NCBI GenBank assembly: GCA_020536535.1
Contig: JAHLWZ010000827.1
Span: forward strand, 35,810 to 99,809
Origin: Pelomyxa schiedti
Taxonomy: Eukaryota > Protista > Evosea
DNA: 64,000 bases
Direction of reading: 5' to 3'
Of this stretch, positions 1 through 64,000 are shown in pieces (position 1 is the first letter of the stretch; every line of letters begins with the position of its first letter). The notes beneath the pieces are model-generated. The model did no database searches. It was not told where the DNA came from and saw only the letters and a list, made by a program, of their open reading frames with translations. Position numbers and translations under genes: made by a program.

Positions 1-843
1 CCCTTTTTTGGAGGCATTCTTTCATTTTGGTTGGCATACTAACATATTGTATACCTGCGGTATCTTATATTTGCCTGGCGGGTCATCTGGAGATCTAAGA
101 TTTCTCAAGCAATGATCAGAGTGCAAGTTGATAACCCAGCCTGAGAGGTACACGACAACTCCGAGGAAGAATCTCGGGTCAAATAGCCAAGAAGAAGGGT
201 ATTCAGGCCCACATGTTAGGGTCCTGCAACACATCTTAGCGAAATGAAATTATGGGCAGCCGCTTAGTACCACCCAAGAGTGAATCCAAATGTAGAGGTA
301 ACGCATGCTCCCATAAAGATAATAGATAAAGGCATGGGCTTTCCTGCAAATTCACATGCACATTAACTACCAGAAGAGGATTGAAGAGACAAGCATACAT
401 ACCTCCCCTAATCAAACACGGATAGATAACCACTCTGTTTACATAGTGCAGGCAAAATAGCACCAAGAAGGCAGTGTAAAGAAGTCCTTGCTGTGACCAC
501 GATAAAAACCTATCTGGGTAAATAATGTGCCACCCAAGGAATGAAAGTAAGACTGGGGATTCCATTAGTCTCCATCCCACCTTTACATCCCACAAGTTAG
601 TGAAAGTCACCCCCGAGTTCGGGCTCTTTGTCACCCACGCACCTTTGGGGATACTGAAGCAGATAGGAACAAGAATCTGTTAACTTTGGGCTGCAGGGAA
701 CTGCCTTCACTGGGGGAGCCAACAAATTTGCCGTATGGAGCATGGACGGAGCTCATCAACATGCACTGCATCACAGCAAGGCTGATGAGTGTCATCAAAG
801 GTGGCACAGCCCACAACCACGCTGAGACTGTGAGAATCGCCAT
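1..843 (-). CDS. 3-oxo-5-alpha-steroid 4-dehydrogenase (SRD5A1/DET2 family), multi-exon; 3' end runs off the window
   Basis: Exon peptides HAPYGKF, GWRLMESP, HYVNRVVIYP and GWVINLHSDHCLRNLR..GKYKIP are family motifs; ATG at 843. Confidence 0.85.
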
Positions 844-1095
844 GCAGTGTCTGTGCTCCTCGTGTTCCACAAGATTTAAAAAAGAAGAATGGAGGGAAAA
901 AACCAAAAGGTTCATCATCGCCTGTGTACCAAAGGTTCAAAGCCAGATGATCGAAGTGTTGTCACTCACGCACTCTGCCAATTGGATACAACCCTTCCGT
1001 ATGGCGGTCTTGCTCCTATGGAGAGATATTTTCCTTTGGTTTCCCTTCTTTCAGAATGAACGCGTTCCCCTCCAATCCAGATCTGTTAGACAAAA

Positions 1096-4000
1096 ATGAG
1101 CGGTGCCGCGCCCCTCAACATCAACAGGCCACGGTCGACACCCACACCCGGCGTGCAGCAGCGGTCCCAGGACCCTCCGCCTCCCACGCGCGAGTCCCCG
1201 ATTAGGCCGCCATCATCTCGGCGGAACCCCCCGCCCCCGCACTCCCCCGGCGCAGCTGCCCTCGCGGCCCCCCTCACCACCGCCACCGCCACCGCCACCA
1301 CTCCTCCCTCTTCCGCCGCCCGCCGTGGCGCCCACACGCGGTCGCCGTCCCCGCCGTCGTCTTACCTGCCGCGGCCGCCGAGGGACCTGTCCCCGGCCCG
1401 CCGCGGCAGCCTAGGGGGCTCGTGCGCCGACACCGAGAGCGGCAACGACGACTGCTACGATGAGGACGACGAGGCCCGGCTTCCCCTCGACCAACGGACC
1501 AGCGGCCGCCACTACGACTACGACAACGACGACGGCATAGACTGGCTGATGAAGCCCAGTCCGTGTCGTGATATCGCCTACGCCGACCCTGGTGACGACG
1601 ACGGCGGCGGCGGCGAGGACGGCGATGGCGATGGCGACGGGGATGGGGACGAAGAGGCTTTTCTTACTTCTGATGAGGTCACTGTGCCTGGTCGCCGTGG
1701 TGGTGGTGGTACAATGACGAAGAAGACGGAGGGTGGCGCTGGAGGCACCGCCCCGGCGCCGAAGGAGAGAGACGACCCCGTGTACAATGTGCTGATGGCT
1801 CCTGAGGATAGCAGCGAGGAGTCATCCTCTGAAGTCCAAGTGGGGAGTGTGTGGTGCGGCAGTGCGCCGCAGCGCAACTCTTGCTATGCTACCCTTCCGA
1901 ACCAAGAAAGCCCACATAAGCAAAGCCATCCTTTGAGAGAGCAAACATTGGAGACTGCAACTGACCAAACTCAGAAGGACACAGCCAAGTTAGAGCCACA
2001 AATGTCTCAAAGCCCTCCTGAAAAAAAACCGCCAAGTGCCGTGGGGGAACAATACATTCACAAGGACTTTTCGGCACAGAAAGACATTGATAAAGACGAC
2101 GTAAAGCACTCTTTGTCTTCAGTACAGCCACCACTTCCAAAAAAGCCCAGAATCTCAACCAGCTGCACACCCAAATGTGGTTCTGTAACTAGTCATCCTC
2201 AACCTCAACGTTCTCCTATCAATCCTGAAGAGGGCAAAAAGCCGTGCCAGAAAAGCTTGCTCTTGGCTGAAGATAAGATTCAGTGGTTTTGTAGACAATT
2301 CAAATGTGACAGACCCGGTTTCCTTAAAATATTGACGACATGCAACTCCTCAGAAGAAGTACTTCAAAAATTACAACGACGTGGCCCTGGCAATGTGGGC
2401 ACATCTTCAAAACCCCCTGAGCCCCCCCCAGTGGAGAAACAAGACTCAGATGGAATGGATAAGGTCGCACAACCAGAAGTACACAAAACTGAATTGAAGG
2501 AGTCTACCACAGAGGCCCCAGGTATCAGCGACCTCGACCCATCCACAGAGGCCACCAGTCCCAGTACCATGGAGCCACCCTTAAAAGTCTACTGTGATAG
2601 TGTCAGCAATTGTGTTCCAGATGACTTCGCTGATGTTTGTGCAAGTAGCAGTGATGATGGAGATGCTGTACCCAGTAACGATGTTATTACTTTAAGTGAT
2701 GACTCAGATTGTGCTGATAACACACACAATAAGACTTCCATACATACCGTCTCTTCTATCCCTCCAATAGTGAAACTTCACACAATTCCAGGTTAATCCT
2801 TTCTTTTGTATCTCCTACTGATATGTAAAAGCAGCAAAGCCACCTACCTCCACTGCCTCAAGAAATGTCACTGAAGAGGTACTTACAAACGAACATTATT
2901 CTTAACCAATAACTGCAGGAAAGGCATAAGATGTGCGCAACATCTAAAGAGCCTCTTATCCTCAGTGAATTGGGAGAGCCAATTATAAAAGTCCCTGATA
3001 CACTCGCTTTCCAACTTATGAATTACCAGAGGGATGGAGTCAGATTCTTGTGAGTTACTGTTCTCTATCTCCCTTGCTTAAATATTGCACAGATACTCAC
3101 TTTATACCAAAAATATTGGTGGCATCCTTGCAGATGGTAAGGGAGTTTTATGAATATTAAAGGATGACACATAATAGATATGGGTCTCGGCAAAACTATC
3201 CAAACTATAGCTTTTATTTCATCCTTAGCCAGTGAGCAATCTAGTGCTTTCCTCTTGGTGGTTCCAGCATCTATGCTTGAAAACTGGAGTCAAGAATTTA
3301 AAAAGGTACCAATCCATGCAACTGCACCTCTAATCGATTAGTGGGCCAAGATTAATCCTTCTATTTTACACGGAAAAGATAAGCAATGTTGTAGTTAAAG
3401 TTCTTTACAATTTCCTTACTTTTTATGAAGCACTTCTTAACACTGCGAAGAGAGGGCGAGTGAAAGTACTACTTGCCAGTTACGAGACATTCAAGTCAGT
3501 CACACTCTTCCTTTACCCCCCTCCCTTAGTAGGTTTTTTCTAGATTAAACCTTGATGAACTCAACACTATCAATTGGAATTGTATCATATTCGATGAAGT
3601 ACACAAGGTAATAACTCTGACCCATACCATGGATTTTCTCATCTCTCCAAGATTAAAAATAAGGATACTACTTTGACTAAAGTATGCAAAAGCATTGCTT
3701 CCCCAAGGAGATATGGTTCTTCTCCTCCACTTTGTTTGCCTCATCTCATTTCCTCCAAAAGGTCTTACTGGCACGGTAATGCAGAACAGTTTTGAAGAGT
3801 TGTGGACTTTGATTGACTTCACAAATCCAGGTTTTTCCTTTGTTTCTCTTTTTAATGTTATCTCATGGAATTAGGCTACTTAGGCAGTCTCGACGAATTC
3901 AGAAGGAACTTCGTGGCACCAATCAAAACTGGCCAACGCCGCAATGCTACACCTTATGAAGTCAATAGAGCCAGAATGTGCTCAAAAGAACTTGGGGCCA

Positions 4001-6946
4001 GGCTTCACAAGATTATTTTACGGCGGGACAAGTCTATTATTCAAGAAAAGGTATTATTCAATCAGTTTTGGATTTGTTGAACATTCCTATTAAGTTACCG
4101 GGGAAAGAAGATAATGTTGGTGTGTACCATCTTCCCGCTTCGAGAAAAAAAAACTAAGTAAAAAACACTTTTAGTCTTTTGCAAACTGACTGAGGTTCAA
4201 ACCAGGTTACCTCCAAAACCTCTCTCCATTCTAACACCCTGAAGATGTTACCGAAGGGCCCTCGAGTCACCTGTCCTAGATAGAATCCGCCGCCATGTTG
4301 TAAAATGCCACTGTGGGTGTGCAGTGCTGCTCTCTGTGTGACGTGACGTCATATGCCACAGATCCAACAAACCTGCCAACTCTTGTCCATGCCAAGGTCT
4401 GCGAGACTCCCTTGCCCCACAAGAGAATGATTGGAAAACTGAAGGTTCATTTTTCTTTTACTTTGCATCATATCATGGGGAAAACACATTGTAGTTCTCA
4501 GGGCCATTACCCTCCTCCAGAAAACAGCCAGTCGTAAGTTCACCTCCTTTCCTGTTGGCCGCCAAAGGCGTTCAAACACTTCTTCCTCAGATCCTTCTCT
4601 CCTCTATGCCAAAGCAGGCCAGGCAGAGGAAAAGCAAATACGGGACAAAGAATTTCAGAAAGTTGCTTTTGGGACTGATGCCGAGTTCATTAATAAATGC
4701 CATGAATGTGCCGATTTTGCCCTAATTTGTGGAAAACTGAGAGTTCTTCAGTGCCTGCTACGCAAGTGGAAAGAAGCTAGGACAAAAGCAGGCAACTTCA
4801 CTAAATTCGTTTGTTAACCCTCAGCAGGTTATACTATTTTCGCACTCCACCAGAATGCTCGACATATTGGGTGAGGTTTTTTCCCCTTTCATCTCTTCTA
4901 AGTGGTTTTTAGAGCGTTTCTTGAAAAAGTGAGCCACGTTTATGTGAAGCATTTTGACCCACTTGCAGAGAAGTTGTTACTTATAGTAGACTTGACGGCA
5001 AAACACCTGTTGGTTCACGGCAAAGAATTGTAGACGGCTTTGAAAACGACTCACATAAACTGGTAACTTGGGTATAGTTTTTAGTCTAGTGACCCGAATC
5101 ATGTAGGTATTTCTGGCCAGTATCAAAGTTGGTGGTTTGGGACTTAATATAACAGGTACCCCTGTTTGATTTCGTTTCCCTCACTCACATCTCTTGTCAG
5201 CTGCGAATGTCGTGGTTATTTTTGAACCCGACTGGTAAAATTGCTTTTTGGGATGGAAAAATAACCAACTTACTGTAATTAAATATTCCTCAAGGAACCC
5301 CTCAGTCGATCTCCAAGCCCAAGATCGGTATTTTAAACTTCCGCTTCAGTGTTATGTGTTACACATTAATTCTCTTCAGCGCATATCGGATTGGCCAGGA
5401 CAAATTTACTTCAATATACAGACTAGTAAGTGCAGGTAGGAACGATAACTATTGGCTTTCAAGTACTCAGGAGAAACCAGGAACTATAGAAGAGAAAATA
5501 TACCAGCGGCAAATTTATAAACAACAATTGGCAGGAATTGCTGGTGTGTTGCATACAACTACTTTTTTTTTCTCACTCCCCTTGAAGTTGAAGGTAATCA
5601 CCTCCTGTGGGCTATTCCTTTAATCTTCCTAAGGTCAATCAGCCCCCCGCTATTTTGACGGAGTTGCAGGGGTTAAAGGCCAAGAGGGAGAATTATTTGG
5701 CCTTGCCAACCTCTTTGTATTTAATACAGAAGAAGGGGAGGAAAATTCCCTTACCAAGGCAATTCTTAAAGGAAAAAGCAAAGAGCTTGATTTTCATATT
5801 ACCCCCCATACTGAAGTAGGTGTTAAACGACGGAAATCTATGGACAGCCTCTTTTCTGACATGTATATCTTACACAACATTTAGTGAAATTACTAACGCA
5901 GATGAAGTGAGGCTGCCAAAGACAATAATGGCGTGTCCGTACCTGACACAAAGCCTGTGCCCAAGTCTGTGACAGTCTGCTCAAAACCCCTAGACCAAGA
6001 GGGATTACGAGCAGCAGGAGTTATCTTTAGCAGCAACCACTCAGAACTGGTTGGTGGCGAAAAGAACAGCACCCAAAGCTCCACCCCAATTGACTCCTCT
6101 CCAAATCCACCAACATCAACCACCACGACCACCACCACCACGAGCTCAACCACTCCCACAACAACGCCAACCTCGCTGCTATCACCCCAACCCCTGCGCC
6201 ACTCCCCGTTCTCCCCATTGCCGCTTTCAGCCAACAGCAACAACAACAACAACAACAACAAGCCACATTCACCAAGAGCAGCAGCAGCAGCAGCCCCACC
6301 AGGGCCGCCGCCGCCTATCGTCCGACAATCGCTCTCACCAACGTCGCCGGTCAAGCACAGGATCCCCGGCCCCGCCGGCGACTTGTACCAGCCCCGCGGC
6401 GGCGGCACGGGCACGAGCAGGCCCTCTGTCGGCCGGTTCTCCGCCGCGGACGACTACGACTACGACGACGACGAGATCATCGAGGACGACTGGTCATCAT
6501 CCACATCCACGACGGCCCGCGGCCGCCTCGCCCCGCCGCCTCGGCGCTCCTCAGTCAGGGGGGGCTCGTCGTCCGCCTCGGCCGCGGCGTCGTCCTCCCT
6601 GTCACACAACCTGCTCCCACCACCAAAAAGCAAGCTCTCACTGCACCTTGGCTCACAGCAGCAGAAATCCGCCCCCCTCCTTTCCTTTTTTGCATCATCA
6701 TCAACAACAACATCGTCGTCATCGCGCAGCCGGCACACAATCCAGCGCCGCACTTGCGCATCAACATCAGCAGCACATACAACTCGGCATGACGATATCG
6801 AAGAAATCGAAGACGCCTCAGACGATCCTGACGACGAACCCTGCCGGCTCTTGGGCAAAAGGCCACACACTTCCCCTGCCAAGCCACACTCGCCCCCCTC
6901 GGCACTCACAATGACCCACTCCCCGTCAAAACCAAAAAAGCACTAG
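1096..6946 (+). CDS. ERCC6L2: SNF2-family helicase/ATPase, ERCC6L2 (RAD26-like) subfamily, with low-complexity N- and C-termini
   Basis: Spliced motifs [109 protein letters not shown] and GTIEEKIYQRQIYKQQL. Confidence 0.85.
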
Positions 6947-7041
6947 TGCAATGCCACTCCACTCATTGCCCAATGTGAGATCAGCCGGTTTCCGTGAACA
7001 AAGCCAGCACTAAAAACAAACTTTTTTCCCCCCCCCCTTTA

Positions 7042-8875
7042 ATGCGCACGTACCAGCACACGTCTTTGTTCCCCGACTACGACGACGAAGACGACGGCGA
7101 CGGTGACGCGTCGTCCCCTATTGCTCGCAACAACGCCGCAAGTGGCAGCAATTACTTTCACATCCCATCATCGTCGCCATCCCCACTCACTCTACCAAGA
7201 ACAACGACTACCACCACCACGACATCAACAGGTAGTAGCAGGGGGGCAGCGGCGTCGATGGCTATCTCTGGCACCAACAGTCCCATAATTGAGAGCAGGA
7301 GCCCCACCGGCTGCGGTGATGGCGGTGGTGGTGGCGACGGCGAAGGCGCCTCTGAGTGTTTGATGGCGTTGGCGACTCCAGGGGTGTTGACGGACCCTGA
7401 GAAATACATCGCGGTGGCGGCGGAAACCATCGTAGCCGGCATCGTGAAGCCCGGCGTTGGTACTGACCAACTCATGCACGACGTGATCGCGTTCGCCTCT
7501 GCTCATGAGGTATTATGGGTGGTTTTGCTCTTTTATTGTTGCTACTATGCTGTTATTTATGGGCATTTTATTTTTATTTTATTTTTCTCCACGTCGTTCT
7601 TGGTAACTCACAGCCTGTGAAAGAAAGAATGGACAGAGGCACTGGGAAAGAGAGCTCCACGAGTGCTACAGTCAATGGCTTCTATGATGGAAGCCACAAG
7701 CTCTTCAGAAGAGTCACAGTCACTTTGTGCAAACGTGTTATGCTCAATGTGCTGCCTATCTTTGAAGGTTTTTCTCGAAACTCATTGTCCACGAGCAAAC
7801 ATCCTCGTAGATACGAGATGCTTTACCTGACTCACCTGCTCTTCCTGCTCTCTTAAAGTCGACTGAAAATGCCATGAATTCTCCAAGCCTAGTTGGTTTC
7901 ACAATGGTTGTACTTGCTCGGTTGAGTACAAACGATTTCACACGCCCAGTTTTATTTACAAAAGACTGGGCTATTGTTGGAACTGTTTTGAGGGCAATGT
8001 CATTGCACTCAAACACAAAGGACATACAATCAGCTGGATGCCAAATCATTGGAAACATTTCATATGTTGCCGTTAAAAGAACAGCACAGGACATGTCAAG
8101 CAAAACTCCGAACTTCCTCAACTCTGGCCCATTGGACATGGTGATAAAAGCAATCCAGCTGCTAATTGCAGCTCTCTGTACTCACAAATCCGACAACGAC
8201 GTTCAGTATCGCGGCTCCAGTGCCTTGGTCAATGTAACATACCACCCGGAATGGTGCTGGTTTGCTCACAGGCTAGGTGCCCAGAACGCCCTATACGGCG
8301 CACTCTCCAGCTGCTCAGCGAATCCCGTGGTTGTGTCACGCGCACTTTCAGCATTGGTGAATATTGCCATCGATGGCCGGACAACAACCAGGCCGATAAC
8401 GGCCCAGATACCAACAACGGGCGCCTCCCACGCGTCCGTCGAATCAACGGCAACTGCAACAGCAGCCGCTTTGGTAGCCAAAACCCCGCCGCCGCCGGTC
8501 GACACCTGTGCGGCTTTCACGGCGGTGATTGCGGCCCTAAAGCAGCACATGGACAGCGCCAACATCATTACGCAGGGAACGCGGCTGATCCGGCTCACTG
8601 CACTACAGGACCCCAGCCACCTCCGCATACTCCAGAAGGTGGGGGCCGTGGATTGTATGATAGAACTGATAAACAGCCCGATATGTGATGATTCCAAGGT
8701 GAGGGTGTATGTGGACCGGGCATTGGAATCCCTGCAGGACCCGGTGAGCAGCACAGGCTGGTTCACCTACATTGTGGCAAAAATCATTGGTGGGGCTGAT
8801 TTGAGCGGCATTGGCGTTGGCGTTGGGCCGGCTGTCGAGGACTTGGAGTTGAACTCTTTCGCTGTAATAAACTAG
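7042..8875 (+). CDS. Armadillo-repeat-like helical protein with low-complexity N-terminus
   Basis: Repeated ARM-like helices (VLRAMSLHSNTKDIQSAGCQIIGNI; LCTHKSDNDVQYRGSSALVNV; LKQHMDSANIITQG); ORFs 6994-7620, 7515-7856 and 7874-8875 can be joined by short introns. Confidence 0.6.
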
Positions 8876-8995
8876 GTTTTAGAGAATTTCGAGCATTTTC
8901 TATTTTTCTTTTTAATTGTTGGTGTGGCTTTGATGCGTATCTACTACACGAACATATCACAGAAAACCAAACACAAGAAAGGGGAAAAAAAAAAA

Positions 8996-11900
8996 ATGAG
9001 TGGAGGAGATCCGAGACCCGCATCGCTTATCACCGAATGGGTGACGGAGATCCAGACGTGCACCGGCGATCCTGTTTTTGCGATGAAGAAGCTGGTTGTT
9101 GCGTATGCCGCGGACATAGACGCGAGAAAGAAGGCGAGAGCGACCAAAAAGAACGCGTGTGCAAACGCTGGAGGCGATAAAGAAGATCCTGAGCCTAATC
9201 TCTACTCGAAAGCATTTGATTTTTTGCGGCAGCTTTGCCCCGAGAGGTTATTTACAGCGCTGTTTTCTGTTTTGGAAGATACCAGCCTTGGGGTTAACGT
9301 TTGTGCCAACAGTAGGCACCGTGCTTCCTTGTAACATCGCACTCTAGGTTAGAAGAGTTGCGGGCAATGAACTTGCTACTGCCATAGCAGATGAAGAGTT
9401 TCCGTGCTGGGAGGCCATTAGCCGGACTACTCAAGAGCAACTCAAGGTGACTAAATCCTTGGAAAGCCAATGTTTTTTACAGGAGAAAAAAAAAGCCCAG
9501 GTTGCTCCACCTCATCAAGTCAGAAAGGTCTCTCAAAGTCCTTGACCTCCTATGTGAAATGTCTGCTGCTCTGGCTGTTAAAGCTACCCCACCAATTCAA
9601 GGGCTATTGCAGCTGGTCCTGCACTTGACAAAATCTGCAGTCAGTTCCATCAATCATTTATTTTTTTTACCAAAGTGAGCTCAGGATCAAAACCACCGTT
9701 ATGCTGCCTTCACAATGCTGTCCTGCCTAAGCCTGGCAATGGATGATACTATTGCTCAGCCTTTTCTTGGTCAACTTGTCCCATGGTTTCATCTGGGAAT
9801 GAAAGATAAAAGCCCATTGGTTTCCTCTAAAAAAACCCCAACAGTATTTTACATCTTTAGGTCCAAACTGAAGCTGCTTGTTGCATATGCTTTTTTGCAG
9901 AATTGTTTTCTGGAAATCACAAGTACTTCCCACAATTGCAGAGCTTCTACCCAATTATCATGGAGGTGCATTGCTGTTCATTTTTTTAGATGATCTGACT
10001 TCAAGATAGTTTTTGACCACATCAGTTTGGCAGAAACAAGAAAAATATGCACTGAAGGTTCTGAAGCAGTTCAATTCAATGTTACCTAGTGTTCCAAACT
10101 TTTTCACTCCAAATTTAAATGATTTTGTTTCTTCACTACTGCTTGTTGCCTCTTCTCCCATTCAAGATGGCAAGTAAAGTTCTCTGGCTTAGTTGCCTTG
10201 TTCACGTTCAATTCAAAAGATGTACGATTTGAGTCTATTGAAGTCCTAGTTTCATTGGCTGAGACTGTGCCAAACATAAAACGGTATCATTGCACATGCC
10301 ATATTATCACTCAAGTTCACAGCCGTTATCCTACTTTTGTGTCAACGTTTATCCCTTTCCTTTTGGAGCAAGTCAGTGCAATTAAGGAGGAAGAAAATTG
10401 GGACACGACTTTCTCTAGAGATCCAGAGTCCAACCCAACAGTGGCTTTAGCTGAACAGTCACTAGACAGGATGGCTCTTGCATTGGGTTTCTCTGCTCTT
10501 ATTCTACTTTATCTTACAGACAATTCTTTCCAGGAGGGCGAACTGTAGCCCCTGTAGTTTTATCTGTTGTTCAACCCATGCTAGCAAATAAAGGAGACTG
10601 GAAGCAAAGAGTTGGAGGACTTATTTCTCTTGCCGTTTGTGCTGAAGGGTGCCGAAAAGCCTTTTCTGCACGCATGGGTGAAGTAATAAGGTACTTTTTC
10701 CCAACTACGTTTGGAAATTCAATATTTCAGGCCTGTAATCGAGGGATTCAGTGATGAGCACCCACAAGTACGCTGGGCTGCCTGCCATTGCATTGGATGC
10801 TTTGCTAGCGATATCGTGTGTATTGCGTTCAGTAACTTACTTATGACACTTTGGGAAAGCCTAGATTCAATGTAGACTTCATGCACGATGTTATGCCACC
10901 TCTGATGAGGTGCACTAATGATACTTCTTTACGGTTATCCACAAGAAATGTATCAGATAGTTCTCTACTAACAAACTGACCAGTGTCAAAGTAAATTGCC
11001 TAAATTCATTGGCCGAATTCATTAGAGATAGTCCTTATGAAATATTTCTGCCATACCTCCCTGGTCTCCTGCAACAGCTCCTTTTATTTCTAGGACATCA
11101 GTGGGTCAACTCTAGAAAATATGTACAAAAACCTAAGAAATTTAAGGCACGCGGTAGTGGTAGATGCTTCCTTAGTTCTCTTATCAGAGGTTGTAAGAAC
11201 ATGTGAAACCCGCTTTGTTGAGGTAAGTTTGAGTTGCCAGTTGTATCTCAGAACTCATCCTTGTAGTTTTATGATCAATTTTTACCAGTTTTGAAAAGGT
11301 ATTTGTTTTTTCCTCTTTGGTTCTCATTATTTGCAGTTTACTGAAGTCTGTAAGTGGTTGTCCTGAAAAAAGTCACATACGGTATACTGCTATAGAATGC
11401 ATCAGTTTGATTGGTATTTATGGCACTTTCCAGTTGTAGAGATCTCATATTGGCTTTCCTTTAGCTATTGCTGTTGGAAAAGAAAAATTTCGCAGTGATG
11501 TACCAGAAATTATCCCTGAATTACTCCACCTTTTTGGGGTACGGCTATTGCTAGTTCTAATTTCTCAATTTCCACTAGGATATGGATGTCACTGCAGACC
11601 ACGAGAAGGCATCCTATCTCCACACAGCATTATGCAGGCTTGCTGAGTGTTTGTCTAGGGATTTCGTGCCATTTATGAACATAGTAATGCCACCCCTGCT
11701 TAAAACAGCCTCTCAATCAATTGATCTGGAAAATGCTACTGCAATAGGTAAACATTTGAAACGTTGAGTATGCAAATAGATGTTGCCTTTAGGAGATGAT
11801 TTCCAAGAAAGAGTTGATGCTAAAGCAGAAGCCCTCCAATTACTCGCCATTTATGCTTCTGATTTGAAAGAAGACTTCTTTCCGTACATAGAGCAGGTTA

Positions 11901-13500
11901 TGCCGTTAGTGGAGGATTCTATTGGGCATCCCTGGAGTATTGGTGGGCCTGTGGTAGAAATTAATTAAACTCTAAGGACTTATTGTAATTGCATGTAGAA
12001 ATACGAAAAGCTGCTGCCCTACTAGTCCCTGCTCTCATACACTGCCTAAAATTCCAACCCCAAAGTGATGATTCCGCCCCCCGTCCTCCCCCTGATCAAA
12101 GCCCGGCATCGCCAACTGGTGTAGCTTCTCCTAGATTCCGTATTTGGAATACTCTCTTCCGATGTCTTATCAACACAACCGAGAATGAAAGCGAAATCGA
12201 AGTTTTGAATGAGCAAACTAGTGCTCTGTCGGAAGTATGATGGATTAACCCTTTGGCGATTTACATTATTCAGTCAATGTCTGCAGTTGATAGTCAGCTT
12301 TTTACTACTCAACATGCCGAGATGGTTGTGTCTTTGGGTATTAGTCTTCTTTCCTCTTGGCAGAGAACCAATGATCGGAAACAAGGTCTATTCTCTTCTG
12401 TTGTTGGACACTTTTTTTACAGACAGTAGCTGAGAGGACTGTCCCTGGTCTCACAGCAGAGGAACTTGCCGAGATTATTGAAAATGATGATGATGAAGAA
12501 ATCTACGATGCTATGTCATCGGTAGGAATGGACTATGTGGCAAATACGTCTTTCTAATATTCATGAAAAAGGTTGTAGACCTCCTGAGGAAGGCTGGCCT
12601 ACTTCAAAAGGAGTACTATTTAGAACATTTTAGGTCAAGAATACACGACACAGCCATGTTATTACTGGTATCTACCCCTCACTTTATTATCTGAAATTAA
12701 TTGAAACAGGACCCAGCTCGTCCAGAGCGTGAGAAGTGTGTTTCTATCTGCCTTTATGATGACCTCGTTGACCTGTCATGGTAGCAGAGATGCTAATACC
12801 GCCATCCATCCTAATTCATGTCTTTCAAGGGAATGTGCAAGTGAGATGTTCGGCCAATTCATTGAGCCATTGCTTACATATGCGAGAGCAGAAGACTCGC
12901 TGCTGCGACAGTCGGCAGCATATGGCCTGGGTAAATTTACCGACTCTTTACACGAAGTTAACGGAGGCATAGGTACCATTGCACAAAAAGCTGGGGATGC
13001 TTTTGCTCCTCATGCAATGCCGGCAGTCCTTGCTCTCAGTGGTTCTGTTAAGGAGCCAAAGGCAAGAAGCAAGGAATATATCTTTGCCACTGAAAACGCC
13101 ATTTCTTCTATTCTTAAAATATGCATATCACAAAGTAGTACCACTTTTCTTTAAACCCACCCCTAACAAGATCGATTTCAGGCAAGCATGTTCCTGCGGA
13201 ACAAATACTCCCAGTGTGGTTGTACACTCTTCCTCTTCTGAGAGATGAGGAAGAAGGTCATTATGTTTATTCCACTCTTTGCACTTTACTTGAGAGGTAT
13301 CTCAATACGTTGGACTCGTGTAACTATGTGCAGTTCTTGCCCGTTTCTACTTGGACCTAACTTTGAACACCTGGAACACATTGTGAAAGTATTTGCTGCG
13401 GTAGCCAATACAGACTTGGTGACTCCTGAAACAAACATGCGGATGGCGGCAATTCTCCAAAGATATTTGACTCAGGACCCTTCCTCCACACCGCAAACAC

Positions 13501-13552
<52 letters not shown>

Positions 13553-13572
13553 GCCAACGCCAACGCCAACGC

Positions 13573-13610
<38 letters not shown>

Positions 13611-13757
13611 ACACAACCAACAAGCAAGCCCAACACGCCTAGCAAGTTGCAAACCGCTATCACACACATTTTCATGCAACTTCCAGTACCAGCCAGGGAA
13701 AATTTACACAAACTGCAGGAGGAATTCCTCAAAAGCACAAGTAAAGGTGGTTGTTGA
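8996..13757 (+). CDS. IPO5: Importin-5 / karyopherin beta-3 (Pse1/Kap121 family) HEAT-repeat protein
   Basis: AEQSLDRMALALG, DEHPQVRWAACHCIG, IECISLI..AVGKEKF, DFVPFMNIVMPPLLKTAS, LRQSAAYG, ATENAISSILKI, LGPNFEHLEHIV. Confidence 0.85.
13500..13612 (+). repeat. Coding hexamer microsatellite (ACAGCA)n/(ACGCCA)n encoding TA/TP dipeptide repeats
   Basis: Directly visible tandem hexamers in the last importin exon. Confidence 0.95.
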
Positions 13758-13821
13758 CCCGACTATGAACAAGAAAAGCTTTTTTTTTAAATGTTACACC
13801 ACGAATTTCCTTGACTTTTTG

Positions 13822-15297
13822 TCAAGGGAACAACCCAAGTGCACGGTGGTACTCTATCTGTTCACGAATAAGTGCCTCCGTGATAAGTGGATGCTGGTAT
13901 GCAAAGCCGGTTCTCTCAATTGCAGTGCCGTCAACGTGGGTGTGATTGCTGTAGAGTACTTCTTGGTCAAGGTACGGCGTAAGTGGTGTGTTGGCAATGT
14001 GGGCGGCCTGTGATGCCATTAAATAAATTATGGTGAGTGTGTCCCTGTGGAAATATACCTTACATAGCTCAGACCACGGTTTAAGGTGCTTGTCATTGAC
14101 CTCTTCCGCGGTGGACTTGAAGTTCATCTTCGCCAAGTTGGACATAATGGTGCCAAAGAATCCAGTCTTGATGCCAAAGATTCCTTCTAGTACTGCGTTG
14201 AACTTGCCTTGTGCTTTATTTGTTTTTTGGTTGGTTGTCAAGACATGCACAGAGGTTTAGAGATGATTACTTGTATCGTTTTTGTCACATAAGTTATAAA
14301 GAGCACCGACGGGCAAAGTGGTTGCACCATGCCACATTGCACGACATACATCAAGAACGTGAACAGTATTGATGCCTAGGCCCTCCCCCTTTCAATGTGT
14401 GACTGGAGTGTTACTTGGATAAAAAAAAACTCACCCACAAGAACTTCATCTTTTCCCCTAAGTGTTTATATACCGCTGCACAAATTACACGAGGTTCTGG
14501 AATGGCTGGTTAAAAAAATGAAGATTTGAAACAACACACCCAGTCCTGTAAGATCTCCAGGTCCATACACAATAGCAGGGCGGAAAATAACCAATGGAAG
14601 GCTACAAGTTCAATGTTAACCACAGACTCGTGAAGTGGTGTATTACCCAGGAATGGCTTTCAGGGTAGCCTCAGTCTGTAGATGTACCTTGGCCAGAGTA
14701 GTCCATGGGGAAAGTTTGGTATCGGTCTCTCTGCCAATTTTTCCTGAGCCGTCATAAACTTGGGCAGAGGAAAGTTGAATGAACTTCTGGACCTATAGCC
14801 CGATTTACACATAATTATTACACTCTAAGAAGGAACATGGTTTGTCATTGCGGCGTTGGCAAGTTTGACACAGAGGTCACGAGTCTTTTCAAGGTAAATG
14901 TCTTCTTCCTGGCCGTACTTTGTTTCCGCGGCACAGTTGAACACATACTGGTATTGGTATCCTCCCTCAGCAAAGCAGTTTGCAATCGAAGCTGAAGTAA
15001 AAAAAAAAAAGTACCAGATATTTAAGTCATGCAGCCCCACCATACAAAAACAAAACTGTATTCAAACACAAGACCAAAGAACACACTTGGATTAGTCAAG
15101 TTTCCTTGTTTGAAAAGCACATTAGGTCGCTCATAAACAGAGGCGTGTGCAGCGCTCAGGTTAGCCGTCTGTGGGAACACCTTGTCTACGACCCGCACGT
15201 AGTTGCACAGATCTTGCGTGACCAAGAAATGGACGAGATTCCTCCCTATAAACCCCGTTCCTCCAAACACGATCGCATTTGGCTTGGTTGCTGCCAT
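13822..15297 (-). CDS. NAD-dependent epimerase/dehydratase (extended SDR)
   Basis: N-terminal IVFGGTGFIG Rossmann motif, VFNCAAETKYGQ, FIQLSSAQ, IFRPAIVYGPGD; multi-exon. Confidence 0.85.
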
Positions 15298-15534
15298 CTC
15301 GTCTCGCGTAGGTTTTTTTTTTATGGTTATTTTACCGGATGTAGATCTTGCACTTCGCCGTTTGAAGGGTTGTTTTTTTTTTCCCTTCGTCGATCTACAA
15401 GGTTTTTGTGTTGCAACTGCTACACATAAGAATTTGCCGGGGTCCGTTTTTGGTGGGCATTGATAATTAATTAAATAACATTCAGATAAAGAGTATGTGG
15501 AGAAACCACAGGGTGCTTTTTACATAGCTATGGC

Positions 15535-17933
15535 TCATTGTTTGGTGGGAAACTGTATCACACATAGTTCCCCAGTGGAAAAACTAGCCGCGAGTTTATT
15601 TCCCAGAGAGTTCCAACATACTTCAAAAATGCCACCATTTGCATTATGGGTAGCTACAAGGTTTCCCGTCTATGTGGAGTGAGCAGCTTTGTTATTTGGT
15701 GGTAGTTTTGAACCTTAGTTGACCATATATGAATACAGCGGTCAAATGACCCACTGGCAAGAAATTCGCCATTGGGGCTGAAGCCAATAGCATAGACAGG
15801 TTCACTAATTGGATATTTAGAGGGGGGACAGCTAAGTGATACATACGCGTGCCGGGCAAGAGTGTGTAAACAGGTTCCAGTAGAAACATCCCAAAGCTTC
15901 ACAGAACAGTCAAATGAAGCCCTGCCGGAGATGAGATTAATTCAAAACTGTGGATACAACGTGGCTAATAATTGGCTGTGTGGAACTGGGCACCACTTCA
16001 ATGTGTAAACCTCTTTGGTGTGTTCTGCGAAGGAATGTATACATTCACTGGATTTGGCAGGATCCCATATCTAGAGCGAGATCACCAAAACTTGAAGCTG
16101 TTCATTTAAAAAGAAACCTTAGCAGTTCTATCATCTGAGCAAGATGCTAAAAGGGTACCACTTGGATCCCATTTTATTCCATTCACCTCGTTTTTGTGTC
16201 CCTTGAGCTCTGCCAAGGGTCTCACCTGATAGAGCTGGCATACGTATATTGTACAATCAGTTGAGCAGGTTGCGAATGTGTTAGGATCTCTCCAGTCCAC
16301 ATCAAGAATAGCTCCAGTATGAAGACGAAATGTAGTAATTTGCTCGCCAGTACTTGTATCCCAAACAACGACAGTGTGATCAGCTTAAGGTTTTTTCCCA
16401 GGGGGATGAGTTACGTTTTTGTCTTGCAATAATATAACTATTCAGGGATAATAAGACATTTGCATACTTGACCCAGTCAAAAGAAAATTGCCAGTCTGGT
16501 TCCACTTGATAGTGAAAATAGGTCCCGTGTGTTGTTGCAATGTAAGGGCATTTGTCCCTGCAGAAATGCTTTAGGAGGAAAAGATTGGTCAAAAAGAGAA
16601 ACCATCTTTTTTCCATAATCTGCCTACTCCATCATATGATCCAGTGGCCAAAAGTGTGCCAGACATCTCCCAAATGTAAACAAAAAAAAACCATTTCACT
16701 AACTTACATTCCAGTCAATTGCTGTCACGTCTTGTAGAGCTGGCACAGAAGGGTGCGGGAGTATAAGTGGTTTGTTTACGTCGGCACTTCCCAGGTTCCA
16801 TATTCTGGCAGTGGAATCCCCAGCTCTAAGTACTTAGCCAGGGCCAAAGGGAAGTGGAATATACCCAGAGGCGAGAAGGTCAGATACTGGGTTCCAAGAA
16901 CAAACAAACACCTGTGACACGAAATTAAAACCAGTGTAACAGTAACGTTTTTCCACACTTCATGTGTATGCCCAGACAAAAGGGTTATGCTGGACTGAGG
17001 TATGTCAATGGCATCAGTATCCATTGCAGTGGGTGCAGTTGTGGCAGGCTGAGGTAATGTTGCTTGAGGGGTATCATGTGCTTCCTTTGTATGTGAATCA
17101 TTACCTACCGCCTCTTCCATTGTTGTGGTGGTAGACTTGGAATTTTCAGTTGATGCAGTGGCATGTGTATCACGGGATTTCACAGGGGTTGCTTGAACTT
17201 GAGATGATTGTGTTGGTTGTGATGCCGATTGGGTGGAAGTAGAGGATGTCTCATGTGGTGGGGAGTGTTTGCGATTGTTATTGCATTTGTGAGGTGACAG
17301 AACAGAAAATAGTTCATCACAGTCCGTAATTTCAGTACCATCCTACAATGTTGCATTGATTTGAGTCAATCGCAGTGTAACAAATGAGGTACTGGTCTCA
17401 GGTGGCACTCTATTGCGTAATATTGCAGCCCTTTCAAAAGAAACGAAATCAAGGCACCAAACGGTGGCACAGGTCCAGGTGTCCCTTTCAGAACCTCCAT
17501 TCTGAAAGTATAGGCGGAGTGCTTGAAACCTGCCAAAACAAAACATTCCGTTAAGTAGGGGGGAAAAAAAAAAAAGCAAGCCCAAAGGCAAAGGCAAAGG
17601 CAAAGGCAAAGGCAAAGGCAAAGACAAAGACAAAGACAAAAGCAAAAGCAAAAGTACACAAGTAAAAGTAGAAGTACCGGCTTCTTCCATATAAGCATAA
17701 ATAAGAGTGTTGACCTGCTCGCTCGTCAGACGTAGTGACACGTCGCCCTCGAGGGCTCCCGACGCCGACGCCGACGCGGACGCCGACCCACGCAGTCTAG
17801 GGTGAACCCCCCCAGCCGACGACGACGACGACGACGTCGTGGCGGACGCAGACGATCCCCCGCACTCCGACGCGTCGTTGCTGGTGGGTCGCTGGTGCAC
17901 AGTGGACAGCCACGACAAGTTGGGCGACAGCAT
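15535..17933 (-). CDS. TBL1XR1: LisH + WD40 protein of the TBL1X/TBL1XR1 (Sif2/HOS15) corepressor family
   Basis: Lis[27 protein letters not shown]; [16 protein letters not shown]; WD repeats [24 protein letters not shown] and [21 protein letters not shown]; terminal GGIFEVCWN. Confidence 0.9.
17583..17652. repeat. Intronic hexamer repeat (AAGGCA)n/(AAGACA)n
   Basis: Tandem hexamers inside the first intron of the TBL1-like gene. Confidence 0.85.
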
Positions 17934-18388
17934 GCTCGGGGCCGAGATGTTTTGGCTAATTAGGGGAACCAATACTAGATGACGAAAAATCACAATCACT
18001 TGTTCCCAGTCCTTTTGGAACTCCAATTCGAACTCTTGTTCTCACCAACCTGCTTTGTTGCTTTTGCATTACAACAGCCTCATCTGCCGAGTTGCTCTGA
18101 GCCCAGATCAACTAAGGGTTTATTCCCTGCTGTACATGCACAGATGCCTTCGAATTGGGGGTGCTTCTGCTCTTTTGCGTGTTGGGTTCCCGTTGTTTAA
18201 TTCCTAATAAAGAAAGTTCTTTGGGAGGGTAGGAGATGCAGCTTCTTCCTTAATTATTGGGAGTTATCCTTTATCCCAATCAACATGATTGGTTGGTGTC
18301 CCTCATTTTACCTCTATTAAAGAGCTGGCAGTATTTGACGAGGTGATGAAACTACGAAACGGGATCTGCGAGGTGGCAATCGTTTTTC

Positions 18389-20385
18389 TCAGTGAGTTGC
18401 AGTGAGATAAGGAGGTCTGTGGAGAACGATTCCAACCCAACCACAGATGACCACTGACAAGGCTCCAAAGGCCCCGTTGATGTAAAGATAGCACCCGAAC
18501 TTGAGTGCCACCTTGTTGAGAAGGAGTCCGGAGATGATGATGCTCACTCCTGCAAACGTGAGCGCCCCATACGCAACTCTTCCGAAGATTTCCTGTCAAG
18601 GGGAGGACCATGTTCGTCAGTTGAGTGGATAACGTAATTGGGGTGAGAGCCAGCAAGATACCGCAGGGAAGAATGCGTTGACTGTGCAATAAAGAAGCGA
18701 GAAGAGAGCCAGCCGAAGGGGTATCAAAAGGATGAACGTCAAGTATCTGTGGATTGGAGTACATCAGTAATTACGGATTAATGACTAAAAATGCACACTG
18801 AAGGTTAAGAACCGGAATCAATGAGAAGCCGGCAAAGAGTACAAATAAAACACCTTCCACGGTCCAAGCAATCCAAAGCCAGTGCTTCTTTGAAAGCGGG
18901 TATGATAACGGAAAGTTGGAGAGGAAACCCCACAGAGGAAGCATGACGGAGAAGGCTGTTAGCAATGGAGTGATCTGATCACCCTGAGCCATCATGTTCA
19001 GTTGCTCCATCATAGTGGCCATGTAGAAATATACGAAGGAGGTACCACTCATCATGGCCGCGTAGAGCGGAATGAGCAACCCCAAGTGGGACTTGAACCA
19101 TTGCAAAATCACATCCTTCCTTGAACTTTGAGGATTTGAGATCAAACTTTTATCTTGTAATTCATTTGGTGCTGTTTCCAGTTCAACTTGCGGCGCATCA
19201 GTCTTGTATTTTGGCTTTGAAGAAACAACGAAAAAGCAAAACAGGGGTCCAAGGCAAGCCAGGTAGTATCCTCCAAATAATGCCCAGAGTGGAGCGTGAG
19301 TGGCATTGTAAATCAAATACAGAATCCAAGCAACCGCTGTGTTGCTAGGTATTAGACCTGACATTCTTTTCAGGTTTTTGAATTACCTCCACATAAGTTG
19401 ACACAGGCTTGAATGAAACTGGAGACAAATCCGGAATTGAAAATGATGTGGCCTTCAGGAAAGGCAAGGTCAACATCATTCATAAGTTTGAGACCAACAA
19501 CGAAAGAAAATCCACCACCAACTCCTGACTTTGTTTGTGAGAGTTACTCATCGCAAAAAGGAGGATTTCCAACCAAAATGAAAGTCAAAGGAAGTGCCCA
19601 GATTTGGATATACAATGGAATCTTGTCTGATGTCAAGAATCCAAACACAGGCCAGAAGCTCAGCAAAACAAAGGAAATGATGATGCACTTCCTCCGTGAG
19701 AGCTTGTCAACGATTAAGCCATACAGAAATCCAATTGAGTTAAGAGTTCCAGAAAACCTGTGAAGGGTGAGAGGTTAAAAAAAATAGAAAAAAAACCAAA
19801 CCTAAACCTCTCGATACAATAATTTATAGTTGTACGATTTCCTTCAAATAAAGGGAAATTATCCATCTACGCGAAAATGTATCGTGGTTGGTCTCCATTT
19901 GAAACAGCAGAGAGAGGACCTCACGCTATAAACAGCGAATTGAGCAGCGCAAGTTGCCTCTCGCACACGGCGCCACTCTCCAACTCAAAACCCTCGCTGT
20001 CACTGCGACTCCCCCTCCCACTCTGTTCTCCCATAATCCCATCGCTGCTCCCCTCCACCTTCCTGTTACCGCCGATTGCGGTCGCCTCCGCCTGAAACAC
20101 CCGACCCTGTGAGCCCAAAGTCGAAGCCGAAGCAGAAACACCCGACTCAGACATCCGCGACTGCGAAGACGGCGACGAGACAGATTCAGACGTGCCGGGA
20201 CAGGAGTTGGCGAAAACGCCCTCGCTGAGCAGAATTGGTTTGAGAGCGCTGAAGTTGAAGTGTGGGTCCATCACCAGTGACACAACGCACGCTGCAACGA
20301 ACACCTTGACCACCACGGCCCTTCTCGTAGTAGTCGTGGAACCGTCTCCGCCACCACTCGATGAGCAACACCCCCGTGCCTTCAT
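18389..20385 (-). CDS. MFS transporter, SLC43/LAT3 (Fmp42-like) amino-acid transporter family
   Basis: FSALKPILLSEGVF..C[loop]CERQLALLN signature, GFLYGLIVDKLSRR, multiple hydrophobic TM segments, FGRVAYG. Confidence 0.75.
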
Positions 20386-21028
20386 TTGGCTGAAGAAAAA
20401 AAAAACACCAGACCGCCGATCCTGCCGATGATAACGAAAAAGTCGTTGATCATTGTTACGGAAACTTGTCCCCAAGTCGGTAACATGGTGATTTGGTGCA
20501 GGTGCACCCTCGTGAGTGCTGTTGCTTCCTCGCAACGGTACTGAACATAGTGCCGCAATTCATTCACAACACACACGGCCAGCAGGGACTGTGTACAATG
20601 GTGAAGTCCCTTACCGTACAATATTTTTATCGGCTTCCACAGGCCAGGAACACACACTGTGTGCATAACAGGATGGGTACACATTGCAACCTTCTGAGGC
20701 AGTGGAGCATCTTTTTAATACATATTCACATTAACACCCATCAGCTCACAAGTATAAATTGGAAGTAGCTATTGGCATCACTTTTGTGAAGAAAACAATT
20801 CACTAAGTGGGTGAACATTGTGGGTTTTTCACTGTTGTCTCCAGCAAAAAGAGTAGGGAAAGGGGAGAAAAAAGGGAAACCACCCAAATGTGGGAGAGCG
20901 AAGCGAACCACATTTGGGTGGATATGGGCACATGGTGGGCATTTGAAGTTCACATTTGCGAGACACTACCTCTTGTCTTCATGATATTTTGTGAATGGCT
21001 TTTCTGGAGAAAAAAAAATTAAAAAAAA

Positions 21029-21128
21029 NNNNNNNNNNNNNNNNNNNNNNNNNNNNNNNNNNNNNNNNNNNNNNNNNNNNNNNNNNNNNNNNNNNNNNNN
21101 NNNNNNNNNNNNNNNNNNNNNNNNNNNN
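21029..21128. other. Assembly gap (100 N) within the tRNA tandem repeat
   Basis: N run flanked on both sides by sequence matching the 386-bp unit. Confidence 1.
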
Positions 21129-21190
21129 TCAAATGGTAGAACGCTCGCTTAGCATGCGAGAGGCACGGGGATCAATACCCCGCACCTCCA
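21129..21190 (+). tRNA. tRNA-Ala(AGC), second copy, 5' end hidden by the gap
   Basis: Identical to 21515-21576. Confidence 0.9.
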
Positions 21191-21503
21191 CTCTTTTTTT
21201 TGTTTTGTTTTGTTGGGTTTTTCCCCCTTCATTTTCCTCCCTTGTTGTGAGGCTTTCTATCTTCCTCTTGTTCTGGGTTGGTAGCAATGGTTGTGTGGTT
21301 CGCTTCGCTCTCCCACATTTGGGTGGATATGGGCACATGGTGGGCATTTGAAGTTCACATTTGCGAGACACTACCTCTTGTCTTCATGATATTTTGTGAA
21401 TGGCTTTTCTGGAGAAAAAAAAATTAAAAAAAAAATTAAAAGAAAAAAATACACTCCGTGCCCCAGTACACACCAACAGAGGTCTCTAGTGACAACTGTG
21501 GAA

Positions 21504-21576
21504 GGGGGTGTAGTTCAAATGGTAGAACGCTCGCTTAGCATGCGAGAGGCACGGGGATCAATACCCCGCACCTCCA
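21504..21576 (+). tRNA. tRNA-Ala, anticodon AGC
   Basis: Full cloverleaf: acceptor GGGGGTG/CACCTCC with the G3:U70 Ala determinant, D stem GTTC/GAAC, anticodon stem CTCGC/GCGAG with loop TTAGCAT, T stem CGGGG/CCCCG; followed by an oligo-T Pol III terminator. Confidence 0.97.
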
Positions 21577-21668
21577 CTCTTTTTTTTGTTTTGTTTTGTT
21601 GGGTTTTTCCCCCTTCATTTTCCTCCCTTGTTGTGTGGTGCTTTTTTTGCTGCTGGGCTGTTTTATTG

Positions 21669-24600
21669 TTACCCAAATAATGTGTGTATTCTTGTCTGTG
21701 TTACTGGTGTGGTTTTTGTTGTTTTTTTTGTTTCTGGGCCTGGTAGGGTAATTGGAAATGGTAATGGAATTGGTGCTGGATCCTCTTCTTCCTCGACTCC
21801 TTCATCATGCTCTCTTCTCTTGGTGAGACCAAGGCCGGCAAGGTCTTTTACAGCTGGGCATCGCTTCAATCCCTGGGTGTATCATTAGCCTTGATCAATC
21901 TATTGGATATGCCATACATTTAATCTGCCATGTCCACAGTCACAGAAGAAGTGACTGAACTTTGGCAAAGACAAGTGGTGATTATGGTGACATGTTTCTG
22001 CACAAACAGCACAGACACCATATCCTGTGCGCAAGTTGCATGTATAACAGTCGTACCATGGCTGTAGCAAGAAAGTCTTTTGTTCTTAGTTAGTGCTGCG
22101 GGTCTTAGAGTGGTGGGACACCTTGTCACCCGTGGCACTAAATGTACAGGCATTACTGAGGATGCACTTTTCTATGAGTGGGTCCATGGCTATTGCAGTA
22201 GCCAGTTGCAGGTTTCTCAGTGCAACATCGCATGTTTCCCTCACCTAAGGAGAGTGAGGCAATGGGAAATAAAAAAATTTGGCATTACTTCCACATTGGC
22301 ATAATGTTGGGTTGAGGCCCTATTGATAACTTCTGAGGCATTCAGATTATTGAGTGCTTCTCGTACACCCAGGTCACATGAAAGGGACCAAAGCAGAGAT
22401 ACCTTGATGTGAACTGAGATATTTTTTTTGTGGTGAGGTAATTAGGTACTGCCGACTTGACAAAGCCCTTTTCAGCCTTGTACTTATTCAACATTTGGAG
22501 TATCAGGGAAAGGCAATCAACTTCATGGAACAGAATACGATTCTCCCGGAAAAAAGCTAGATGTGTCAGCCTATTCTTGTCAGTAGAGTGACACAGAAGC
22601 ACTTGTTAACTACAAACATTGTCAAACTGGATCCTACTAAGACCTCAGATTCGATATTATTCTTGATGAATCCCATTACAGTTCGCAGGAGCCTTTCTTG
22701 ATTAATTTTCACGATTTCATATAGCGGCTATTACCTTTTTACATCTGTTTCTAACTTTGTTACTTTGATGGTAGATTTAGACGTTATTGACAACGTATAG
22801 TCTACACTCTGAAACTTCACATTGCTTATACAGGCCGAAATGATGATGATATAATGCTTTCCAGGAGGCAGTACTTCGAGATCAACCTCCATTGTAACTA
22901 GGGAAGCTTGGGTATTGGGGGTGTATTCCTTAAGTTGAACCTTCTCGTCGAGGGGTATCAGTTGTGCCACAAACAGTTTCGAGAATGCCAGTGGACTCGT
23001 CGTAAATTACCAGATAAATACCTTGCCTATTGTCCACATCTATTTGTGGAATGTAAAAAAAAAAAAAAAGAGAAGCTGTATGGTGTGTTACCTGCTCCAC
23101 AACTGAAACGCAGGTCTCTCTTTTGGATTGTAATAAACGTGTGGGTAGCTTCAGTTACTTCAAGTTGAATTTGGGGACCATAAACACTATCAGGGTGTGA
23201 GTACTTCCCAAGGATTTTCGTTTGTTGCCATCCCTGTTAGGTGAATGGAAGACGGTTTGGGGTTACTATCGGAAAAAAACCTCAGTTGCTCCAACCATGC
23301 AAATAGTAATCTCCCCAAAGAATTGTTGGAAATCCTCCCAACACATCCAGAAGGCTCCCACATGTTCAGAATATCCAACAATTCGTTTTAGATCAGGAGT
23401 CCATTGTGACGACCCTGCAGACCACCTTCCGCACCAGGTGAAGGATCCCCACTGCTGGGAATAAGTGCTAATTCTCAAAGCTCAACTGTACGGGATTTCG
23501 TAGGAGGAGAAGTTTATTTCCCGCTACATTACGAACGTCCAATATGCCATATGCATGTAAACTTACTATCCCTTCATTTTCAAGCCTCAAGCTTCATAGG
23601 TATTAGTGCTAATTGAAACGTTCCTACAATGTAATACCCAGCATCTTTTTCGGCTTGTGTTTCCTTACGTGAGGAGCAGCCAAATAATTGATTGGCCGCC
23701 TAAGAAAAACAGTGGGTTTTTCCTCTTCTACAGGAGGAACAAGTACCTTGGCTTCCAGCAGTTTAAACCAAAGATTTTCTTGCTGTAACCTGGAAAGCAA
23801 CTTGAAGTTGTACGTAATGCAGGGAGCACCTGGAGCATCGTTATGTGTGAGCTTGAGGATCTTTTTTTTTTCAGGTAAAAACCTGTCAAGTCTCGTAGAC
23901 TTTCGCCAAGGGTTCCAGCTGTAAGTGCTTGGTATGACTTGTTCAGTTTTGCATAACCCTTTTCTAAGTAGCAGACCCAAAGGGATTCGTCTCTTGATCT
24001 AATTTTGCATAATTAGCAGAGATTGAACAACGAGAAAATAGGTTGCCTGGAATAAACAGGACCATGGCCTGCAAGAGATGTTTGCAGCTGTGTTTCGTAA
24101 TCAAGCTGAGAGATTCCAGTAATTGCCGCACATGGAAGGTATCCATCAACTGTTACAGTAACCCATTCATCCCCTCGTAGAAATCTATTTCCCATCAAGT
24201 TATTCTTACTCAGATCTCAGACTATTCATTACCTCAAACCATAAACACCTTGGGGATTGTATTCTGTATTCAGAAATAATCGTAGAACTAGCTCAGGTCG
24301 TGTAGAAATCATGCAGAGAGCACCAAGAAACCAGCAGTCACCAAGCAAACCCTGGGCAATAGAACGTGAATCAATGTCACCTGATTTGGATTATAATGCA
24401 ACCAAAAGCAAAAAAAAAAAGTAAAAGACCTGGAAATAGCTTAGGTGAAACTTTTCTATCGAAAAACTCAACTGGGGTTTTCCAGTGGATTGGGATTTGT
24501 TGTTTTGGTTTGTCATTTGGGTCAATATACAAGGATTTCTAAAGAAAACTCAGGAAACTAAAAAAAAACAAATAGACAAGTCCATACTTCGGAAGGAGGG

Positions 24601-26141
24601 AACTGGGAGTCCAAAAAAGTGAGTCCCCTGGATGAGCACCACGCAATTAGTTCTTGAATGTCTTCAGTAGAAGATGGGGTTGTTGGTGGACTCAACTTCG
24701 AAAAGACTGATAGTTTATGCACAAACCTTGATAAAGATGAGTATTTGGTTTTTTTATAGTGGTACATCATTACGCACTGAGCATCCCAGATACGTGAAAA
24801 GTCCCAGGCAGATTCTATGGCTTTCCACTGGATCTCATATTCCAATTTCCATGGCTTGCCAGAATCGATTGCTGTTAGGTGAAGAATATTTTCTGTCTCT
24901 GGAGAATGGGTGAGTGGGATGAATTTTGAAACTTTACAGACTAGACTTTGCTAGATATCCCTGAAGAAGTATTGGCAGAGTATCAACAGGAGAAGCAAAA
25001 TTGGAAGAAGATTGGGGAGCCAAATTTTCAATATGGTTGACATTCAGAGTGTAGGAAATGGGAAGAATCGACGCAGTGTTGTTATTTGCAAGTTGAAATG
25101 TAACGGAATTTTCAGTGGTCGTTTTGAAAAAATAGATGTTTTCAGTTAAATACTTGGCCTCATCAATGGTTACCTGGAATAAGTTATTTCTCTTTCAGGT
25201 ATGATGGGACATTTACAATTGAAGGACCACCACAAATAACTCCACTATCACTTTTTTTATTGAGATCGCTTTTGTATTCCAGTGCTTGTCTTAGCCTGTC
25301 AAGAAACTTTTTTGAGTACTATTAAATGGTTTTTGCATACCTGGAAATCTGATAGTCGAGTTCCCTTTGGCTTTTTATGTCAGAAATGGCAATTGTGTCT
25401 CTAATATCTCTTGGAGTGAGTGTGACGAGTTTGGCACCATCTACCCCATTCTGAAGAAAGGAAGCTATGTAAGCCTAAACTTTCCTTGGTCATTGGTTGC
25501 TATTTGAAAGGGATTTTAACCTCCTGCCCAACGCTTCTCAGCCACGCTGACACAGTTTCTCGGCTCCATAAATTTGGGGGCTGGGCACCACTTACAGAGG
25601 GTGTTGGAGTTTCATCACTTTGCCTGGATTCGGTAATATTTGGATTCTTGGCAGGTGCAACAGCTGCAGCTGTGTCAGGTCTTCCAGTTGTTTGTTCTAT
25701 CCTTAGCATCTTCTCAGCAATGAGTGTCTCCCTTTCACGTAACTCGGCATCATCTTTCTTCTTCTCCTCCGCTTCCTTCAATTTGTGGAGAGCGTATTCG
25801 AGCTATTGAATAGATACAGTGATTTAGAGCAATGTGAACAACTATGCAGTACCTTTCTTATTTGTGGAAGTGGTAGATCGAGCAGGGACAGTTCCCTTCG
25901 TCCCAATGCCAACAATGTATTCCCATCACCAAGTTTCCCCTTCAAGAACCCACCAGGGTCTGCCAAACCAAAAAAAAAAAAAAAAAAAAAAACGGGCAAA
26001 AATGAATAAAGACCTTGGTTACCAAGCGAAACTAACTCAAAGATCAACCAACGACAAACCTCCGTCGTGTTTCATCGACAAAACTTCACAAGCCCACGCC
26101 ACGACTTGCGCAGCGTTCCATTCCCCAACCGTCGCGCTCAT
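21669..26141 (-). CDS. Multidomain calpain: SAM-SAM, CysPc, domain III (C2-like), ARM-like helices, UBR-type zinc finger
   Basis: FLDSQFPPS; QGLLGDCWFL (Cys 24334-36), LHAYGILD (His 23555-57), LRNP/WG (Asn 23495-97); WVCFFEKAYAK; FWMCWEDF; two SAM-like segments; UBR box CTF..WYDCYTC..GVCAVCAETCHHNH..FFCDCG; all joined by GT-AG introns. Confidence 0.85.
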
Positions 26142-26228
26142 TTTTTCTTGGTGCAAATCGATAGGGCCAAACCAAATCAATCTCTTATCTCCTGTACAGC
26201 AAAAGTGGGATTGCGCTTGACTCTTCTC

Positions 26229-27569
26229 TCACTGCAAGAACACGTGAAGAACGAAAGAGGACATGACGGGGAAGTGGTCAGAAGGAAACCGCGTGCCCTC
26301 GTGGTCAGTTATAATGCAAGCCCGACTTATTCTTTCCACAACGGTTCTGCTTGTTGCTGTTCCGCCTCCGGTTGTTGGTGCTGATGCTGATGATGATGAT
26401 GATGCAGAATCCGCTCGTGGGGTTGATGCCGATGTTGCGGTTGTTTTATTGCTGCTTGCACTGGTACTGCTATCTTCATCATTGGCACTGACAGGGGGGT
26501 CGCGGTACACAACCCAGTCAATGAACTGTGACCCGTCGTTCTCCTGGCGCGAAGAGGGCTCTAGGCTGGGCCTCCAGCCATGGAACGTGGAGAACTTGCA
26601 CCCGTTGTCCTCGCGCCTCTGGGCCTCGGTCCACGTGTCGACGAATCCCTCGGTGCACAGAAAGGGGAACACGGCCTCGCGGGTCTTGATCGTGTTCATG
26701 TCCCCGACCAGTATGTTCACGCAGTCCCGGCATTCCGGCACCTGCAGCATTAACGCGGTTAAGTTGGAATGATGGGAACGGAAAAGGGCAAAGGGAAAGG
26801 GGGAATGAAGCCGTACTTGCTGCATCATCTGTACAACGACTCTCATGCCGTTCTCTCTTGCCAGGGCACTCTTGTGGTCAAGGTGAGTGTTCCAAACACA
26901 GAATCCGGCGGCGGGAACGTGGGAGCGAGGCAAGCCACTGTTGCTGTCCGGCCCCTCAGCTTCAACCGCGTCAAAGCGGGCCCAAGTTACCATCCTAGGC
27001 AAAGCTGATTTCCAGCTGCTGGAACCAGGAACATCAGGAGTCTCAGACAGCCAGAAATCGCCATGTGCCCTCAGAACGACTCTTGAAGGGTCGTGAAATA
27101 TAGCACAGTGTTCATCACCCCCACTCTTGTTCGCAGTCCCAGTCCCATTATTCGGATTCGCAGCCCCAGTCTTGCTCTTACTTTTGTTGTTCTTGTTCTT
27201 GTTGGCGTTTTTGCCGTCGGCCTTTGTTGTGGGTGGTGCCGCTGCTGCCGTCGTCCCACAATTTGGTAGCAGACGGCACACTGGGGGCAAAGCGAACCAC
27301 GAGTCGCCGCGGCGGTCGCGTCCCACCGGTGGGCCAGGGTAGAGGTCGCCCAGTCTGGTGGATATGCACCTGAGCTGGGAGGGCAGGCCCTCCTGGACAC
27401 ACAGCACGGCGGGCCTGTGCCTCCTCAGGAGGGCCAGCGCCACGTCGCATCTGTTGCCGGGCTCGAACCACGCGTTTTCGCCGTCCGCTGCGTTGGCGTA
27501 CCTCAGGTTGAACGTCATCACGCTCACCTCCGCCGCGGCGCTACTTATGGGTGTCGCGGCCGCACTCAT
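26229..27569 (-). CDS. Endonuclease/exonuclease/phosphatase (EEP) family metal-dependent hydrolase
   Basis: VMTFNLRY, LCVQEG, FWLSETPDVPGS.SW, NTHLDH, GDMN, IDWV, PSDHFPV; probably one in-frame intron near 26743-26816. Confidence 0.9.
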   Translation of the reverse strand: MSAAATPISSAAAEVSVMTFNLRYANAADGENAWFEPGNRCDVALALLRRHRPAVLCVQEGLPSQLRCISTRLGDLYPGPPVGRDRRGDSWFALPPVCRLLPNCGTTAAAAPPTTKADGKNANKNKNNKSKSKTGAANPNNGTGTANKSGGDEHCAIFHDPSRVVLRAHGDFWLSETPDVPGSSSWKSALPRMVTWARFDAVEAEGPDSNSGLPRSHVPAAGFCVWNTHLDHKSALARENGMRVVVQMMQQVRLHSPFPFALFRSHHSNLTALMLQVPECRDCVNILVGDMNTIKTREAVFPFLCTEGFVDTWTEAQRREDNGCKFSTFHGWRPSLEPSSRQENDGSQFIDWVVYRDPPVSANDEDSSTSASSNKTTATSASTPRADSASSSSSASAPTTGGGTATSRTVVERISRACIITDHEGTRFPSDHFPVMSSFVLHVFLQ

Positions 27570-27740
27570 TCGCTTCGATTTCGGTTTTTGGTCAAGTTCC
27601 TTTTGGAAAGTCGCATTGAAATGCTGAAATAGAGTTTCAACTGTCGAAGTGAGAAGGGTGCGTTATAGCTGAATTGTAGAAGTGTTTATTTTACTGTACT
27701 CACATTAGAGATTTGGATGTTGTTGCCAACTTGCAGGATT

Positions 27741-28891
27741 CTAACTGGCCTTGGAAGGGATTTGTTTGTGTCCACTGGCGAGGAACAACTAATTAACCAA
27801 TAAGTAAAGGCAATGGAAACAATCTAAAATAGACCTGCACTGCACTGAGAAAGTAAGGAATCCCACTGCCCACAGTAAATATTACGGTGGCCCACAAGAT
27901 AACTGACATATGTTAGATGAAGAGTAATAATAAACTCGGAAAGTACAATCGCGGACATAGGTAATCCACTCTCTTCCTGGAGTGTTGGGATCCAGCCATA
28001 CCAAAATAAGGATAGACGGCACAACAATCACCTGCAATAGAACTTTGGTCTTACCAGCAAGTTTTGCTCCAAACTTGATTCCACTGCCTGCATTCTATTT
28101 CAATATATCGTGCATTAATGTGTTATGTAAACTAAATCATTTCTACTTTCAAGTTCTGCACGTATTCCTGTAACAAGAAGCTCACGGGTGAAGATAACAA
28201 TGACCATCCAAGGATATACACCACTAGCCATTACAAGACGATGACTCACAACAATCGCTGACGTGTCTGCAAACCTTATCGATGTTAGAGAAAGGACAGG
28301 AAAGAATCCCACAAAGGAGAGTGAGGGCAGAGTGATGGTACCTTGGCCCTGTCAGGCATATCAAGGAGCCTATAATAAGTATCTTATCGGCTGCAGGGTC
28401 CAGAATTCGCCCAAAGCGGGATTCGCACCTAAAAGTAATAAATACTGCTTAAGGTGTCACCAATAACGTGGGGGAAACAAATAGTTATTTCATAGTAAGG
28501 GGAAGTAAGTGTGATTGCTAGTAGTTTACTTCCAACTCCTTGCTAAGTGTCCATCAAAGAAGTCAGTAATAGCGGCCGCTACAAATACAACAAGGCACAC
28601 AGCAATAGCCTAATGATAATTTCTTTGTAAATATGTATATTAAGCGAGATTCACGGATTTATCAGCAAAATTTAAACGCATTAAACCACAATTTTCCCAT
28701 TATCACGAAGTGCGCTGGGCAGCCCACCACCCGCTAAAAATTCACGCAGTGCCTAAGGAGTAGAAAAACGTGCACACCCAGGTGTTTGTTGAAGGGTAGT
28801 CATACACATTGATAAACACGAAAAACAGGGCGGCCAATAACACCCTGAGCACAGTGAGTGCGTTGGGCACGTTGGCTTTAGAGATCACCAT
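27741..28891 (-). CDS. pgsA: CDP-diacylglycerol--glycerol-3-phosphate 3-phosphatidyltransferase (PgsA-like, CDP-alcohol phosphotransferase family)
   Basis: NVPNALTVLRV, TDFFDGHLAR..FGRILDPAADK (the CDP-OH motif), RELLVTGIR, AKLAGKTKVLLQ; multi-exon. Confidence 0.8.
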
Positions 28892-29001
28892 CGGTCCCCT
28901 TCTTCCTTCCTGTGCTTTTCTCAAAACTGCGGAAAAAAAAGGTTCGGGCCAATAAGCCGAAATTGAAGGGAAAGGCCTTTCAGTTTTCATATCGCGGTGA
29001 G

Positions 29002-30012
29002 ATGGGAGGTTGGTGGAGCACCACGGGCAAGAGTTGGTACGACGCGGTGGTGAGTTATGGGAGCTCCGGTACTTGTCAACAGCAGCTCTATGTCACGTTT
29101 GGCGAATCCACACTGACTCTGATGGTCAATCCCACAGACACAGTCGCAGTAGTAAAGGAAATTATATACGGTGGCACGTCTGTTCCAATGAACGAGCAAT
29201 TGCTGTCTTTTGGTGTGGACTTTATATATGTGCCATAACAACTGGCTTAAATAACATAACTTATGTTCTACTGTTACTAATACTTCCACCTTCTAATATT
29301 CAACACAAATGATGTAGCCCCCTCGTTAGGGGATGACGACGAGGCTGTAGCGGATCCGGTTCCGCATCGGCGATACGTCCTCAATGACAGCAGAACTCTG
29401 GCCGAATCCGGCGTTTACCCAGATTGCAATCTCGAACTGAGGCTGTCACGCAGATACAGGTTGACCGTAACAGTCTCATCCTCGTCCCATTCCCGCTCTC
29501 GTTCTCGATCTCGTTCACGTTCCCGTTCACACTCTCGCTCCAGATCCTCCTCCTCCTCCTCGTCGTCGTCGTCGTCGTCATCATCATCTCAGTCCTCGTC
29601 GTTGTCGTCGTCGTCATGTTCATCCTCAGGCCACTCTGAGTCACATTCGTGTTCATCCTCATCGTTGGATTCAGCGACGCCGTCCCATAATGACCAGCCG
29701 ATAACATCCACTTCATCAATCACTACGAGCACAACCACGACGACGGCGTCAACAACGAAGAGATCCACGAAAACCAAGAAGACGAGCACCACGCGGACAA
29801 GGAGCCATCGCCCAAATAGGCTGAGAATGTGGGTCCACACGGGATACATGGTTGGTGATGTGAAATGCATTCTCAGCAGGCACATCCACGTCGCCCCTGA
29901 CAAGATCCAGCTGCGGTACCACGGCACCACCCTAGCCGTTGACTCCCAAGAGATGGTGCATTATGGGATACGTGACGGTGGGGTGCTGCGCCTGTCCCAT
30001 AAATCGGCCTAA
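29002..30012 (+). CDS. Protein with two ubiquitin-like domains and a Ser/Arg/Thr-rich insertion
   Basis: UBL1 LTLMVNPTDTVAVVKEII..PMNEQLLSF..LNDSRTLAESGV; UBL2 VGDVKCILSRHIHVAPDKIQLRYHGTTL..YGIRDGGVLRL; one intron at about 29213-29317; no C-terminal GG. Confidence 0.7.
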
Positions 30013-30233
30013 AGTCCACTTTTGTCACTAGTGTCGCTCCGGAGGTGCCCAAAATTCGATGGAATCCCCAAAAATACGAAGAAAGGAAAAAAAATTCGAG
30101 CCGTCAACCAACATCAATTCCATCAATCTCGCTAAATTCACGGCGAACGAAAGAGCAGAAACAATTTTCACAATTAAAAAAAAAACAAAACTCGGTGCTG
30201 TGAACACAATTCGACAAGTCCGAATACCCAAGA

Positions 30234-33200
30234 ATGAAACAAAGTATGCGTTCGCCAATATACGCACTTATGTCTCTTTTTCTCCCGTTTTGACAAACAA
30301 ATCTAGGTGTCTTGAAGACACTTTTTACGGGATCTTTGGTGTTGGTGTTGGTGTTGTGCTTGGCACCGTTGTCGTGTTTTGCTGACGAGTGTACATCTGA
30401 CGACTACGTCGCGGCGTATACGGAATGCAGAGGCGATAACACACGCGATTTGTTATACTACAAAAATCCGGCCTCTGACTGTGAGGGGGGCGTTGCCCAG
30501 CCTGCCAACGTGTTCAATTTACCTTGCGGTACTCATTTAAATCATTCCACAATGCGGCAGAACCTCACAAAGTTTTTTTTTGTTTTGTTTTGGTTTTTTT
30601 TTTTTTAATGTAGATATCACTTGCTCTAGTGGATACTATCTCCCATACGGTGCACTGACATGTTCTCCTTGTGATCCTGGTTATCCCTTTACTCCATAGA
30701 TTAACAATCTCACATCAATGAAAACAGGGTATTTCTCTTTGGGTGGCGGTACACGGGTCATGGATTGGGTTGGGTTTCCCACCACTGGCACTTCGTCAAA
30801 TCGACTTTACTTCAACACATACGCAGTAACAAGCACGGGCACCTCACTTTCAACCGGCAAGTGGCAATTGGCACCCAATAGCACCCTCTACATCACATCA
30901 GGCCCCATTGGAAATTCTCAATCTAGTATTTTGGAAGTTGCTGTGAATGTATGGCATTTTCACAATTTAATTTCTATCTAAGACCTTCAAAGCTGATTAC
31001 CAGTGGGTTGGTTGGGTTCATGTATAAAGTTGATGCTGAGCCACTTTATGATGGACTTGAATTTTCCATTGATGGGACAGTCGCCCTCACAAAGGCACCT
31101 CCATAAATGCTCCTTTATGAAGCTAACAAAGTGTGGCATTTCAGAAGTGGACTGTTTTAGAGTATACTACTGTAGCATATAATCTAACTCGCGGTTCTCA
31201 CACTCTGAAGTGGACATATTCTAAAGATATGTCCTTATCAAGTGGCTCTGATTCTGCTTCTCTGAAGGTTTGTTGATGCTGTAATAATACCTTACCCTTG
31301 GCAGTTTGTGGAAATACATGGTCTAGATTATGCAGATGATGTGTGCACCGCCTGTTCCCCAGGGACATACAATACACTATCAACGCAAATGCGCTGCTTT
31401 CTGTGTCCAAGAAACACTTTCTCCAATAGTTCCCACAGCACATCGTGTACCTCTTGTCCAAGTTCCTACTACTCCTTGGAAGGTTCTGCAAAGTGTTCCC
31501 CTAGAACAAGTTCGTTCCTGCAGCACTTCGTCAATTTCCCCTTACTCCCTCCACTTTTCGGGTAGATTGCACTTCTTCTGATTATGAAGCCTACTATACT
31601 CCATGTGAATTGCGTGATGGTCAACCAGTTCGGGATTTGGTGTGACATACACACACTCTCTCTTTTAGTCACATGGGGAAAAAAAAAAGAAATACAGGTG
31701 GCTGAATTCCACAACTTGCAATTATCTAGTGGCAACACTTCCCGCTGAGACCCTTGGGCTCCCTTGTGGTATGCCAATAGGCCCCTTAGCTCCAAGTAGT
31801 GATTCCTCTTAGGGGCTTGCAATGCCGGACAGTATAGACCTTCTGGTGATTACAAATGCCTGTGGTGTCCAACAGGCAAGGCCGCACCTGCTAATTCAAC
31901 CTCTTGCTCTTCTTGTGATGTGGGTAGTGCTTCAGTGCCTGGACTGTTTTACAACCAGTGGCATGAATGGACGTATCTCCCCGGTTTTACAACGACATGC
32001 ACTGGATCCTGTGGAACAACGTATGTAGGAAAAATTAGAACTGCCTTCTCATTGCTATAGAGGGTGGGTACTTGGAGGTTCATATATCTCTTCTGGTACT
32101 GGACACGGACGTTATGTAACATCCTCACTTACCCTAAAAATCAAGGTAATACTTGTTGGTTCCACAAGTACACTAATCAAGCTTAAGCAATTACAACGTG
32201 GTTACCTTTCATTCAGTTTCAGTTTTTCCTGTCGATTATCATACCAATGTCAACTTCAGTTTGTTGACGAGGGGAGGACATCTTCCACACTGTATTCATG
32301 GAGCACCTCGTATGAAAGGTTTTTGGAGAAAATAATCCTAATTTGTTCTGTACAGGACCCAAAATTACGTATCTGAAGTGGGGAACCACACATTCAGATT
32401 CGTTTTTGTGAAACAGAGTACTACAAATACTGCCACAGATAGAGTCATGATCACAGTTATCACTTGATTTCAATTGTAATTTGGCTTACAAAAGTCAGAG
32501 TATATCTCTTACTGGAGGTGTTACAATGGCCTCTGAAGGTGGAGCCAAACAGTGCACTACATGTTCCGCGGGGACTTACAGCCCAGGGGGTGTACAGTTT
32601 TGTCAAAACTGCAGTGCTGGATATTCAAGGTACCTTACAATTTTTACCTAATAACCTCACTTCAACAGTCCGGCTTCTGCATCACAATGCGACCCGTGCC
32701 CTGTCAATACTTTCAATCCCGATATTGCTGGAACATGTTTACCATGTGGTGGGGGGACAACAGCCCCTGAAGGTTCTACTTCATGTTGGAACAACTGCAC
32801 ATTTTCACCCGATGGAATGACAGTATTTGATCTAAATGGTTTGAAAAGGTGAAAACCTCACTCGGGGGACAACATAACTTAACACTTTTCTAGGGTTGGA
32901 GATATGTATGGCCCAATTTACGATCAGTATGAGTCCATCTCTTACTTTCAAAGCTTAACTTATGAAGGTTGAAAATGAGCTACTATACAAATGTCTGTTC
33001 CCTTCAACACAGTAATCGCAGTTGCTATGATAGATATGGAGTTCCCATCACTGGATATGCGTGCCAGGTTTTTTTTTTAAACCTATTTCAGTGATGTCTG
33101 ATATCTTTAGGTAACTAATCTTTGTGATAATGCCGGGCATTGTGTTGGTATGAATCTAGGTGACGTTATTGGCTTTTATTCTGGAGAACAACCAACAGGT

Positions 33201-36200
33201 CTATTTTCCTATGAGAAAGAAGAAGCGATAAACATGCTACACAAAACAAAAAGAGGGATTGATTGTCAGCTACACACATGGTACAGCTGGATGCGGTGGT
33301 GTACGACGGTCCCTCAACATCACCTTCAAATGTTCTCCTGGAAGTGGCATAGGGTACCCGACTCCTCCACCAATCAATTACATTGAAGGACCTCCTTGTC
33401 AATACAATCTTGTTTGGGAAACTGAATATGGAGTACTTAATTGTTGTGCTTTCAATGGAACACTTAAACCATTTAGTGCCCAATTTGCTCTTCTGTGCAT
33501 TATTCTTATTATATAACTGCCTGTGAGGACAACCAACGCCAGAAAGTTTACTACTGGTTGGAAAACCCCAAGAGGTGTCATGACGGTGTATCACTTCCTG
33601 CAACTGAAACAATTTACGTCAATTGCTGTAAGTTGTCGTACACCTTTTTGCATTTTAATCCATTCTAGCCTCAACAACCACTTGTAACCCTGGGAACTAT
33701 GCTCTTGAAACAGGAGGGTGTGAACAATGTGATGCAGGAACCTATAGCGTTGGGCCAGGGAATACTTATTTCGAATTTACTAGTGTGCCTTCGGACTTTA
33801 CTTCTTCCTGCACTGGGACTAATTGCAAAGGTTCTGTCATTCAATTAGTCAACAAAATGTGATTTGTGTAGGGTTTGTGGCACAAGGAGGAATACTTGTA
33901 TCAACTACAGGGACCTCACTAATGGAATTCACCTCCCAGTTCTTAATGGAAGGCTCCGTTACATTTGCTTACCAAGTGTTTGCAAATGGTTTATCGGTAA
34001 TTCCTTTTATTATTGTTCTTTATTTAGTCTTTTGTTCTCCCACAAAGTCGGGTGATGGCTCTGGCATTTTCGAGTTTTCTATTGATCAAGCAATTGTTTT
34101 GTCTGTGAAGCAAACCGTATTTGATTACCGAGAATTTACTGCAGTTTTACCTGTAAAGTCCCATCTTGAAAATTCTAAATTAATAGTGTATTAATTCCTT
34201 TTTTGCCAGGTTGGCCCACATATCCTCTCTTGGAAGTTCACTGGTGGTGCAACATCGTCACTTAAGTATGTCTCTTTTTTCCATTGTCAATAACCAATAG
34301 TTCATTCTAGTGATAATACACTGTCATCCATGGCAATAGCATCAATAACCGTAATTGGGACAGAGTACTCTCCACTCGTTTGCACCCCCTGCCATTCTGG
34401 GCAGCACCAGAGTTTGAAGGGGCAAACTGAATGTGAGATATGCCCATCTGATACTTACGCCGCTGGAGGAGCCGCTGAGTGCTCGTATGTGACACAAAAA
34501 CAATTTTCCCCATGTTAACTCTCTTCAAAGGCCCTGCAGTGATGACATGTACAGCTTCCCTGATTCTGCCACATGTGAAGCGAAATCGATTTGCAATTCT
34601 ACAGACTACCAGTCTTATTACTCTGCGTGCAGTACAGATGGGACTAGGTCAAAATACTGGGTTCCTCTTGAACCAGCAACTTGTGTATGTTATATTTTTC
34701 CTCTGTTCTCTAATCTGTTACAGGTAAACGGTTATTCTCCACCGGCGACCCAAACTGGACTGGCATGCGCACAATGCCCAGATGGCATGTATCGTCCAGA
34801 AGGTGAGGCGGATTGTGTTGGGTGTAGAGCTGGTACATATTTTGATGGTAAGTTATTGTTTCAGAAATACCCTACTCAATGCGTTTGAAAAGGTGCTTCG
34901 TGTGTGTCTGCCGAATCTGGTTCATATGTCCTATACTCTAGAGAATATTTTGTAGACCAAGAACAAGAAGAACTTCTGCCCTCTGGCTGGAGTACTACCT
35001 GCTATGGGCATTGTGGCTCAAGGTTACTTCTTCTCCTCTGGGTATATTTGCTTACTTCTGAAGTGGCTGGCAAGTGATGTCTGGCTATGTGTCCTCTGGG
35101 CGTCACTTAGCCCAATATTCTGTAATGTCAGTTCTCTCCTACATAGGCACAGTGAGTTTCCTTTCTTGAAAATTTTGGTTATTCCTTTGCTTACATAACC
35201 TTTTGTAGTTTGTTACAGAGGGAACAGTTTCATTTGAGTTCTTGCGTGACTTTTCTGATTCTGCACATGGCCTTCAGTTCTTTGTTAACAATATACGCAT
35301 GGACCTTCCAACAGGTACCCTTGAAAATCTCAGTTTCACAATTAACGACAACAAGGCAACTCCAGAACGGATACAGCTTCCTTCAGTGTAGCAGCTGGGG
35401 AAAATGAGCTGGATTGGGTCTACATTCAAAACCCATCCACATCCTCTGGCAAGGTTCAAATTCCACAATTCGTGGGTTGTGGCCACTTCTTTTGTGAACC
35501 GTTCTTTCTAGGTATCCATTTCTGACGTAATCATTTCTGGTATCTCTACTGGTTCGTCATCTGTAGAGGAATGTCCAGCCGGAACTTACAGCGGGGGTGC
35601 TGCTGTAAGTTGTACCCGCTGCCCCCCTGGCCAGTACTCTTCTGCACCTAATTCTCAAACAGTGTGCCCCTTACATTTTCACCTAATACTGAACAACTCT
35701 CAGTGCACAGCGTGCTCTGAAAATTTCTATGCTCCCTATTCTGGTTCTACTTCCTGCACACCCTGTCCAACAGGGACATATGCTCCCGACCAAGGATCTA
35801 CAAAATGTGAAACGTCTTGCGTCTTTGTGGCCCGGGATGGTGAGCGCACATTCACATTTAACCTTACGGAACTAAAGTAAGTTCACGTACTTCCCTATTA
35901 ATCTTTTTGACATACAAATAGAAAAACAGTTGGTCCTGTTGTGGATGAAGACAATTCCATGTACCTAATAAATGTCTGTGACTGGAACATTTCCAGTACA
36001 CTGTGTGTTGATGCAGATGGCTCTCCAATTTTGACACATGTATGTGAGCGAGGAATAACAGAGGAAGCTGCCTATAGCTTTGGATCATTACTTGAATTTT
36101 CTGCTTTGTCTGGGGGTATTTGATCTTTCCCTGCACCATTTCTCACAATAAAAAGATGAAAGCAGTGGCTTCCAACTTTCCTTCTATGGTGGTGACACCT

Positions 36201-36814
36201 CAGGATGCGAAGACACACTCACTGAGAGACAAACGTTTTTTTTCCCCACCAATACCCCAACGGCTAACTTCAATTAGGATTATAAATTTTGAATGTGACG
36301 TAAATGAAGGAGAGGGAACGCCTCGTTACATTTATTCCCCTGGAAGTGATGAATGTGCTGCTAGTTTCTACTGGCAGTCAGTGTACGCCTGCCCAGTGTG
36401 CACCGATTCCGATTACTATATGGTATTTCGTTTGCATAAGTGCCGTTCTCTGAACTCCCTTGTTCCCAAACTAGTTTGAAACAGGGTGCCAAGGAGGAGA
36501 GAAGCAAACGCAGCTTATAAGATCAGCTGACTGCAACGGCCCAGAGACAATACTTTTAGGAACCTCCAAATGCAGTATGTGTTCACCTCCTGTTAATCGT
36601 ACGTACATTCTAAATTCATTCTTTAGGGGACGTTGCTCTCCCTCTGGGTGTTGTATTCGGAGTTGGTGTATTTGTGATCATTCTGATTGTTGTAATTGTC
36701 ATCATCCTAGTGAAGCACAAACAAATTAGAACGCGCTACTACAAGTTGGTGAACCAGAACGTACCCTCTGTGGATATGCCCGAAATCAACAACACAGAGA
36801 CCCAAGCAACTTGA
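30234..36814 (+). CDS. ELAPOR/EIG121 (KIAA1324, UPF0577)-like type I membrane protein with Cys-rich repeats and MRH domains; ectodomain duplicated
   Basis: Signal peptide; CTSDDY..YTEC, CDPGYFSLGGG, many CxxCxPGTY repeats, MRH-like FECD..ECAASFYWQSVYACPVCTDSDY, TM helix at about 36630-36710, tail RYYKLV. Confidence 0.8.
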
Positions 36815-37011
36815 TTTTCAACTGTTTGATAGCCAAAAGAAATACAAAATTTTTGAATTCAATCTTTTGTTGTTGGCTGCCAACAGCTTGCAAGAACACA
36901 ACAAACCCAACTAGTCTCTCTGGATTGGCGCAAACAAGAAGTACAAGTCAACACGAAAAGTGATTAATGATTCAATTGTTTTGTTTTGCGTTTGAATTGG
37001 TTGCTTGAAGC

Positions 37012-38291
37012 TTAGAAGAACGATGGGCGGCCGCCTCTCATTTGGCTTCCGGGCAGTACAACGGGGAGTTTCTCTACAACTTCAGACATGCTGTGTGCCA
37101 CCTTGGTCATCACTGCAAGGTACGTTACCAGCATGGCATCGTTGCATTCCTGTGAGGCGTTTGTTGTGGGTTTTCATTGTGGGATTGTTGTACCTCCATG
37201 AATTCAGTTGAGAACTGCAGGGAGTCCATTGTAGGAAGCATGTGGCAAAGACTGCTGATTTGCCTCAAGACATCATGATCAACGGGTACTGAGCCTGCGT
37301 CACCATGTTAGGTGGTGTATCATTTAAAAAGGATTTTACCGGCTATAGTAGCATCAATATAACGCAGAAGAGCTTTGACCCTTAAATTTAGCATTTTGAT
37401 GGCTCCTCCCATTCCCCTCAAGTGCGGAGTCACTATATTCAATAAATCAAAGGATGTTATTTTGGTTCCACACATTGAGAGCCAGAGGTTCCAGATTTGC
37501 TTACATGAGCAACGTGATCAACACCAATACGCTCAGCTTCAGCTGTCTGTTGGAAGTTGTTGGTACATACTACAAGCCAAAAAAGCAAAAAACTTACAGA
37601 GATACGGTACTGTGCTGGTGCAAAGACCATCTTGGGCTGTTTGTCAACAAGATGTACTTCACTTTCATACAAGAATAAGGGCAGATCTTTCGTAGTGGTG
37701 GCAGCGGCTGCAGCAGTATCTAGCATCAACAAGAGTGGATTTTCATTCACTGAGAGTAACTAAGTTACAGTTCAATACGGCAAACCGTAAGGAGAAGTGT
37801 CATGCCTGCTTATGAATTTCGACATCAGATGGAAGAGGTGAGGAACCAGTTGTGTACCAGCCAAGAAAATCGTAGTTATCGTACACTTTCTTGACTGAGG
37901 AAGTTGTCAAAAAGAGACGAATGGGGCAAGATATAAACATTGGTCAAGTTTCTTCTTGAGAAAGTCAATATCGATTGAAGTGATGTTCTGGTCAGTAATG
38001 GCAGCAATCAGTTCGAAGCAATTGTATACTTCAACTTCACGTCCCTTCTGTGTACCAAGTATGGCACCAACAATTCTTCGTGCACCTTTTGTTTTATTGT
38101 TGCTATAATTGTGTCGCTAGAGCTCTAGTGCACAAAAAAGTAATAAACAAAACAATGTAGAAAGAGAGTCGATGTTGGAACGAGATAACGATACCAGTCA
38201 AACTAGCACGAGTGAAGTGATCAGAGATCGTCAACAAAACCAGAGGATGCAATGAGACACTCAAGGCACTTTTGCTCGCCACGTCCGTCAT
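37012..38291 (-). CDS. COPS6: COP9 signalosome subunit 6 (MPN domain)
   Basis: LHPLVLLTISDHFTR, GAILGTQKGREVEVYNCFEL, FLGWYTTG, NENPLLLML, LPLFLYESE, AEAERIGVDHVA, NDAMLVTYLAVMTK. Confidence 0.9.
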
Positions 38292-38873
38292 TGCCGCAAC
38301 TTTGCTGTCTGTCCTTTCCTTGTTTGTTTTTTTTTTTTTTCTAACTTTTTCTTTACTGTGATCTTGGCATCAGGGCAGGGAACTAGCGCCACTCTTGCGT
38401 GCAACGGGAGAGCTGTCTCTGTGACTGAATTATGGAGTCTTTCGGTTGCTCAGGAGACACATCTCGGACACTGAGTGTCTCTGATTAGATCTAAATTAAT
38501 TTTTTTTTTTAATTCTCGGCTTGCCATTCGAAGCGCTTCGCCGTAGCTGCGTGAGGTCCACAGCAAACAGCGCACAGAGTATCATAATTTGAGAAAACAG
38601 GAGATCTTAAAGGGAGTGGAAGGGTGAGATTTGGAGCCAATAGTGAAGCGGAAAAATGCGGCGTACACCAAGGATCGTTTCGCGGCTGGTGAGAGGACTT
38701 GCCGACGCCCCGCCACACAGTGGTGATATAATTTCAGTGGTTCATTCCTTACAAAAAAAGTGCGCTTTTTTTTTTTTAGTTTTCCAAACACAAGCTCTTA
38801 ATTGAATTTTGTTTCAGTGTGCATCAGTTCAAAATTGGAAAAATCCCAAAACCTCAGCTCCCCCTTTGTGAAA

Positions 38874-41800
38874 ATGCGCACTCTCGTGCTGGTTTATTTA
38901 CCTACAGTTCACATGCAGGAGGCACAATAGATAGACTTATTCATTGGTGTTGTTTTCTTGTTTCTTGTGGCTTGTTTTAGATTCATTATTTAACAGGTAC
39001 AACCAAGCAAATGCAGTGACTTTGACTGAAGTGAGTACTACAGCAGAGTTGTCTATTGGTACTGGCTGTGTCCAAGTTACAGTTCCATCTGATGACATCC
39101 TTCCTCCATCTTCGGGAGTCACTATGAGTGTTGAGTACCTTAATGGCCTTCCTCAGCTATCACTTTATATTTCGACATCAACACACCTATTTCGAACTGT
39201 CTTTGGCTTTTCCCAGGATGAAGACAATGTATTCTGTCTTCCAACATAGTTGTTCTAAATACAATTAACAGGCATCTCTCTTTGGACTTGCAGAAACAGG
39301 TCACACACTTTTTTGTTGTGCTCATCCTATGCCACCCCATGTTGGTGTTTCTTGCTGGACTGTTGTTGATTGTCATTTTGTTGTTTATGGGACAAATTCT
39401 GGGAAGCTGCACATTGTGAATTTCCCTGATAGATTGGATGAAAGTCTGCACTCTTTTTCTCAACACCAACTAAATTAATAAGGAATATCTGAACTTGAGA
39501 TTAGTGAAAGTGGAGTGATGTCAAGACTATTTCGCACCAAGTTTGTTAAATTTGTAAGAAGCTGATTGTTTACCACTTATACTTTCATTAGAGTGCCAAC
39601 CTCATACAGAATTATTTCCTTAAGCCCCCATCCCATCATTCCTGCAGTTCTTGTTTCCCTTTGCAGTGATGGGATGTTGAGACTGTGGTCCATTCCAAAG
39701 CAAACTTGTATTCTTTCTGTGCCTCTTTCTCCAAGTTTCTCTGCTGCCCAAGGTGATACAACCTCTCCAAAAGAACAAAAAGCCTCATTCTGCAACAGTA
39801 AGTCAGTGGCTGCTGACCTTGATACCCCACCCAGAGACAGATTGCAAAGAATGCATTTATGTTGCTGTACTTACTTTACAAAGTCAATATATGGTATTCT
39901 TCCAAATCTTTTTTTTCTCATCTCATCACTCTTAGGTCCATGTTCTTAAACTTGAGTACACAACTGGAAACTTTATCATTAGAACCGCCACTAAGGAATT
40001 TCTATTACCCCAAGTAAAATACCCGAATAAACTCACCTTGATCTCCAAAAAAATCCCACTTCTTAAAACCAAAAGAGTGAGCTTGAAAGTGGTGCAACTA
40101 TTTCTTCGATTTGTGTCGACAGTGACGGACATATACTACTCTTACAAACAGCTGAACGATATTGCTCCTTACTTTCTTCTTCCACCACAATGTATCCTTC
40201 ATCTTTGGTTGTTAGATTTTTTTAATCTCGAAAGTTATTCAAACACAACACACATGAGGCAATGGGAGATTATTTCTATTCCAACACCTTCCTCGAATTG
40301 TGTTGTGCCTGAGTCCTCCTTTGACATGCAGGTTGGCCTTAAATAGCCAATAAAATTTTTAAACAATGTTTCCAGGATGTCATGATGGACGCTATTTTTA
40401 CTGATGAATCTGTGTTTAGTAAAGATGCCCTCCAGTGCACTCTTCAGCACATAGGAGCTACTCTTGAGCCTAATTTAACTGTATGACACAAAGGCTGGTA
40501 TCCTTTACTTTTTCTTAGTTTCTTTAGGATAAAGTTTCCTTGCAACAAACCTGTATATCCGCTGTGCAGAAATCTGTACTCATCTTTCTTGTTTTCCCCA
40601 AGTTGATTAAATATAGGTGGCCTGCAAACCTTGCCTTTCAACAGAAAGTGGTGGCAATCTTATTTCCACTTGGGTGTCATTTTACAAGGACTACATAACT
40701 TACTGGTGGAAGTTGAATACACCTTCCACTATTTTCAATACTCCAATTGGAACCGTTTTGTCTAGTACAGTATGAGTAGTAATTCCCTGCAGGATGCCTT
40801 GTCAACACAAATTGTAGGAACTTTCATCCCTCCTTTGGGTTGGCACACAATTGGGAAGTGTGTATCAGCGATGTGCAAATTTCTCCTTGTCATCTGCGAG
40901 AATTGTTGAAGCTCTGCCATCAGATGCTAGTAAACTTATCTGTTGTGGTTTACTTCTAGAGCAAGAGGTGAGATAGGTTTCACCACATTTCTCATCTCTT
41001 CTCACTCTTCCAGCTTGGGGTAGAGAATATTTCTGGAATAGATTATGAAATACAGCATGGCCACCAATTAGAGCACCTGTCCTCCTCATTTATTAGGAAA
41101 CTTTTTATTGAATCTCCGTATATTTTCCCTTTTTGTTTTCGCAAAATAACTTGTAAAGAGGAAATGATGGTGAAGTTCCAGCTCTTTCTAAACTCCCCCT
41201 TATCGTCCAGAGCATTGCTGATCTCAAATCCGCTATTGATGCTGTTATAGGCTCAATTAAACAACTATTTGGTAATTGAAAATGTTATTTATTTTTTTTT
41301 TATTTCTTACCAAGAAAACAGAGTCGTGGGAACTGTCTCCTGTTGGGAAACCACCTACTGACATTCCTCATTTTTCCACTGCATTCAGGCGTAATGTTTG
41401 GGCACAACTGCAACAACAATGCATTGACCATTACTTTGTGGCAAGAAACTTGATGCTATTTTGTGCCTATACGTCGATACACAAGATGTCAATGGTATGT
41501 ACTAGACATAGACAGTAGTGTGCTTAGTGGGAGAAAAAAATAGCCATCCTTGACAAGTCACATTATGGAAGAGATTAGAATGCGAGTACCCCTTGTACAC
41601 TCCACAGTAATCTCTCTGGCCTTGGTGTTATGGATAATATCCTCCCCAGCTACCCCTCTGTCCGTTAAGAAGTAAAGAAACAAATCCAACTACCTTGAAA
41701 AAAAAAAAATTAAGATTATATTCAGATTGCCAGCATTACCAATGAAAAGATTACTTTACGTGTACAGTGAGCAGCTTCCCTTATTCTTAGCATACAATCC

Positions 41801-44059
41801 TCAGGCAGACTTCACTGAAAATGTCTCCAACTGCCTGAAGGCATTAGCCTCCAAACTGTGCGAAATTATTTGTACTTCTTCGTCTAAAATTGAACACAGA
41901 TGGCCCACTCCTGAAAACTGCATCAACTTTTGTAACTTTCTAGGAACCAATCAACTTCATTTAGAGAGGCAACACTTTACCTCAATGGCACTGAATCACA
42001 CCAGAGTTGAGAGCAGCTTTGGGGCATGCATTAATTTCTTGAAGATTTGTCTTGCAGAGTCTCTGTTGTTTCTGGGTCAATTTGAAAAGGCATTCACAAT
42101 TTTCTGTGAAGTACCTCGCAATCCTGCAGGTTAACTCATTGGACCCTGTTTTATCTTAATTTCTTCACAGTGCTGGAAACCAGTGTGATTCAGTGGATTG
42201 GTGGCATGACAGACCCTAATTCACTTGTAAGCTCTTTTTTTGTCAAGTGTCTGGAGCTCTTCAGAGGCTGCAGGTAATCATTCCACTGCATATTATTCAT
42301 CTTATATATCTCATTGTTGAAACAGACAATATGACTTAGCAATTCGCTGTGCTAGAGAAGGACTCCGCTTACTGAAGGGAATGCCTGGAACTGGGGTAAA
42401 TTATATGATAATATTTTTTGAATCTAAATTTCCTGCAGGTTGCACAACAAACTTTATCCATGGAGATTTATGCCGATTCTTTTCAAATACAAGATTACAA
42501 GAGTGCTTATGACGCACTAATGTTTTGCCCATTCCAGTCCTATGAAGATAAAGCGTATCTATTTTTACAATCCTTTTTCTTCTCTTAAAAATCTTTAGGA
42601 GTGCATATCGTGATTATACACACCGTTGCTGTATTGCAGGGCAAATAAATTTTGTTGTGGATGTTCCTTTCACACCGAAAGCATTGATAATTGTGAGAGG
42701 CTTTCTTAAGAAATCGGCACGAGAACAAAAAATAATACTGCCACTCCTTTCTACCCCAAAGCAAACTCAGCCTGTTGATTTCTACCTTGTCCTCTACGCT
42801 TTCTTGGTGTTCAATAATCAAGGGAGACGTGGTATCTTTTCCAAAATGAAAAAGGAACTCTCACCCCTTCCCCAGCTGCATACTTCATGATTGAATATAC
42901 TTGGAGAATTATGAAGGAGTTACCTCTTACCCTGGGCTCTGCATCTGCACGAGTATGGAACACTCTGTGTAGCAGTACTTTACAATATTGTTTCAGGATG
43001 CCGCTCTACAAAAAGCTCTCATTCTTCTACGGCAAATACACCCTTCATATCAATGGGTTAAAGAACCTTTTTCGGTAAGGCAGTTTCCTCCCTTTCTCAG
43101 TTTGACACACTTAAAGCCAAATATGCTTCGGCTATCTGACATTGAGCGACAGTGGGTTCTGGCTCACGCACAAGTTGTTGCTCTCAGCAATTCTTCTGGT
43201 TTCAAACTTCATAACATTTATCTTCCTCACAAAGTATAGTCTGTATAGTAGACACACCAGAGGCCGTGATAGAAAGCCTGTCAACCCTTGGATTTTTCAA
43301 TACAGCACTCAGCGTTTCTAAACACTACAACTGGATAGGTATAAATTCAGTTTTCAAATACTGGGGAGACCTCTATGTTGCTTGTCTTAGAGTCAAAGAG
43401 GATGACCCAGAGACCTTGTCTAAATTGTATCTGCCCTCCTATACCCTCCTCTTATATCTGGCCCAGGGCCGCATTCAAAAAAGATTTTCGTATCAGTGCT
43501 ACACTATCAAGCACACACAAGGCTGACATTGGTTGTGTGGGGAAAAGCTTCAGCGGTTCCGATTCTAACTCAGTGTGGCAATATCTCAGTCACAATTTGG
43601 ACCTCTGCGATACCCAGTTAAACAACTACGAGGCACACAGTAATATCGCAGAACTATTTATCAAAAAGAAAATCACCATACCCAGCAACCTGAAACTGTG
43701 GTTCAAGGTACCCTCATTTTACCTTCCTCAGGGATTAACAGGCCCCAACGTGCAGAGAAACAAACCAGAACGACTGGTGAGGTTATACTTGCGATATGAT
43801 AGGTTTGATGACCTTTTGTACTCGGCCCTCCATTTGATTGGCTCAATGGTGTGTAACTACACTTTGTTGTTGAGAAAGCCAACTAAAAACCTAGGAGGGT
43901 AACTTGCAGCAGGAACAAATTCCTCATATTTGGTCTGTTCTACTTCAAGTTTGCGAGAAAATACCGAACAGAGCGAGCTCCGAGTCTGAACAAATACTCA
44001 TAGAGACTTTTAACTCCCGGCTAGGAAGGTTTTGCAATACCATAGGCAACCTCAGTTAA
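38874..44059 (+). CDS. NUP160: Nuclear pore complex protein Nup160 (Nup120/160 family); 5' exons uncertain
   Basis: LCSDGMLRLWSI in a propeller-like region; DYKSAYDALM; DFYLVLYAF..AAYFMIEY; LSDIERQWVLA; PERLVRLYLRYD. Confidence 0.7.
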
Positions 44060-44104
44060 TTGAAAAAAGGGAAAACCCTTCACAATAACCTACTACAACT
44101 TGTT

Positions 44105-46270
44105 TTATTTTTCATTTTGTACCAAGTTTTCTTTTCCACCTCGCTCTATTTCTGTCATTGTGTTTAGAAGCCGTGCAAAAAAAAAAAGTAGTTGGTGGTA
44201 CCAAGCCGGCGGTAATGAGGCCTGCAAATAAGCATAAGAACTAGGGCCAGTGTTACACTGCTGGTAAGCATGCAACTCACTGTTAATGGGCCGTTTTCTG
44301 TGCCCTATTTTGGAACCCTGAGTTCGGGTGGCGTAGCTGTGAAAATTACCCCATAGAAAGTTCCTATGTAGATTATAGCAATTCCAGATATCTGAGCACT
44401 AGCTAATTGCACATTGGCAGAAATGCCTTCGGGTATTGGGTATGTGCTTTCAACGCCAAGTTCTTAACAGGTAAGAAATTACGCCCAGTAAAAATAGAAA
44501 CCTAAAAATGCCGGAATGACAGAGCTTCCAAAAAATCCAATCCAACCCCAGCAAAGGATTTGCCAGAATAAATTATCTGGAATTGCTGTAGAGGTTGGTT
44601 AAAAGGAATATATGTGCGCCACAAGGAAATTGAAACCTGCGAAATATAATGCAACATAACCCACATCGAGTCCCAGTAAGTTTATGACGGTTAAGACTTT
44701 GTACGCTCTAAGCCTGTCTACAAGAACAGCTAGCAAGGCTCCACCCAAAACACCCATGACTGTTGCCATGGAGCATAGATTTCCCATTTGGCTCTAAACG
44801 AGTTAGTCAACTTGTGACATAGCGTCCTTACATCAGTGTATCCCAGAGGAGTCAACAGAGACGAAAGGATACTCAAAGAGCCCCAAAAAGCCCCTAGGGT
44901 CAGGGTACAGCTGAGGATTGTTATATCAAACTGTGGGTCAAGGAATAGACGCTACACATGATGAGTCCAACACATTATACTTGAATGAACTACCTTTATG
45001 TTGGTCAAGTACTCTCTACCTGACATGACACTCGACTTAGTAACAGTGGGACTTGGTGGTTTAGGGGGCTTATCTCTGATCACAACGATTATAAGGACCA
45101 GTGCAACTCTACAGAAAATGTTTGACAACGAATGGCACTCAGGCGAATCAGATACATACGCCATAACGGCACTGTGTACTCCAAGAAGAGTCAAAAAATC
45201 GTCACCAGAGTTGACTATTGCAGGACTCAAGTAAGTCCCAAGTGCAATACCAAAAGGGTTTACAAGAGAAACTGTGGAGAGTGAGAAGAGAACCAAAGAG
45301 GAAGAACGCACTAATTGCAGTTGCAAGAGTTCTCTCTTGCACTTGAAACCAGTTGGCTGCAACCTTTGGAGGGGAACCCATGAAGAAAGTCTGAGAGATA
45401 CCAGAAATGGCTTGTCCAATCAAAACGAACCAAAATCGATTGCTGTGCTCGGAGGTTAGTTTGCTTCTCTGTGCCTTATTGAAATGCTGTATGCCTGCCT
45501 ATCTACGTGTTCATTGTATAATAGCTGTTTAATGTTGGGAGTTCCACCTTCCTGGAAGACTCTCGATACAGCCTGGGAGCTTTAATGTCGCCCCAACAAA
45601 ATTTAGAACTGCCGAAAGAATCAACTAAAGTAGGTCATAATTTTGAACAATCTCTCCCATCCCGCTCGATAATTGTTACAACCCCAAATCGAAGTCCTTT
45701 AATATCCAGTGCCCAAGCAGAAACAGGCCATAATGGGATGTACACAACCATGAATCTTGTGAAGAGGAAGGAAACCAGTCAGCTTTCTTTTAGTGTTCCT
45801 CCCACACAAAGCAAAAAAAAAAAAAAAAAAAAGAGTTCATGAGGGTACATTGTAGACAGAGAACTGATAGCCATGGCACTCACATCCCAGTAGTCCATAG
45901 CCAAATCCTGCACAGGGCTGAATGCAATCCACTGCATAGCGTTTGTGATGCTCAAAACGGAAACGGCAGCCACAACAGCCCAGCGATACCACCCCTTGTA
46001 GTACCCCTCCGCTCCCACAATTGCCTCTTTCTCTTCTTCCCCCGCTTTGAGGCCGTGCGCCTGGCCTCCCTCTGTGTCTCTTGTGTGGGGACTACTCGTA
46101 ATGTCGGTTCCCTCCCCAAACGGCGCCGGTTCGGGGTCCTGGCGAGGCGCTGGGACGAGGTCGTCTGTGGCGTTTATGGTGGGGTTCCCCGTAGCCGGCC
46201 GATTATGGGACGACCCAAACGTGGCGTAGTGGGTGAGTGTCTTGTTGTGCAGCAGTTCCGAGCTCGTCAT
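44105..46270 (-). CDS. MFS transporter, FLVCR/SLC49 family
   Basis: YRWAVV..NAMQWIAFSPV, GQAISGISQTFFMGSPPKVAANWF..ERTLATAI, DKPPKPPS, ELGVESTYPIPEG, YRRL. Confidence 0.88.
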
Positions 46271-46515
46271 TGTTTACTTGAAGAAGTTGTTTGATGGTTT
46301 TTCCGTTCATTTGTGTCATGTGCACTTAAGCCGAATCTCTTGTGGAAGTATCATTCCCCATGGCGGTTGTTGTGTTGTTTTCAAGCTGAAAATACGTTGG
46401 CAGGTTGTGGGAAGTGTTTTGAAAGGAGTCTGTGCTTTTTTTTACTCAGGGACTTTTCTTATTTGTTTCCGTGTTCTACTGCATACAATCAACATGATAG
46501 TGTGGTGGTGTGAGG

Positions 46516-49500
46516 CTATAGTTTGGTTGTGCTGCTGGAATCAGGGGCTACCAATGAATCAGACTGCTTTGATGCAGGAGGTAGTGTTGGTGCTGGTGTT
46601 GATGGAGGTGGTGGTAGTTCCTGCAATACAGACACTGTGATTGGTGCCCCCTGTGACAGTGAGGGGTTTGAGGGAACGGAAATCAAAACTGAGGTAGCGG
46701 TGGTTGTTGTGGTTGTTGTTGTGGTGGTGGAAGTTGGTGGTAAAGGAGCCTGTGTTGATGGGGCATGGCGAATAGTGGCCGGCGAAGCGAGGGCACTGTG
46801 GACAAGTGCCGGCGTTTGGGTTTGTGTTTGCTTTTGGGGTGATGGAGCCGGGGTGGATGGTGGTGAATGGATAATGACCGGTGGTGATGGAGATGAACAG
46901 ATAACTGTGACATACAGCGAAGTTTGTTGTGGTTGTGGTGGTGGTGGTTGTGGTGGTGGTGGGGTTCTGGAAGGTTGTGTGTCAATGGGACGTTCTTTGG
47001 TGCTGGGTGTTGACTGGGGAGGTAGTTGGGTGTGAATGACAGAAGACAATATGATTGTTTGCGGTGGTGGTGTAGACTCGATAGGAGGGGTTGCCGAAGA
47101 TGATGGAATTGCATTTGGTAGAGGGGCAGGTGAAGGCGGATATGGGGGATATGAGGGTGCAAGAACGGGGGAAATGGGGGTAAGTGACCCAACGGTGGGC
47201 CTGCGATTAGCGCCATATGGGTTTGCATGTATTGCAGACTTCAGCTGAGGAGGGAGTGCTGGAGGTTTTACACTGGGCATTAAAGGAGCACATGTGCGTG
47301 ATCCCTTGGCCATGGTTGCAGTGGAAAGTGGAGGAGAATCTGAAATTGCACACTTTCGACCAGGAACTGTAATTTCAGGTGAAGGTTTCGAATTGCTATT
47401 AGGGGGATTTGAAAGTGTTGAAGGCAGCGGGGCTCCTAAAGGTTGTGCAGGAGAAAGGGTGACAGGGGGAGCACGTGAAGGGGCAATTGGGTGTGCTGTT
47501 GCGTGCACAGGTGCCTCAGAAAATGCGAGCTTTGCTGCCAATAGCAATGAGGCCTGTTGAATTGACGGTGGGGTTGACGGGACTTCTGAAGGAGCAATTC
47601 TATCCAGAAGTGGGGCAGAAGATGCTCCGGGTGGCACTACTGTAGGTGGAGGCTCGAGTGGTACATTAGATGGTGACTTGGGAGGAGTGGAAGGCTTATC
47701 TGGAAGGGAAAGGGAGTTCAAGAGAAGTCGTTCTGGTGGAGGGCGGGATGGTGCAAGAGGAGGTTTATTTGTGAAATAAGCTAGGTTACTAACAGAACAC
47801 CTTGAGGTGATTATCTGTGACATTTGTGCACTCATTGGCTGGGACATGCGAGACCCCCTCAAGGTGGGAGGGAGAATTAAATGAGCACGCCCAGGAGTAG
47901 GTGTGCGAGGTAAAGGTGGTGGTCTAGATCCTCTGATATATGTAGAGGCCGAGGATTTGCTGGAATCTATTAGCGGTGGAGGAGATTTTGGGGGTGGAAT
48001 GTCATTAACTGCTGAATCTTTTGAAGCTGAAATGCGATCAACTTGTGGGGGGGGAATGTCATCAGCATTTGAGTCCTTTGGGGGTGGGATATAATCAATT
48101 TGTGGTTCCTTTGGTGGCGGGATGAATTCTATGGGTTCCTTGGGGGGTGGGATGTAGTCAAGATCTCTGGGGGGTGGAATTTCCTCATTAGTTGATAGGA
48201 CAGGAACTATTTCTGAATTGGTGCACTTTGGGACTGCTTGATCATGGTCTGACTTTTCCGGGGAGAGCTCTGAGGGTGTAATTTCGTTTTCTGGTGTGTC
48301 CTTTGCTGAAGTAGTAGGTTCCTCTGGAAAGGGAGTATAACACTGTTCCGGGATTGACGTCAGTGGTTCGCCTGAAGATGATGAGGAAAATGAAATTTCA
48401 AAAAAAAGGGTACCAATGGGTCCTTCTTTTGTAGTGAGAAGGGCACTCACGAGACACAGTGAAGTTTGAAATGTGGTTAAGATGTAGGCAGCTTCACCAG
48501 CAAGATCTTCTTCCCTGATAAAGTGCTCGATGTATTTGAATGCTGAACTATGTTTAGAAACGAGAAAGCTACTGAATACCCACTTGTAAAAGCGTGTTCC
48601 AAATTGCCTTTGATTAAAACAAATGAAACAAGTGGTAAAAAATCATCTGCACCTCTAATCAAATTTTAGGCAGGCTATAGTGAACAATTCGAGGACAGTA
48701 CATATTTAACTGATCTGGAGGTAACTGGTCACCCCAATGCTGCTCTACCGTTGCAACTATAAGTGCACCGACTTTGACGATGCAGCTCAATTTTAACCAA
48801 GGGGTTTCCATTGTATCTAGCAATTTGATTTCTACAAAAATTTAGTTGAAACATTTTGTTGTGGTACTACCATTAATGGGGTCTTGGTACGGCGTATAGT
48901 TTCCTGGTCCGTCTTGTGCCTGGTCAACGTAAGTCAGTTATCAAGAGAAGAGGAAAAACCAGAAGAAAAGGTGAAGGAACAGCAAGGCAAAATCGCCGTG
49001 AAATACCAAGAGATTTTGTAGTAATGTCATGAAGCTTAGAACAAGAAACCTTGAACTCTTCATCCTCTACGGAAAACTTTTTTTATTGAGTAATTTACGT
49101 GGTTTATGTAGCTGTAGTTTGCTCTCACACCTTTTTACAGTACCTGTTCCACAGGCTCTTATAATTCAGTTCAAACAGAACTTCCCACAGAGCTCTTTCT
49201 ATCCACACATCCAAATCAAAAAGGTCAGAATACCACTTGTCAAGTGCAACATCAATGATATGATCTGCTTGTGTGTTACAAGATATTTTATCGTAGAAGA
49301 CTAACTGACCACATAATGCAGTTGCATTCTGCCTAATGAGTGTTGCTGTTTTATCACTGCCCAACTCTGGGGACTGATAAAGAGACTTGGTAAAGGCCAG
49401 AACAGCTGGAGAAAAAAAAGGAAAAAGAGGGTGGTTCTCTGAGCTATTGTATATTAGAAATCCCCTGGCTTTTTGTAATTGGCGCACCCAAGAATTTTTT

Positions 49501-51724
49501 CAAAATGAGAAACAAATATATCAAGGGTAAGACCATCAGCTGGAATTGCCTTCAAGCTTTGCACCCAGGTCTTGACTAATTCAATTTCATGAAGTTTGGT
49601 CTGGTTGGGCTGAAATAGGGTAAGGGCAATAAATGGCATGGGACAACAAACTTTTGGATTTCGAACCAGAGCATTCAGTAAGGATCCACTTTTTCTTCGA
49701 GGCAAAGTGGCAGGCTTTTTTTGTTGCATCGTTTTTACTGTGAGTTGACTGGGCAACGGGGAGACAGATCTGACTATCTGTGGACCGTTTTGAGATGTGA
49801 TTGGTGTGGAGTCAAGATCGTGGGCAACTTCAGTGCAGCTGTTCAAAACCTTAGAAGGTGTTTCGGAGCAGGTAGCGGTGTGTAGAGGTGGAAGGAGTTG
49901 TGTGAGATCATCTGCAGATTCGTGAAAGCTGTGGGATAAAATCCGAGGAGGTGGTGATAACGGCGCTTGAGAATCATATCTCACCAAATCACTTGCACTC
50001 CAACTACGGGTAATGGGTCCTCCAGAAAGCTTCGGCGACACTCCATGCTTCCACACCCCTGAACGTGAGGTAGCACCTAACGCAGAGTCATCAAAAGCGC
50101 TCCCGTCGCTTCCACTGTTATTTACTTGATCGCAAATGCTAGGGCTGTTGGAAATCGAAGGAATCTCAGATAAATCATTTTCAGAACTTGTTGATGACGT
50201 AGACAAAGTATCTAAACTAAACGTTGTGGAAACAGTACTCTCCATGCTAGCACTGCTCAGAGTGGGCGATTCAACATTGGTCGCCTTGGCATGGGGCGCT
50301 TCAGTAAGTGTTGTGGGTTGAGGTTTTGCACGAAGATCCGGAGAAACTACTGCAGTTTGCGAGTCAGAGTCAACTGGTGAACCAGGTGGGGCCAGAAGTA
50401 ACTGCATAAGTGCTTTCCTCTTGGATTCAGAACCTGCAACATTCCCAGATACGGCTTGAAGACTAGGTGAGAGGGGTGGAGAACCCTCTGGAAGGAACAA
50501 TGGTTGTGATTCCTCAATCTCTGGTCGCAGTTTGTCAACTTGGATGTGTCTGTGCATCTCTTGACTTACTTGATGTTGATCTTGTCCCTGTGGAGTTTTT
50601 GTGCATATATCTGGTTCTGTGTTATTAAAGAGCCCATCATTTTCTGGGAGAGAAGATGCCTCCACAGGCTGGAGAACAGTATTGTGCTGGAGTTGTGATG
50701 GTGGTAACAGGTGATTTGTTGTATGGGATGGAATGGCCTCGTGATTTTGATCTCCTGGTTGATTCTGTAACTGCAGTAGTTTCATCAATTGCTCCTCAAG
50801 GAAATAAACAGTAGCCGTTCTCTCTTGACTTGTCATGGTGGCCCGTTGTCGGCGGTGTGTCCGCCTCTGCTCTAATTGTTTGTTATTGTGGTGGTGGGGG
50901 CGGGGGCGGGGGCGATTATGATTATGTGCGCTATTGTCTTCACTCTTGTCCAATGGGGGTGACTTGGGGTTAGCTTCTGCAGATTCGAGAGGAGGTGGTG
51001 GTGTGCTCTCGCGCTCTGATTTGTCGTGAGAATGACCCCTATTGTGGTGGTGACGATGATGGTGTCTATGTTTTTCCACGACTTCTTCTAAGCGCTTACT
51101 AGCTTGTCCAGAAATTGCATCCGCAAACAAGGCATCATGGTCACTTTTGGAAATCTGTTTGCCCTCTAAACCTTCGTCGTTCGAGGAATCGTCCTCCCGT
51201 AAGCCAGTGTTTGGGGGGCAAAGCAATCTCGCCTCCCGAGTACGCGATGATGTAGGCATCCGGGGTGCAAGTGGGGGTGAAGGGAAAGACTGGGCGCTGT
51301 GGGACCTTGGTGGAAGAGCACAGGGCCGAGGCTCTTCAGTACTTGGTTTGGTCTTACTTTTCGAGGAAGGTGATGTGTGGTTACCCGATTTTGAACCGTC
51401 GTGTTGCCTAGAAGAGGAGGTGTGCGTTCTGCTACTTGATTTATGCCCCGATGAGGAGTGATCGCTGTGCGATTTGTTGATGGTAGACGCTGAAGATAAC
51501 GGAGAAGAAGGCGGCGAAGGAAGAGGTGGTGGAGGTGGAGAAGGGGACCGGTCCCTTCCCTTTGGTGCAAGAGGAGGTGATGTCTGCGCGACTTCGGAAT
51601 TCGAAGGCGGGGGAGCATCGGGGCCACAGGGCGACGTAATTGCGCCACCGTCTTTGTCTGTCTGTCGCGTAGATCCGCCCATTGCGCTGGTGTCACTCAC
51701 CGCCGGCGGCGCCTCCACGTCCAT
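46516..51724 (-). CDS. VPS9-domain Rab5-family GEF with long disordered N-terminus and Pro-rich C-terminus
   Basis: TPWLKLSCI, GADDFLPLVSFVLIK, IQYIEHF..GEAAYILTTFQTSL (VPS9 core at about 48450-48900). Confidence 0.85.
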
Positions 51725-51961
51725 CCGTTCCGCTTTTTTATTGTGTTTTTAATTTGGCTGTTCTATTAATCTGTCCAGTCGAATGTCCGGGTTTCCACTT
51801 TTTCGGAAGGCGTTTTCTCGTTCTGATGAAATTGACATCTCAGCTCAAAAAAAGGATTGAAGAAAATGATGAATGATGAAAAAAAATCCGCTTCGAAGAC
51901 AAAACGTTCGTTGGGCTGTACAAGTGCCAGGCAGGGAGAAGCCTCTTTATTTGACAAAAAC

Positions 51962-53794
51962 CTATACATCCTCTTGGTTGTTGTTGGTGGTTGTAATTGT
52001 TATGGTGTTGGTATTGGCAGTTAAAACCACCATAGGAACTTCGTTTGCCGGTTGTTGTGTTTCTGTGGAGGTGGAGGGTGCAGTGTCTTCTTCCTTGAGA
52101 GGAACGTGGGTGGTTGGGGCTCTTCTTTTTCGCAATTCCAGTATGAAGAAGCATACGCAGGCCAGTGTGCCTAAGCTCCAGAAGCATGCACCAAGGACTC
52201 TGTAGTCAATGTAGGGAGCTATGAAGAAGGCAACGGCAGCACCGAGGGGCCATAGAACTCTGTAGGCGCCAAAGGCAGAGTCAGAATCAGCACAACAGCC
52301 CAGGCAAGGTGCAAGACAGCCATTCCAGAGTCCGGTTTCTGCAAAAGCGAGGGAGACTATGCACACAAAGAAGATTCCTGGAGTTGTTCCCGGAATTTGG
52401 AAAGTCATGACAGTTCCGTACGCAATTGTAATCAATATCCAAGTGGCAATAACCAGGGGTATCCTTCCATATTTGTCAGCAAGCAGACCAGCAGGGAACG
52501 AAGCTAGTGTGCGAATCACATTGTACGTTGTCCAGACCTATTTCTTAAGTAAATCCACCACTGAAGTATTTAATTACTGTTTCTAGATACATACATAACC
52601 ACCCCATTTGGCACCCATAATTGGTGTAATTTTGCCTCCAAAGTAAGAACTGTTTACTCCAATATAAACCATGGATGGGCATAGCAACAGCATCTCAAAG
52701 CTTAGTATTTGTTTAATAATTGCCTTAAGGCGATCCTGTACAGCAGAAAAACTGCATTTTCTATTGTTGTAAGGCAAGCTACTGTGCTCTTGTTCGACAG
52801 GGAGACCTAACCAGGATCTTGCAGTGCTATTGCACTGTGATTTTGCCTGAGTGCAAGATGCGCAACTCAGGTTTGTTTTAAAAAAACCAGTAAAAGGCAT
52901 CTCATCATGTGTCGGTAAGAATATGATAAGCACCAATGGAGTAATCAATAAAAACAAGGCAATAGTGAACGTTGTGCTAAGTGAATGTCCTGCGCGATCG
53001 ATTTCTGCTGTCATGAGACCAGCCAAAACAGCTCCAAGTGTCGCGACAGACCAAAAGATGCCTGTGAAACTTTCAGTAAACAAGTGGCTTCTGTCATCAA
53101 CGTTTTAACTTGCCTTGTACTCTCCCAGTAGTTTCTCGGGTCGCACAACGAACAACGAATGTAGACTAATAACGGTGTTAAATTCAACGTCAATGGAAGA
53201 TACAAACTTGTGTATTATACAACAGTGCCAAAGCAAATCCCAACGGTACAGCCATTGGGATGACAATCTCAGGTTTTTTGGTAAGGAGTGACCCAATGAA
53301 TGATGCCATACACACAACACCGCATAGCCAAGACAATCTTTCACCCAAAAATGAAATCGTAAAAACCTACAAACATGAGAACACAGGTCTAGCTAGGGTA
53401 TTCTTACTGTGAAAAGTGAAAGTATAGAAAGGGATGACAAAGTCAGAGCGAAGGCAATAAACCCTGCAAGGTATCAGGACAAAAAAAAGTAGTAAGGAAG
53501 GTAACCCACCAGTTGACCCTGGTAGAAATGTAGTCATAAAATTCCTACTCACATAAATTCCAAAAAAAAACCCTCGGGAAAGCGGGGAAAAAAAATAGTC
53601 AAGGCTAACCATACAACGTTAAAAGACAAAAACGTTGATGCAAAAACCACAGCGAAGTAGCAAACAAGAAAATATGCCGGTCGACCAGGCTGCCCGACAC
53701 CCCACGCAATAAACCGGGCACAGCAAGATCTCCTCTCTGCCCTGTCACCACTCATAGTTGTTTCTTCCTTCTCCACTACGGGCACCGGGTCCAT
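51962..53794 (-). CDS. UNC-93-like/MFSD11-like MFS membrane protein
   Basis: About 12 hydrophobic segments, FTGIFWSV...GAVLAG, EMLLLCPSMVYIGV..SYF.G, GLLADKYGR, AFGAYR; start could be 53857. Confidence 0.65.
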
Positions 53795-53968
53795 CTCGCC
53801 CGGTTTTTTTAAATAACGGTGTAATTCGCCAAGCCGTAAGATCCTGGATGTTTCCAAGGAAAGATGCAGGAACAGGGAAAAAAATCAAAAATTACTTAAA
53901 TTGTCAACTTCCAACAATAAATACGGCGAGCAAGAGCAAGTGCCAAAATCGCTCAAATGGGTGCTGGG

Positions 53969-54827
53969 CTATGAGGAGTGTCTCATAGCGTTGCACGGCC
54001 TGGCGTTGTTCTTGTCCGCTGTCATTGAACTTGTAGTACAACCGCCGTGGGTGGCGGCGAGAGGCGGGAGCCTCTTGGTAATCACCTCGGGATAGTGCTG
54101 CTGTGCAAAATTGTGGGTTCCGTTGTTGTTGTTGTTGTTGTTATTGGTGCTGCTGTTGTTTGAATAAGGTGTTGATGTTGATCCTGTGGATGGTGGTGCT
54201 TGGGTGTTTGTTGTTGTCGTTGTTGCTGCTGTGAGTGGGTGGGTGGCAGGGGGATAGAGCCGCAGCTTGTGTAGAGTACCCCCGAGCAACCCCAAGTCCG
54301 ACGTGTGAGGGGGAGCAGCAGCGGGAGGAGGGGAGTGCCTGGGGTGCGCGGCCCTGGCCCCCCCGCTGGGCAGCGTCTGGGCCAGGTGGGCCACCTCGGG
54401 CGAGTCCGTGCTCTTCGGCACGTGCGCGGTCTGCGGCAGCGGCGGCAGGTTGCTGACGGGCCCGCGGCGCCGCGGGTGCGGCGGCGACGCCGACGCGGGC
54501 GAGGAGGACGACGCGGCGGTCACGGCCATCAGCGCGTGGTGCAGGGGCGAGAGCCGCGGCGCCGACCGCGTCGACGGCCGGTCCGCCCTGGTGTGGTGGC
54601 GCAGGGGCCACGTGGCCACCGGCTGGGCGCTGGGGGAGGCGCGGGAGGCAATGGCGGCGATGGTGGGGCCGTTGTTGTTGTGCGGCGGCTGCGGCGGCGT
54701 GAGCAGGCCCATAAAGGCCAGAGTGGGGGGCGGGGAGGGCGAGGACTGTGAGAGGCCCTGCTCCAGGGCGGGGGTGGAGGGCGGGACTGGCGGGGGCTGC
54801 GAGAGTAGGACGGAGGGGGTGTCGGGG

Positions 54828-54860
<33 letters not shown>

Positions 54861-55965
54861 GTATGTGGGTGCTGCTGCCGCTGGTCCTGGGGATGATGGT
54901 TGTGATGGTGGTGCCGGGGGGGGGAATGGTGAGGAGGGGGTTGTGGCTGAGGTTGAGGTTGCGGTGTGGAGTGGCTGTTGCGGTTATGGGTTTGACTTGG
55001 GTAAAATATATCACATAGCTCTTCAAACGGCAGTGAGGGTTCGTGGCCTGTGTAGGCTGCTTCCAGCTCCACAAGCTTCTCAGTGTAGACGGGGTTCACC
55101 CAATTTGAAGTGAGTTGATAGCACACAGTACTACAAAGGAAAAAACCCCCAGTGATACCTGATATAAATATCCCAGTGAGGGAGTGCTCCCAGTAACCAG
55201 CTCTTTTACGTAAGAGGCAGCAGCATCCAGCTTCCATCCCATCCCCACCATCATCCACGCTATAGCTACAACAACACTCTGATTTAGGCCAGTCTCGCAC
55301 ATCACCACAGTCTTCCTGCGGGCCTCGTTTATTCCCGGCGCCGACCTGCTCCTCCTGTTCCTCCCAATAAAGTCAAAGCAAGCCGGCAGCACCCTGAACA
55401 AGTCCGTCTCTGCGGCCCTCTTCCCCCCCACCATGGCCACTCCCCCCGCCTCCGCCATATGCACCACCTTCACCCTCCTGCTCTTACTCCTGCCGCTGCC
55501 GCTGCCGCTGCTCCTGCTCCTGGCCTCGCCCTCGCCCCCGCCCCGCCTCCTCCTCCTCCCCTCCTCCTCGCCCATTTCCGCGTCTTGGCCCTCGCACGGG
55601 CGGGGCTTGTTGGGCAGCGGGGCGCAGGCCGCCCTGGGGTTGGCGGTCAGCACCAGGCACCGCGGCAGCCCCCCGGCCGCGACCTCCCGCGCGAAGTCGA
55701 CCACCTGCTGCGGCGACGCCAGGGCCCCCGACGCCCCCACCAGCAGCTCCCCGTCGACCAGCGAGACCGACACCGACACCGAGAGCGAGGCCGAGGCGGA
55801 CGAGCTGGCCGGCGACGGCGACCCGGGAGGAGGAGGAGGCGGCGGCGGCGAGCACCCGCTGGGGCTCGTGCTCGTCGTCGTGGACGTCGTGGACGTCGTG
55901 GTGCTGAATAGTACTACGGCAGGAGTTGGCGATGTAGGCGAAGGCGAAAGCTGCTGTTTTTGCAT
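53969..55965 (-). CDS. Dual-specificity phosphatase-like protein with degenerate active site and low-complexity C-terminus
   Basis: TDLFRVLPACFDFI, KTVVMCETGLNQSVVVAIAWMM...W.LDAA..YVK...PSLGYLYQ/LVELE match the DSP fold pattern; one intron at about 55076-55158. Confidence 0.75.
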
Positions 55966-56184
55966 TTTTCTTTGTTTTTCCTTTTTCTTGTTTCCACAAC
56001 TTCAAATTCGTCCGTTTTGTTTTTGGACCCACGAAGGGAATCGGGCTGGAGATTAGTACAAATCCCAAAAGCACCTTGCCATTTGCGGAAGGTTCCAGAG
56101 GTTCCGGTTGTTTGTTGGTATTGCATTATCCAGTTGAGTCGGACTTGGAGAGTTGGTGTTATCACTGCTTGATCTTCAGCCGTG

Positions 56185-57374
56185 TTAGGCCCCGCGAACT
56201 TTTGTGAAAGTGTTTGTTTGTGTTACTTGCATAGAACCTCCTGGGTTCTGTTTTGTTATGTTAGGTTTTTTACAGTCTACATAGTGCAGCGTGGGTGAGG
56301 GATGCGGGACCACTGGAAGGAACGCACTGTTCAATGGATTCTTCCGTGGCGGCTGAGAGTGATGTGGAACCAATGGCTTTGAAGGAAAATGTATTGCATA
56401 GACCCCAGGCGCCATAGCGGACACCACTGTACCTCAAAGAGTCGAAGGAGGCGTCAGGGTTCAGCATGAAGTTGAATTCTAGAAAGCTGTAGTGGTAGAC
56501 AAGCTTGGTGGTTTCACTGTCTAGTACTTGGACATCGCGTATCACCAGTTTAGCTGTAACACGTTGCTGTCCAGTTCTTGACTGTGATGAACCTATATCA
56601 AAGAAATAGCTGCCCGGTCTCATTAAGGCCATTTCAATTCCTTGGTTGCGTGCTTTTTTGAGAGTCAGGAAAAGTCAATGGGGAAAAGCCAATTTACCCC
56701 AATAGGATGTAATGAAAGACCCTATATACAGAATAGGTTGTGAGTAGTTCTCAATGACACGAGAAATTGTTGGTTCTTCAATTCCCATTTCATTAAAGAG
56801 GCGATATATTTCACTCAGTAGTTCTTCATCAGTTACTCCTGGTTTAGCTTTTTTAATTGTGAGATGGAAGGTTTGTGTATATGATTAAATAAATAGAGCC
56901 TATTTAAAGTTAAGTGATGACTAGCACTACATGCCCACATAGTATGGACTTGTTTGGCGACTGTCCTCCTATCCTAATGGCAAGTCCATTTATGTCTCGC
57001 AGAAACATTTTCCTTGCATTCAATTTGTGTTTGCAGGCCACAAAAACAAAAGGATAGTCCCGCGAGAATTCCTCCCCATAATCAGACCCAGTAGACTACG
57101 TTAAAGAAGGTCAAAAAGCTCGCAGGAAAAAAAAAAAAATAAAAAAAAAAAGAGCACACACAGGTTGAGTTGCGGCAAAATTGGTAGTATCGTACAACAT
57201 TTTTCTCTCACCAGCATTAAATTCCCGGCTTATTGACTGCACGACCATTTCCCTCCCCTGCTCGTCAGCTACACCATTACCCCCACTCGATGTCCCTGCT
57301 TTTGTTGACGATGATGACGACGTAGTTGTGGTTGTGGGCTGGTTGTTGTTGTTTCGTGACGAAAGGAACCACAT
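56185..57374 (-). CDS. Hypothetical protein, multi-exon
   Basis: ATG 57374 in an A-rich context; open exons at 57164-57374, about 56935-57095, about 56700-56880 and 56270-56660 separated by GT-AG introns; no family recognised. Confidence 0.55.
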
Positions 57375-57460
57375 TTTATTGTTTTCGGGTTTGTGAAAAT
57401 TTTCTATTAATTTGATTGTTACCACAGTGTCAGGATTTGGAGTTCCACAACCCCAATTTC

Positions 57461-59970
57461 CTACGACAACAGGTTGACTACGTTGGCGATATGGGTTTTA
57501 CATATGGGGCAGGAACTGCGTGTAAGGCTGCATTCACTAGTGATTTGGTGAGAGGTGCATTTAGCGGTGGTGGACAAACCTGCATAGAGCAAAGTGCAAA
57601 CAGGGGTGACATAGTACCTCACGCCTCCTCAGTCCGCAAGCCGTGCACACGGTAATGCTGGCTTCTAGGTCTCTCATCATTCTGTCAGTCAAGCCCCCAC
57701 TCGTGTCCAAGGAGGTACCATTGAGTGGGGGTGATATTGACAGGGAGGAGACCGGCGGAGGTGTCCGGCTGCGGGGAATCTGAAGAGGGGCGTGGCGTTC
57801 AATGGGCTGTGGTTGAGAAGTATGCTCAGCCGGTTGCGGAATTGGTTCTCGAGGCGCTGTTGGAATTGGGATATCACGTGTTTGAAGTACAAGTGGGGGA
57901 GGCTGCGGTTGTGCATGTGCTAGGGGGGTAGGCCTAGGCACAGTGTGCATGTCCGTAGGGGGTTTCTGGTGAATCATATTTCTAAATGTGTGCGGTACAA
58001 CAGTAAAATTTGAGAACTTGATAACTTTGTTGTGCAACTTGTCATTTACAGCCGTTTCTTTAGAGTCGTGACGCAGGTGGGTTGGGGATGACATAGACCT
58101 CCCTCGGCACTGGTGGTTATGAGTTGCCGGCTGTACTGGAAAACAGCAGTTCCGTGGGTCATCCAAGAAGGGATCATCCCCAAATAAATATGCAAAGGCT
58201 CCATGTGGCCACGCTAAACCTTCCATACCGTTGCTTTCAGACCCAATCCTCTCTCCAGGACGAATCCAACAAAAGTGTCTAGCACCTGCATCAAATAATT
58301 CCTTGATGGAAACTTGCTGAAATCGGCCTTGCTTCCAAAGAACTTCGGTTAGATTTGACGACCAGGGGTGTGCAGCACCAAATTCCATCACAACAGTGTG
58401 CGCCGATTTTGTTTGTTCCGTGGGTAGGCTCGAGTCGGGCTCTGGTGAAATGGGAACAGTGGAGGAGGGTACCTCCACTGAAGTCTCTTGTTGTTGCAAG
58501 CAAGTGTCTAGCGACGGTTTTCCAATTGTTACTGAATACAGCACTTGGCCGCGTACGTCAGTGTACACAAATCCACCAACTGAGGCGAAGGCAATAATGG
58601 ATTCAAATCTCAGCCTACTCGGCGATTTGCCTTCCTTTCCTGTGGGGTCCTTAATATCAGATGCAGTGCAGTCACATGATTCGGAGGAAGTGTCGGGTTC
58701 ACTGGACATAAGTTGTGCAAAGCCAGGAAGTGGGTAACACCAGGCAAACGAGGCTGCACGTTGGCGTATTTGAGGAGGCAATACTCGGGCGTGCTCTGAA
58801 GTCAAGACATTCCAAGGTGAAGTTGACCCTACGGTACTCACAGCTTCTAAATCTCCGCTGGCTTCGGAAACAGCATAAATGGATGTTCTGCTGCGTGCTT
58901 GTAAGTGGAGTGTCTGAGATGCACTTTTAGGATAGAGGGAAGTGAGTGCTTGCAAAAGGCACTCTGCCTCAACTTCATATGCACAGATATCAGGTATGAC
59001 ACTGTGGAAGCAAACTCCAGAGGGAACAACATGAAAAGGTCCAAGTTGGTTGGGGAACGATGTGCGCCACTGAGGCAACTGCATGAAGAGCTCCTCAGAA
59101 ATAGGTGGTGAGATAGATGGAAGAGACTGGTGGAGGTGCCGAATCAATGAATTTGGTTGGAGTGAGGGGTTGTGCTGTACAGGGGGCAAGTTGGCCTGAT
59201 GTCCAGGTGGATGAGTGGGCGGGTGTGGTTGATAGTAAGGAAGTGGCAGTTGGGTGCTAGAGTTAAAGGTTGCTGAAGAATAGGGTGGAGGAGTAGATTG
59301 TACAACAGGGTAAGAGGGACAATAGGGCGACGGGACAGTAAGTAGAGTAGACTCTAAATAAAGTCAAAGAGAAACCAACGGCGGAAGTGTTTGGTTTTTT
59401 AAAACAAAATGTAAAAAAGCTCAAGAATCTATAGTACTCATGCATAATTTAAACACACCAACCAGGAGTTAGATGCTTGTGCTTCGTGTGGTCTATCTCA
59501 GAGTCTCCAGAAATGGTTGTAACAGACCACACGTTGCCATCACGTAAAAGTAAAATAGTGTGCAAGCCGTTCGCCGCGCCGCCAACGCCAACGTTTTTCG
59601 CCTCGGAGGAAGTGTTCCTTATGTGAGCGTTTGAATACAATACAGCCAGGAGCTCGTCGACCAAGCCGCACAACGCCGCGTCGCTGGAGGTTGGTCGCGG
59701 TGTCCCATTATTGTCCGCAGTGGAGCCAAGATCGTCGGGCGGCCGTGGGCCGCGGAACGGCGGGTTGCGATCGCGGCTGAGATCTGGGCTACTGGCAGCA
59801 CGCGTGAGTTCAGTTCCGCTTGGGCCGCCGCGGTTGAGGTTGTTGTTCACGTGTTGGGTTTGATTGCCGGGTTGCGGGTGCTGCGGCTGCTGTTGCAATC
59901 TCTGACGGTGAAGTCGTTCGTAGTGATCTAGGTATCGCTGTTGTTGTTGCACCGAGTACCGTGCTCCCAT
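57461..59970 (-). CDS. C-terminal C3HC4 (IAP/MGRN-type) RING finger protein, putative E3 ligase
   Basis: CTAC..EVLCHPCLHFALC/..ECSLTRSSCPICKTHI at the C-terminus after splicing; starts MGARYS. Confidence 0.75.
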
Positions 59971-60539
59971 GAAGAACCTGACGTTTTCTCTTTTCTGATG
60001 GGTTTTTCCCGCAACCCGGCAACAACTTCTGCGTAAAATGCACTGCCTGTTGCAGTTCTCCACCAATTCCACCAATTCGGCCAAGAATCACTCGTGGTGT
60101 CACTCCGTTTGTGGAAAGACTTCCCTCCATGAACCGAAGTTTTTGACCCACAACAAAAACAAGGGCTAGCATCACACTCCGGCCGTATTGAAAAACTGGT
60201 ACCACAAATGGCTGGTTGCGTACATTGATAGCTCAGTTGGTGTCACCTCTCTTTGTCACTTTTGTTGGAAAGTCAACGTCTCAACTACAGTAATGCCGCT
60301 GCTGTACGCCAATCAGCCCTCCTTTACGCTGACACAACAATTCTTGCTGGCCTACAGAGGCGTTATGAGTGGTTATTGGTAACAAATCAACCTTGTGTTT
60401 CCAGTAATAACTTTGCAACAGCAACAATTGTCAGTTCCGCTGGCAGTTTTACTTTGTTTTTTGTGTTAAACTTTGTTTATTTCGTTTTTGTTTAGCTTAA
60501 TCTTCTTTATGTTTTTGTTCTTGTTCTCAACAACACAGG

Positions 60540-61900
60540 TCATTGACGCTTCCATGATGAGGAGAAGGGGCACAGCAGTATGTTTCCATTTCTCTTCTCC
60601 ATTTTTCTTTTTCCACTTCTCACATTTGAAAACCAGGTGCTGTAGATGTCAGGTGTGCGGCTCCATTCCACCAGTATTCCTCTTCTTGAGTCCCCTCTCA
60701 CTCTCTCATTCTCTCTTTCTTGAATCACAAAGGGAACAAGCCTCCCTTTTTGGTGGCCTCCGCCAGGGGAACCTTGACCTGGTGGGGCCTGCAAGTTTAA
60801 CTGCGGCGGAACTATTGGAGTACTAGAACCTTTATTTGCAGCAGCCGCAGCATCAATTTGTGCCCAATGAGCGTCACTATATTGAGCACTGCAATGCCTG
60901 TACAGCTTTCCATCGCGACTCAAAGCAGCGGGTGTATCACATCCCGGAAATGCTTCTTTGGGCAATCCTTCTGATAGTGCCCGATTTCATTACAGTTGTA
61001 GCATTGTGGCGGTTGAGCAGCATGAAATGCGGCAACTTTCTTCTTCTCTGGAATTTCTCGCTTCTCCAGACCTTCCTTATTCCTTGCATATATTTTCTCC
61101 AAACGCTTGGCGGTAGTCATAACCTCTTCAAACTCCTTGAACTATCTCTTCTCAAGGTCCTCTTGAACTGACCCTCTAAGTCCTTTGACAAACAACTCAA
61201 CAAGCATTGACTCGCTACTATCACGTAGGTGAATTCTTGTTTCTTTTGCCCACATGATGTAGGTACTCTTGACACGGTGCACGTTTTCCAGACCATTGAA
61301 AAACCTTCTTGTAGATGGCCAAGGTAGACAGCCATTGTCGAGCGTTCTCCTTACCAGTATTTAGGCAAATCGACAGAATCATGGTGATGATCATCTGAAT
61401 CATATGATGAACTACTAGCTGCTTCAGAGCTAGATTCGGAAGTAGACGACGATGACTCCGAACTAGATGATTCAGAACGTGAATGCTTGTTCTGATGATG
61501 TTTAAGCTGGTGAGAATGTTTGTGAGATTTCCTCTCATCGTTACTAGAAGTTTCACTAGAATCATCACTTGACTCGGAACTAGATTCCTTCCTGTAATGT
61601 TTCCTACCCTTCTTACTAGAATGCTTCTGAAAATACTCTTTCTCAACTGACGTTATATGACTCTTGCTTGCGGGCTTAATATCTCCATCGCGATCTCCTA
61701 ACTTCTCACCAGCTGATACTTCAGAATCAAACTGCTTATTATGCTTACATTTGTGTTTATGGTGAGAACTCACTGATTTCTTCTCAATCTTACTTCTGTC
61801 AGGTACAACAACTGTAGGTGAAGTTTGTTGATAAAATAGGAACTCCAAACAACTTCTAAAGCTTTCCGGCTCCTTGGTAGATGGTTCTTGAAACGGAAAC
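60540..61900 (-). mobile_element. Degenerate retrotransposon gag-like sequence with CCHC zinc knuckle; no pol seen
   Basis: CYNCNEIGHYQKDC (CX2CX4HX4C); capsid-like LPKY/TGKENARQWLSTL....FQW split by a frameshift; several frame breaks with no obvious introns. Confidence 0.55.
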
Positions 61901-62181
61901 GCTGATCCTTGCGTTCTCTCTAACTACTATCAAACTCGCTACAACCAACTGTTTGCTAATTACTGGTTCTCTCGATATTCTGGCTCTTCGGTGACTGGTT
62001 ATTCTGATGACCTATTCTACCATTGCAAGCAGTATCCCCTGAGGCTATGAAAGACTGAATTGTAGTAAGAGAGTTGTGTCACATCAGACTTTCTCTTACA
62101 AGAACTAGTGCCGAACCGGTTTTTGTTGCTTGGCAATTTAAAAAAAAAAACAAAAAGGAAGGCAAGCCTGGAACCGGGCCG

Positions 62182-63704
62182 ATGGAAGCAGCTGTCGTTG
62201 AAAAACTCGCAACGTGGTGCAGCACCGCAACTGCCACTGGCGTACAGGCTTTTTTTTTTTTTTTTTTGGTTCTTCCGTAGTCGCACCGTAGGCCGCTAAT
62301 CCAATTACAATCCAGAGCCTGCAATATGTGCTCGGAGTCGATATCGGAGCCACGAACACACGTGTGGCACTACAGCGCGTCGGCGACTCTGAGGTTGTGT
62401 TTGTGAGCCAGATTCAGGCGGACAGGGTGAGCACATTGATCGCTCAGTTGGAGACACTGGCCTTGTCACTTTTGCCCTTGGTTGGTGGCGTGAGCCCTTT
62501 GTCTGCCTGCATTGACGCCGCCGGTCCTATTTCCGCCAACAGAAAAGAGGTTGGTGTTTGCTTGTGCTTTCTCGCTTGTGGGAATGAATTTATTTTGGGG
62601 AGCGGGTTTGTGGAACAGGTTTGAAACACATGGTTAACTCATTCTGTTTATTATTAGGTTGAAATCACAAACTGGCCAGATAAAGCAGACCGCACCCTCA
62701 ACGTTGATACCATGAATCCTAAACTGTTCCCATCAGGCAAAACTCTTCTTCTGAATGACCTTGAAGCCTGCTGTTATGGAATTCTTGGTCTGGATGCTGC
62801 TGGAACACTGGGGAAATTCTTTGCTCCTTTATGGTAAGCCCCTTGCTGCCTTTCTTTATTCCTTAACTTACTTGGTGTCAAGGGGACCAAATTTAGTGGC
62901 TATGCAGCCTTTCCACTGTAAGTAATTTCCTGGCCCTGTGGTGAAATTCATAAACTTTGTAGACCTTGTTCTGGCAATGGGTACTGGCCTTGGTGTTGGG
63001 CTTCTGCTGAGGATTGGTAATGAATTCAAAGTCGTACCAGCCGAAATTGGACACACCCTCCTGACTAGCTTTGGGCCCTCACACCCTGAATACACTGCTG
63101 ATACATCTTTGGCCAATTTTCTATCTACAAAATTGTAATGTGTACTTAACGTACTTAATTGTATTTATCAACTTACAGGTATGAAGGAAGACATGGTGTG
63201 GAATTTGAAGATATTTGTAGTGGACGTGGTTTGGAGTGGGCCTATGAATGGGTTGTTGCCTCACATAGAGTAGCAGATGTGGAGCCAAAACTCACAGCAG
63301 CCAAAGGTTCAGTTCTCTGTGTTTTGCCACTTTCTCAACATACAATAGTCGCTGAGAGGGGATCAGCTGAACCACCCTGCCCTTATGCCCGTGAAGCACT
63401 GTGGACCCATTACAAATATTTGCTCAGAGTAGCCCAGAATACCTGTATTGGAGTACAGACCAAGGGTGTAATTTTGGCTGGGGACAATCAAGTTGCATTA
63501 TCCAACCCAAATAACATTTACTAACATTTGTATCAGGTGAGCAACCATTCATTTGTGCGATCCTATGTCACACAGCTGCAAGAGCAATTCATGAACCACC
63601 CAAAGAAAGCTTGGTTGAATGGAATCCCTGTTGTGCAGCAGGAGATTAAAGTCAACATCAACATGATTGGCGCCATATATATGGCACAACAGCATACACA
63701 CTAA
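62182..63704 (+). CDS. glk: Glucokinase, bacterial Glk-type
   Basis: GVDIGATNTR, DAAGPI, LLNDLEA, LAMGTGLGVG, PAEIGH, EFEDICSGRGL, GVILAGDN; multi-exon. Confidence 0.9.
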
Positions 63705-64000
63705 AAGAGTAGCAAACAGATTCTTGTGCTCCTTTTTTGTTCTTTTGGTGTAAACAACAGTTACAAAAAGGCACCACACCACAGCAATGATTACACCATG
63801 GTGGGAATACAAACAACAGAGTAAACACATAATCAGGGTTGTTAACTCTGTGGGGAAACAGTGGATACAACAGTGCAAGTAAAACACAATTTGGAATCCT
63901 GCTCAGAATGTGTCACGGCGGGCATCGCCGTGACGCGTTTTGAGATGTTTCTCCCTTTTGGGATTTCCCCGTTCAAATGGCACACGGGGGAGGGGAGGTG

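Follow-up and report, generated by a model that had tools for sequence, protein, structure and literature searches.

A calpain with a UBR4-type UBR box in Pelomyxa schiedti, and its possible role as an N-terminus-guided protease

Introduction

In the reviews that we consulted, UBR boxes are parts of ubiquitin ligases, while calpains supply the N-degron pathway without belonging to it. The window that we analyzed, a stretch of 64,000 nucleotides from Pelomyxa schiedti, seemed to encode a calpain and a UBR box together. Is this fusion real, and what would a UBR box do for a protease? A conserved family with both on one chain would couple N-terminus recognition directly to proteolysis, with no ubiquitin or proteasome. 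Our preferred but tentative answer is that the protein is a soluble, non-classical calpain whose UBR box makes it an N-terminus-guided limited protease, which would read first and then cut.

The calpain and the UBR box are encoded by one gene

The gene starts at 26141 and stops at 21669, which is the end given in the earlier note. With 24 introns removed, it encodes 1100 amino acids without an internal stop, and every residue is the same as in NCBI's KAH3756321.1 ("calpain-15", Pelomyxa schiedti). The introns are 40-53 nt, except for the first (100 nt), and there is a single GC-AG intron (24046-23999). The features, all on the minus strand, are:

21669..26141 (-): whole gene; 25 exons, 24 introns, 1100 aa
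25770..26126 (-): SAM domain 1, divergent (aa 6-74), then a long helix reaching aa 101; identified by family profile and five-helix pattern
25286..25574 (-): SAM domain 2 (aa 140-205); Pfam SAM_1 at aa 141-204, E 1e-8
24810..25173 (-): beta sandwich (aa 229-335); modelled as all beta, with pLDDT of 74-87 for most of it
23299..24617 (-): CysPc protease core (aa 383-695); Pfam Peptidase_C2, E 5e-69
24334-24336, 23555-23557 and 23495-23497 (-): catalytic residues C444, H623 and N643; triad intact
22746..23286 (-): CBSW / C2-like domain III, SOL-like (aa 700-832); fold and profile
22693..22734 (-): intron removing the stop at 22731; 42 nt, GTAATA..GAAAG; joint 22691/22734 seen in RNA runs X1 and X2
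22197..22736 (-): about three armadillo (ARM) repeats (aa 836-955); profile, fold and conservation
21858..22166 (-): UBR4-type UBR box (aa 966-1038); Pfam zf-UBR at aa 980-1031, E 3e-8
21672..21857 (-): charged, proline-rich, probably disordered tail (aa 1039-1100); pLDDT <50, low conservation

A spliced RNA contig of 1412 nt (X1 record 1) spans 21712-23575, from the exon with the catalytic His and Asn through the UBR box. The spliced length of our model over this interval is also exactly 1412 nt, which supports all ten introns within it. Nine of the ten are visible as RNA joints, and the remaining joint, 23091-23040, falls at a skipped repeat. The calpain-UBR fusion that the earlier note had proposed is real, and it is one gene; the same contig contradicts a separate UBR gene with transcripts ending near 22730. 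Some details of the splicing had to be corrected. The intron around the stop at 22731 is not the 36-nt GTAACA..TAATAG segment that had been suggested, as the RNA gives the 42-nt intron listed above, and downstream of it there are five introns of 44-47 nt rather than four of 32-47 nt.

Rare calpain architectures come with a warning about gene-prediction artefacts (Rawlings 2015), so we considered whether the fusion is such an artefact or whether the SAM exons form a separate gene. All of the RNA runs are from one sample in one study, and the RNA contigs leave 23576-24136 and 24659-26141 uncovered, which includes the SAM half. Introns 1-7 and 11-14 match the NCBI model without RNA support, two joints in the contig for the Cys exons (X1 record 2) are noisy, and retention of intron 7 (24777-24727) would keep the frame. 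The predicted join between the SAM domains and CysPc rests on the NCBI model and on the relatives P0005, P0163, P0164, and P0105. On the other hand, besides the exact length of the RNA contig, the domain order is identical, in one frame, in three unrelated full-length proteins, and it is the same at a locus (L002) in another intron-rich genome. Also, the transcript of the upstream gene ends about 40 nt before the calpain's ATG. The idea of an artefact is already largely refuted, and we consider it very improbable.

Domain architecture

The domain order is SAM-SAM-beta sandwich-CysPc-CBSW-three ARM repeats-UBR4-type box. The same architecture is found in three full-length relatives, which are 33-36% identical, and in several fragments. 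Pfam's Peptidase_C2, SAM_1, and zf-UBR all match above their curated cut-offs (233 bits instead of 23.8 for Peptidase_C2). These are three of the four families that the earlier note had named; the fourth, Calpain_III, has no match, and the CBSW domain is instead supported by fold and profile. As had been proposed, this is a calpain without EF hands: Pfam finds no EF-hand at E 0.1, and the ARM repeats and the UBR box occupy the place of the penta-EF-hand domain. For the structure, we relied on a model from a 36-row alignment (pLDDT 77.4, pTM 0.72); folding from the single sequence was of no use (pLDDT 36.6). Three things were not in the earlier note: the beta sandwich (aa 229-335), the relatives that form a family with this protein, and the erosion of the calcium sites.

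Both of the N-terminal SAM-like segments that had been noticed are SAM domains by our analyses. The fold of SAM2 matches the Hyphen/Aveugle SAM with Z 13.0 (rmsd 1.1 over 73 residues). SAM1 has no Pfam match. It scores 23.6 bits against a profile of the second SAM of four relatives, which none of 1,000 shuffled sequences reached (the best shuffle had 7.2 bits), and the model shows the five-helix pattern (pLDDT 52-78). In the relative P0105, the corresponding segment scores just 1.7 bits against the SAM2 profile (114 of 1,000 shuffles were as high); it aligns directly to aa 43-98 of the Pelomyxa protein at 39% identity, and part of this match is the helix after the SAM. P0005, P0163, and P0164 start too late to display SAM1. 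The second SAM domain is thus established for Pelomyxa only. A two-copy prediction of aa 1-215, which contains both SAMs, scored 0.00 with the alignment not used, and bears neither way on oligomerization.

The beta sandwich is conserved in five relatives. Its probable relatives are the domain that precedes CysPc in other protist calpains (pre-CysPc) and, via that domain, the C-terminal domain of SOL calpains: hhalign gives 77.7% for the beta sandwich against the pre-CysPc group and 91.5% for the pre-CysPc group against the SOL tail, and only 0.3% for the beta sandwich against the SOL tail directly. On the other side of CysPc, the CBSW domain has a Foldseek match to the C2-like domain of calpain-7 (2qfe, E 2e-4) and resembles the first domain in the tail of the zinc-finger SOL calpains (hhalign 93.6%). 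The second SOL tail domain is absent after the CBSW; a possible distant copy lies before CysPc, by the two-step link only.

The helices after the calpain, which the earlier note had called ARM-like, match ARM proteins by profile (APC, E 2e-7) and by fold (beta-catenin, Z 16.6, rmsd 1.8 over 123 residues). W906, R915, E939, E942, and R949 are invariant among the relatives. A kinship with the Gly/N-degron readers ZYG11B and ZER1 (E 0.002 at first) was set aside: with an ARM-only profile, these proteins have E values of 2e-4 to 7e-4 and are outscored by Toxoplasma GAC-type proteins, APC, Vac8, and plakophilin.

We also looked for other functional domains. Pfam at E 0.1 finds no ubiquitin-ligase domain (RING, HECT, hemi-RING, or F-box) in the protein, and all of the folded parts are assigned to other domains. 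Pfam also finds no ubiquitin-binding or E2-binding domain in the protein and no RanBP/NZF zinc finger (PF00641); the N-terminus has the SAM domains instead. The ESM Atlas has no usable match for aa 700-1045 or aa 215-345.

The UBR box

The UBR box aligns to residues 1671-1717 of human UBR4 without gaps over 47 residues (E 3.5e-15, as compared to 1e-8 for FBXO11 and 0.9 for UBR2), and UBR4 is its best match among solved structures. The eleven Cys and His residues (C972, C990, C993, C1002, C1005, C1009, H1010, H1013, C1025, C1027, and C1038) are conserved in the complete members of the family; C1038 is, from its position, the putative equivalent of C1724 in UBR4. The ligands are of the Cys7/Cys2His2 type, with Cys replacing a His of UBR1/2, which places the box with UBR4/p600/BIG in UBR subfamily 2 (PMC10687169). 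The box in UBR4 belongs to a ligase; here it lies on an 1100-aa protease without a hemi-RING, DOC, beta-propeller, or other ligase part.

The putative peptide pocket is also shared with UBR4: F982, K1019, F1024, and D1026 correspond to F1671, K1708, F1713, and D1715. F1671 occurs in UBR4 only among the human UBR boxes and is needed for the binding of YEFS and REFS (PMC10687169). UBR4-type boxes favor N-terminal Tyr, Trp, or Phe over Arg or His and reject Lys at position 2 (PMC10687169), so the Arg/Lys peptides that had been suggested as test ligands are ill-suited. Because the pocket is conserved, it is plausible that the box binds N-termini.

Alternatively, the UBR box could be a zinc-stabilized docking module for a fixed partner or for the protein's own domains, reading no free N-termini, and the protein could be an ordinary scaffold-targeted non-classical calpain. 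UBR4's own box offers a parallel, and it also counts against our preferred reading: it binds weakly (Kd of 18-626 micromolar), the full complex can do without it for the substrates tested (N-Arg and presequence), and it makes structural contacts to DOC1 and KCMF1. Unrelated proteins (P0006, P0016, and P0099) have repeated UBR4-type boxes, which implies that the boxes are mobile modules. In our family, aa 956-971, just before the box, are conserved nearly as well as the box, as an interface might be. What argues against docking alone is the pocket: all 8 complete family boxes have F/Y-F/Y-D at the F1671, F1713, and D1715 positions and Lys at K1708, with F/Y exchanges as the only changes. The Lys is found in just 3 of 38 boxes from the unrelated repeat proteins. 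The aromatic-aromatic-Asp pattern is only partly diagnostic, as it is present in 16 of 25 complete boxes from those proteins (mostly with Tyr at the first site). Overall, we think that a pure docking role is rather unlikely.

No other domain is as well conserved as the UBR box when the four full-length members are compared: its pairwise identities are 63-81% (43-64% for CysPc), and 53% of its positions are invariant (31% for CysPc). The high identity of such a small zinc-binding domain is due in part to the eleven metal ligands. The model has low confidence for the box (pLDDT <50) and does not give its placement relative to the active site.

The protease core and its calcium sites

The fold of CysPc matches calpain-9 with Z 33.1 (rmsd 3.0 over 303 residues), and the Cys-His-Asn triad, which the earlier note had correctly described as intact, is kept in all four full-length members.

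For the calcium sites, we took D321 to be a calcium-site acid and presumed the offsets of the calcium acids from the catalytic residues. In the core of rat calpain-2, the calcium acids are D96, E175, E292, D299, and E323 (PMC4631099). The Pelomyxa protein has S435, T649, A656, V675, and A677 at calcium-acid positions, and only the equivalent of E175 is kept (as E536). The D96 equivalent is Asp in 1 of the 4 members, as compared to 130 of 134 other calpains; the D321 equivalent is Asp or Glu in none of the four; and the D299 equivalent is kept in three. Judging from these residues, the core has lost most of its calcium-site acids, and a different switch could have taken over.

A proposed function

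How might the domains work together? Under our preferred reading, the UBR box would dock proteins whose first residue is aromatic or Arg and deliver them to the active site, where a limited cut would be made. We infer that the box, like that of UBR4, binds free N-termini, at tens of micromolar at best. SAM-SAM contacts might cluster several enzymes and so offset the weak affinity, while the ARM repeats might keep the box beside the protease and help to grip the substrate. Substrate engagement might then replace, wholly or partly, the calcium switch of classical calpains.

A reader that steers a calpain has a precedent, because CAPN15 cuts E-cadherin only when it is ubiquitinated, through its zinc fingers (PMC12805371). 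Like the Pelomyxa protein, CAPN15 and other SOL calpains are non-classical, lack EF hands, and have a zinc-binding reader domain (PMC12805371), and the CBSW domains and the NCBI name point the same way. The reader of the Pelomyxa calpain is a C-terminal UBR box instead of N-terminal ubiquitin-binding fingers, and SAM domains and ARM repeats are added, so targets are likely to be chosen by their N-terminus rather than by a ubiquitin tag. An E292-type calcium ligand is missing from both proteins. Calcium still stimulates CAPN15 even though some of the same site-2 acids are absent from it, which counts against a replacement of the calcium switch.

The title of the earlier note had the opposite order, "cut and read": the box would bind the N-terminus of a product or of the autolyzed enzyme, and keep it, pass it along, or protect it from ligases; or else the box would sense peptides and switch the protease on or off allosterically. 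Calpains generate N-degrons (PMC8346999), and the eroded calcium sites would accommodate such a switch. However, the protein has no ligase, ubiquitin-binding, or E2-binding domain to receive the product, and CAPN15, the closest precedent and the one reader-calpain that has been studied, reads before it cuts. We consider cutting before reading, or peptide sensing, to be quite unlikely.

Reading before cutting is directly testable, as the protein is a soluble enzyme of about 120 kDa in which single residues (C444, F982, and D1026) can serve as handles. The family is also a clean system for finding out what UBR4-type boxes do, given that UBR4's own is dispensable for the substrates tested. If our reading is correct, these proteins are a natural template for N-terminus-selective proteases.

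Relatives and a second lineage of UBR calpains

As the earlier note had supposed, this architecture does not seem to be among the described calpains: it is absent from the calpain surveys that we searched, and the calpain surveys and reviews that we consulted do not mention UBR. Scans that require exact short patterns gave no relatives among 84 pattern matches in viral contigs or among 27 in prokaryote genomes. A word-indexed search with aa 880-1045 yielded 187 candidates, of which only the protein itself was genuine; this search under-counts, because relatives exist and were missed.

In trees of CysPc, the SAM-ARM-UBR family forms its own branch (100/99) outside of the SOL clade. It falls outside of the 50-row clade that contains all 39 zinc-finger SOL rows, and also outside of SOL (100/99). 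There is also a second lineage of UBR calpains: DEK1-like membrane calpains (P0162/P0015, P0029, and P0033), which likewise have an intact calpain and a UBR4-type box, with F-F/Y-D in 3/3 complete boxes. They differ in having about 20 transmembrane segments, a box that is N-terminal to CysPc, no equivalent of K1708, and no SAM or ARM domains that Pfam can see. A single clade of these membrane calpains with the SAM-ARM-UBR family is rejected (p-AU 0.015).

It is possible, though doubtful, that these proteins represent a eukaryotic version of the N-end rule that needs no ubiquitin, in which one enzyme reads an aromatic or Arg N-terminus and cuts, is switched by substrate rather than by calcium, and relays on its products. 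As readers, calpains would have gained UBR boxes on two or more occasions (soluble SAM-ARM and membrane DEK1-like calpains) and perhaps, on another occasion, ZZ domains, which are able to read N-degrons. Both the second lineage, with its shared F-F/Y-D, and the fungal calpain-ZZ fusions favor reading before cutting. Calpain-ZZ fusions and the ubiquitin-guided CAPN15 are precedents for reader-bearing calpains. The fusions in Piriformospora indica (pC2~ZZ, two of them) were catalogued as an architecture and flagged as a possible gene-model error (PMC4631099); compared by description, they too have CysPc followed by a zinc domain of the N-degron-reader class, which is ZZ instead of UBR.

Gene model and transcript evidence

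The UBR-calpain gene runs from an ATG at 26141 to a TAA at 21669 on the minus strand. From a three-frame reading of this strand, we obtained a model with 25 exons (3303 nt) that encodes 1100 amino acids with no internal stops. The introns are 40–53 nt (median 47), plus a single intron of 100 nt, and one of them is GC-AG:

24046–23999, minus strand, GC-AG intron (AG/GCAACC); its removal restores the PVYSRSRD stretch of CysPc; not covered by RNA

A search with the UBR exon found KAH3756321.1 ("calpain-15 [Pelomyxa schiedti]"), which matches the entire model, including this intron, at 1100/1100 positions, so NCBI's gene set already contained the fusion, with a generic name.

Four sequencing runs, all from a single study, cover this stretch: three are RNA from one sample and one is of unknown kind. 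A spliced RNA contig of 1412 nt from run X1 spans 21712–23575 and has nine joints, with CT..AC ends. The spliced length of the model over this span is also exactly 1412 nt, which supports a tenth intron as well (at a skipped repeat). Catalytic H623 and N643 fall within this span, as do the CBSW, ARM-repeat, and UBR-box segments. The Cys exons are covered by a second, noisy RNA contig, and no RNA contig from this study covers the SAM half. The earlier note had proposed this fusion, and given the identical NCBI protein and the X1 contig from H623/N643 to the UBR box, the proposal was right in substance; that the fusion is an artefact seems very improbable. One intron was wrong: a 36-nt intron was thought to remove the stop at 22731, but RNA from X1 and from another run (X2) shows a 42-nt intron instead (22734–22693), although the 36-nt intron would also preserve the reading frame.

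Domains and predicted fold

Pfam matches above the cut-off are Peptidase_C2, one SAM, and zf-UBR. The first SAM scored 23.6 bits against a profile built from the second SAM of four relatives, and 0 of 1000 shuffles reached this score. AlphaFold2, run on a 36-row alignment (pLDDT 77.4, pTM 0.72), predicts, from the N terminus, a pair of SAM-like helical units, then a beta sandwich (~217–332), CysPc, a second sandwich (700–832), and helical repeats (834–955); the UBR box was modelled with low confidence. Fold searches matched calpain-9 (Z 33.1, rmsd 3.0, 303 residues), a beta-catenin-type ARM fold (Z 16.6, rmsd 1.8, 123 residues), a SAM fold (Z 13.0, rmsd 1.1, 73 residues), and the C2-like domain of calpain-7 (E 2e-4).

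The CBSW domain is similar to the first tail domain of SOL (calpain-15 type) calpains (hhalign 93.6%). The N-terminal sandwich reaches the second SOL tail domain in two steps (77.7%, then 91.5%), versus 0.3% by direct comparison. Many protist calpains (P0021, P0031, P0050, P0064, P0089, P0103, and others) have two SOL-tail-like beta sandwiches, one ahead of CysPc and one at the C terminus. This doubled sandwich may connect the DUF1935-type and SOL-homology domains.

A conserved family of calpains

We scanned 1.84 billion representative sequences with HMMER and analyzed the best 150 of 11481 matches. All 149 non-self rows were scanned with Pfam (E 0.01 in one batch and 0.001 in the others, with the best five families per protein in two batches). 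Among these, 5/149 have Peptidase_C2 and zf-UBR together, with the box C-terminal in three (P0005, P0007, and P0011), and 1/149 has SAM with Peptidase_C2. A profile search of 6034 candidates gave three matches: the Pelomyxa protein and two further full-length members, P0163 and P0164. Over ~1000 residues, P0005, P0163, and P0164 are 33–36% identical to the Pelomyxa protein and 42–47% identical to each other, and all four share the order SAM2, sandwich, CysPc, CBSW, ARM, UBR. P0105, P0008, P0013, P0018, P0002, and P0003 are partial but consistent with the family. Relatives are encoded in 4/87 pattern matches from metagenome contigs; locus L002 has CysPc through UBR in the same order, with short introns. 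In CysPc trees, which sample solely matches to the Pelomyxa protein and are midpoint rooted, the four full-length members group on a branch of their own, outside the SOL clade (support 1.0 with 138 rows; 100/99 in a 29-row subset).

SAM, ARM, and UBR are not among the 24 calpain partner domains in Table 1 and the text terms of Zhao et al. 2012 (PMC3563603). They are likewise unlisted in the available parts of Rawlings 2015 (PMC4631099), which lists a calpain-ZZ protein from Piriformospora; the two "ubr" supplement matches shown, of 115, are species names. "UBR" does not appear in the text and supplement terms of PMC10762896 or the text terms of PMC13413365. In the searchable literature, which mostly excludes subscription papers, we found no paper on calpain, CysPc, and sterile alpha motif; title listings for calpain, CysPc, and N-recognin gave only DEK1 papers; and further searches found no such fusion in titles or abstract openings. 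The Pelomyxa protein and its relatives make up a conserved, apparently undescribed subfamily of calpains in which the UBR4-type pocket is intact. Other architectures absent from the Zhao 2012 table and the Rawlings 2015 section are WWE-CysPc (P0146), cofilin-CysPc (P0098/P0102), PH-CysPc (P0086), CysPc-SH3 (P0152), and CysPc-ankyrin (P0149).

The UBR box and its possible role

The best solved match of the box is human UBR4 (ungapped over 1671–1717, E 3.5e-15), versus 1e-8 for FBXO11 and 0.9 for UBR2. According to the available text of Jeong et al. 2023 (PMC10687169), the UBR4 box binds N-terminal Tyr/Trp (Kd ~18–21 micromolar) and Arg (44) through F1671, which no other human UBR box has, and F1713; D1715 holds the amino group and K1708 selects position 2. 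The Pelomyxa equivalents of F1671, F1713, D1715, and K1708 are F982, F1024, D1026, and K1019. Allowing F/Y exchange, the pocket residues are kept in all 8 complete family boxes (9 aligned; P0003/P0004 were excluded because they contain a read-through intron). Aromatic-aromatic-Asp also occurs in 16/25 complete boxes of unrelated repeat proteins (38 boxes in all), so this triad is only partly diagnostic; Lys at the K1708 position is found in just 3/38. Some proteins consist of tandem UBR4-type boxes, often with changed pocket residues (20 in P0006, 14 in P0016, and 5 in P0099, which has a RING). Of the domains compared across the four full-length members, the box varies least (63–81% pairwise identity, versus 43–64% for CysPc, 33–49% for CBSW, 26–50% for ARM, and 29–39% for SAM2).

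The nearest studied case is CAPN15, whose zinc fingers bind ubiquitinated E-cadherin, and only the tagged form is cut (PMC12805371, available text). Because of this analogy, we favor "read, then cut" for UBR-calpain, at slightly less than even confidence. Each functional step is inferred: the box would dock proteins whose first residue is aromatic or Arg, the ARM repeats would present the docked substrate, and clustering through the SAM domains could increase avidity. In the full UBR4 complex, as described in the available parts of PMC12286842 and bioRxiv 2024.12.18.629163, the box binds weakly, is empty in the structure, and touches DOC1 and KCMF1, and its deletion does not impair ubiquitination of tested substrates. 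This counts against a reader role; that the calpain's box docks a fixed partner is conceivable but fairly unlikely, and product capture or allosteric peptide sensing is unlikely. That UBR-calpain is a ubiquitin-free, N-terminus-guided protease is possible but doubtful.

Calcium sites

We mapped calcium ligands by their presumed offsets from the catalytic residues, checked against a calpain-9 alignment, and we take D321 to be a core ligand. The D96 position is Asp in 1/4 full-length members versus 130/134 other calpains. The E292 position is Glu in none of the four (Glu is likewise rare in SOL-type rows), and the D321 position is never Asp or Glu. D299 is kept in three, the exception being Pelomyxa. 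Rawlings 2015 (PMC4631099, available parts) lists the core calcium ligands of calpains. As these acids are largely eroded and EF hands are absent, control by calcium is probably weak or of another kind. This is just a hint, as CAPN15 also lacks the E292 acid yet is calcium-stimulated (PMC12805371, available text).

A second UBR-calpain fusion

P0162/P0015, P0029, and P0033 are calpains of ~2000 amino acids that have ~20 hydrophobic segments, with CysPc immediately preceded by a UBR4-type box. All 3 complete boxes have F-F/Y-D; in P0034, the box is degenerate and further upstream. These proteins cluster with membrane calpains of the DEK1-like type, and the AU test rejected placing them in one clade with the Pelomyxa-type family (p-AU 0.015, 29 rows), so calpains seem, from these sequences, to have acquired the box twice, independently. 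The alternative is one gain, retained through rearrangement. "UBR" is absent from a 2023 membrane-calpain review.

Neighborhood of the gene

Upstream is an open frame (26229–27662, minus strand) that by eye resembles an endonuclease/exonuclease/phosphatase gene. The upstream gene's transcript stops at ~26182–26187. Only ~40 nt separate this point from the ATG of the calpain, whose promoter therefore probably overlaps with the 3' end of the upstream gene. Within that 3' end (26215–26370), RNA contigs from runs X1 and X3 show differences at six sites, plus one insertion, relative to the window, probably because they represent another allele or cell line. Convergent with the calpain's 3' end is a tRNA-Ala(AGC) at 21504–21577 (plus strand). 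A near-copy of this stretch at ~21129–21250 runs into an N gap (21029–21128) and reflects either tandem repetition of the tRNA or a duplication introduced during assembly.
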